The notes beneath the pieces were generated by a model. That model was not told the DNA's origin. It worked only from the letters and a program-made list of their open reading frames with translations, and searched no databases. The translations under genes were made by a program, and so were the position numbers. From an uncultured Methanosarcinales archaeon (GTDB taxonomy: Archaea > Nanobdellota > Nanobdellia > Woesearchaeales > JAGWAF01), in contig CAZGZA010000002.1 of assembly GCA_964529655.1 (NCBI GenBank), positions 10,705 through 52,936 of the forward strand: a stretch of DNA of 42,232 nt. Direction: 5' to 3'. The first letter of the stretch is position 1. Every line of letters begins with the position of its first letter. Shown here one piece after another: positions 1 through 42,232 of the stretch.

Positions 1-434
1 AAAATAAGTGATGTATTGTTGTCAGTTATTTCAATAAGCAGTTTAATGCTGGAGGAAACATTTGAAAGTGTACAGGTTTTTTCGCAGGCATTCTCAAATT
101 CCAAATTGGAGAGGGAGGAACTGTCTAGCACTAGAGAACCAGTGTTTGCAAGATAAACCCTGACAGTTCCCCCTCCAATAAGATACCCACTAAGGGATAA
201 TGATGCAGGGCTTCCATTCAGGTTAAATTCAAGGATTTGTGTAGAATTAATAACAAGAGGGCTGTTAAGCGCCTCTTTCGCATCCAAAAAATAAAGCCCT
301 GATAAAGAGTAGTAATTAACTGTTATTATAATGCCTGCAAAAATAAGCCCCAGAACAAATAGTCCGAGGGCATTAATTTTATTCCTCTGAACAAATGTCT
401 GAGCAGTGCTAATGCGAAAGTGTTCTCTAAACAA
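1..434 (-). CDS. Partial ORF running off the left edge: hypothetical membrane-anchored, Asn/Ser/Thr-rich surface protein with no canonical start codon
   Basis: I translated this by hand; it is not in the ORF track. The frame is open from the TAG at 435-437 down to position 1 (more than 140 codons). It begins ..RISTAQTFVQRNKINALGLFVLGLIFAGIIITV (one TM helix) followed by repeated N-x-S/T. There is no in-frame ATG, GTG or TTG before the TM segment. Confidence 0.3.
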   Translation of the reverse strand, partial: MFREHFRISTAQTFVQRNKINALGLFVLGLIFAGIIITVNYYSLSGLYFLDAKEALNSPLVINSTQILEFNLNGSPASLSLSGYLIGGGTVRVYLANTGSLVLDSSSLSNLEFENACEKTCTLSNVSSSIKLLIEITDNNTSLI

Positions 435-613
435 CCTATCCCCCTTTTTAAAAAATGTCAAAGCTAAGAGATATGCTTCATCCCTTTGTTTGGGTTATCT
501 TGCTTAATTTATACTGGAAATCCGATTATAAAAAGGTTTCGTAGCGACGAATTTTTCAAGAATTCAGCAAATAACCGCTAAAGGTATTCTGCTGTTAGTT
601 GACTTGTTTAGTG

Positions 614-1768
614 TTAGTCAATAAATTCTATTCCAAGCTCGTTTTCTATCTCCTCTTTCTTTAGAGAGGATATCCTGCGCGCAGGCCCGAAAATCTGGGC
701 TGATTTTACCCCTGTGACAATAAGCATGACTCTTACTGTGCGGTCCATATCATCATAAATCTGTGCTCCCCAGATGATTCTTGCATCCTTATCCAGTTTA
801 TTAGAAACTGTTTCAACAACCTTTCTTGCTTCATCCAGCGTCATTTCATTGTTGCCCGCAATATTAATCAAAGCGCCGGTAGCGCCGGTTATATCAACAT
901 CCAACAGGGGGTTGCTAATTGCTTTGTCTACCGCCTCTAAAGCTCTGTTTTCTGAGTCGCTTTCGCCAACGCCAATCAGGGCAACACCACCATCTCCCAT
1001 GACAGCTCTTACATCTGCAAAATCCAGATTAACAAGGCCGGCTTTTGTTACCATTTCGGCAATTCCCTTTACAGCGTTTGTTAAGATTTCATCAGCGACC
1101 TTAAAGGCAGTATGCAAGGGCAAATCAGGGGCTAACTCCAGCAGCTTATCGTTTGGAATAACAATTAATGTATCAACTGATTGTTCAAGTTTTTCAAGGC
1201 CAAAGGTGGCATTTTCGTATCTCCTATTGCCCTCCATTGTAAATGGCACTGTTACAATGCCTACAACAAGGGCGCCAATCTTTTTTCCAATCTCAGCTAT
1301 AACAGGAGCCGAACCAGTTCCTGTTCCACCCCCTAATCCGCAGGTTATAAAAACCATATCAGCTCCCTGCAAAGCCTCTTTTATTTCATGTTCACTTTCC
1401 CTTGCTGCCTCCTCGCCTAATTTGGGGTCAGAGCCAGCGCCAAGCCCTTTTGTTAGCTCTCGGCCGATAAGGATTTTTTTGTCAGCGGTTGTATAAAGAA
1501 GGTCCTGTGCATCAGTATTAATTGCAATTGTTTCAGAGCCTTTAATCCCCACTTCAGTAATACGGTTGATTGTGTTATTGCCTCCGCCGCCAGCTCCAAC
1601 AACTTTGATGGTTGCCTTTTGCCTTGCAAGCATTTCCTCTAGTTCCATATCAATATCATGCGTGGTTTTAAGCTTGCTAGTAGTCGATTCCTGCTTTTCT
1701 CTTTTCTCAACCTCGATAGAAATCTTATCTTTTTGTGTAGAAGCGTTGCTAAACTCCAATTTATCCAC
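614..1768 (-). CDS. ftsZ: Cell division GTPase FtsZ
   Basis: Tubulin/FtsZ motifs VVGAGGGGNNTINR and GLGGGTGTGSAPVIA. The track start is a GTG, so the true start may be the internal MELEEM. Confidence 0.95.
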   Translation of the reverse strand: MDKLEFSNASTQKDKISIEVEKREKQESTTSKLKTTHDIDMELEEMLARQKATIKVVGAGGGGNNTINRITEVGIKGSETIAINTDAQDLLYTTADKKILIGRELTKGLGAGSDPKLGEEAARESEHEIKEALQGADMVFITCGLGGGTGTGSAPVIAEIGKKIGALVVGIVTVPFTMEGNRRYENATFGLEKLEQSVDTLIVIPNDKLLELAPDLPLHTAFKVADEILTNAVKGIAEMVTKAGLVNLDFADVRAVMGDGGVALIGVGESDSENRALEAVDKAISNPLLDVDITGATGALINIAGNNEMTLDEARKVVETVSNKLDKDARIIWGAQIYDDMDRTVRVMLIVTGVKSAQIFGPARRISSLKKEEIENELGIEFID

Positions 1769-1808
1769 CCAAAATAGACTAAACCGGAGCTATATTTAAA
1801 TTTTCTTA

Positions 1809-1890
1809 TTTTATAGTAACAGACATTAATTTCTATACATAAGCTACCGTTACTATATTCGGCGGGCATAACCTATTTGTATAATTGCTT
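1809..1890 (-). promoter_or_regulatory. 82-nt conserved element upstream of ftsZ, containing the inverted repeat TATAGTAAC..GTTACTATA
   Basis: About 89% identical by hand alignment to 28200-28281 upstream of smc. The inverted repeat is at 1812-1857. A TATA-like TTTAAATATA lies between the element and the ftsZ start. Confidence 0.55.
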
Positions 1891-1900
1891 ATGTTCACTG

Positions 1901-2608
1901 TTATATATGTTCCTTAACAACTTCAGTTTTTGTATCTTTTTTTGCATCCGCTTTTGCGTTTGTAGCCTCTTTTAAGAATTCAACCTCTTTGAGTTTTACC
2001 AAGCGTTTGATGTCCTCTTTTAGCTTATCCTGAAGCGGTGCAGGCAACTCGTGCTTTAATTTTATCCGCGCTTTTTCCTCTGCAATTGTAATCTCAGCAT
2101 CCTGAATGCCCAAAACAATATATAGGATTGAGCTGGCCTGCTCTTTTTTGTCGGCTACAATTCTTCTGATTTTAACATCATAAATAATATCCCTGCCAGA
2201 TAGCGGATGATTGAAATCAACAAGGGTTCTGCCTCCGGTTACTGTTCTTATAGTGCCTACCATTCCATCAATGTTGATTTGCAGCCCTGGAAATGGCCGG
2301 ATGTTTTGTTTAAGGAATTTGTTTGTTTGAACAAGCTGGATAAGCTTTGGATCTTTTTTGCCGAATGATTCCTCGCATTTAATCTCAAAAGAGTATTCCC
2401 CTCCAGGCTCAACGCCTGCAAGATGCCTGTCCAGCCCGGTAATAATATTTTTTTCACCAATACAGATAATAACTGGCTGGTAGCTCATTTTCTGCGAGAG
2501 TCCATTGGCTTTAGCAACTACTTCGTTGGTAGTATCAAACACCTCCTTAGTGTCTTTAAGCCGGCCCGTATATTCTATTTCAACAAAGTCCCCGTTTTTG
2601 ATTGGCAT
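1901..2608 (-). CDS. FKBP-type peptidyl-prolyl cis-trans isomerase (archaeal long FKBP/SlyD-like)
   Basis: The N-terminus GDFVEIEYTGRLKD..VFDTT and GLDRHLAG..GE are typical of FKBP PPIases with an insert-in-flap domain. Confidence 0.8.
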   Translation of the reverse strand: MPIKNGDFVEIEYTGRLKDTKEVFDTTNEVVAKANGLSQKMSYQPVIICIGEKNIITGLDRHLAGVEPGGEYSFEIKCEESFGKKDPKLIQLVQTNKFLKQNIRPFPGLQINIDGMVGTIRTVTGGRTLVDFNHPLSGRDIIYDVKIRRIVADKKEQASSILYIVLGIQDAEITIAEEKARIKLKHELPAPLQDKLKEDIKRLVKLKEVEFLKEATNAKADAKKDTKTEVVKEHI

Positions 2609-2649
2609 GTTTAGCAGGATTTGATTAGCTTATTTAAAATTGTCGGTTT

Positions 2650-2739
2650 CTAGACTTTTGCGTTTTTTGTTTTGATATCAAGCAAAAGGCTAGATACGTA
2701 AACTTTTGCCTATTTGTGTATAAAACGCAAAAGTTTACG
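2650..2739. repeat. Tandem pair of AACTTTTGC..GCAAAAGTT hairpins (family also at 32204-32343 and 40683-40772)
   Basis: CTAGACTTTTGC (2650-2661) pairs with GCAAAAGGCTAG (2682-2693). CGTAAACTTTTGC (2697-2709) pairs with GCAAAAGTTTACG (2727-2739), a perfect 13-bp stem. The loops are AT-rich and TATA-like. Confidence 0.6.
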
Positions 2740-3288
2740 GTTTACTATCCCATTATTTTTCTTAATAAAAGTTATTATGTTTTCCGCAACCGCAGCCGGG
2801 CTGATTCGTGTTGTATCAATAATTATATCATAATATTTTTTATCATAGGGGTCGAGATTGTAATATTTTTTATATCGCTGCTTTTCCGAGTTTTCCCTTC
2901 TCAGGATATTCTTTTCAGTTTCTTCCTTGCTGATATTCTCCTTTTCATTTGGCCTTAAATCATTAAAGATTCTTCTTGCTGCCTCCTTTAATTCCACATC
3001 AAGAAAAATCTTGATTGAATCGGCTATAAAATGGAAGGCCAGCCTTGAATCAATGATAAAATTGTCCTTTGTTTTGCCAAGCTCTTCGGTTCTTCTGTCG
3101 ATTTCCCTGTCAATTGACGGGTCTTTTTCAGCTTCGCGGCTTAGCTCCAGAAGCGACATTCCACGCTCAGTGGCTAATTCTCTCATCAGCTCGCCCATGG
3201 AATAATGTGCCAGCCCAAGTTGCTTAATAATGATTTTTGCAACAGTGCTCTTTCCTGATCCGGCCCTGCCTGAGATTGTTATTTTCAC
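2710..3288 (-). CDS. cmk: Cytidylate kinase (archaeal type)
   Basis: P-loop MKITISGRAGSGKSTVAK, then HYSMGELMRELATERGMSLLEL and DREIDRR, as in archaeal Cmk. Confidence 0.75.
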   Translation of the reverse strand: MKITISGRAGSGKSTVAKIIIKQLGLAHYSMGELMRELATERGMSLLELSREAEKDPSIDREIDRRTEELGKTKDNFIIDSRLAFHFIADSIKIFLDVELKEAARRIFNDLRPNEKENISKEETEKNILRRENSEKQRYKKYYNLDPYDKKYYDIIIDTTRISPAAVAENIITFIKKNNGIVNRKLLRFIHK

Positions 3289-3346
3289 TGAGGGGCAAAA
3301 GTTATTTAAGGTTTATAATTCTTTTTCTCATTGAACCCGTGTTTGC

Positions 3347-3360
3347 AAAAGGTTTATAAG
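3347..3360 (+). promoter_or_regulatory. BRE/TATA-like promoter AAAAGGTTTATAAG
   Basis: The same AAAAG-G/T-TTTATAAA word occurs upstream of tRNA-iMet (14681), PGI/PMI (37326) and 16S (41616). Confidence 0.4.
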
Positions 3361-3417
3361 CTTAAAGCTATTTGTGCCTGAAATAGCATAGAAGAAGTTT
3401 TTCTTTTATGTTGGAAA

Positions 3418-3609
3418 TTGAATATGGAGGAAATGAATATGGACAGACCTAATCGAGGTGGCTTCAGACGAGATTTTGGGCCACGCGAGATGCATGACGC
3501 GGTTTGCTCTGAATGCGGCAAGAACTGTCAAGTTCCATTTAAGCCGACAGCAGACAGACCTGTTTATTGCCAGGATTGCTATAAGAAGAGAAAGTTCGGT
3601 GGAGAGTAA
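3418..3609 (+). CDS. Small zinc-ribbon protein (CxxC-x17-CxxC type)
   Basis: CSECGKNCQVPFKPTADRPVYCQDCY is the CxxC..VPFKP..RPVYCxxCY pattern of the CxxC-x17-CxxC domain family. Confidence 0.6.
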   Translation: MNMEEMNMDRPNRGGFRRDFGPREMHDAVCSECGKNCQVPFKPTADRPVYCQDCYKKRKFGGE

Positions 3610-3759
3610 AAACTTTATTCTTGCCGGTGTATAGCACTGCAAATGCAAAAAATATTTTTGTTTTATTTTTTATTGTATATAAAGTATGAAATGCTTTATA
3701 TGCTTAAAAAATTATTTATAATTTTTTATTGGTTATTTGTTTTTTAAGGTTTATTTCTA

Positions 3760-6366
3760 GTGCCTGATAGAAAAATCACTGGCGAAAGGTTTATATTTGT
3801 TTTGCAGCTTCTTAATAGTATGTTGCCGGATAAGGAGCTAAAGGCGCATTACAGACCAATTTTTTGGAAGACTCCGGAAAAATATTATGCCGTACAAATC
3901 CTGAAAGAGGATGGTTTCACAAGGCACATTTGCAAAAAGTGCGGCAAGCCATTTTGGAGTATTGACAGTGCAAGGGAGGCCTGCGGTGATCCCAGCTGCG
4001 CTGAGGATGAAAGTTTTGCTTTTATCGGGAAGAGCCCTGCAAAACATTCGCTCGAATATGTTGAAGTTTGGAAAAAATTCTCCAGAATGTTCAGCGAGTT
4101 TGGCTATAAGCCAATAAAAAGGTATCCTGTTGTTGCACGCTGGAATCCCACTATGGATTATACAAATGCTTCTATTGCGGCATTCCAGCCATATGTTATA
4201 TCAGGTGAAGTTGAGCCGCCCGCCAATCCCCTGATAATTCCCCAGTTCTGCCTGCGATTTGGAGATATTGATAATGTTGGGATAACAGAGTCGCATAACA
4301 CAGGTTTTGTTATGATAGGCCAGCACTCCTTCCAGGAGCCAAAAAACTGGAATCAGAATATGGCCTTTTGGCACATCAAGCAGTGGCTGAACCACGGGCT
4401 TGGATTAGAGGATAAGGAATTAATATTTCACGAAGATGCCTGGGCTGGTGGCGGCAATCTCGGATGCTGCATGGAATTTTATTCAAGAGGATGCGAACTA
4501 GGAAACCAGGTGTATATGTTATATGAACAAACACCCTCGGGTGTAAAAGACCTCAAAATCAAGGTATTGGATATGGGGATGGGCATGGAGAGGAATGCCT
4601 GGTTCTCGCAGGGAAAAAATACTATTTACAATGCAACATTTCCAAAAGTAATCAAAAAATTGCTGGCCGCAACAGGGGTAAAGCAGGATTCGAAACTGCT
4701 TGAAAGGTATATCCCCTACGCTGGGCTGCTTAATCTTGATGAGGTTGAGGATATCAACAAAGCATGGCAGATTGTAGCGGAAAAGGTTGGTATCAGCGCA
4801 GAAGAGCTAAAACAAAAAATACTGCCCCTGAGGTCAGTTTACGCAATAGCCGAACATGCAAGAAGCCTTTTGGTTGTATTAAATGATGGTGCTCTTCCCT
4901 CAAATATTGGTGGAGGCTACAACTTAAGGGTGCTTGCACGCAGGGCCATGTCCTTTATTGAGGATAACCATTGGAATATCTATCTGCCGGATGTATGCAA
5001 ATGGCATGCAGAAGAACTAAAGGGGCTGTTCCCGGAACTCAGCGAGAATCTGGAGAACATCCAAAAAATAATTGAGGTTGAAAAGGAAAAGTTTGAAAGC
5101 ACCAAACAGAAAACAAGGTATATTATCACAAAGGTTGCAAAAGAAAAATTAACTGAAGAAAAACTCCTGCAATACTATGACTCTTATGGCATCACTCCGG
5201 AAATGGTGCAGGAGGAAGCGCTTAAGCATTCTCTCCAGGTTAAGGTTCCTGAAGATTTTTATAATAAGGTTGCAGCACGCCATCTTGACACAAAGCCGAA
5301 GGAAATTGTCCCTGGCATAAAAGAGCTGAAAATTGATACATCCGGCATTCAGCCGACAGAAACATCTTATTATGAAGACTGGAAAAAGAGAGAGTTCAAA
5401 GCTAAAATCACAAAGGTAGAGGGTAATCTTGTTGTTCTTGATGAAACATACTTTTATCCAACATCGGGCGGACAGGACCATGATACTGGAGAGGTTTCCC
5501 TAAATAGTGAAACCGCAAAGGTAATTAATATCTTTAAATATGGCCCGCACATCGTTCATGTCCTTGACAGAACGCTTAAGCTAAAGGCTGGCGACAGTAT
5601 ACAATGCCGGATTGATTTCAGGCGCAGAATGCAACTGACGCAGCATCATACAGCCGCTCATATAATTAATGCAGCAGCCAGAAGGGTTCTAGGCCACCAT
5701 ATTAATCAGGCAGGTGCTAAAAAGAGCGTTGAGAGGGGGCATCTTGATGTTACCCATTATAAGTCAATTTCTGAAGATGAGCTTGCGCAAATCGAAAAAG
5801 AGGCGAATAAAATTATTCAGGATGCTATTGAGGTCAGAAAAATGTCTCTGCCGCGAAGCGAGGCAGAAAAGAGGTATGGGCTGGCTATCTATCAGGGAGG
5901 AGCTGTGCCTGGAAAAATTATTAGGATTGTGGAAATCCCTGAGGTAGACGTGGAAGCATGCGGCGGAACGCATGTGGATAACACAAAAGAGGTTGAGGTA
6001 ATAAATATTTTTAAGAGCATCAAAATTGCGGATGGTGTTGTTAGGCTGTTATATGTTGCAGGCGAGGCGGCAAAACAAACAGCAAAGCACGATCAGGACC
6101 TGCTGAAACAGGCTGCTGAGATTTTAAATGTCAGCCAGTCTGAAGTGCCGGGCCGTGCAGAAGAGCTGTTTGAAGCGTGGAAAAAATTAAGGAAGGATGC
6201 CAAAAGAAAAAAGATTCTTGACAAAACAGTTTATAAACTCTCAAAAAAAGAGGAATATTTTGGCGACAGCCTTGCGAAAACAGCTGAGATACTGAATACA
6301 CAGCCAGAACACATACCTCAAACAATAAAGCGGTTTTTGGCGGATATTGAAGCTTGGTTAAGATGA
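3760..6366 (+). CDS. alaS: Alanine--tRNA ligase (archaeal type)
   Basis: 868 aa. The editing-domain motifs HHTAAHIINAA and CGGTHV are present and the N-terminal catalytic region is of archaeal AlaRS type. The GTG start is uncertain. Confidence 0.95.
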   Translation: MPDRKITGERFIFVLQLLNSMLPDKELKAHYRPIFWKTPEKYYAVQILKEDGFTRHICKKCGKPFWSIDSAREACGDPSCAEDESFAFIGKSPAKHSLEYVEVWKKFSRMFSEFGYKPIKRYPVVARWNPTMDYTNASIAAFQPYVISGEVEPPANPLIIPQFCLRFGDIDNVGITESHNTGFVMIGQHSFQEPKNWNQNMAFWHIKQWLNHGLGLEDKELIFHEDAWAGGGNLGCCMEFYSRGCELGNQVYMLYEQTPSGVKDLKIKVLDMGMGMERNAWFSQGKNTIYNATFPKVIKKLLAATGVKQDSKLLERYIPYAGLLNLDEVEDINKAWQIVAEKVGISAEELKQKILPLRSVYAIAEHARSLLVVLNDGALPSNIGGGYNLRVLARRAMSFIEDNHWNIYLPDVCKWHAEELKGLFPELSENLENIQKIIEVEKEKFESTKQKTRYIITKVAKEKLTEEKLLQYYDSYGITPEMVQEEALKHSLQVKVPEDFYNKVAARHLDTKPKEIVPGIKELKIDTSGIQPTETSYYEDWKKREFKAKITKVEGNLVVLDETYFYPTSGGQDHDTGEVSLNSETAKVINIFKYGPHIVHVLDRTLKLKAGDSIQCRIDFRRRMQLTQHHTAAHIINAAARRVLGHHINQAGAKKSVERGHLDVTHYKSISEDELAQIEKEANKIIQDAIEVRKMSLPRSEAEKRYGLAIYQGGAVPGKIIRIVEIPEVDVEACGGTHVDNTKEVEVINIFKSIKIADGVVRLLYVAGEAAKQTAKHDQDLLKQAAEILNVSQSEVPGRAEELFEAWKKLRKDAKRKKILDKTVYKLSKKEEYFGDSLAKTAEILNTQPEHIPQTIKRFLADIEAWLR

Positions 6367-6590
6367 ACCGGTTTGAAAGGAACCACATCCGCAAAGAGAT
6401 AGAAAAACTAAAACAGGCTAATACAGCCCTGACATCCGGGCAGGTTGTCTGGCTTTTTCTTGGAGTTTTGGCATCGCCAACCATAATCCTTCCCTATCTT
6501 TGTTATGGCTATATCAAAAAGTATAGCCGGCAAAAAAGCAAAAACCTCGCAACAATGGCCACACTAAGAGAAGAAATCACAAAATCCTAA
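6354..6590 (+). CDS. Hypothetical small membrane protein
   Basis: 78-aa ORF overlapping the alaS stop, with one predicted TM helix (VVWLFLGVLASPTIILPYLCYGY). No recognisable family. Confidence 0.3.
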   Translation: MVKMNRFERNHIRKEIEKLKQANTALTSGQVVWLFLGVLASPTIILPYLCYGYIKKYSRQKSKNLATMATLREEITKS

Positions 6591-6674
6591 AAATCCGCCT
6601 GCCAAAGGATTTTTAGGATGCGGAAAGACGAGCTAGTATCCACAAGCAAACAACATAGTTTTATGCTCGTCTTT
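6589..6674. repeat. Two-hairpin element (AAAAATCC..GGATTTTTAGGATGC + AAAGACGAGC..GCTCGTCTTT), copy 1
   Basis: A second copy at 18054-18137 has the same order and conserved stems. Confidence 0.6.
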
Positions 6675-6682
6675 TTAGCACC

Positions 6683-7435
6683 CTAAACAAACAGCCTGTC
6701 AACTAGATCATAGGTGTACAGCATGATTGCTTTTGTCTGGATTTTTGTCGGAATAAATGCCTCTGCCCTTTGATGGACAGAGAAAACCCTGACCTGATTT
6801 ACTAAATGCACCTGCTGCATTATCGCAGGGTCAATGTTAATGTTTTTTTCTTTTATTTTGGCAACTAAGCTGCCTAGGCCTATCCCGGGGCTTTTTTCAA
6901 GGGAATCCATTCCTGTTGCCTCATAATACTTTCGGTGCAATGCAATCTCCAGAATTCTGCCGCAGAGGATTACCGCAGACCTGTAACAGCCGCTGTTAAA
7001 ACATTTTTCAGCCTCGGAAAAATCAGCCAGCACACTATCCCTTATATCTAAAGGCAACTTTTTGGGAGAAATGGAATTCTGCTCCTGCTTTTCAATTTTC
7101 AGGCAGGAAGTCAGCTCTGCCAGTTTTTGTATTTTTTCAGCTATGCCCTCTGCAATGTTAAGCTGCTCAATAACCTCAATGATTGCAATTAGTGTCCCGC
7201 TGTCGCTATCCTTGTTGGTGTTGTTGTACTCCTCGGATTTATGCAGCTCCTTGGAGCAGGTTTTAACTTTTTCAAGTGCATTAAGAAACTTTTTTCGGAG
7301 GCAGTCCTCCATATTCTGCTGAAAATTGTAGACCTTGGGGTGTGTTAAACTGCTGATTTTGATATTTTTCTGTTCTAGAACATCAAAGGCGCTCTTAAGC
7401 TCAAGAACAGCTTTACTGAAATCATAGGTATTCAT
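6683..7435 (-). CDS. DUF4145-like domain protein (hypothetical)
   Basis: The C-terminal FSEAEKCF..GCYRSAVILCGRILEIALHRKY ... VHLVNQVRVFSVHQ resembles the DUF4145 pattern. I placed the start at MNTYDF (7435), which forms an ATGA overlap with the upstream VKOR gene. Confidence 0.45.
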   Translation of the reverse strand: MNTYDFSKAVLELKSAFDVLEQKNIKISSLTHPKVYNFQQNMEDCLRKKFLNALEKVKTCSKELHKSEEYNNTNKDSDSGTLIAIIEVIEQLNIAEGIAEKIQKLAELTSCLKIEKQEQNSISPKKLPLDIRDSVLADFSEAEKCFNSGCYRSAVILCGRILEIALHRKYYEATGMDSLEKSPGIGLGSLVAKIKEKNINIDPAIMQQVHLVNQVRVFSVHQRAEAFIPTKIQTKAIMLYTYDLVDRLFV

Positions 7436-7857
7436 TCTCTGTTGAGCCCAATAATAGAAAGCATGAATATAAATGTTATGCAAAGTGCAGAGACTGTGCA
7501 AATATAACAGATTGTTTTTAATTCAAAGAACTCCAGATAGTTAAGATAAACAGTAAAGCCGAAACCGACCAATGCCATTAGGAAGATATAAAAATTAAGG
7601 TCCTTAAACAGCTGGTTATTCTTGATTTTAACTATGCTTGTAAGAAACAGCGCAAGATATCCTCCAATGCCAATAACCGGAATCGGCATTCCAAAGATTT
7701 CAGAAAACCTGCTTTTGTTAACAGCATCGCAGCTGTTTCCAACCGCCGCTGCACAGATGCTTGCTGAATCGTAGTGTGCAAGAGTCATGTATATACTAAT
7801 AGCAAAACCAACTGCGGCAAAAAATGCTATTGCCTTGAAAACAGTATCTGTCTTCAT
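7432..7857 (-). CDS. Vitamin K epoxide reductase (VKOR) family membrane protein
   Basis: Four TM segments. The Cys pair C..C is followed by SRFSEIFGMPIPVIGIGGY, and CYIC sits in the last TM. I placed the start at MKTDTVF. Confidence 0.65.
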   Translation of the reverse strand: MKTDTVFKAIAFFAAVGFAISIYMTLAHYDSASICAAAVGNSCDAVNKSRFSEIFGMPIPVIGIGGYLALFLTSIVKIKNNQLFKDLNFYIFLMALVGFGFTVYLNYLEFFELKTICYICTVSALCITFIFMLSIIGLNRE

Positions 7858-7915
7858 ATAATATCTCCTATTGTATCTTTTGACAGTGCGCATAAATCTT
7901 TAAAATTATATAAAC

Positions 7916-8818
7916 TTATCGGGAGCTGAGATTTATAATGGACTGGCTGAGATGTATCAGCGCTAAAATAATTGCGGAATGCGCTTTTATACGTCTGCCT
8001 AAGGGTATGGTTGCCGGGGTTTCCACGACAATCACGCATTCAGCAGCCGGCCCTGTATGAATTTTGTGGCGGATAATAATTTTTTTTGCAGAAAGAAGCT
8101 CATCAATAGAGCCATCGCTTGACATTGCTGCAATGCCGTTGCAGACAGGCTCATTAAATCTGGTTTTGCCAGACATTCTAATTGGAATATTATTGCTTAT
8201 TAGGATTTTAATGATTTTTGCAGAAACCTTACCCATTAAAGTTGGGTTAGTGCCGGAACAATAGATATAACCCTTATCAGCTATATCATCCTCGTGCAGG
8301 TCTATTACCATTAGAGGCGGGTATTCAGTGGCAAGCTCCAAAACCTTTGAGGTAATAGCTTTTGCTTCAGGGCATGAGAATGCACTGGCTCTTTGTTTAG
8401 AGGTGTCTTTCAAATCCGGCAAATAATACTCAGAATCCCCAACGCTTCTGTTGTTTCCGTTAGGGAGCCATGTCTTCTGATTTGGGTATCTATATCTTTT
8501 ATAGTATCCATGCGGATTGCAAAGAGGGAGCAAAACAACCGGCATAATAATGCCGAGTTTTTCAATTGTTTCAGCATTTATGGCAATAGCATTCGGGCCA
8601 GCTGGCTCATTTCCGTGTATGCCTGAAATAATCCACATCGCTCTCCCGCGATTAGGCGAGGCTAAACTTATTATTGGAAAACTGATTTTTTTCCCTCTCC
8701 ATTTTTCTGTGGAAGAATAAATTTCTCTGTAATCCCATCTATAACCCTCTTTTAGATTTTGCAGGAGAGGATAAATCTCGGCAATCTCAAGTTGGTTATC
8801 AAAAGTCTTTAATTTCAT
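7916..8818 (-). CDS. M14-like zinc carboxypeptidase / succinylglutamate desuccinylase-aspartoacylase family protein
   Basis: SGIHGNEPAG (HxxE zinc site) and DLHED. Confidence 0.6.
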   Translation of the reverse strand: MKLKTFDNQLEIAEIYPLLQNLKEGYRWDYREIYSSTEKWRGKKISFPIISLASPNRGRAMWIISGIHGNEPAGPNAIAINAETIEKLGIIMPVVLLPLCNPHGYYKRYRYPNQKTWLPNGNNRSVGDSEYYLPDLKDTSKQRASAFSCPEAKAITSKVLELATEYPPLMVIDLHEDDIADKGYIYCSGTNPTLMGKVSAKIIKILISNNIPIRMSGKTRFNEPVCNGIAAMSSDGSIDELLSAKKIIIRHKIHTGPAAECVIVVETPATIPLGRRIKAHSAIILALIHLSQSIINLSSR

Positions 8819-8900
8819 AATAGGCCTGTCTCAGTTTTATTCACTGATTAAAATATAATAAAAGACATAAATAATTATACGAATAGTTATGTCTTTTAAA

Positions 8901-8945
8901 TATAGTAACTGACATTTTGTCTAAATGTTAAGGTCAGTTACTATA
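8901..8945. promoter_or_regulatory. Third copy of the TATAGTAAC-N-GTTACTATA palindrome
   Basis: TATAGTAACTGAC (8901-8913) pairs with GTCAGTTACTATA (8933-8945). The arm sequence and ~45-bp span match those at 1812-1857 and 28203-28248. Confidence 0.45.
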
Positions 8946-10172
8946 ATTGGTTAATTTAGCCTGTTTTGTCAGTTTGTAAACTAGCTTGCTTTCTTTTAAT
9001 ATTTTGCGTATATCATACCCAAACTTTTTATGAACGAGTATTCTGGCATAGTTAAGCATATAACTCCTGTCTGCGAATTCAATGGGTTTAGTTGCCAGCG
9101 CTTTTCTGATTGCCTCCCGGCATACCCAGACTCCAAGAGGCACTGCATATTCTCCTGTAATAAACCGCAGAACAAGGGATGATGCCTGCTTTTTTAGCTT
9201 TATTAATTTTTCTGCCAGTGGAAGCCTTGCGGCATAATACCCTCCCGAGGTGTTGTTTGCATAGCCCTTTCTGCCTTCATAAGGTTCGTAATCACTAGAA
9301 GATTGTATCTCGCTGGTTTGATTCCATATGGCATTGGGCAGGTATGTTTCAAACAGTTCATACGACCAGATGTCAGGAAATAGAAGTATAAGATAGTAAT
9401 TGCCCAGATACCCGCCAAAATACGAAGTGCATATGTCTATTTTTGTAAAGTTTCTTAAGGTGTTTAGCAGGTTTTTTGCAATTATATCATCTGTTGCGGT
9501 AATGGCCCATCTAGTTGGAACAAGCTTTCTGCTGGCGCCAACACCAACATTGCCAACGCTTAATATCTTTGTTAAAAAGTGTTCATCAAATCCTTTATTG
9601 TAGAGGTATACAAGAGCGTCGGAGGCCCTCCAGTCGATGTCATTAACCACCTTTTCAACCTTTGAGGAAACAAAAGGATTTGAGGTAATTCTTGCCCCCT
9701 CAATAAAGGCGTTAGGGCCCATTGGCGGGAGAATATCATCGTTTCTTACTCTGAAAGATGGCTTGTCCTTAAAGGTTATCTCGACCTCAACAGGTTTTGA
9801 GGCTATCCCAATCTCTTTAGAGATATCCACCAATCCACAGCCGGACTTGATATTGCTTTTGAACAGTGCGTTTATCAGCCCGCTTCTATAAGCGATAATC
9901 TCACTGGAACCGATATTATTAGCAGCCCAAAAGCGTGGCGCATCATACCTCCAGCTTTCTATGTTTACCAATGGCGCTAGTATCCCAACATTAACCAATG
10001 GGTAGCCAAACCTTCCAATAAATGGTGCAGGGGAGCTTGAGGCTAAACATGTTAGTGGTAATCCTTTGTTTATTTTGAATATAGCTTCAGATTTTGCGAG
10101 GATTGGGCAGAACTCTCTTCCGCAGCTTTGTTTTGGGTTTTTGCCTTTGCATTGGATACATGGGATTCTCAT
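8934..10172 (-). CDS. nreA: NreA-like DNA repair protein (archaeal Nre N- and C-terminal domains)
   Basis: The N-terminal Cys cluster is CIQCKGK..CGREFCPIL. LVPTRWAITATDD and EPYEGRKGYANNTSGGYYAARL match conserved Nre blocks as I recall them. Confidence 0.65.
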   Translation of the reverse strand: MRIPCIQCKGKNPKQSCGREFCPILAKSEAIFKINKGLPLTCLASSSPAPFIGRFGYPLVNVGILAPLVNIESWRYDAPRFWAANNIGSSEIIAYRSGLINALFKSNIKSGCGLVDISKEIGIASKPVEVEITFKDKPSFRVRNDDILPPMGPNAFIEGARITSNPFVSSKVEKVVNDIDWRASDALVYLYNKGFDEHFLTKILSVGNVGVGASRKLVPTRWAITATDDIIAKNLLNTLRNFTKIDICTSYFGGYLGNYYLILLFPDIWSYELFETYLPNAIWNQTSEIQSSSDYEPYEGRKGYANNTSGGYYAARLPLAEKLIKLKKQASSLVLRFITGEYAVPLGVWVCREAIRKALATKPIEFADRSYMLNYARILVHKKFGYDIRKILKESKLVYKLTKQAKLTNYSN

Positions 10173-10224
10173 TGAAAGCGGTAAGATGGCAAAGCTTTTA
10201 AATTTTGATTACGCTTAAAGTATT

Positions 10225-11379
10225 ATGGCTGCTTTGAGGAAAATAGCTTCAATTATAGTGTTAACCACTGTTTTTGGATTTGCCAGGTCACAGTTAGACC
10301 CGATTTTATCACCCTATGCCAAGAGCCTTGGCTTTAGCACTTTTCAGATAAGCTTATTTTTTGCGGTTTTCTCTCTTGTGATGATATTAATGTCGCCGCT
10401 TATCGGAAGAATTTCAGATGGCATTGGCAGAAAGAGGGTGATTCTTGCCGGCCTGCTTGCCTCAGCCATAGCTTTAGTGCTTTATACTCTTAGCAGTTCA
10501 TGGATAGTCTTTATCGGTGCAAGAGTGCTGGACGCAATGGGTTTTATGTCTGTGGGGTTAATTGCAATATCCAAGCTTGAGGATGGCATTGATGATAGGC
10601 AAAGAGGTGCATTTACAGGATTTAGCGAAAGCATCAACAGCGTTGGAGCAATACTCGGGCCTTTATTAGGCGGCTTTATAGCTGATTATTATACTGTTAA
10701 GATGCCATTTTTCACTGCAGCATTTATAACATTGCTGCTGTTCTTTTTTGTCTTATTCTGGAAAGAGCCTCCTAAAAGGGCATTGCAGCTGTCAGACATT
10801 AACTTTATTCAAAGCTTAGCCAAATTTCTAAAAATCCGGGAGCTAAGGGCAATAGCTCTCCTTGGATTTTTTATGTACGCAACTATCCCGGTAACATACA
10901 TTTTTATTCCTCTTATGATTGTTGAGGAGTTTCATAAACCTTATTCTTATGTGGGGTATTTTTTAGTGGCATATGTTTTCTTTAACCTCTTCCAGTTTGC
11001 TTACGGTAAAATAAGCGATACCATGGGTCAAACCCCAATCTTAGTCCTTGGCGGGGTTATGAGCGGGATAATACTTATTCTTTACGCACAGACGCCATCC
11101 TTTGGCATTCTGCTGTTGCTAACGCTCGCCAGGTCATTTGCAGACGCCAACTGGAGTGTTACTACCTGGGCTTTCATATCGAAAATAGGTGAAAAAAAGC
11201 AGTTTGAGGGCCAGGTTACTGGTTCATATTACTCGCTTGTTAGAATTGGCTCCTTTTCAAGCTATGCGCTCAGCAGCCTGGTGGTGTTGTATTTTAATGT
11301 GCAGGTGCTATTTGTTTTATACGGGGTGTTGCTGATTGCCGCGGCATTGGTTGCAGAAAGAATGCTTGCAAAAGCGTAA
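10225..11379 (+). CDS. MFS transporter
   Basis: About 12 TM segments and MFS motif A, GRISDGIGRKRVILAG. Confidence 0.85.
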   Translation: MAALRKIASIIVLTTVFGFARSQLDPILSPYAKSLGFSTFQISLFFAVFSLVMILMSPLIGRISDGIGRKRVILAGLLASAIALVLYTLSSSWIVFIGARVLDAMGFMSVGLIAISKLEDGIDDRQRGAFTGFSESINSVGAILGPLLGGFIADYYTVKMPFFTAAFITLLLFFFVLFWKEPPKRALQLSDINFIQSLAKFLKIRELRAIALLGFFMYATIPVTYIFIPLMIVEEFHKPYSYVGYFLVAYVFFNLFQFAYGKISDTMGQTPILVLGGVMSGIILILYAQTPSFGILLLLTLARSFADANWSVTTWAFISKIGEKKQFEGQVTGSYYSLVRIGSFSSYALSSLVVLYFNVQVLFVLYGVLLIAAALVAERMLAKA

Positions 11380-11497
11380 TGGAAACCTTAGCTTTCCATT
11401 TGTATTTTTCGTAACACTTTAGTATTCTGAAGTATGCCAATAAAAATTCTGCTTTTATGAGTACGTACAGGAAAATACTTTCCTCAGTTCCGGTTGC

Positions 11498-11779
11498 CTG
11501 CCTCCCTACTGTAAAATCCGAGATTTTACAGTCCCTCAAATTTGTTCCAAATTTGAGTTGTCTTGGCTTTGCCAAGATTAAATTTTCTCCCCCTCGCTTG
11601 CGCAGGGGGAGAAAATACCTCAAAATCAGAGATTTTGCGGTACTTCAAATTTAGCCAGAACCCTTTCTTGATTTTGAGGTACTGCAAATTTAGCGAAAAG
11701 CTAAATTTGAAGTATAACCCAACTTTGTTCTGAACAAAGTTGAGCAGGGAGGCAGCAGATGAATAATAACAGCAGCAAA
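11498..11779 (-). repeat. 282-bp multi-hairpin element, copy 1 (perfect inverted copy of 18152-18433)
   Basis: Its reverse complement matches 18152-18433 at both ends on direct comparison. The two track ORFs crossing the copies share an identical 85-residue stretch. Confidence 0.9.
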
Positions 11780-11821
11780 GCATTTTTGCTTCAGAAAGCT
11801 GAACAACTACATTTTAACCTG

Positions 11822-12775
11822 CTACAGCTTCCTGATTCTTGCGACATAGAACCCCTCTGTATCATTATCCTGAGGCCAGATTCTAAGCGTTTTGCTTATT
11901 TCATCAGAATACTTTTTGTCCTCAAAAAATAATACAGGAGGAGAGGACTTCAAATGCGGAAGATTAACTTCTTCTATAACCGCGTTATCATGCCTCTTTA
12001 ACAAGAAGTCAACAACGCCCTCATTCTCCTCTGGCTCGAGTGAGCAGGTAGAATAAACCAGAACGCCATCCTGCTTTAAAACCTTAAAGCCGGTCTCTAT
12101 AAGATTTTTTTGGACAAAACTTAATTTTGTCACCATCTTTGGATTCCATGCCTCAATCGTCGACAATGACTTTCTGATTGTACCTGTTCCTGAACAGGGA
12201 GCATCAGCCAAAACATAATCAAATTGTGTTTTGATATTACTAAACCATTGGCCTTGCATTAGTGTGATAATAGCATTTCTTACACCGCACCTTTGCAGGT
12301 TTAAACCAAGCGGCGCAAGCCTGATTCCGATATGGTCATTTGCTATAATAACCCCCTTATTGTTGAGCATCTGCGCAATTTGCGTTGTTTTACTGCCAGG
12401 GGATGCGCACATGTCCAAAATAGCTGGTTCCTCAAACTGTTCATTGTACAATAATGCCAGTGGAGGTATCATAGAAACTGCCTCCTGAACATAAAAATAC
12501 CCTAAGCTGTGCTCCAGAGTGTTGCCGATTGCCTCCTCACGCTTTTCAATCCAAAACCCTTCGTTGCACCATGGAATCTGCTCAAAACCCCATGTCGCAG
12601 CTAGGCGTTTATGCAACCTATCAATCGATGTTTTAAGTGTATTAACTCTTATAGACTTTCTAAGAAAAGCAAGAGAATATTTCTTAAACTCCTCGAATTC
12701 CGTTAATTTGCTGTATCTTGCGATAAACTCTTTTTTGAATTTTAATGATTCTGTTCCAGGTATTGGAGTTAACAT
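11822..12775 (-). CDS. NOL1/NOP2/Sun family RNA (cytosine-C5)-methyltransferase
   Basis: DMCASPGSKT (SAM site), DAPCSGTGTIRK and YSTCSLEPEENE (the two catalytic Cys motifs). Confidence 0.9.
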   Translation of the reverse strand: MLTPIPGTESLKFKKEFIARYSKLTEFEEFKKYSLAFLRKSIRVNTLKTSIDRLHKRLAATWGFEQIPWCNEGFWIEKREEAIGNTLEHSLGYFYVQEAVSMIPPLALLYNEQFEEPAILDMCASPGSKTTQIAQMLNNKGVIIANDHIGIRLAPLGLNLQRCGVRNAIITLMQGQWFSNIKTQFDYVLADAPCSGTGTIRKSLSTIEAWNPKMVTKLSFVQKNLIETGFKVLKQDGVLVYSTCSLEPEENEGVVDFLLKRHDNAVIEEVNLPHLKSSPPVLFFEDKKYSDEISKTLRIWPQDNDTEGFYVARIRKL

Positions 12776-12839
12776 CAGAGCTTTAACAGGATTTTAATAT
12801 TTATAAAATGTTGCTGACAAATAGCACTATTCTATATAT

Positions 12840-13217
12840 CTACTTATCCTGATTTTGTTTTTGGTATTTTATTCCGGTTGCCCTTATTATGTACTCACGA
12901 AACAACCCAAAGAAAGCTCTTTCACCAAAGTATTCCCTGAATTCTACAATCTCATCATATTGTTTGGCGACTGCGTTAAAATTTTTATATGCCACACCCA
13001 TTCCCATCCAAGCAATGGAGATCGCATCAACCCTTATTGGCTCGGCTACAACACCTTTTTGTGTTACATACTGCTCCAGAGATAGCCTTTCCTGCGCGGC
13101 TTTTAGTGCAAGAAAATCTCCTAAACTGCTATTCCAGTGCGGCGCTTTTAGGCATAATGAGTCCCACCACGCACCGATATGCGGCACAAACAGGTTAGCC
13201 CACGTCTTCTCTTTCAT
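12840..13217 (-). CDS. Hypothetical protein
   Basis: 125-aa ORF filling the gap between flanking genes. No recognisable motif. Confidence 0.35.
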   Translation of the reverse strand: MKEKTWANLFVPHIGAWWDSLCLKAPHWNSSLGDFLALKAAQERLSLEQYVTQKGVVAEPIRVDAISIAWMGMGVAYKNFNAVAKQYDEIVEFREYFGERAFFGLFREYIIRATGIKYQKQNQDK

Positions 13218-13271
13218 AAACTCTGGGTATTAACATTAATTATATAAAGCTTTGTTCACTTCTCATGGAAA

Positions 13272-13925
13272 ATGAGAGGGAGCAGTGCTAAAAGTTTGTA
13301 CAAGTTTATTCTAAAGGGTTTTATCGGAAGGAAAAATACAAAAGAATTCTATAACAGGGTTGCTGGCATCTATGAGTCGGCTATGAGCAGCCAACAAAAG
13401 CATGCTACAGAAATTATTGACCGACTTCCGAGAGGAGATATCTGCCTTGATTTAGGCTGCGGTACCGGCCTTTCAACCCTGGAATTAATGACAAAAGCTG
13501 ATTTTACTGTTGGTATTGATTTTTCCAGAAGCATGCTCAATGAGGCAAAAAAGAAGGGATTGGAAAGGCTTATCAACGGAAATATTTTGGAGCTTCCTTT
13601 CAGAAGCAATACAATAGACTGCACCACTGCCATAGGTGTAGTTCGGCATTTGCCTTATGGTTCAGAACAAACCTTCTTTAATGAGATTTATAGAGTTTTA
13701 AAAAAGAATGGTGTATTTATGACACCGGCAGTAAAATACACCTTCTGCAACCGATTGGTTTTAGGGTTGTACGATAAATTCATGAAACTACTAGGCTATG
13801 ATGAACAACTGGCAAGATTTAGTGTAGAAAATTTTAAGATTTTGGGAGAAAATGCTGGTTTTGCCGTTCAAGCTTATCCTTTCAGGGGATTAAGAGACGG
13901 ATTTCTAGTTTATTTCATTAAATAA
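13272..13925 (+). CDS. Class I SAM-dependent methyltransferase
   Basis: Motif I is ICLDLGCGTG. The acidic post-I residue and the LKKNGVF motif are present. Confidence 0.8.
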   Translation: MRGSSAKSLYKFILKGFIGRKNTKEFYNRVAGIYESAMSSQQKHATEIIDRLPRGDICLDLGCGTGLSTLELMTKADFTVGIDFSRSMLNEAKKKGLERLINGNILELPFRSNTIDCTTAIGVVRHLPYGSEQTFFNEIYRVLKKNGVFMTPAVKYTFCNRLVLGLYDKFMKLLGYDEQLARFSVENFKILGENAGFAVQAYPFRGLRDGFLVYFIK

Positions 13926-14007
13926 TCAACAATCTTTGAGCAGATATACAATCAATTCAGCTTTAATCTCCAAAAGATTTAATAAATCAGGATTTTTAGG
14001 ATAGGCT

Positions 14008-14664
14008 ATGGTCTTGTTATGCGGAATTGATGAAGCTGGCCGGGGACCAATCATTGGCCCGATGGTAATGTGCGGCGTAGTTATAGAAGAAAAAGATGAG
14101 CTTAAACTTGCGGCTATAGGAGCAAGAGATTCAAAACTTTTAAGCCCCAAGGCGCGCGAAATAACCTACAAAAAGATTATAGGCATTGTCAAGGATTACA
14201 AGGTTGAAATAATTTCTCCTGAGGAGATAGATGCTGCTTTAAAATCTGCAACCTTAAACCTTAATTGGCTTGAGGCGCATAAAACAGCTGCAATAGTAAA
14301 CTACCTTAATCCTGATAAAGTACTCATGGACTGCCCAAGCCCAAATTGCAGGGCTTACACAAACTATGTTAAACCGCTTATTACAAACAAAAACATCAAG
14401 CTAATAGCAGAGCCGAAAGCTGACGTTAACTACCCGGTTGTTAGCGCTGCCTCAATAATTGCAAAGGTAATCAGAGACCAGCAGATTGAGGAAATTAAAA
14501 AAAGGATTGGCATCGATTTCGGTTCAGGCTATATTGCCGATGAGCGCACGCTTAATTTTGTAAAGGAAAACTATGATGTTTATCCTGAAATTTTTAGAAA
14601 AGAATGGGCGCCGTATAAAAAAGCCATGCAGTCAAAAAAGCAAAAGAGCATTAAGGAGTTTTAA
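14008..14664 (+). CDS. rnhB: Ribonuclease HII
   Basis: GIDEAGRGPIIGPMV plus the DSK and SAASIIAK motifs. Confidence 0.9.
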   Translation: MVLLCGIDEAGRGPIIGPMVMCGVVIEEKDELKLAAIGARDSKLLSPKAREITYKKIIGIVKDYKVEIISPEEIDAALKSATLNLNWLEAHKTAAIVNYLNPDKVLMDCPSPNCRAYTNYVKPLITNKNIKLIAEPKADVNYPVVSAASIIAKVIRDQQIEEIKKRIGIDFGSGYIADERTLNFVKENYDVYPEIFRKEWAPYKKAMQSKKQKSIKEF

Positions 14665-14680
14665 CTGATTTGGACATTTC

Positions 14681-14695
14681 AAAAGGCTTATAAAC
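14681..14695 (+). promoter_or_regulatory. BRE/TATA-like promoter AAAAGGCTTATAAAC for tRNA-iMet
   Basis: It is centred ~28 nt upstream of the tRNA 5' end and is the same word as upstream of 16S. Confidence 0.5.
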
Positions 14696-14718
14696 AACAA
14701 GCAGTTATTTGCGTGCAT

Positions 14719-14793
14719 AGCGAGGTAGGGCAGACAGGAGTGCCCGGGGGGCTCATAACCCCCAGGTCGGTGGTTCAAATCCACCCCTCGCTA
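14719..14793 (+). tRNA. Initiator tRNA-Met (CAT)
   Basis: Hand-folded cloverleaf: acceptor AGCGAGG/CCTCGCT with A1:U72, anticodon arm GGGGG-CTCATAA-CCCCC (a G:C run typical of initiators), T arm GGTGG-TTCAAAT-CCACC. Confidence 0.9.
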
Positions 14794-14933
14794 TTTTTAT
14801 GTTTGTAGTTTGTGGGACTTCATGAAGTGAATGTCCCATTCTTTTTGATCAAACTTTTCGTTAGTTCATGAGCGCGCTCATGAACTAAGCCACGCATGGC
14901 CGTAAAAGTTTGGTGAATATCCACCTCTCGTTA
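14794..14933 (+). repeat. tRNA-iMet trailer cassette ending in a degenerate copy of the tRNA 3' end
   Basis: CCACCTCTCGTTA (14921-14933) matches the tRNA 3' end CCACCCCTCGCTA (14781-14793) at 11/13. It is preceded by AAAAGTTTGGTGAATAT. It contains the module 14814-14860, shared with the tRNA-Pro trailer, and a 28-nt perfect palindrome at 14861-14888. Confidence 0.75.
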
Positions 14934-14981
14934 GTTTCTTTTGTTCCTCAAACAAGAATTAATTAAAATTATAACGCGGAT

Positions 14982-15320
14982 TCATCCGTAACTTTTAGGT
15001 TTTTGGTTGTCTGTATGCAGCTTATCCTTTATTTCGTTTTCAAGGTCATTAAAGGCCTTATGAAGTGTTCTCGCCAAATCCCAATCAACTGCCTTTGTCG
15101 ACTCAAAAATACGTGTTGGCGCAACCAACTTTAGGTGAACGGAAAATTTTTCCCTGCCCCCGCCTTTACTATGCGTTTTAATGTGTACTGTTATTGAGGT
15201 AAAGTTTTTTATGGTGCGTTTTAGCTTTTGGTAGTATTCTGTGGCAAGACTATTAACTGTTTGTTGCTCTTCAGGTTTTAATTCACTCACTCCAATATAT
15301 TGAATGACTTCAGCTACCAT
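14982..15320 (-). CDS. Possible HPF/RaiA-like (S30AE family) ribosome-associated protein
   Basis: About 110 aa from MVAEVIQYIG. The layout ..EEQQTVNSLATEYYQKLKR.. ITVHIKTH.. KFSVHLKLVAP.. STKAVDWDLARTLHKAFNDLENEIKDKLH resembles HPF/YfiA. This is pattern recognition only. Confidence 0.4.
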   Translation of the reverse strand: MVAEVIQYIGVSELKPEEQQTVNSLATEYYQKLKRTIKNFTSITVHIKTHSKGGGREKFSVHLKLVAPTRIFESTKAVDWDLARTLHKAFNDLENEIKDKLHTDNQKPKSYG

Positions 15321-15467
15321 CTTGAAGGTATATTGCAGTTTTTGAGGTTTATATGTTTTACTGATAAGTAATGCCAGACATAAATAACACATAAAATTGT
15401 TATGTTCTGGCAACCTTTAGTAAGCAATTTATTTCATAACTTATTTTTGTCGCTTACTAAAACTTAG

Positions 15468-16886
<1,419 letters not shown>

Positions 16887-16942
16887 TTAATATCACCAAA
16901 CCCTATTTTATGATGTGTTTTAAATATATTTTGATTGGTATG

Positions 16943-17992
16943 TTAGACAACATCTTTCACTTCAGCTTTAAGATTTTCAATGAATCTGCTGAAATCCTTT
17001 TCCTTGACGCTTCCGCCGCAGGCAAACTCATGCCCTCCGCCAAAGCCATCAATGCCTCTTAACGCTATTTCCAGAACTTTTCTTAGGTCTATTGTATTGT
17101 TATCCCCTCTTCTTAAGCTTAGCTTAAACTCATCCCCTTTTTTTCTGCAGATAACCACTATCTTATCCGGATGCAGATAAGAAATTTCATTGGAAAGCCC
17201 GCTTGTGAAGCTGTACCCCTTTTCAGAATAGACAAACAAAACAACTTTCCCATTAATATGGTTCAGCGCTTCATCCCTTAACTTTTCGTAAAGCATGTTA
17301 ATTTTTTCGAAGCGCTTAAAGAGAAATTTACCTTGAGGTGTTTTCTGTTCAAGAATATCTTCTGGAGCGGTGATTCGCGTCAAAATTTTAAGAGAAGCCA
17401 TTACCTCTTTTGTTTTGCCTTTAAGATTAGTTGCAAGGATTGCCACCAATTTTCCAAGCCTGCTTTTATACAGAATATCCCCTGGTTTTTTTAAATCCTC
17501 TCCGATTAGATTGGGGTAATCCTGCCTAAACTCATTTATAAAATGTGGGATATACCAATCGCCAATGCAGCCACATGCCGCTATCCACATATCCTGCTTG
17601 ACTATATCATAACAGACAGCTGTTGGGGGAATTGGCGGGCCATACTGGCGTGTATTAAAATAGGTTACATTCTCCCTTTTTAAGATGTCATGATGGTCTA
17701 GCCATACAACCGGCTTTTTAACCTCATCAATAAAATCCTGTTCAACAACCGCTAAATCCAAAACAAAAATCTTATCCGCATCATAATCCAATACCTTTTT
17801 TGCGTAAATGCTCTTTGTAACGCACGGCGTTGATTTTACGATTATTCCCCTGCCGCGTTTTATAAACCTGTAAAGCAGCAGAAACGAGCACAGGCCATCC
17901 GGGTCGTCGTGGAAAAAGAATATCGGCCTTTTGCTTGTTAAAAGCTCATCCTTTATCTGGCTAATCTGTTCTGCAGGAAGCATAAAAAGCAT
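16943..17992 (-). CDS. DHH/DHHA1 family phosphoesterase (NrnA/RecJ-like)
   Basis: FFHDDPDGLCS, LDHHD and the C-terminal GGGHEFACGG. Confidence 0.8.
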   Translation of the reverse strand: MLFMLPAEQISQIKDELLTSKRPIFFFHDDPDGLCSFLLLYRFIKRGRGIIVKSTPCVTKSIYAKKVLDYDADKIFVLDLAVVEQDFIDEVKKPVVWLDHHDILKRENVTYFNTRQYGPPIPPTAVCYDIVKQDMWIAACGCIGDWYIPHFINEFRQDYPNLIGEDLKKPGDILYKSRLGKLVAILATNLKGKTKEVMASLKILTRITAPEDILEQKTPQGKFLFKRFEKINMLYEKLRDEALNHINGKVVLFVYSEKGYSFTSGLSNEISYLHPDKIVVICRKKGDEFKLSLRRGDNNTIDLRKVLEIALRGIDGFGGGHEFACGGSVKEKDFSRFIENLKAEVKDVV

Positions 17993-18053
17993 AAGAATAC
18001 TGTTATTTAAAAGATTATTGAAAAATAGTACTTATTTAGCTTTCTGAAGTCAT

Positions 18054-18137
18054 AAAAATCCACTGTAGGTGGATTTTTAGGATGCCAAAGACGAGCCAGC
18101 ATCTACACCGTTAAGATAGGGTTTTAGGCTCGTCTTT
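18054..18137. repeat. Two-hairpin element, copy 2 (see 6589-6674)
   Basis: AAAAATCCACTGTAGGTGGATTTTTAGGATGCC followed by AAAGACGAGC..GCTCGTCTTT. It lies 14 nt from the 282-bp repeat. Confidence 0.6.
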
Positions 18138-18151
18138 GTGCATAAAGATAA

Positions 18152-18433
18152 TTTGCTGCTGTTATTATTCATCTGCTGCCTCCCTGCTCAACTTTGTTCA
18201 GAACAAAGTTGGGTTATACTTCAAATTTAGCTTTTCGCTAAATTTGCAGTACCTCAAAATCAAGAAAGGGTTCTGGCTAAATTTGAAGTACCGCAAAATC
18301 TCTGATTTTGAGGTATTTTCTCCCCCTGCGCAAGCGAGGGGGAGAAAATTTAATCTTGGCAAAGCCAAGACAACTCAAATTTGGAACAAATTTGAGGGAC
18401 TGTAAAATCTCGGATTTTACAGTAGGGAGGCAG
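18152..18433 (+). repeat. 282-bp multi-hairpin element, copy 2
   Basis: Perfect inverted copy of 11498-11779. The terminal pairing is GCTGCCTCCCT / AGGGAGGCAGC, with about seven internal stem-loops. Confidence 0.9.
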
Positions 18434-18561
18434 CGGCGGGAGCAGAGAAAATCATTTTTCTGAGGTTACAACACAGAACATTCATCACACTTCAGAATAA
18501 TAAAAGGTTCTGCTAAAACGAAAGGTAAATAAAAGAAATTGTCCACTATAAACAAGGAAAA

Positions 18562-19326
18562 ATGGACAAATTTAAGGTTGCAGCTGCGCAAATAAACCTC
18601 AATCAAACATTTGCGTTGGTGCTGAAGGATATGCTGAACTATATTGACCGCGCCAAGGCAAAGGGGGTTGATATCATCTGCTTTCCAGAATCCTCACTTT
18701 TAGGAGGTGACACAAAGAACAGATGGGCGCTCGGAAAGCTAAGGCAGAAATGTAAAGAGAAAAAGATATGGGTCATTGTTGCCGGACGCGTTCGGGAAAA
18801 GAAGCATGTTTATAACACTGCTTTTTTAATAAATAATCAGGGAAGAATTCACGGAAAACACAAGAAGGTCCACCTTTCTGAATGCCTGACACCCTCACTA
18901 AGAGCAGGTTCGGCATTTAAAGTCTATGACACGCCTTTCTGCAAAATAGGGCTGGCAATCTGCTGGGATGTTGCATTTCCTAATGCAGTTCAGAGCATGG
19001 TTAAGAAAGGAGCAAAGTTAATATTCTGTCCAATGTATTGGTGCTTTGAGGAATGGGTGCACAGGAAAGAGCCTAAAAAGTTCGAGAAAAAGCTTCTCAG
19101 GGCGCTGGTCCTTACAAGGGCGTTTGAAAATCTTGCTTATACTATTGTCTGCAATGCTTATGACCAGAAAAGGCCTGACCTGACTTCATACTCTGCAATA
19201 GCAGAGCCGCACAAGATAATAAGCGAAATTTTCGAAAAAGAGGGTATGATTACGGCTGAGGTTGACCTTAATTATCTTAAGAAAGTAAGAAAGAAGTATG
19301 CAGAAGATTATAACAAGGTTTTTTAA
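18562..19326 (+). CDS. Carbon-nitrogen hydrolase (nitrilase superfamily)
   Basis: The E-K-C triad context is CFPES, HGKHKKVHL and GLAICWD. Confidence 0.85.
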   Translation: MDKFKVAAAQINLNQTFALVLKDMLNYIDRAKAKGVDIICFPESSLLGGDTKNRWALGKLRQKCKEKKIWVIVAGRVREKKHVYNTAFLINNQGRIHGKHKKVHLSECLTPSLRAGSAFKVYDTPFCKIGLAICWDVAFPNAVQSMVKKGAKLIFCPMYWCFEEWVHRKEPKKFEKKLLRALVLTRAFENLAYTIVCNAYDQKRPDLTSYSAIAEPHKIISEIFEKEGMITAEVDLNYLKKVRKKYAEDYNKVF

Positions 19327-20210
19327 CCTAGCTTCCTGCAAATCCCGTATAAGTAACTAACCAGCAGCCTTGCCAGCCTTGGGGCGTCATGATTGATAAA
19401 AAAGAGGTCTGGACAGCTGTTTGCCTCAATAATATACCACCTGTTCTGGGCGTAGATAAGGTCTAGCCCGCAAACCTCCAGTCCGCAAACCCTTGAAGTC
19501 TGTTCACACAACGCTTTTAGTCTCTTGCCGATTCTTGCCAGCATAAAATGTTCTTTATGGCTGCTGCCGGTTTGTTTCCAGCTTCTCCCGCCAAGTTTGC
19601 CAACAGCCTGTTTTACCTTATAATTAATCAACGTAACTCTATAACTTCTGTGATCACTCGGAATATATTCCTGAGCAAGGACAGGGGAAACCGGATTTCT
19701 CCTTAAAATTTTAGACAATTTTTTGAAAAAGTCTTTTGGCGTCGCGGCCCTCTCAACGCACACTCCGTTATCAGAAAAAACTGCTTTAATAACTAATGGC
19801 TGCTTCTTAAGAAGGTTCCTGATAAAAGGATTGTTTGATTTTAAATCACGCGGGATAAAATAGGTTCTCGGAGTGGGAATTCCATTCTCAATGCACTTAA
19901 GATAGAACATCCATTTATCCTCCTGATAATAAAAGGAATGCGTCGGAGAGACAACCCTCTTGCCAAGCTCTTCAAGGGTTTTGGAAAGCTCAACAGACTC
20001 CTGTAATTCAGGGCCGGCGGCGGCATAATTAAGAATAACCTTGCAGGATTTTACCTTTTTTTTAAAGGATATTGGGTCAAGCTGCTCCTCTACTGGCAGG
20101 AGAACTACATCCAGCCTTCTGCCAAGCGTGGAGATAAGAAGTTTGTCTATGTTATCAACTGACTCTTTGTAATAGATATAGCCGATAGAATATCTCTTTT
20201 GTTTCATCAA
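19323..20210 (-). CDS. ATP-grasp family ligase (RimK-like)
   Basis: The size, the central lysine-containing region LVIKAV and the C-terminal LDLIY..WYIIEANSCPDL are typical of ATP-grasp folds. Confidence 0.55.
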   Translation of the reverse strand: MMKQKRYSIGYIYYKESVDNIDKLLISTLGRRLDVVLLPVEEQLDPISFKKKVKSCKVILNYAAAGPELQESVELSKTLEELGKRVVSPTHSFYYQEDKWMFYLKCIENGIPTPRTYFIPRDLKSNNPFIRNLLKKQPLVIKAVFSDNGVCVERAATPKDFFKKLSKILRRNPVSPVLAQEYIPSDHRSYRVTLINYKVKQAVGKLGGRSWKQTGSSHKEHFMLARIGKRLKALCEQTSRVCGLEVCGLDLIYAQNRWYIIEANSCPDLFFINHDAPRLARLLVSYLYGICRKLG

Positions 20211-20245
20211 AGATTAATAAGGCAAAAAGGGTATTTATATTTTGG

Positions 20246-20278
20246 GATTTTAGTCCAAAAAAATGCGCTGGCCGGGAT
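20246..20278 (-). repeat. Duplicate of the tRNA-Gly(TCC) 3' end plus its trailer
   Basis: GATTTTAGTCCAAAAAAATGCGCTGGCCGGGAT (20246-20278) matches 20333-20364 with a 1-nt indel. A CCAGATTTTT..AAAAATCTGG hairpin lies between the two copies. Confidence 0.85.
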
Positions 20279-20349
20279 ACCCACCAGATTTTTAAAAAAA
20301 TCTGGTAAAAACATTGGACATAAAATCTTTGAGATTTTAGTCCAAAAAA

Positions 20350-20420
20350 TGCGCTGGCCGGGATTCGAACCCGGATAATCAGCTTGGAAGGCTGAAGTCA
20401 TGCCATTAGACCACCAGCGC
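20350..20420 (-). tRNA. tRNA-Gly (TCC)
   Basis: Hand fold: GCGCTGG..CCAGCGC acceptor, anticodon arm TCAGC-CTTCCAA-GCTGA, T arm CCGGG-TTCGAAT-CCCGG. Confidence 0.9.
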
Positions 20421-20606
20421 ATTTGTTATGATAGCAGAAGACATAAAAAAATATACAATTAGCAGGTCTTCTGCTATTAGCCAAAGGCATACTAATTGTA
20501 TAAACAATTATGTCTTTGGCTATAAAATGGCGGGTTGTATTATAAAGTTTTTGCTCTTTTTAAAAAGCAAATCTTTAAATTTCTCTTGCGCTTTGTCTCT
20601 TAATAC

Positions 20607-20680
20607 GGGGCTGTGGTCTAGCTTGGTATGATACACGCATGGGGTGCGTGTGATCGGGAGTTCAAATCTCCCCAGCCTCA
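20607..20680 (+). tRNA. tRNA-Pro (GGG)
   Basis: Acceptor GGGGCTG/CAGCCTC, anticodon arm ACGCA-TGGGGTG-TGCGT, T arm GGGAG-TTCAAAT-CTCCC. Confidence 0.85.
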
Positions 20681-20929
20681 TTTGGAATTAAAGCTGTAGC
20701 GCAGGTTTAATTCCAGCTTTTTACCAGATTTTTACCGAAAAATCTGGTGGTAATCTCCCCAGCCCCAGTTATTTGTTTGTAGTGGGTAATTCTTGGGACT
20801 TCACGAAGTGAATGTCCCATTCTTTTTGATCAAACTTTTCGCCAAAACACTCAAAAATCCATTAAGATTTTTGGTGTCCTAAAAATTCCCGGAATTTTTA
20901 TGAGTTTGGTGAATATCTCCCCAGCCTCA
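20681..20929 (+). repeat. Two tandem tRNA-Pro trailer cassettes, each ending in a copy of the tRNA 3' end
   Basis: ATCTCCCCAGCCCCA (20753-20767, 1 mismatch) and ATCTCCCCAGCCTCA (20915-20929, exact) both match the tRNA at 20666-20680. Confidence 0.85.
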
Positions 20930-20960
20930 TTTTAGGATATCTTTTTAAACAGCTTTTTGT

Positions 20961-21758
20961 TTGCAGTCAAATATGGAAGATTATCCCTGTGCTTGTATTG
21001 AGGACAAGATAGATAATACGGATATTACAATTTTGGGGGTTCAGCATGTTGAGCCATTTCTCTTGCAGCATTATTCTTTTTTGCAAAGCCAGATTAATAA
21101 AGCAGATGCAGTAGTTCTTGAACAGGTCGTTGGCGGCTCATCTGTGACAGACAGCTTCTTTGGCCATCTTGCTATGATAGCAATTCCAAAGCCGGTTTAT
21201 GTTGTTGATCCGATTAATACCGCTTTGTTTTTTACTGATAGGGTACTCGGATTTCTTGGATTATGTATAATGTTAACCAGTCCAATGCGTTATGCCACCC
21301 GTTTCGTAGCAAAGAAAGTGTTTAAAGGTAAGGAAAGCAAAAAAGCGCCTACAAGAAGGGAGTTTTTAGGAAGCCTTTTCAAAAGCGCTGCAATATTTGG
21401 TGCAGGAACTTCGCTTTTTTCAGGCAGTCTTAGTTCGCTTTCATTAAAGGATGCTATATCCCCCAATATGGTTTTGAACTATGGTGTTGAAGATGTTTTA
21501 TCGTACGGCTCAATAGACTTTAGGAATATTATAATAGCAGAGGGTTTAAACAAGATTATAACCACACAAAAAGAAAAGAAGATTCTTACTATTCATGGCG
21601 ATGCGCACTCAAAACCTATTCATTATTATTTAACGCACCCGGCTTTTAGAGCTAAAAAGCTTGCTTACCTGCCATTTGCGCTGATATGCCGGAATGAGAT
21701 TAAGAAATACCAGTTTATGGGATTTGACTGGAGAATGGAGGCGACATTACCATTCTAG
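20961..21758 (+). CDS. Hypothetical protein, possibly TraB/GumN-like
   Basis: DITILGVQHVEP near the N-terminus and TIHGDAHS near the C-terminus weakly recall the TraB/GumN family. The likely true start is the ATG at 20973. Confidence 0.35.
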   Translation: MQSNMEDYPCACIEDKIDNTDITILGVQHVEPFLLQHYSFLQSQINKADAVVLEQVVGGSSVTDSFFGHLAMIAIPKPVYVVDPINTALFFTDRVLGFLGLCIMLTSPMRYATRFVAKKVFKGKESKKAPTRREFLGSLFKSAAIFGAGTSLFSGSLSSLSLKDAISPNMVLNYGVEDVLSYGSIDFRNIIIAEGLNKIITTQKEKKILTIHGDAHSKPIHYYLTHPAFRAKKLAYLPFALICRNEIKKYQFMGFDWRMEATLPF

Positions 21759-21802
21759 AGCCTTAGAAAATCTTATATATTATCAAGAGAATGTTTTAAG
21801 AT

Positions 21803-22450
21803 ATGCCTAACACAATTCTTGTTATTTGCGCGCATAACGATGATGGGATTATTGGCGCCGGTGGCACGCTCGCGAGATACGCAGAGGAGGGCAAAAGGAT
21901 TAGGACAATTGTTTTCTCTTACGGTGAACTAATCAAGTTTCATCTCCAAAAAGAGCTTGCAATAAAAATGCGGGTTAAGGAAGCGCTTGATTGTGACAGG
22001 ATTCTTGGAGGCAAGGGTATACTTCATCTGGGCATTAGCGAAAACAATTTTGACGAAGAAATTAAAAAAAGACATATCAAGGAAAAGCTTGCTGGCATTA
22101 TCAAAAAAGAGAATCCGGAAAAGATATTCACACATTCGGTCAATGATCCGCATCGTGACCATAAAGCAGTTTACCGGCTTGTAAAGGAAATGAAGAGCGA
22201 ACATTTAATGAAATGCGAGGTTTACTCTTTTGAGATATGGAATATTATTAACCTGTTTGAGAGGGATCAGCCAAAGCTTATTGTTGATATTACCTCTACT
22301 TTCAGAAAAAAAAGCAGGGGGATTATGGCACATAAAAGCCAAAACCTGCTGATTGTTAAGCCATTTCTTATCAAGGCCTTCTTCAAGGATTTAATAAATG
22401 GCTTCAATAATAGCTGCTGGTTTGCTGAGGTATTTAACAAATTCCAATGA
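21803..22450 (+). CDS. PIG-L family deacetylase (LmbE-like)
   Basis: VICAHNDDGIIGAGGT and HSVNDPHRDH. Confidence 0.85.
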   Translation: MPNTILVICAHNDDGIIGAGGTLARYAEEGKRIRTIVFSYGELIKFHLQKELAIKMRVKEALDCDRILGGKGILHLGISENNFDEEIKKRHIKEKLAGIIKKENPEKIFTHSVNDPHRDHKAVYRLVKEMKSEHLMKCEVYSFEIWNIINLFERDQPKLIVDITSTFRKKSRGIMAHKSQNLLIVKPFLIKAFFKDLINGFNNSCWFAEVFNKFQ

Positions 22451-23526
22451 AGATTGCGATTGTTTCAGACAGGTATTATCCAAGTATGGACGGAATTGTG
22501 AGGTTTCTGGAGGCTGTTATTCCCGGGCTGGAAAAGAGGATGGAGCTGCAGCTCTTAGTCCCGGGCTATAGCAAGAGCCAAAAAAGTATCTCAGCTAAGA
22601 CAACAGTTGTTCCAGCGTTTAAAGCTGAATTTCTTGGCCTGCCATATATGGTTATTCCTAAGAAGATTAAATACTTAAAGGAGGCAATTAAAAACAGCGA
22701 TAAGGTCTGGGTTCAGACAATGGGACTTTTTGGAATGGCAGCATTTTATTATGCTAGAAAATACAAAAAGCCTGTTTATGTTTTTGTCCATAGTATAGAA
22801 TGGGAGCTGTTGTTGCATTCTCTAAAGGCGCCGAGGATTGTTAAGCTAATTCTCGCCAGGATTATAAAATGTGTAATTTTGCATTTTTACAAAAAGGCAG
22901 AGCTGCTGATGGTGCCATCAAAAGATATGCAGCATTTGTTTCCGACAATGAAAACAGGGGTTATACCTCTAGGGGTTGACCGCAATATATTCCGGCCTTT
23001 AGCCGGAAAAAGCCATGGCTTTACAGTAGGGTATTGCGGCAGGCTTTCAGAAGACAAGAATCTTATGGTTCTTAAGCAGGCCTTTAAGATGCTGCATGAA
23101 AAAGTGCCGAACAGCAGCCTTTTGCTGGTTGGTGATGGCCCGCTTAAGGAAAAGCTTAAAGGCATTGGAATTACAATTACAGGTTTTGTTTATGATGTTG
23201 TTGGATATCTAAATAAGATGGATGTTTTTGTTTTGCCCTCACTTACAGAAACAACATCACTGGCAACGCTTGAGGCCATGGTATGCGGGCTTCCTGTGAT
23301 TGTTACTAAATCCTCACCTGTCCTGCGCAGGATAATTCAGGATGGCAAAAATGGCTTTTTCTTCCATAAGCTTAATGCAAATGAGCTTGAGGAGCGACTG
23401 ATGCTGTTGTACAGCAAACCAAAGCTAAGAAAATCAATGGGTAGACTAAACCAAAAGATTATAGCAAAAAGGTTTAGCTGGAGCACTGCGATTGAGAGGA
23501 TTGCGGGAATTCTGAACAAGATTTAA
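22447..23526 (+). CDS. Glycosyltransferase family 4 (GT-B fold)
   Basis: The C-terminal EX7E-type region is PSLTETTSLATLEAMVCGLPVI. It overlaps the PIG-L stop by 4 nt. Confidence 0.85.
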   Translation: MKIAIVSDRYYPSMDGIVRFLEAVIPGLEKRMELQLLVPGYSKSQKSISAKTTVVPAFKAEFLGLPYMVIPKKIKYLKEAIKNSDKVWVQTMGLFGMAAFYYARKYKKPVYVFVHSIEWELLLHSLKAPRIVKLILARIIKCVILHFYKKAELLMVPSKDMQHLFPTMKTGVIPLGVDRNIFRPLAGKSHGFTVGYCGRLSEDKNLMVLKQAFKMLHEKVPNSSLLLVGDGPLKEKLKGIGITITGFVYDVVGYLNKMDVFVLPSLTETTSLATLEAMVCGLPVIVTKSSPVLRRIIQDGKNGFFFHKLNANELEERLMLLYSKPKLRKSMGRLNQKIIAKRFSWSTAIERIAGILNKI

Positions 23527-24545
23527 ATACTAGCATTAGAGGGAGTTGACAAGAATAACGCAGACTTGCTGATTAATGCTATAATAGTAAGCAAGTCTGC
23601 GGAATGTACAAGAATGACAAACAATCCATTAATAAATATTGATAAAATCAAGAGCAGGATTTATACTATTAGAAGCCTACAAGTAATGCTCGATGCAGAT
23701 CTTGCAGAGCTTTATAATGTAGAGACAAAAACATTAAATCAAGCAGTTAAAAGAAACAGTGAAAGATTTCCAAAAGAGTTTATGTTTCAAATAGCTCAAG
23801 AAGAGTTTGATAATTTGAAGTCACAATTTGTGGCCTCAGGTGCAAAAGATTTAAGGTCACAAAATGTTACCTTAAAAAACAGAAGAGGGCATCACCGGAA
23901 GTATCTTCCATATGTTTTTACAGAGCAGGGAGTTGCAATGCTTTCAGGAGTCTTAAAAAGCAACACTGCGGTAAAGATAAGCATACAAATAATGAGCGCA
24001 TTTGTCGCAATGAGGCAGTTTATCTATTCAAATGCCCAAATATTTTATAGGTTAAATGTTGTAGAAAAAAAGCAAATAGAATATGACAATAAATTTGATG
24101 AAATATTCGATGCCATACAAAGCAAAGATATAGTCCCTGAGAAAGGAATATTTTTTGATGGGCAGATATTTGATTCATACCAATTTGTTTCTGGCTTAAT
24201 TAGAAGCGCTAATAAGTCCATTATCCTTATTGATAATTATATAGATGATTCTGTATTGACTCTATTCAGCAAGAGAAATAAAAATGTGCAAGCCACTATA
24301 TTCACTAAAGAGATTTCCAAGCAATTAGCTCTTGATTTAACCAAATACAATTCACAATACCCATCAATCGAAGTAAAAGAGTTTAAACAGTCGCATGATA
24401 GGTTTCTTATAATAGATAATAAGGATGTTTACCATTTTGGGGCATCATTAAAAGATTTAGGCAAAAAGTGGTTTGCATTCTCAAAATTTGACAGGGAAGC
24501 AGTTAAGCTGCTGGATAAGCTGGGGTTGAAATGAAAGAGGGGTAT
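23527..24545 (+). mobile_element. Candidate inserted cassette carrying an ORF6N-domain gene, bounded by duplicated glycosyltransferase 3' ends
   Basis: It is flanked by the direct repeats 23411-23526 and 24546-24658. No integrase or transposase is present. Confidence 0.45.
23614..24534 (+). CDS. ORF6N (KilA-N-like) DNA-binding domain protein with a C-terminal PLD-like degenerate HKD region
   Basis: IRSLQVMLDADLAELYNVETKTLNQAVKRNSERFPKEFMFQ is the ORF6N signature. The C-terminal HDRFLIIDNKDVYHFGASLKDLG resembles an HxK-x4-D...GS motif with K replaced. I placed the start at MTNNPL. Confidence 0.7.
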   Translation: MTNNPLINIDKIKSRIYTIRSLQVMLDADLAELYNVETKTLNQAVKRNSERFPKEFMFQIAQEEFDNLKSQFVASGAKDLRSQNVTLKNRRGHHRKYLPYVFTEQGVAMLSGVLKSNTAVKISIQIMSAFVAMRQFIYSNAQIFYRLNVVEKKQIEYDNKFDEIFDAIQSKDIVPEKGIFFDGQIFDSYQFVSGLIRSANKSIILIDNYIDDSVLTLFSKRNKNVQATIFTKEISKQLALDLTKYNSQYPSIEVKEFKQSHDRFLIIDNKDVYHFGASLKDLGKKWFAFSKFDREAVKLLDKLGLK

Positions 24546-24658
24546 ACAGCAAACCCAAGCTAAGAAAATCAATGGCTAGCTTAAACCAAAGGATTATAGC
24601 AAAAAGGTTCGGCTGGAGCACTGCGATTGATAGTATTGAGAGAATTCTGAAAGATTAG
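24546..24658 (+). pseudogene. Detached duplicate of the glycosyltransferase C-terminal coding end
   Basis: It translates in frame to YSKPKLRKSMASLNQRIIAKRFGWSTAIDSIERILKD*, compared with YSKPKLRKSMGRLNQKIIAKRFSWSTAIERIAGILNKI* at 23411-23526. Confidence 0.7.
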
Positions 24659-27600
24659 CTTATCTTCAAGCACACAACATTGCTCATGCTGTGCTCATCC
24701 ATGCTCACGCCATACAGGTTGTTTGCCTCTGCAATAAGCGCGTCGTTATGGGAGATAATAATATACTGAGCTCTGGAGGAGTATGCGCCTACCAGTTTGG
24801 AAAATTTCTGGGAGTTTATCTTGTCAAGTGAGGCATCCACTTCATCAAAAACATAAAAGCTTGCTGGTTCATGTTCTTGCATGGCAAAAAGGAATGCGAG
24901 CGCCGTCATTGTCTTCTCGCCTCCGCTTAAGCTTCTTATATCCAGGAATTTGTCTCCGGATTGCTTTACCATGATTTTTGTCCCGCCCTCAAATATGTTT
25001 TCAGGCGTTTCAAGCACTAGCGACGCCTCGCCTTTGGTTGAGAGTTCACTGAAGCATTTCTGGAAATGGCCATTAATCTTGTTGAATGTAGTCATGAACA
25101 GCTCTTTTTTCTTTTCCTCTATTACGGCCATTAAATTTGTTACAGACTGCTTTTCATTTTCAAGCTGTTCCCTTTTTTCAAGCAAAGATTTGTATTCACG
25201 TTCAACTGTTTCATAAATTTCCAGAGCGCGCATATTTACTGAGCCTATTTGTTCCCTTAATTTCTCAAATTCCTCTATCTCTTTTTTAAGCTGTTCCTCT
25301 GTTTTTTGGGTATCCAGAGCTATGCCTCGGTATTGCTCAAACGCTGCCTCAAGGCCGGCCAGCTCTGCCTTTATCTTTGCATTTTCAAGCGAGGCAGTAT
25401 TAAGGCTGTATTCAACCCGCCTTGCCTCCTCCTCTTTTTTGTAAGTTTCATTTTCTTTTCCGGCTATCATGTCATTTAGTTCGTTGCGTTGGTTATACAA
25501 ACTTTTAAAATTGGCAAAAAACTTCTGCTGTTCCTGCTCCTTTCCTTTTAGGTTTATCTCCTGGTTTAGAATAAGCTCCTCCAATGCTTTTATCTCCTCA
25601 GAAAACAGGATTTCCTCTTTTTCATGGTCTTTTGTTATTTTTGCAATGTTCTGCCGGTCTCGTCCGATGACCTCTCCTATCTGCAGGTTGATTCCGCCTA
25701 TTTTTGCCTCAAGCTTGATAATCTCCTCTATGATTTCAGTTTTTTTCTGCTCAAATGCGTTGAGCTCAGCCAGCAGAGTCGGATTTCTTAGCTCGTTTAT
25801 CTGGTTTCTAAGCTGTTGTTTTTTAATTTTTGCATCCGCCAACTCTCTATTGGTTTCGGTAATTATGCCAGTCAATTCATCAAAAGCTTTATCCCGCTCT
25901 TTTTGTTTGAGGAGCAGCTCCTCCTTATAGGCAAGCGATGCATCTAAGTCAGCCTCCTCAAGGTGAAGCCCCTTTTCAGTTCTGATTATTTCCCCCTCTG
26001 TTACTGCCTTTAGCTCCCGCTGCAGGCTTATCTTCTTCTCATTATCCTCTTTTTTTGCCTCCAGCTCACGGAGATTATCTTCCATGTCATTAACGCTGTC
26101 GCGTATTCGCTCAATATCAGTCTCAAGCTCCTTTTCCCTGAAACCTATGCCCCTCTTTCTTTCCCTGTAGCCACCAACCATGGCCCCGCTAACATCACAA
26201 AGGTCCCCGTCAAGTGTCGCCATTCGTATCCTTCCAACCCCTATCTTTCTGGCAGAGTCAATATTGTCTACAATAATAGTATCGCCAAAAATATAGTCAA
26301 ACACATTTTTGAACATAGGCTTATATTTTATAAGGCCGCCAGCAAGGCCATGGACACCGTTCATCTTTAGGATGCTCTCTGTCTCCATTGGCTTTGCGGA
26401 CTTAATCTTATTTAGTGGAAAAAAATGTACTATGCCGAGTTTGTCGTGTTTAAGGTATTTTATGCATTTGGCTGCTGTGGCATCATCCTTGACAACAACC
26501 CCCTTAAGCCTTGGCCCGGCAGCTATCTCCAGGGCAAGGCTGTATTTCGAGCTGACTGTTCCAAGCTCTGAAACAGCGCCGTATATTTCGCCAAGGCTTT
26601 CCCTATTTTTTAGGACGCTCTTGACTGCTATATTGCCTGAGATGCTTTCTTTTAGTGAGATATTTTTTGCCTCAAGCTTGGCCAATTCGGTTTTGTCGCG
26701 CAGGAGGTTTTTTCGCAACTCTGCAAGCTGTGCGGCAAGCGTTGAATCCATATTCAGGAGGGCATTAAGCTCAAGCGTTGCCTTTTTGAATATATCCTGT
26801 TTTTGTTTAAGCTGTTTTAATTCTGCCTCGTGTTCCCTCTCTACTTCAGCAACCTTTTTAATTCTGTCCTGGATTGTCTGAACCTGAAACTCCAACTTGT
26901 CCTTTTCCCTTAAAAGCCCCTGCTGTTTTTCACGCAGGCTGTTTATTGCCCTCTGCCTTTCCTCTATGAACAGGTCTTTTTCCTCTATTTCTTTTTCTAT
27001 CTTTTCAGCCTCCTCCCCTAACTTATGCCTTTTCTTGAAATTGAAAATATTTTTTTCCAGCTCCCGCTGCCCAAAAGCCAGGGTTTTTTTCTCGTCTTCA
27101 AGCGTTTCTATTTCAGTAGTAAAATTCTTTGTTTTTTCATCCAATTCAGCGATATTCTTCCTGAACTGGTCCTTTCTTGCCCCAATTCTTGCAATCTCAT
27201 TTTTGCAGGAGCTTATGCGGTTTTTTCCGGTGCCAATATCAACCTTAAGTTTTTCTATGTCTTTTTGCAGCTGCCGCTGCTCTCTGTCACCCTTTTCCTC
27301 AACGACTTTGGTGATCTCCTTTATTTTGTCGCGCTTTTCTTTTATTGCATCCCTGATTGTGCTGATTTCAGCTTTTACTTTTTCCAGTTCGTCATTGCGG
27401 GCGCTTATTTGGTGTTCATAATCCTCTTTTACAGCAATTCTTTTGTCAATATCCCGCTTAATGTACGAAGCCTTGTTTACGGCGATTTGATTGTTCAGCT
27501 CCCTGTATTTTAAGGCCTGGTCCCTGTCCTTTTTTAGTTCGCGCATGTAGCTCTTTCTTTCCTTAAGTATTATGTCTGCCTCGCCAAGCTTCTGCCCGAC

Positions 27601-28152
27601 TTTCTCAAGCTCCCTCAGTGTTTTTTCTTTTTTGTCCTCGTAAATTGAAATGCCCGAGATTTCCTCGATAGTCTGCCTTCTTTCAAGCGGCGACATCTCA
27701 ACAGAGTGTATGACATCTCCCTGGAGGATAATATTATACCCATCAGGATTAATTTTCGCCATAGAAAGCAGGTCAAGTATCTGTTGCCTTGTCCTAGTTT
27801 TATCGTTTATTTTGTAGATGCTCAGGCCATTCTGTCTTACAATTCGGGTTACTTTTACAGAGTCCTCCTCGGTTGGGAATATCCTTGTTGAATTGTCAAA
27901 ATATATGCTTACCTCGCCGTGGCTGGCTGGCTTTTTTGTTTTTCCTCCGTTGTAAATCAGGTTTGCGCTTTTTTCAGCCCTGAGGGATTTTGATGAGGAT
28001 TTTCCAAGGACGAAGCAGACAGCATCTATAATATTGCTTTTTCCACTGCCATTAGGTCCAAGAACTACATTAAATTTGTCTCCAAACAGCAGTTCAGTCC
28101 TCTTTCCAAAGGACTTAAAGCCAGTCATTACAATTCTATTAATTCTAGTCAT
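24655..28152 (-). CDS. smc: Chromosome segregation protein SMC
   Basis: 1165 aa. It has the N-terminal Walker A GPNGSGKSN, long coiled coils, a hinge, and the C-terminal LSGGEKTMTALAF and FDEVDASLD. Confidence 0.95.
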   Translation of the reverse strand: MTRINRIVMTGFKSFGKRTELLFGDKFNVVLGPNGSGKSNIIDAVCFVLGKSSSKSLRAEKSANLIYNGGKTKKPASHGEVSIYFDNSTRIFPTEEDSVKVTRIVRQNGLSIYKINDKTRTRQQILDLLSMAKINPDGYNIILQGDVIHSVEMSPLERRQTIEEISGISIYEDKKEKTLRELEKVGQKLGEADIILKERKSYMRELKKDRDQALKYRELNNQIAVNKASYIKRDIDKRIAVKEDYEHQISARNDELEKVKAEISTIRDAIKEKRDKIKEITKVVEEKGDREQRQLQKDIEKLKVDIGTGKNRISSCKNEIARIGARKDQFRKNIAELDEKTKNFTTEIETLEDEKKTLAFGQRELEKNIFNFKKRHKLGEEAEKIEKEIEEKDLFIEERQRAINSLREKQQGLLREKDKLEFQVQTIQDRIKKVAEVEREHEAELKQLKQKQDIFKKATLELNALLNMDSTLAAQLAELRKNLLRDKTELAKLEAKNISLKESISGNIAVKSVLKNRESLGEIYGAVSELGTVSSKYSLALEIAAGPRLKGVVVKDDATAAKCIKYLKHDKLGIVHFFPLNKIKSAKPMETESILKMNGVHGLAGGLIKYKPMFKNVFDYIFGDTIIVDNIDSARKIGVGRIRMATLDGDLCDVSGAMVGGYRERKRGIGFREKELETDIERIRDSVNDMEDNLRELEAKKEDNEKKISLQRELKAVTEGEIIRTEKGLHLEEADLDASLAYKEELLLKQKERDKAFDELTGIITETNRELADAKIKKQQLRNQINELRNPTLLAELNAFEQKKTEIIEEIIKLEAKIGGINLQIGEVIGRDRQNIAKITKDHEKEEILFSEEIKALEELILNQEINLKGKEQEQQKFFANFKSLYNQRNELNDMIAGKENETYKKEEEARRVEYSLNTASLENAKIKAELAGLEAAFEQYRGIALDTQKTEEQLKKEIEEFEKLREQIGSVNMRALEIYETVEREYKSLLEKREQLENEKQSVTNLMAVIEEKKKELFMTTFNKINGHFQKCFSELSTKGEASLVLETPENIFEGGTKIMVKQSGDKFLDIRSLSGGEKTMTALAFLFAMQEHEPASFYVFDEVDASLDKINSQKFSKLVGAYSSRAQYIIISHNDALIAEANNLYGVSMDEHSMSNVVCLKIS

Positions 28153-28199
28153 TTCCCCCGTATGTTAATGGGCAGATTGCTTTTATAAAATTATTGTTG

Positions 28200-28281
28200 T
28201 TTTATAGTAACAGACGTTAATTTTTATGTATAATCTACTGTTACTATATTCGGCAGGCATAATCTATTTGTATAATTACTT
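28200..28281 (-). promoter_or_regulatory. 82-nt conserved element upstream of smc (paralog of 1809-1890)
   Basis: The inverted repeat is TATAGTAACAGAC..CTGTTACTATA at 28203-28248. A TATA-like TTTTATAAAA lies between it and the smc ATG. Confidence 0.55.
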
Positions 28282-28389
28282 CAAAAAGCCGAAAGCTCCG
28301 CACTTTAGTACTGAGATGAAAGCTTTTTGAAGTTTAAAAATGCGAACGTTGAAGCCACGCACTTTAGTGTACAGATAGTTCGCATTTTT
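28279..28389. other. Two tandem stem-loops with a shared loop motif CGCACTTTAGT
   Basis: CTTCAAAAAGC/GCTTTTTGAAG spans 28279-28332 and AAAAATGCGAAC/GTTCGCATTTTT spans 28336-28389. Both ~30-nt loops contain CGCACTTTAGT. Confidence 0.5.
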
Positions 28390-28529
28390 TTTATTTATGT
28401 CTGCCGTGATAGTAAGCGACAAAAATAAGCCATAGGATAAATCGCTTACTATTTAAGGTACAGTAATACAAAAACTTTTTAAACTATCTTTTTATAGAAG
28501 CGCAAAGAATACCTTAATCGCTTTAAAAA

Positions 28530-30815
28530 ATGGATAAAAAAGAGATTAGCCTGAAAGTTGCGGAGGCAGTCCAAGACGATGTAAACAAGGGTATAGTTAG
28601 AATTGACTCTACTTCAATGAAGCAGCTTGGCATTAAGCCAGGCGAGATAGTTGAACTGCAGGGTACAAGGATAACCGTAGCGATTGCCGACAGGGGATAC
28701 CCGGGAGATATTGGCCTGAATATGGTAAGAATGGATGGCCTGGTTAGACGAAATGCTAGAACAAGCATCGGGGAGTTAGTTAAGGTCAGGAAAAGTGATG
28801 TTGTTGCGGCAAAAAAGGTAACTATCGCTCCGGCAAGAAAGGGCATTATAGTGAAGGCATCACCAGCCCTTTTTAAGAATGGAATAATGGGCAGGGCTAT
28901 AATAAAGGGTGACATAATTTCTCTTGGCGGAACAAGAACAAGAAGAACAACCCTGTCAGGCTCTCCTTTTGATGATATTTTCAGAAATTTGGGGATGGAT
29001 GACCCTTTTATGAATTTTAGCCTTGGCGACCTTAAATTCGTGGTTGTTTCAACACACCCAAAGCAAGCTGTAATTGTAGCAGAGGAAACTGCAGTTGAGT
29101 TTAACCCGGAAGCAATTGAGGTTGAAGAGGAAAACATTCCTGAGGTAGCCTATGAGGACATTGGCGGATTAGATGAGGAAATCAAAAAGATAAGGGAAAT
29201 GGTTGAGCTTCCGCTAAAGCATCCTGAAATTTTTGAAAGATTGGGGGTAGAGCCTCCAAAAGGTGTTCTTCTGCACGGCCCTCCTGGAACCGGAAAAACC
29301 CTCCTGGCAAAAGCAGTTGCAAATGAAACAAATTCGCACTTTGTCACAATCAACGGCCCTGAAATTATGAGCAAGTTCTACGGCCAGTCAGAGGAAAACC
29401 TTAGAAAGAAGTTTGAGGATGCTGAAAAGAATGCTCCTGCAATTATTTTTATTGATGAGATAGATGCAATTGCAATTAAAAGAGAGGAAACCCATGGCGA
29501 GGTTGAGAGAAGGGTTGTTGCACAGCTTCTAGCGCTTATGGATGGCCTAAAATCACGAGGCAAGGTTGTTGTTATTGCCGCAACAAATGTCCCGAATATT
29601 CTGGACCCTGCTATTAGGCGGCCCGGAAGGTTTGACAGGGAGATTGAAATAGGGGTGCCTAGTGTTGAGGGCAGGCTTAAGGTATTAAAGATTCATACAA
29701 GGAATATGCCGCTTGCAAAAGATGTTGACCTTAATGAATTGGCCAGACAGACTCATGGATTTGTCGGCGCGGATTTGGCAAGTTTGACAAAGGAGGCGGC
29801 TATGGTGCTGCTAAGGAGAATGCTGCCTGACTTGAAGTACGATAAAGATGAAGCAATCCCAAAAGAGATTTTGGAGAAGCTGCAGGTTACTAAAAATGAT
29901 TTTAAGGAGGCATTAAAATACGTCAGGCCCTCTGCATTAAGGGAAGTCCTTGTGGAAATTCCCAATGTTAAATGGGTGGATATTGGAGGATTGGATGATG
30001 TTAAACGAGAACTTAACGAGGCAGTTGAATGGCCGTTAAAGTATCCGAATGCCTTTAAACGATTAGGTGTTAATCCGCCAAAGGGTGTTTTACTGTATGG
30101 CCCACCTGGAACCGGAAAAACAATGCTAGCAAAGGCGGTTGCTAATGAGAGCGAGGCAAACTTTATACTGGTCAATGGCCCGTCATTGCTTTCAAAATGG
30201 GTTGGAGAGAGTGAAAAAGCTGTAAGAAAGGTTTTTGAAAAGGCGCGGCAGACAGCTCCAACAATTGTTTTCTTTGATGAGATAGATAGTTTAGCGCCGC
30301 GAAGGGGAATGCATAACAGCGATTCAGGAGTTACAGAAAGGGTGGTAAACCAGCTCTTATCTGAAATTGACGGTCTTGAGGCGCTGCATGATGTTGTTAT
30401 TGTAGGTGCAACAAACAGGCCTGATATTCTTGATACTGCTTTATTAAGGCCCGGAAGGTTTGACAGGATTGTATTTGTCCCCTCACCAGACCAAAAGGGT
30501 AGGGAGCAGATATTTAAGGTCCATACAAAAGCCATGCCTCTTGCAAAGGGTATAGACATTAAGGAGTTGGCAACAAAAACAGAGGGTTATGTGGGTGCTG
30601 ATATTGAATCTGTATGCAGAGAGGCTGCAATCATGGCGCTGCGAAAGGACATGGACAGTAAAGAGGTAGGGGTGGAGCACTTTGAGGAAGCGCTTGATAA
30701 GGTTAAGCCATCCTCTACAGCAGATATTGAAAAATCCTATAAAGAGCTGGAGGAAAACTTTAGGACAGCAAGGGCAAAGCAAATGCAGGAAGATAAGCCA
30801 GCCTATCTTGGGTGA
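28530..30815 (+). CDS. cdc48: Cdc48/VCP-like AAA+ ATPase
   Basis: It has the N-domain ([23 protein letters not shown]) and two AAA modules, each with GPPGTGKT and DEID. Confidence 0.95.
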
Positions 30816-30819
30816 TTAA

Positions 30820-31206
30820 ATGGACGGCCTGCCAGTATATTACCTGCATATTTTTGGGAATGAATTAAGAGGGCAGTATGCAAAAAATAGCGGGAGAATT
30901 TTAGAATTCGGAATAGTTTATGATATTCTTGAGGACAGCCCATTAAAATTGGTGCTTCGCCCATTAAGAGAAATAGAGGGCTTTATCTCTAAAAGGCTTA
31001 ATCCAAAAGGGCTGGAATCCAAAGTATTTTTCTTTAATGCAGAGAATCATATTGGCATGGGGGTTAATGTTGCAGCTGGCGTTTTAGTTGAGTATGCTCT
31101 GGAAACTAATGATTTCAAATGCTCTCCACAGGATGGCGTAATAATTCTAGGGAGAGAAATTAAAGGCCAGGGAATAAAAACAATCGTTAAGAGTCCTTTG
31201 GCGTAA
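30820..31206 (+). CDS. Hypothetical protein
   Basis: 128-aa ORF starting 4 nt after the cdc48 stop. No recognisable motif. Confidence 0.35.
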   Translation: MDGLPVYYLHIFGNELRGQYAKNSGRILEFGIVYDILEDSPLKLVLRPLREIEGFISKRLNPKGLESKVFFFNAENHIGMGVNVAAGVLVEYALETNDFKCSPQDGVIILGREIKGQGIKTIVKSPLA

Positions 31207-31295
31207 TTTAGCGCCCTATGCCGGCATTTTCAACTGTACGATTTTATCGTACGGTTCAAGTTTGGACGAATTCTCCACTAACCACCAACAATTAA

Positions 31296-31439
31296 TGGGC
31301 CCATCCAGATACCTACCAGATTTTTTAGAAAATGCACAAAAATCTAAAATATTTTTGGCATCCTGGAAATCCGCAGATTTCCATGAATCTGGTAAAAATA
31401 TGCGACATAAAATCCTTCTGGGATTTTAGTCGCAAAAAC
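31296..31439 (-). repeat. tRNA-Val trailer cassette ending in a copy of the tRNA 3' end
   Basis: TGGGCCCATCCAGAT (31296-31310) matches TGGGCCCAACCGGAT (31440-31454) at 13/15. The hairpin GACATAAAATCC..GGATTTTAGTC is at 31404-31431. Confidence 0.75.
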
Positions 31440-31511
31440 TGGGCCCAACCGGATTTGAACCGGTGACCTTCGCCTTGTAAGGGCGACGTTCTGCCGCTGA
31501 ACTATGAGCCC
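31440..31511 (-). tRNA. tRNA-Val (TAC)
   Basis: Sense GGGCTCA..TGGGCCC acceptor, anticodon arm TCGCC-CTTACAA-GGCGA, T arm ACCGG-TTCAAAT-CCGGT. Confidence 0.9.
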
Positions 31512-31546
31512 AATGAAGTTTTAACGTGCTTGATTCTCCCAAAAAA

Positions 31547-31704
31547 TCTGGGCCCACGGGGATTTTCACAAGATTTTTACCAAAGCACAAAAATCCCAGA
31601 GGATTTTTGGCTCCCAAAAAACTTTTGGTTTTTTGTGGAAATCTTGTAAAAAGTGGGCGACATAAAATCCCTTCAGGATTTTAGTCCCTCTAAACTTTGA
31701 AATC
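31547..31704 (-). repeat. tRNA-Ile trailer cassette ending in a copy of the tRNA 3' end
   Basis: TCTGGGCCCACGGGGATTT at 31547-31565 is identical (19/19) to 31703-31721. The hairpin is at 31659-31686. Confidence 0.85.
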
Positions 31705-31824
31705 TGGGCCCACGGGGATTTGAACCCCAGACCTTCGGCTTTCCTAGCGCCGAAAGCGGCCGTATAAGACCGACGCTCTAACTGCCCGAAAGTTTTAGCT
31801 TCCTCCAGGCTGAGCTATGGGCCC
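31705..31824 (-). tRNA. tRNA-Ile (TAT) with two introns (D-loop and canonical 37/38)
   Basis: Removing 31782-31804 (23 nt) and 31741-31762 (22 nt) gives a 75-nt cloverleaf, GGGCCCATAGCTCAGCCTGGTTAGAGCGTCGGTCTTATAAGCCGAAGGTCTGGGGTTCAAATCCCCGTGGGCCCA. The anticodon loop is CTTATAA. Confidence 0.7.
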
Positions 31825-31868
31825 GATTGTTATACCTAAATTGTTTATACTTTTTAAATATTGTTAAG

Positions 31869-31977
31869 TGCAACAGCCGGGATTTTCACCAAACTTTTTT
31901 TGACAAAAGGTTTGATCAAAAGCAGCGACATAAAATCCCTACAGGATTTTAGTCGCAAACACGACCAACACATTCTA
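31869..31977 (-). repeat. tRNA-Gly(GCC) trailer cassette ending in a copy of the tRNA 3' end
   Basis: TGCAACAGCCGGGATTT (31869-31885) matches TGCGACAGCCGGGATTT (31978-31994) at 16/17. The hairpin is at 31927-31954. Confidence 0.8.
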
Positions 31978-32048
31978 TGCGACAGCCGGGATTTGAACCC
32001 GGGTTCCCACCGTGGCAGGGTGGAGTCCTACCACTAGACTACTGTCGC
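31978..32048 (-). tRNA. tRNA-Gly (GCC)
   Basis: Sense GCGACAG..CTGTCGC acceptor, anticodon arm CCACC-CTGCCAC-GGTGG, T arm CCGGG-TTCAAAT-CCCGG. Confidence 0.9.
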
Positions 32049-32053
32049 ATATA

Positions 32054-32156
32054 TGCCCCTGACGGGACTTTCAGATTTCAGTCAAACTGAAAACTTTTGA
32101 ACCCATGTCACTGCCTCGAAAGGGCAGTATGATTGACCGGACTACACCACAGGGGC
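32054..32156 (-). tRNA. tRNA-Glu (TTC) with an intron in the T-loop
   Basis: Sense GCCCCTG..CAGGGGC acceptor, anticodon arm CTGCC-CTTTCGA-GGCAG. The T stem ATGGG/CCCGT is interrupted by ~26-28 extra nt (about 32070-32097) inside the TTCAAA..GT loop. Confidence 0.75.
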
Positions 32157-32203
32157 GTTAGTTAGCATCAGAGATTGTCTCTATTTAAAAAACTTGCTTA
32201 CTG

Positions 32204-32343
32204 AACTTTTGCATTTTTAGTTTATTGTATCCTGCAAAAGTTAAGTTCGTAAACTGTCAAGAATCCGGGATTCTTGAGCATGCTCATAAAAGCTTTGCTT
32301 TTATAACATTTTGCCTATTTTAGCTAAAACGCAAAAGTTTACG
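32204..32343. repeat. Pair of AACTTTTGC..GCAAAAGTT hairpins, the second split by a 54-nt insertion
   Basis: AACTTTTGCA (32204-32213) pairs with TGCAAAAGTT (32233-32242). CGTAAAC (32248-32254) + [32255-32308] + TTTTGC..GCAAAAGTTTACG (to 32343) is the same 13-nt arm as at 2697-2739. Confidence 0.55.
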
Positions 32344-32438
32344 CTTAAAAGTTTTCTGATTGAAAAATCGTGCTGGACTTCAGAAAAAATGCCGAAAAAG
32401 CATAATATTTATATAATTCAAATGTGGTTGTAATAGTA

Positions 32439-32648
32439 ATGCCGAACAAGGTTATAATAACAGTTTCAATGGTTGTTTTGCTTACTATTATGGTTGTTAT
32501 TGCCATTATGGGGACACAGGCTCCAACAGCGGCGGTAACATACACAATCGGGCCAGAAGAGGCAGAAGCAATAAAGCTGTGCGAAGAGGCAGGCAAAACA
32601 CCCTGGATTTCTAGCGAAAACAGTCAAACATCTATACAGTGTGAATAA
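32439..32648 (+). CDS. Hypothetical small membrane/secreted protein
   Basis: MPNKVIITVSMVVLLTIMVVIAIMG is a TM or signal anchor, followed by a short soluble tail with 2 Cys. Confidence 0.3.
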   Translation: MPNKVIITVSMVVLLTIMVVIAIMGTQAPTAAVTYTIGPEEAEAIKLCEEAGKTPWISSENSQTSIQCE

Positions 32649-32720
32649 ACCGTAAACTTTTATCTATATATTCCTAATAACCAACATCCTTTTAAATCTG
32701 TAGCTAATCAACTTGGTATT

Positions 32721-33512
32721 ATGAACCCTCTTATTCATGTGCAGCTAAATCTGGAATTATTTAGGAAGTTAAGGCTTGAGCTGGACCGTGATTTATTTAT
32801 TGTAGGCAGTGTGCTTCCGGACATATATTTTGGAGGATCAATTTCAGAGAATGAGTCGCACTACCAATCAAAAAGGTTTTTGAGCTACCTGTTGAAGAAC
32901 GACCCCAACTATGCTTCTATGGGTGTGGGATTCATGTTCCATGGGGAGGAACCGAATGGGCTTGATTTTTATGCGCATAAAAAGAATGGATTTATTGAAA
33001 AAAAGCTGCAGCATGTTAAACCACTTGTATTGGCTGAACACCCAAAGATTCGTGAAGCAGACCTTACAAAGATAGGCCATTCGCTGATTGAATTTGCCTG
33101 CGACTACCTTAGCGATGAGGATGCCGCCAGTGCGCTGAACTTTGCATTTAAGAGGACTGATTTGAAGAGAATTGCTTTCCATCTTACGGCTTTTTTCGGG
33201 GCTCACCAGCATAAAACTTATAAGATGCTGAAGTTTTTCAGCAAGTTCAATTTCCAGAAATTGAGAACAAAAAAAGGTGTTTCATCAAGCGTTAAGAGGT
33301 TTCTGCTCTGGAATGATGTTGGTGCAGTTACAATGCTGCAAAAGTATCGGCATCTTAAGACACAGCTTTATTTTATGCGAAAGAAAGGTGTTGAAATGGT
33401 TTTTAATGAAGTTAAAAATGCAGTCCAGCCTGATTTGGATAAGTTTCTGAAATCAGCAAAAAAAGAGATGGCAAAGAACCTGCCTAAACACCTGCCTCCT
33501 GAATTAGTTTAG
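32721..33512 (+). CDS. Hypothetical protein
   Basis: 263-aa ORF with no confidently recognised family. The N-terminal H..GSVLPD weakly recalls metal-dependent hydrolases. Confidence 0.4.
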   Translation: MNPLIHVQLNLELFRKLRLELDRDLFIVGSVLPDIYFGGSISENESHYQSKRFLSYLLKNDPNYASMGVGFMFHGEEPNGLDFYAHKKNGFIEKKLQHVKPLVLAEHPKIREADLTKIGHSLIEFACDYLSDEDAASALNFAFKRTDLKRIAFHLTAFFGAHQHKTYKMLKFFSKFNFQKLRTKKGVSSSVKRFLLWNDVGAVTMLQKYRHLKTQLYFMRKKGVEMVFNEVKNAVQPDLDKFLKSAKKEMAKNLPKHLPPELV

Positions 33513-34266
33513 CCCCAAGCTTAACAGTTAAATTGTTTATATCCTTTTTGGGGTTTATCTCAACAATGTCAATCCATTTAAGGTTTTTAAGCAGCTTTAG
33601 CTTCTGCAGGAGGGTAATCAGTTCTCTGGAGGAAATGCCCCCAACTTCGCAATAACCCGTGCCTGGAGCAAATGCCGGGTCAACAACATCAATATCAATA
33701 GAAAGGTAGACTGCATCAAATTTCTGCAGGCGCTCCATAACATGCAATATTAATTCTGGATCAGCATGCAACTGTTTTATTTGGCAAGCCATGATTTTTT
33801 GTTTGCGCATGAACATTAACTCCTCTTTATCAACCGCGCGGATCCCCGCTAAAATGACATTTTCAGGTTTGATAGTTCCATCCTCCATCAGCATTCGCAG
33901 GTAGTTATCATGCGTTGCAGGGTTAAAGCCTGGCATTAAGTCAGGATGCGCATCAAAAATGATAATGCCAGGGTTTTTTGCCTTGGAGCAGAAGGCCTTT
34001 GCCAAAGAATAGGTTATTGAATGGTCGCCTCCAATAAAAATAGTATGGCTTAAATCGAGCGCTTTGGCCTGCTCAAAAATAAGGTTGTGGTTTTGTTCAA
34101 GATTTGTATTGTCAACCTCAAACTCTTTGATGTTAAAATTTTGCAAAAAACTGTTTTCATTAAGCAGGGCATTGGATAATTCCTTTGTTATTTCTTCCGG
34201 AGCTGTCTCGCACCCGATATTTTTTCCAAGGTTTCCTCCAGAAAAACTGATTTGTATGATATTCAT
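33484..34266 (-). CDS. speB: Agmatinase / ureohydrolase family protein
   Basis: GGDHSITY, FDAHPDL and SIDIDVVDPAFAPGTG are the Mn-binding motifs of the arginase family. Confidence 0.85.
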   Translation of the reverse strand: MNIIQISFSGGNLGKNIGCETAPEEITKELSNALLNENSFLQNFNIKEFEVDNTNLEQNHNLIFEQAKALDLSHTIFIGGDHSITYSLAKAFCSKAKNPGIIIFDAHPDLMPGFNPATHDNYLRMLMEDGTIKPENVILAGIRAVDKEELMFMRKQKIMACQIKQLHADPELILHVMERLQKFDAVYLSIDIDVVDPAFAPGTGYCEVGGISSRELITLLQKLKLLKNLKWIDIVEINPKKDINNLTVKLGAKLIQEAGV

Positions 34267-34459
34267 ATTAAGTGTCTAGAATTGGAGTATAGCAAGCTCC
34301 TCAACAGTTCTGGCTTTCAGCGAGCATTCCTTTTTGCCCTCCCAGTAAACCCAGCAGTCTTTTTTGTGCTTTTCCCATCTCAGGCAGTCTTTGCATATCT
34401 CATTCATTGCACAGAAGGTAGAGCTGATGATTTAAATAGTTTACGGCGATTTTTTGCTG

Positions 34460-36040
34460 TTAGCCTAAAGTTGAAACAACAGAGCCAGCTGCTTTTCTGA
34501 TTTCCTCCTCAATATAGCGCTGGTTGACACGGTAGTATCCAACATAGCGCCCATCTGAATCGCGCTCGCGATGGTTTTTCATCATCGATTCCTCAGTTGG
34601 CCTGATTAAGCCGCTGCATTCATCGCCGCAGTCATCTCCGCAGGAGGTGAAATAGCCGATAGTTCCTAAACCTGTTCCTGTTCCAGCAAGACTGCCCCAT
34701 GCCTCGGTTGCTGATTGCTGGTTTCCCCTGCAATTATGCCCAAAGTTGGAGTAATAATTCTCAGCTGCGCCCTGAGCCCAGCCACTTACAGCGCCGGGTA
34801 TTTGGTCAACATTATTGTGGTATTCATCATTAAGCTCGCCAAAGGAATGCCCAAACTCATGCAGGATAAGCCTGCTGTCAGAGCTGTCTATGTATCCGCC
34901 TACTGAATTCAAGGCAATGTTTTGCGAGGGATAAGCACGAGACCTATAGCCTGTTACTGAAAGAACAATAGTCTGATCAGGGATAATAGGGCATGCTTTG
35001 CTGACAAAATTGATATCGCCCATACTCGGGCCAGCGCCTTCACCGTCTCCAAACTGCTGAGTATGGCGAATCATATCCTTGCCATTAACCGCCCAGACAT
35101 TAAACTTATCTCTATTGGATTTGAATGGTTCCTCAGAGAATATACCATAATAGGCGTTATTTCCATCATAATCCACTAAGTTTATAACAGCGTTGTCCAG
35201 CTGGCTGTCTGAAACAAACCCGTCTCCAACAAATAATAGGTCTATCTTGTTCTGCGAATCTCCATTGTCTATAAGCTTTTTGCAGGTTATGTCAGAGGTT
35301 ATTTGCGCATCATAACAGGAGTAGGTTTCTGACAATTTAAAATTGAGTTCATCTATGCTTACCCTGAAATTGCTTTTGGTATAACCCTCAATCATCTTCT
35401 CAATTTTTTCAATTGTTTCAGGCAGATCTGCCTCCCCTGCACAGAATGTATCTTGTGGAACACAGCCCTCTTCTGTTTCTGTTACACAAATAGTGATATA
35501 AACTGGAATAAGCATTAAAGCAGTCCATTCCCCGGGTGCAATAAAATGCAGTAGAATTGCTAAATTTCTTATCTGAGGAATATTAAACATTCTTTTGATA
35601 GTGACATCATCAACAAATTCAAGGCCGTATTTATCCCTGCAAAAGTCGCTTGGCTTCGCAAATGGGGCAAAACCAATTTTATAGGGTTGCACTTTGCATT
35701 TCAGCCCTTTCATTGCAACTGTTTTAACGCAATCTCCGGCAGCACTGCAGCTAAAGCTGTCAGGACAGCCGCATTGAGTGCAGTTATTAACTATTGTTTG
35801 ATTTTCGTCGCAGTATTTTGGTGGATTGCCAGCCAAACAAACATTTGCACCAGAGCATGTCAATACAGTAGTATCAGGCCCTGAAACGCAGGTTGGAGGC
35901 TCATCAGCTGACACACTGCATTGCCTTGCACCATTTACAAGCGGGCAGCAAGAAATGCCCTCGCAGGTTGGATCTATTTTTGGGGGCATGTACATCCATA
36001 CCTGTCTACTTCCTCCTGTGACACTGCTCCTTGCTGACAA
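34460..36040 (-). CDS. Secreted Cys-rich protein with an M64 (IgA peptidase)-like zinc metalloprotease domain
   Basis: HEFGHSFGELNDEY is the M64-type HExxH..DEY motif. The N-terminal ~100 aa are very Cys-rich. A more likely start is MYMPPK at about 35995. Confidence 0.65.
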   Translation of the reverse strand: MSARSSVTGGSRQVWMYMPPKIDPTCEGISCCPLVNGARQCSVSADEPPTCVSGPDTTVLTCSGANVCLAGNPPKYCDENQTIVNNCTQCGCPDSFSCSAAGDCVKTVAMKGLKCKVQPYKIGFAPFAKPSDFCRDKYGLEFVDDVTIKRMFNIPQIRNLAILLHFIAPGEWTALMLIPVYITICVTETEEGCVPQDTFCAGEADLPETIEKIEKMIEGYTKSNFRVSIDELNFKLSETYSCYDAQITSDITCKKLIDNGDSQNKIDLLFVGDGFVSDSQLDNAVINLVDYDGNNAYYGIFSEEPFKSNRDKFNVWAVNGKDMIRHTQQFGDGEGAGPSMGDINFVSKACPIIPDQTIVLSVTGYRSRAYPSQNIALNSVGGYIDSSDSRLILHEFGHSFGELNDEYHNNVDQIPGAVSGWAQGAAENYYSNFGHNCRGNQQSATEAWGSLAGTGTGLGTIGYFTSCGDDCGDECSGLIRPTEESMMKNHRERDSDGRYVGYYRVNQRYIEEEIRKAAGSVVSTLG

Positions 36041-36444
36041 AGGTCTTCATCATCAGGAATTCCATCATGGTCTTCATCTGCAAAGTTATTGGTTCCTGGC
36101 GAAAAAGGCAGCGCTAAATTAAAGCCAGCTTCAAGATTGTCCTCTGCTATAATATGATTAGTTTGAAAATATCTTTTTGAGCCTTGGGCAACATAAACCT
36201 CAAATTGTGAAAATGCCGGGGCTGATATGTAACAGCTAAACTCTCCGCTTGAAATAGCGCATTCTGTAACTGAGCCGCTGGCGCGTATTAAAAATAGAAC
36301 ACTGCCACTTTCTACATTAGTGCTATCTGAATAATTAACAGTTCCATAAACCATATTTCTGTACCATGGTGCGGTTTCATTTTGTGCAATTGCAACAGGA
36401 ATGGACAAAAGCATGAAAGCAATTAAACAGGCAAAGAATTTCAT
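35974..36444 (-). CDS. Secreted protein with a thrombospondin type 3-like calcium-binding repeat
   Basis: The signal peptide is MKFFACLIAFMLLSIPVAIAQ. The C-terminal DEDHDGIPDDEDLCQQGAVSQEEVDRYGC fits DxDxDGxxDxxDxC..VDxxGC. Its start forms an ATGA overlap with the upstream gene. Confidence 0.55.
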   Translation of the reverse strand: MKFFACLIAFMLLSIPVAIAQNETAPWYRNMVYGTVNYSDSTNVESGSVLFLIRASGSVTECAISSGEFSCYISAPAFSQFEVYVAQGSKRYFQTNHIIAEDNLEAGFNLALPFSPGTNNFADEDHDGIPDDEDLCQQGAVSQEEVDRYGCTCPQK

Positions 36445-37268
36445 CCTACACACTCTCCAACAACATCAACATTCTTCAGCCCTATCCTGAATTCAAACGG
36501 CGGGTAAGATTTCTCGTATAGTGGCTGGACATCAACAACTCGGATTGCATGAAGCTTGAGGAATTTTCCAGGCAATAAGTACACATTAACAAACTCATTC
36601 CCGTATTCCAGGCAATGCAGGGAGATATCATAGGGCTGGTTGTCTTTTACAGCTCTTAAAAGCTTATAAACAACATCATAAATATGCCCTAATCTTATTG
36701 GAATATCAGCCATAACCTTTGGTGCAGTATATTCCTGACTGTTTCTTAAAAGTTTAAGAGGGTAATCTGCAGTTATAATAATAGAGTTGGTCCCAAGTTC
36801 AGTTAAAATAGACGGGCTTAGCGGTTTTACAACCTTAAAGCCCTCTTTTTCAAAATCCTCGGATTTTATGCACTGGCCTAATTCAAAGAGGACAAAATTG
36901 TTGATTCTGTTTTTTATGTCTTTTTTTGAAGATAGGGAAACATTTTTTTTATCAAGGCCGTATGGAAAGCTGCTTTGGCCGTAAAAATAAAGCTGCCAGT
37001 CAGGAAGCCCATCCTCTTTGTATCTGTCATCTCCAGCCGGTGCGATATAACCACCATGCTTACCGATAGCATAGACCGCTCTTATGCCGGCATCTGCAAG
37101 GCAGCTTTGCAGGTAGTTTTGCAGTTTAAGGTTAGTGCCCTCAGAAGGCAATGGCAGGAATGTTTCCTGGCTCTCACGGGATGAGAGGTATATAATTATG
37201 GAAGCCGCTAAAATAAGGATTACCGCTATTATCATTACTAAAGTAAGTTGGGCATTTTTATCAGGCAT
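36441..37268 (-). CDS. Hypothetical membrane-anchored protein, possible class III (pilin-like) signal
   Basis: MPDKNAQLTLVMIIAVILILAASIIIYL at the N-terminus. The track ORF extends to 37310. Confidence 0.45.
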   Translation of the reverse strand: MPDKNAQLTLVMIIAVILILAASIIIYLSSRESQETFLPLPSEGTNLKLQNYLQSCLADAGIRAVYAIGKHGGYIAPAGDDRYKEDGLPDWQLYFYGQSSFPYGLDKKNVSLSSKKDIKNRINNFVLFELGQCIKSEDFEKEGFKVVKPLSPSILTELGTNSIIITADYPLKLLRNSQEYTAPKVMADIPIRLGHIYDVVYKLLRAVKDNQPYDISLHCLEYGNEFVNVYLLPGKFLKLHAIRVVDVQPLYEKSYPPFEFRIGLKNVDVVGECVG

Positions 37269-37325
37269 GACGAATATATACTTCAAAAGAAGATTTAAAT
37301 GTTTCGGCAAGGGGCTTTTGAGCCG

Positions 37326-37343
37326 GGAAAAGTTTATATAAAC
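37326..37343 (+). promoter_or_regulatory. BRE/TATA-like promoter GGAAAAGTTTATATAAAC
   Basis: It lies ~25 nt upstream of the PGI/PMI ATG, consistent with a near-leaderless transcript. Confidence 0.45.
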
Positions 37344-37363
37344 TGCTGGTTTAGAGGATAACT

Positions 37364-38338
37364 ATGCCTGACATGCTCGAAACATTGAACAGCTATGCCT
37401 CACAGCTAAGGGATGCACTGGAGCTGGGAAAGGGTGTAGAAGTTAATAGCAACATCAACAGAATAATCATTGCAGGCATGGGAGGAAGCGCATGGCCCGG
37501 TGATATTCTGGCTGCTATTCTCAGGGAGGAAAAAATAAAGATCCCAATTGAAATTGTGAGGGATTATTTTCTGCCGGCTTATGTTGATGAAAAAACTCTT
37601 GTTTTTGTTGTATCCTATTCAGGCAATACAGAGGAAACAATACTTATGTATTCCAGCGCCCTGAAAAAGAACGCTCAAACTGTTGTAATCACCTCTGGTG
37701 GAAAGTTAAGATGGCTGATTAAAGAAGCTGACAAGCAGGTTTCTTTGATAAGAATACCCTCGGGCTATGAGCCTCGTTTGGCAACTGGATTTATACTGGT
37801 TTCAATGCTGAATGTTTTGAGGGGTATTCTTCCTGTAAACCCTTTGATGAATATTAATAAAACAGTTGAGGCGCTGGCAAAAACAAATGCTTATTCGCAA
37901 AAAGCGCTGGAAGTAGCTGAGCGCCTATTCGGAAAGATTCCGCTGATTTATACGTCCAATCGTTTTTTCCCGGCAGCCTATGTCTGGAAAATTTCAATCA
38001 ATGAGACCGCAAAGATGCATGCATTCTGCAACAGCTTTTCTGAAATAAACCATAATGAGCTCTCAGGGTTTATCCAGCCTAACGGCAGCTATCATGTTCT
38101 TATAATCAAGGATGAGATGGACTATGGCCAGGTCAAAAAGAGGATGAATCTCACAAAGGCAATAATCAGGGAGCATGGTGTTGATGTTACTGAGCTACTG
38201 GTAAAGGGGGATTCTTTTATGACTAAAATGCTGACAGTTATCTATCTTGGGTTGTTTACAGCCTACCATCTTGCGCTAAAAAATAATGTTAACCCATCAT
38301 CTGTGGATTTGCAGGAAAACCTGAAGAAGATGTTATAG
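37364..38338 (+). CDS. Bifunctional phosphoglucose/phosphomannose isomerase (SIS domain, archaeal PGI/PMI family)
   Basis: GMGGSAWPGDIL and VSYSGNTEET. The size is ~320 aa. Confidence 0.8.
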   Translation: MPDMLETLNSYASQLRDALELGKGVEVNSNINRIIIAGMGGSAWPGDILAAILREEKIKIPIEIVRDYFLPAYVDEKTLVFVVSYSGNTEETILMYSSALKKNAQTVVITSGGKLRWLIKEADKQVSLIRIPSGYEPRLATGFILVSMLNVLRGILPVNPLMNINKTVEALAKTNAYSQKALEVAERLFGKIPLIYTSNRFFPAAYVWKISINETAKMHAFCNSFSEINHNELSGFIQPNGSYHVLIIKDEMDYGQVKKRMNLTKAIIREHGVDVTELLVKGDSFMTKMLTVIYLGLFTAYHLALKNNVNPSSVDLQENLKKML

Positions 38339-40417
38339 CTACTGCAGTCTTGTTTCTCTTGCAGCTGAAGAGCTTATATGGTCTGTTTTGCTTATATCAA
38401 TAACATGGTCAACAAATGTCTCAATCTTTGGCTCGTGGCTGACGATAATAAGCTGTTTGGTTGAAAGCAGCTCTAATACTTTTTTAAGGTTGTCCAGCTG
38501 TTCTGTGCTGAAGCCGTCGGTTGGTTCATCAAGTATTAGCAGGTCATTTGTTTTAATTGAGGTGATAAGGTCATTGATGACTTTATTAAGCGCCAGGCGA
38601 TAGGCAAGGGCGCAGCTTGTCTTTTCTCCTCCGCTTAGGTTTTCAGTTTCAACCTCATAGCCGTTTTGCATAAAAATAGGGGTAAAGCTGTCATCAAGCC
38701 TTGCAGAGGTGTTATCATCTTCAAGAAGTTCCTTAAAGAAGAATGTGAACATTTCATTAAACTTAGTGTGAATGTTTGCCATCACCTGCTTTTCAATAAG
38801 GTCCACTAATACCAGAAGGTAGTTTTCAAGCCATGCTCTGATAGAGTTTGTTCGTTCTAAAAATTTGATTGCAGCCTGTTTTCTTTTAAGCTCGATGTCC
38901 AGCCTTGCAATATTTGCGGCTAAGTTTTCTCTTTCATTTTTTAGCGCCGCACTTCGAATTGCAATATCTCTCTCCTGATACGCCAGCAACTCTAGTTTTT
39001 CTATCTCATTGCTGTATTTTTCCTCAAGATTGCCGAAGCTTTCAAGCCGCTCAAACAGCTCCTGTTTTTTGGCATTTGCCTGTGCAATCCTGGTTTGCAG
39101 CAATGCCTGCTCATTTTGTATTTTGTTGTGCAACTCCTTTTTTTCAGCGAGATTTTTAAGCTTAAACTTAAGCAGGAGGTTGTCCCGCTCCTGGCTCTTG
39201 AGCTGCTCAAGCTCCTCTTTGATAAGCCTGATTTTTGTTTCGTTGCTTTTCAGGGAATTATCCTGTTCCTCAAGTGTTTTTTCGACAGCCTCAAGGGATT
39301 TGTTTTCTTTGTTGGTAATATACTGCTTGTGGGTGATATTAACCTCCTGAAGGCATACCGGGCATACATTCAGTTTTTTTATTTTTTCAATCAGGGTTAA
39401 AGAGTTAGTTTGTTTGCCTGTCAGCTCTCCAATGCTGCTGCTAGCGGATTTAACCTGCCTTTCAAGGATTGTAATCTCATCCTGTTTTAGTTTGATTTTT
39501 GCCTGAAGGTTTTTTTCAGGTTCCTCTTTTCCGCTAAACTCTGCCTGAAGAGAGGCAATTTGTTTCTGCAGCTCCTCAAGCTGAAAGCCGTTGCTATTTG
39601 ATTGGTGGAGTATATGTTTTAGTTCTACGCAAAGCCCCTCAAATGTGCCCTTAACCAAAGAAAGTGTTTTGCGCTCCTGTTCAACCGCCTCCATTTTATT
39701 TTTTTGGGATGCAAGCTCCAGCTGGAATAGCACAAGTTTAGGCGTTAGTTCATCAAGTTTGGATTCTGCTTCCTTAAGCTTCTGATGAAAGGCCAGCAGC
39801 TCTTTTTCTGTCAAAGAAATATCCTCCGCCATGCCCTCAAAGCGTTTTTGCCTTTCTTTAAGTTCATGTATGTAAAGTTGCGTGTTCTCCTTTATCCGTT
39901 TGTATTTGTCTATTCCAAAAACCTTTCTTAGGATATCGAGCCTTGCCTCCTTATCCTCAAAGAGTATCTGTTTCATCTCCTCCTGAGGTGTGTAAACTGT
40001 GTAGCGGTATATCAGCTGTTTTTTTGTAATCAGCTCTCGTGGGTAGCCTAGCAAAGAAAGGATTTTTGATTTAAGTTCTATGGCGGTGCAGTCCTGAATA
40101 GTGCCGTCAATAATAATATATCCTGTTGACTGGACAATGCTGTCACGCATCCGCTTGAGCGTTCTTTTCAGTATAACCTCCAGTTTGCTTATTTCAAAAA
40201 CAAGCTCAACAGAACCCTCGTTCTTTCCTGCCCTTAAGAGCGCCTGGCCGGAGAGAGCGCCTCTCTGGATGCCAAACAGGGCAAACTCAATTGCCAGGAG
40301 TATCGTTGATTTTCCAGTTCCAATATCCCCACTGAGAAGCAATGACCCAGCTGGGAAGATTATTTCCTCATCTAGATAGCTTCTGATGTTCCTAAGCTTG
40401 AGGGATTTTAAAATCAC
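38339..40417 (-). CDS. rad50: Rad50-like SMC-family ATPase (short form)
   Basis: Walker A GDIGTGKST, a central coiled coil with the CPVC zinc hook, the signature LSGGEKTSCALAYRLAL and Walker B LLILDEPT. Confidence 0.8.
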   Translation of the reverse strand: MILKSLKLRNIRSYLDEEIIFPAGSLLLSGDIGTGKSTILLAIEFALFGIQRGALSGQALLRAGKNEGSVELVFEISKLEVILKRTLKRMRDSIVQSTGYIIIDGTIQDCTAIELKSKILSLLGYPRELITKKQLIYRYTVYTPQEEMKQILFEDKEARLDILRKVFGIDKYKRIKENTQLYIHELKERQKRFEGMAEDISLTEKELLAFHQKLKEAESKLDELTPKLVLFQLELASQKNKMEAVEQERKTLSLVKGTFEGLCVELKHILHQSNSNGFQLEELQKQIASLQAEFSGKEEPEKNLQAKIKLKQDEITILERQVKSASSSIGELTGKQTNSLTLIEKIKKLNVCPVCLQEVNITHKQYITNKENKSLEAVEKTLEEQDNSLKSNETKIRLIKEELEQLKSQERDNLLLKFKLKNLAEKKELHNKIQNEQALLQTRIAQANAKKQELFERLESFGNLEEKYSNEIEKLELLAYQERDIAIRSAALKNERENLAANIARLDIELKRKQAAIKFLERTNSIRAWLENYLLVLVDLIEKQVMANIHTKFNEMFTFFFKELLEDDNTSARLDDSFTPIFMQNGYEVETENLSGGEKTSCALAYRLALNKVINDLITSIKTNDLLILDEPTDGFSTEQLDNLKKVLELLSTKQLIIVSHEPKIETFVDHVIDISKTDHISSSAARETRLQ

Positions 40418-40467
40418 AAAAGCCTATAATTCGCCTGATTTTTTAAAAGTTTAGATATTTTGGCGTT

Positions 40468-40619
40468 ATTGAAAAGTTCAGTTATCGCGCCTGCTCTGTC
40501 CAAGCTAATGCTTGGATAATTTCTTTCTCCCCGCACAGGTGAGGGGAGAAAGAAATTAGTCTGCAAGACCAAAGCAGGCTGGACAGGTATAACCAAGAGC
40601 AATACAACCGCTTTTCAAT
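40468..40619. other. Hairpin-rich intergenic segment closed by ATTGAAAAG/CTTTTCAAT (candidate structured RNA or repeat)
   Basis: It contains CCAAGC-TAAT-GCTTGG and a perfect 15-bp stem, AATTTCTTTCTCCCC (40518-40532) / GGGGAGAAAGAAATT (40543-40557). The latter is similar to the TCTCCCCC hairpin inside the 282-bp repeat. Confidence 0.35.
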
Positions 40620-40682
40620 GTCGCCGATATTTTAGAATTATATCCGACCAAATTCTTCGGGCGGCAAAAAATTTTCTTTCCC

Positions 40683-40772
40683 TGAACTTTTGCGTTTTGT
40701 ATATAAAACTAGGCAAAAGTTCATGTAGTTAACTTTTGCAGGATATAATAAATTTAAAGTACAAAAGTTAAC
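40683..40772. repeat. Tandem pair of AACTTTTG..CAAAAGTT hairpins
   Basis: TGAACTTTTGC (40683-40693) pairs with GCAAAAGTTCA (40713-40723). GTTAACTTTTG (40728-40738) pairs with CAAAAGTTAAC (40762-40772). Both are perfect 11-bp stems. Confidence 0.6.
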
Positions 40773-40826
40773 TTCCGATAAATTTATAAACCTCTTCAAA
40801 AAGTAATAATAACTGTGGCATGACCA

Positions 40827-41057
40827 ATGGATGATATTAATGAGAATGAAGAGACTGTATATAATGAAGAGTCTAGAGAAAAATATATAGAGTCTGACAG
40901 TATCTCAGTAGAGGAAGAGGGATTTATGAAAGGCTACGACGAAGCAGAAACGGATGAAGAGGAAAAAGAAACAGAGGAAAAAGAAACAGGAGAGAAGGGC
41001 GAAAATAAAAAAGAAGAAGATAAAGATGAGGATAACACAAATTTAGAAGAGGAATAA
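40827..41057 (+). CDS. Hypothetical highly acidic protein
   Basis: 76 aa and very rich in Glu/Asp. Low complexity, so coding status is uncertain. Confidence 0.35.
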   Translation: MDDINENEETVYNEESREKYIESDSISVEEEGFMKGYDEAETDEEEKETEEKETGEKGENKKEEDKDEDNTNLEEE

Positions 41058-41061
41058 ACTA

Positions 41062-41166
41062 ATGAAGAGAAGTTCACGACGCTGGAAAAAAAAGGGGCAG
41101 ATGCGCTGGAAGTGGCAGCGCAAGAAGATGCGAAAGGAAAAAAGAAAGAGGCATGCTAAAATCTAA
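41062..41166 (+). CDS. rpl41e: Ribosomal protein L41e
   Basis: I translated this by hand; it is too short for the ORF track. The product is MKRSSRRWKKKGQMRWKWQRKKMRKEKRKRHAKI. The KRSSRRWKKKG-MRWKW-KK-R block matches archaeal L41e as I recall it. Confidence 0.7.
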   Translation: MKRSSRRWKKKGQMRWKWQRKKMRKEKRKRHAKI

Positions 41167-41539
41167 TACTCTTAATTTTGGTATTCCAATACTCATTTAG
41201 AAAAGAGATTTTATTCCCTATCATTTTAAGGATCATGATGCCAACCATATGATGTTGCTCTTTTTTATGGATGTTCTTGCATTCCCATTCTGCAAAACCT
41301 GTTTTTCCATCTTCAGACACATAACATTTTCCAACTTTAAATTTTGTTTTTGTAGTTTCTTGCTTCACTACTCTGTCCCAAAATCGCTTAATTTCTTTGT
41401 GCGACTGGTAGGGTTTTGCTAATGGGCTTTCTTGATAGATTCCATTTTTTGTAAAACATTCAAGAAGCAAATTGGAATCCTGAGTTTCCCAAGCTTTTCC
41501 ATATTTTTTCATCACTTCTTTTATTTGTTGAATATCCAT
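41156..41539 (-). CDS. SnoaL/NTF2-like fold protein
   Basis: MDIQQIKEVMKKYGKAWETQDSNLLLECFTKNGIY is a typical N-terminus for SnoaL-like/NTF2 domains, and the size is ~125 aa. Confidence 0.55.
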   Translation of the reverse strand: MDIQQIKEVMKKYGKAWETQDSNLLLECFTKNGIYQESPLAKPYQSHKEIKRFWDRVVKQETTKTKFKVGKCYVSEDGKTGFAEWECKNIHKKEQHHMVGIMILKMIGNKISFLNEYWNTKIKSIRF

Positions 41540-41615
41540 ATCAGATTTTCCCTCAGGATATTGCACTAAATTTCAGTGCAGGTAAGTAATTTGTTTTCAC
41601 CCATTTTTAATAATC

Positions 41616-41630
41616 AAAAGGTTTATAAAC
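41616..41630 (+). promoter_or_regulatory. BRE/TATA-like promoter AAAAGGTTTATAAAC upstream of 16S
   Basis: It is nearly the same 15-mer as upstream of tRNA-iMet and lies ~135 nt upstream of the mature 16S 5' end. Confidence 0.45.
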
Positions 41631-41763
41631 AACTGTCCTTTCATAGCATAACAATATCAGCGCCCAAATTATTCTCATAAAATTATGAGTGCTCAATGTT
41701 AACTATTGAGTATGATGTAGGCATTACTTATTCCTGAAAGTTATATTATAAGCGACGTACAGA

Positions 41764-42232
<469 letters not shown>

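Follow-up and report, generated by a model that had tools for sequence, protein, structure and literature searches.

A predicted 28-nt T-loop intron in an archaeal tRNA-Glu(UUC) gene and probably related, intron-shaped cassettes behind neighboring tRNAs

The window analyzed here, a 42,232-nt stretch of DNA from a Woesearchaeota-like DPANN archaeon, contains a tRNA-Glu(UUC) gene with an insertion at the boundary of tRNA positions 59 and 60. This insertion is best explained as a spliceable intron that is related to intron-bearing cassettes located behind six other tRNAs of the window, a reading to which we assign a probability of roughly 0.75.

Results

The T loop of tRNA-Glu(UUC) is interrupted by 28 nucleotides

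The tRNA-Glu(UUC) gene occupies positions 32054..32156 of the minus strand (103 nt including the intron) and reads GCCCCTG..ATGGG TTCAAA (28 nt) T CCCGT CAGGGGC A from 32156 to 32054. According to the BHB scanner, the 5′ exon (32096..32156, minus strand) covers tRNA positions 1–59 and ends in ..ATGGG TTCA AA. The 3′ exon (32054..32067, minus strand; positions 60–73, T CCCGT CAGGGGC A) exists as a single copy only. Between them lies an insertion of exactly 28 nt (32068..32095, minus strand) with the sequence AGTTTTCAGTTTGACTGAAATCTGAAAG, organized as A / GTTTTCAG TTTGA CTGAAATC / TGAA / AG. Thus, the gene is interrupted in the T loop with an intact T stem (ATGGG/CCCGT), as a preliminary description of this DNA had proposed. 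Its layout of the T loop holds for the hairpin-bearing insert, which we find to be 28 nt long, but the G that it had assigned to the loop belongs to the intron. Once the insertion is removed, the mature T loop is a standard 7-nt TTCAAAT.

The intact gene receives no call from ARAGORN, and Rfam recognizes its 5′ part only, with 23.5 bits, below the cut-off of 29. When the 28 nt are removed in silico, the 75-nt product is called as tRNA-Glu(ttc) by ARAGORN. The spliced sequence is 92% identical (69/75) to the intronless orthologue from the closest genome found (L001:19082-19156). Pairing is kept at every stem difference between the two, and at position 26:44 both sides are changed (A/U to C/G). 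No second tRNA-Glu gene accompanies it in the window. A TATA-like box can be read from the sequence upstream of the gene. We consider it very probable that 32156..32054 represents a working tRNA-Glu(UUC) gene with a 28-nt protein-spliced archaeal intron at 59/60.

The insertion adopts a BHB motif

The BHB fold check that the preliminary description had suggested yields a perfect, textbook hBHBh′ motif at 59/60 of tRNA-Glu. The outer helix is the T stem (5 bp). In the central helix, T-loop nucleotides 54–57 (TTCA, exon strand, 32098..32101) pair with intron nucleotides −6 to −3 (TGAA, intron strand, 32070..32073), forming four Watson-Crick pairs between UUCA and UGAA (U56-A87, U57-A86, C58-G85, and A59-U84 in gene numbering). 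Both bulges are 3 nt long (AA/A and AG/U), and the 3′ bulge (AG/T, 32069..32067, minus strand) directly follows TGAA. The inner helix forms seven of eight pairs (G:C, a U.U mismatch, and then 6 bp).

A scan of the T arm returned exactly one BHB solution, and the fit of the real sequence was matched by 0.06% of shuffled insertions. In the folding ensemble, the T stem has a probability of 0.89 and the pairs of the inner hairpin have probabilities of 0.91–0.98, and the full BHB fold costs 3.2 kcal/mol relative to the local minimum. As is usual for BHB motifs, the 4-bp central helix has a low probability (0.05–0.08) when the fold is unassisted. The scanners were used only together with tRNA context: the T-loop intron scanner alone is unspecific (37 hits in real DNA versus 25 in shuffled DNA), the generic BHB scanner produced very many hits at lax settings, and true T-loop introns were picked by their tRNA context.

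In the predicted precursor, the T stem would provide the outer helix, and U54–A57 of the T loop would form the central helix with UGAA of the intron. The splice sites would then be located inside the two 3-nt bulges (A58 A59/A and A G/U60), and the remaining intron would fold into the inner hairpin. Cleavage of both bulges by the splicing endonuclease and joining of the exons by RtcB ligase would give a 75-nt tRNA with the T loop UUCAAAU, and the excised intron would probably be released as a circle. Splicing itself we infer from this fold. Pfam scans of 34 of the 48 window ORFs of at least 100 amino acids did not find genes for the splicing endonuclease or RtcB. RtcB is encoded on the contig of the closest relative, and L3-loop splicing endonucleases have been reported in several DPANN lineages (PMC5829648).

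Six neighboring tRNAs carry intron-shaped trailer cassettes

Six of the seven tRNAs in the window are followed by cassettes, seven in total because tRNA-Pro has two. tRNA-Glu is the exception and lies 5 nt from tRNA-Gly, as noted in the preliminary description. Each cassette consists of a terminator-like unit (hairpin 1 and a T run) and a complete intron-shaped module and is followed by a second copy of tRNA positions 60–73. All cassette/copy junctions lie exactly at 59/60, which bears out the earlier claim that they coincide with the insertion point in tRNA-Glu.

Directly downstream of the Glu gene, tRNA-Gly(GCC) (31978..32048, minus strand) starts at 32048, and the two genes are presumably co-transcribed. 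The Gly(GCC) cassette (31883..31977, minus strand) comprises a spacer, hairpin 1 (31956..31925), a TTTT run, and the intron-shaped module (31916..31883, A TCAAAC..GTTTGG TGAA AA). Its second copy of 60–73 (31869..31882) has one C>T change that still pairs as G-U. tRNA-Ile(UAU) (31705..31824, minus strand) possesses a D-loop insertion, which is absent from the orthologue L001:19249-19346, and a 37/38 intron. Its cassette and copy (31549..31704, minus strand) contain hairpin 1 (31688..31655), a module ending in TGAA AA (31647..31563), and the second copy of 60–73 (31562..31549). The tRNA-Val(UAC) gene with its cassette and copy spans 31296..31511 on the minus strand (tRNA, 31511..31440; hairpin 1, 31433..31402; module with the end TAGG TA, 31393..31310), and here the copy of 60–73 is degenerate (31309..31296). 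tRNA-Gly(UCC) and its trailer (20264..20420, minus strand) are divided into the tRNA (20420..20350), hairpin 1 (20343..20316), a 29-nt module ending in TGGG TA (20306..20278), and the second copy (20277..20264).

Two further tRNAs are encoded on the plus strand. tRNA-Met with its cassette and copy extends over 14719..14933 (tRNA, 14719-14793; hairpin 1, 14814-14837; module ending in TGAA TA, 14848-14919; second copy of 60–73, 14920-14933). tRNA-Pro(GGG) with two cassettes and copies covers 20607..20929, where the tRNA (20607-20680) is followed by the module (20723-20753) and copy (20754-20767) of cassette 1 and by hairpin 1 (20795-20818), module (20829-20915), and copy (20916-20929) of cassette 2. 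The tRNA segments of the locus are in collinear gene order.

The cassettes are 72–148 nt long and non-coding. Every one of them has a T4–T5 run (T5 in six of the seven) between hairpin 1 and module. All seven ends consist of an A, a hairpin (intron position 2 to −7), one of the tetranucleotides TGAA, TGGG, TGGT, or TAGG, and NA in front of T60, and their BHB fit is matched by 0–0.12% of shuffles. The copies of 60–73 show zero to two mismatches, with the distal variants C66U/C71U in Met, C70U in Gly(GCC), and U71C in Pro. The duplicated 3′ stretch measures 14 nt in four cases and 19–33 nt in three. When the 5′ exon is joined to the second copy, six of the seven products are still called as tRNAs. 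Rfam found nothing in the cassettes beyond tRNA matches and matches at chance level. We also considered hairpin 1 as a C/D-box or K-turn element, for which matching boxes were absent by eye.

Judged by this layout, the 3′ end of each of the six genes is intact, and a putative orphaned intron and a supernumerary 3′ exon lie downstream of it. tRNA-Glu might have been kept in the intron form because the T run of a cassette would stop transcription before the co-transcribed Gly gene; it is plausible that the adjoining tRNA-Gly bars tRNA-Glu from the cassette form.

The Glu intron matches hairpin 1 in circular permutation

The Glu intron matches hairpin 1 of the cassettes only when it is circularly permuted (21 of 26 aligned positions). 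The score of this rotated match was reached by none of 1500 shuffles and by none of 1500 random hairpins. The best rotation is identical for all seven α-type hairpins, and the best partner is hairpin 1 of Gly(UCC). Hairpin complementarity by itself accounts for half of the permuted similarity; what is independent of it amounts to 16 identities over 19 nt (p about 0.0015 per comparison, in ten comparisons).

The Glu intron shows no linear similarity to the cassette modules, its sole linear matches falling in hairpin 1, and its link to the modules is one of structure and position only. Likewise, the modules were rejected as permuted copies of hairpin 1 (28 module/hairpin comparisons, all p ≥ 0.46). 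The 59/60 introns found in tRNA-Val and tRNA-Ala of relative L001 and in tRNA-Gly of relative L135 do not share the rotation relation to hairpin 1.

The preliminary description had based a common origin of intron and cassettes on the resemblance of AAAGTTTT at the intron start to AAAAGTTTGG at the cassette end. This resemblance is at chance level: AAAGTTT, tried as a shared motif, occurs 30 times in the window versus about 21 expected, and the comparison sets the 5′ end of the intron against the 3′ arm of the cassette, positions that are not equivalent. A common origin is nevertheless probable, now on the strength of the common design, the register, and the permuted match to hairpin 1. The similarity that the earlier account had expected between intron and cassette sequences is thus found for the permuted pair of Glu intron and hairpin 1 but not for the modules.

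Related genomes contain T-loop introns and cassettes

Synteny walking from the Cdc48 and RimK homologues led mostly to contigs without the tRNAs. The informative loci were L001/L130 and L135, together with two contig ends, those of L133 and L134. At these two ends, cassette repeats appear to break the assemblies at the tRNA termini.

tRNA-Val of L001 carries a 28-nt intron at 59/60 with a central helix UUCG:CGAA that covaries with the Glu helix. Introns of 29 and 27 nt occupy the same position in tRNA-Ala of L001 and tRNA-Gly(UCC) of L135, respectively. Longer 59/60 introns are found in tRNA-Cys of L035 (90 nt) and tRNA-Arg of L089 (94 nt). Both contain the cassette unit, and both introns must be spliced because these genes have no upstream 3′ exon. 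The L001 Val and L135 Gly(UCC) introns match in 24 of 28 columns, a score reached by none of 5000 shuffles. The two are similar introns in tRNAs of different identity, as in transposed intron families, and their alignment indicates that they are one intron family in two different tRNAs. Among the other true introns, the Glu intron has only a weak match, to that of L001 Ala (common TTTTCAG, p about 0.035).

The duplicated 3′ exon at tRNAs was found only in the window and one relative, L135, and no further 3′ copy near a tRNA was found among 54 ARAGORN-called tRNAs in the loci compared. In L135, tRNA-Pro has a single cassette (L135:5945-6030), which is orthologous to Pro cassette 2 of the window. 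Compensatory changes separate the two cassettes in hairpin 1 (C-G to T-A) and in the inner hairpin (A-T to G-C), and the spare Pro exon of L135 displays all four lineage-specific differences of L135's own tRNA. The history of the Pro locus suggests that whole cassettes move between tRNAs and that each insertion appears to bring its 3′ exon copy with it. This speaks against the earlier scenario of an intron that acquires a duplicated 3′ exon later.

Outside tRNA genes, a scan with a strict hairpin 1 pattern gave one genome match, L006, where hairpin 1 is flanked on both sides by the 3′ end of a protein gene (copies identical at 56/63 positions), a duplication of about 60 nt. A loose pattern retrieved 120 loci from metagenomes, almost all by chance; the real ones are L035 and L089 only.

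Discussion

An insert that ends in a hairpin, UGAA, and two nucleotides would be spliceable from almost any tRNA, because the T-loop sequence, which is nearly universal, supplies the motif's exon half. Such a portable design would explain why introns of this kind occur in different tRNAs of the lineage. From the observed anatomy, register, recurrence in relatives, and permuted similarity, we infer a mobile origin common to intron and cassettes, possibly via a circular intermediate. A more specific proposal, which we regard as tentative and somewhat short of an even chance, is that T-loop introns and trailer cassettes are two outcomes of one mobile system with a circular intermediate. A small hairpin element, represented by the permuted pair of Glu intron and hairpin 1, would enter tRNA genes at 59/60. 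Inserted alone, it would have to be spliced out and would constitute an intron. If the insertion instead brought or created a second copy of 60–73, the upstream gene would be complete, and the element would become a trailer with a terminator-like hairpin and an orphan intron.

Several other explanations of the locus were weighed against this one. The cassettes could have been left by mobile elements that act at the DNA level, recognize the T arm and 3′ end of tRNA genes, and duplicate this target, in the manner of integrase att sites or of target-site duplications of the casposase type; in that case, their complementarity to the T loop would serve target choice rather than splicing, and the Glu intron would be ordinary and unrelated. 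Direct repeats of the tRNA 3′ part indeed flank each cassette (14 nt being the commonest length). Cassettes seem to have been transferred whole from one tRNA to another, as Pro cassette 1 and Gly(UCC) have the T run and module in common and Met and Pro cassette 2 share spacer, hairpin 1, and module stem arms, and in L006 hairpin 1 sits between duplicated protein-gene ends. Moreover, the Aciduliprofundum boonei casposase needs DNA coding for the T-ψ-C loop and generates a 15-bp duplication at the 3′ end of tRNA-Pro (PMC5137440), and the disruption of tRNAs has been suggested to result from integration of a mobile element (PMC3293823). However, only 5 bp of the A. boonei duplication lie within the tRNA, and it does not correspond to positions 60–73. 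No integrase, Cas1, transposase, or reverse transcriptase gene was found in the cassettes or the 42-kb window, where Pfam scans of 34 of the 48 ORFs of at least 100 amino acids gave housekeeping families or no match, and no terminal inverted repeats were seen by eye at the cassette ends. The length of the duplication varies (14 to 33 nt, about 60 nt in L006), the module keeps an exact splicing register (1 nt, hairpin, 4 + 2 nt) that is needless for a target guide, and L035 and L089 carry the cassette unit inside introns that must be spliced. Taken together, these points make an origin from such elements improbable. Even less weight is due to a local origin, in which the hairpin-forming T arm of genes with introns underwent tandem duplication or slippage during replication and the first intron copy was lost later, with no mobile or RNA intermediate. 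The repeat does reach 5–19 nt beyond the tRNA end at Gly(UCC), Ile, and L135 Pro, and at Gly(UCC) it enters a second, broken hairpin 1, as a duplicated block would. But this route would have to take two precise steps at every one of the seven sites and leaves unexplained the near-identical cassettes at different tRNAs, the new cassette at an already intronless Pro gene, and the permuted relation between Glu intron and hairpin 1.

The downstream copies might instead be live alternative 3′ exons: in some transcripts that read through the T run, the tRNA's 5′ part would pair with the distal copy, the first 3′ end and the cassette would be spliced out as a long T-loop intron, and the excised piece with hairpin 1 may be released as circular RNA. 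Consistent with this, five of the seven cassettes show BHB geometry with the distal copy and all four central pairs. Between the window and L135, changes in the tRNA are mirrored in its distal copy, among them two fully compensatory stem changes (52:62 and 5:68), five of six substitutions in distal copies keep pairing, and both hairpins maintain theirs through compensatory changes. Yet recent insertion or gene conversion explains the co-variation equally well, and the five pair-keeping substitutions are not significant given transition bias (about 0.1). Oligo-T terminates archaeal transcription, and a T4–T7 run separates hairpin 1 and module everywhere, with T5–T6 often directly after the tRNA. 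The proximal 3′ end would also pair first during RNA synthesis, and the Val and Pro-1 junctions are degenerate (three of four central pairs), and the T stem of Val contains an A.A mismatch. On balance, active use of the distal exons seems unlikely, although it is the strongest of the competing explanations. The opposite view of tRNA-Glu itself, a pseudogene or an unusual tRNA that retains the 28 nt, could appeal to the missing ARAGORN call and the subthreshold Rfam score. It is very hard to reconcile with the perfect BHB motif, with exons that are 92% identical to the orthologue and maintain all stem pairs, with the status as sole tRNA-Glu in the window and the TATA-like box upstream, and with sister tRNAs in relatives that depend on the same kind of intron; we consider it highly improbable.

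Non-canonical archaeal BHB introns at 59/60 were reportedly described by Marck and Grosjean in 2003 and by Sugahara in 2008. The Glu intron has the same position and hBHBh′ geometry, removal by endonuclease and RtcB is expected for it as well, and multiple introns per gene occur in both cases (Ile and Ala here). In contrast to the known 59/60 introns of a crenarchaeon, those studied here belong to a Woesearchaeota-like DPANN archaeon and form a local group in which the T loop itself provides the exon half of the motif, and the same design is also orphaned behind intact neighboring tRNAs. The transposition of introns that Fujishima put forward in 2010 rests on similar introns in different tRNA species, likewise seen for L001 Val and L135 Gly(UCC); neither a mechanism nor flanking duplications are said to have been found. 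Here, by comparison, the inserts are accompanied by a terminator-like hairpin and a second 3′ exon, and the permuted pair of intron and hairpin hints at a circular intermediate. Non-canonical BHB tRNA introns have been reviewed (PMC4090602) and are supported by tools (PMC8450103), and because 59/60 is a listed non-canonical archaeal intron position (PMC4090602), the earlier statement that T-loop introns are rare in archaea was overstated.

In the Caldiarchaeum model of tRNA disruption (Sugahara 2012, PMC3293823), which derives introns and tRNA fragments from insertions, a partial tRNA copy also lies beside an intron-bearing tRNA. Whereas that element is 1.8 kb long, encodes a recombinase, and left a 5′ fragment, the cassettes measure 72–148 nt, encode no protein, and are accompanied by 3′ fragments. 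Integrative elements at tRNA 3′ ends and casposons (PMC5137440) resemble the cassettes in the T-arm target, the duplication of ∼14–15 nt, and the intact tRNA. The cassettes differ in being tiny, without a Cas1 or integrase gene, in a duplication that begins in the T loop at position 60, and in an element end that forms a splicing motif. Permuted tRNAs (PMC3218864) and permuted SRP RNA (PMC4731332) demonstrate that BHB motifs and ligation can reorder RNA and bear a permutation signature as found here. There, however, the permuted parts are halves of one functional RNA, whereas here the relation links an intron to a trailer hairpin found behind other genes.

Much-disrupted tRNA genes are a known feature of DPANN, the superphylum of archaea to which Woesearchaeota belong (PMC5829648). 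The tRNA-Glu described here is missed by standard tRNA finders, and missed disrupted genes are one reason why DPANN genomes appear to be without some tRNAs (PMC5829648). Ever since transposition was inferred in 2010, the route by which archaeal tRNA introns pass from gene to gene has been an open question. In the window and two related genomes, the same insertion point is occupied by an intron, by a long intron, and by a by-passed form with a 3′ duplicate, and the permuted sequence relation points to a circular intermediate. If these forms do belong to one mobile system, they would offer the first concrete picture of the gain, movement, and by-pass of protein-spliced archaeal tRNA introns. The locus may thus reveal how such introns move, persist, or get by-passed.

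The host DNA and the tRNA-Glu gene

The window is chromosomal DNA of an archaeon with low GC content (40.6%). It contains the beginning of a 16S rRNA gene of archaeal type as well as genes for AlaRS, SMC, Cdc48, PurA, FtsZ, RNase HII, and other housekeeping proteins. The best relatives of Cdc48 (73–81% identity) come from genomes labeled Candidatus Woesearchaeota or Nanoarchaeota, indicating that the organism belongs to the DPANN. ARAGORN and Rfam together identify six tRNAs in the window. The seventh, tRNA-Glu(UUC), is not called there by ARAGORN, and Rfam matches its 5′ part only, below the cut-off (23.5 versus 29 bits).

The tRNA-Glu gene (32156..32054, minus strand) reads GCCCCTG TG GTGT..TCAT A CTGCC CTTTCGA GGCAG TGAC ATGGG TTCAAA [AGTTTTCAGTTTGACTGAAATCTGAAAG] T CCCGT CAGGGGC A. 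A 28-nt insertion separates tRNA positions 59 and 60, and all of the sequence outside it is that of a normal tRNA-Glu(UUC); 5 nt separate the discriminator base from the start of tRNA-Gly(GCC). The preliminary description had correctly reported this T-loop interruption, except that the G it placed in the loop before the final T is part of the insertion, and the mature loop is a standard TTCAAAT.

The preliminary description had also proposed a fold test for the bulge-helix-bulge (BHB) splicing motif, which we coded as a rule: the 5′ bulge consists of the two final exon nucleotides and intron nucleotide 1, the central 4-bp helix pairs exon positions −5 to −2 with intron positions −6 to −3, the 3′ bulge consists of the two final intron nucleotides and exon nucleotide 1, and the outer and inner helices lie within the exons and the intron, respectively. 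Scanning the T arm of tRNA-Glu gave a single solution. The 5-bp T stem serves as the outer helix, and the central helix is formed by four Watson–Crick pairs (U54 U55 C56 A57 with UGAA). A58 A59|A and A G|U60 form the two bulges, and the inner helix comprises a G:C pair, a U·U mismatch, and six pairs closed by the loop UUUGA. When the 28-nt insert was shuffled, only 0.06% of the sequences matched this fit. In RNAfold, the acceptor stem is kept, with pair probabilities of 0.89 for the T stem and 0.91–0.98 for the inner hairpin; the full motif lies 3.2 kcal/mol above the local optimum. Such a cost is usual for BHB motifs, because the enzyme stabilizes the bulges.

Removal of the 28 nt yields a 75-nt product that ARAGORN calls tRNA-Glu(ttc) and that is identical at 69 of 75 positions to the intronless tRNA-Glu of L001 (GCA_053531995.1), the closest genome found. 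The differences keep pairing in every stem, and pair 26:44 changes on both sides. The tRNA needs removal of the intron, and the motif for removal is present. We conclude that the gene is probably functional and that its 59/60 insertion is a BHB intron, predicted to be spliced. The intron belongs to the known class of non-canonical BHB introns; the sites already listed for such introns in archaea include 59/60 (PMC4090602). Much-disrupted tRNA genes and endonucleases with an extra loop are known from DPANN genomes (PMC5829648).

T-loop introns in related genomes

Further T-loop introns occur at this site in relatives. In L001, tRNA-Val carries a 28-nt intron at 59/60 whose central helix (UUCG:CGAA) covaries with that of Glu, and the tRNA-Ala of the rRNA spacer carries one of 29 nt at the same position. 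A 27-nt intron at 59/60 is found in tRNA-Gly(UCC) of a second related genome, L135 (GCA_053532575.1), and two metagenome contigs, L035 and L089, possess T-loop introns of 90 nt in tRNA-Cys and 94 nt in tRNA-Arg. Despite their different host tRNAs, the introns of L001 Val and L135 Gly agree in 24 of 28 aligned columns, the signature by which intron transposition was described in Thermoproteales. The orthologues of the window Glu and Met genes in L001/L130 are without a T-loop intron, indicating recent gain and loss.

Insertions are also seen in the D loop. The L001 tRNA-Ala (21829-21950, 16S–23S spacer) combines one with its 29-nt T-loop intron, which has the 5′ arm TTTTCAG in common with the window Glu intron (weak, p ~0.035). 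In the window, a tRNA-Ile with the anticodon UAU, uncommon in Archaea, has a canonical 37/38 intron and a 19–23-nt D-loop insertion (31705-31824, minus strand); several BHB-like solutions fit this insert, and the L001 orthologue is without it.

Anatomy of the trailer cassettes

Seven cassettes of a single plan follow the tRNA genes for Met, Gly(UCC), Pro (two), Gly(GCC), Ile, and Val. After the tRNA 3′ end come a short spacer, hairpin 1, a T4–T5 run, a module, and a second copy of tRNA positions 60–73. Hairpin 1 (31925-31956, 31655-31688, 31402-31433, and 20316-20343, all minus strand) is conserved at its 4–5-bp base, (G)NGAC/GUCN(C), carries a single bulged U, and varies at the apex. All seven modules consist of one A and a hairpin that is closed without a break between the following base and position −7 (6–10 pairs), followed by TGAA (four cases), TGGG, TGGT, or TAGG and then NA directly before T60 of the copy. 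Each module thus forms an entire 59/60 intron and keeps the correct register; three of the modules (29–34 nt) have the size of true introns, and 0–0.12% of shuffles equaled the fit. Joining the 5′ exon to the second copy gives a recognizable tRNA in six of seven cases.

The coincidence of cassette/copy junction and Glu insertion point, noted in the preliminary description, holds at all seven junctions, each before T60, because the cassettes contain introns of the Glu design. The design is portable, since the exon half of the splicing motif comes from the T loop. In the cassettes, complete introns of this kind come after an intact tRNA end and a unit made up of hairpin and T run. The proximal (extra) Pro cassette and the neighboring Gly(UCC) cassette have almost the same T run and module, suggesting that whole cassettes move between tRNAs, each accompanied by a duplicate of the local 3′ exon.

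Beyond the second 3′ copy at Gly(UCC), the trailer again shows T7 and GGACTAAAATC, the start of hairpin 1, before it degenerates (20230-20263, minus strand), which makes the repeat unit of this gene 33 nt long instead of 14. A 30-nt repeat (GATTTTGCGGTACTTCAAATTTAGC..) unrelated to the cassettes occurs in two intergenic regions, three times at 11522-11699 and twice, inverted, at 18232-18300, with spacings of 39 and 109 nt. A GC-rich repeat of ~110 nt (..GGCTGGCTGCA.CCTGATTG.CTTGCAAGGCAGATTG.CGCTCGCTGGCCAGCAGG..) flanks tRNA genes of L001 (18950-19020, 19450-19550, and 13600-13720); none was seen in the window.

Cassettes and hairpin 1 in other genomes

The orthologous tRNA-Pro of L135 is followed by a spacer, hairpin 1, T7, a 30-nt module ending in TGAA AA, and the copy plus 7 nt of flank. 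Relative to the distal Pro cassette of the window, compensatory changes occur in hairpin 1 (C-G to T-A) and in the module hairpin (A-T to G-C). The second copy in L135 carries all four differences that separate the 3′ parts of the two tRNA-Pro genes, among them the partners in two compensatory changes of stem pairs. Second copies are therefore recent, homogenized, or selected rather than old neutral fossils.

The closest relative by PurA (84%) and RimK (87%) is the genome of the short contigs L133 and L134 (sample SRR22387874), which break exactly at the 3′ end of tRNA-Met (L133:2005-2078) and at a copy of the tRNA-Pro 3′ exon (L134:1-20), as expected if cassette repeats exist there too. The copy next to RimK is Pro-like in L134 but of the Gly(UCC) type in the window; the arrangement suggests that the divergent Gly/Pro pair is inverted between its own inverted cassettes in one genome relative to the other.

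Hairpin 1 is kept across distant Woesearchaeota contigs (L001:19389-19418, L006:101-132, L035, and L089) with a co-varying apex and in either orientation to the nearby tRNA; no Rfam family matched it. In L035 and L089, the hairpin-1 unit is inverted inside the long T-loop intron, and the upstream exon copy is absent. On contig L006, the last ~63 nt of a protein gene (..IGKDHPLKHRDAIEIITKK*) are doubled (36-98 and 156-219, 56 of 63 identical), both in frame and with hairpin 1 between them. This duplicated 3′ end repeats the design of the tRNA cassettes, so that duplication may be a property of the hairpin-1 element and not of tRNAs. As a lead only, the architecture of hairpin 1 may recall single-strand DNA hairpin sites (REP/IS200-605 ends, integron attC).

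Possible relation of the Glu intron to hairpin 1

A relation between intron and cassettes had been proposed partly from a motif common to the intron and the cassette end. That motif is uninformative, judged by its count in the window, and the proposed relation is partly supported by other evidence. In local alignments against whole cassettes, the Glu intron hits hairpin 1, best in Gly(UCC) (16/19 identities, p ~0.0015), and its remainder matches the opposite hairpin arm with the order swapped. When rotated (TTGACTGAAATCTGAAAG + AGTTTTCAGT), the intron aligns with GGACTAAAATCTCAAAGATTTTATGTCC in 21 of 26 columns, a score that was not reached in 1500 shuffles or by any of 1500 random hairpins with equal composition. 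Seven hairpins of this type, found in the window and on three further contigs, all have this rotation as their optimum. The joined intron ends match the position of the apical loop in hairpin 1, which in many cases reads YGAAG, and the ends of hairpin 1 match that of the inner loop of the intron. Cassette modules showed no such permuted relation to hairpin 1.

Since the permuted match follows in part from hairpin complementarity, we lean only modestly toward genuine homology. Were it real, the permutation would imply a circular intermediate. Circularization of excised archaeal BHB introns is known (see also PMC9014305 and PMC4731332).

Proposed working and origin of the cassettes

Oligo-T stops archaeal RNA polymerase, and for this reason hairpin 1 and its T run may serve as a terminator. 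Most transcripts would then end ahead of the module, and orphan intron and spare exon would be by-passed. At Glu, the cassette form would be barred, as it would silence the presumably co-transcribed Gly gene. Orientation of the hairpin-1 unit may decide whether it is tolerated as an intron, with which the inverted units of L035 and L089 are consistent.

Candidate routes to the 3′-exon duplication are staggered-cut insertion, recombination of an exon-carrying circle, and RNA-mediated copying; no recombinase or reverse transcriptase gene was found in the window by Pfam searches that covered 34 of its 48 ORFs of at least 100 aa. The architecture resembles both the idea of mobile elements as makers of tRNA introns and fragments (PMC3293823) and insertions at tRNA 3′ ends that duplicate their target (PMC5137440). 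However, the cassettes differ from these systems in their size, the lack of a gene, a repeat that starts inside the T loop, and an end that forms a splicing motif. We found no description of this architecture in the literature searched, and the intron-cassette system merits experimental follow-up.
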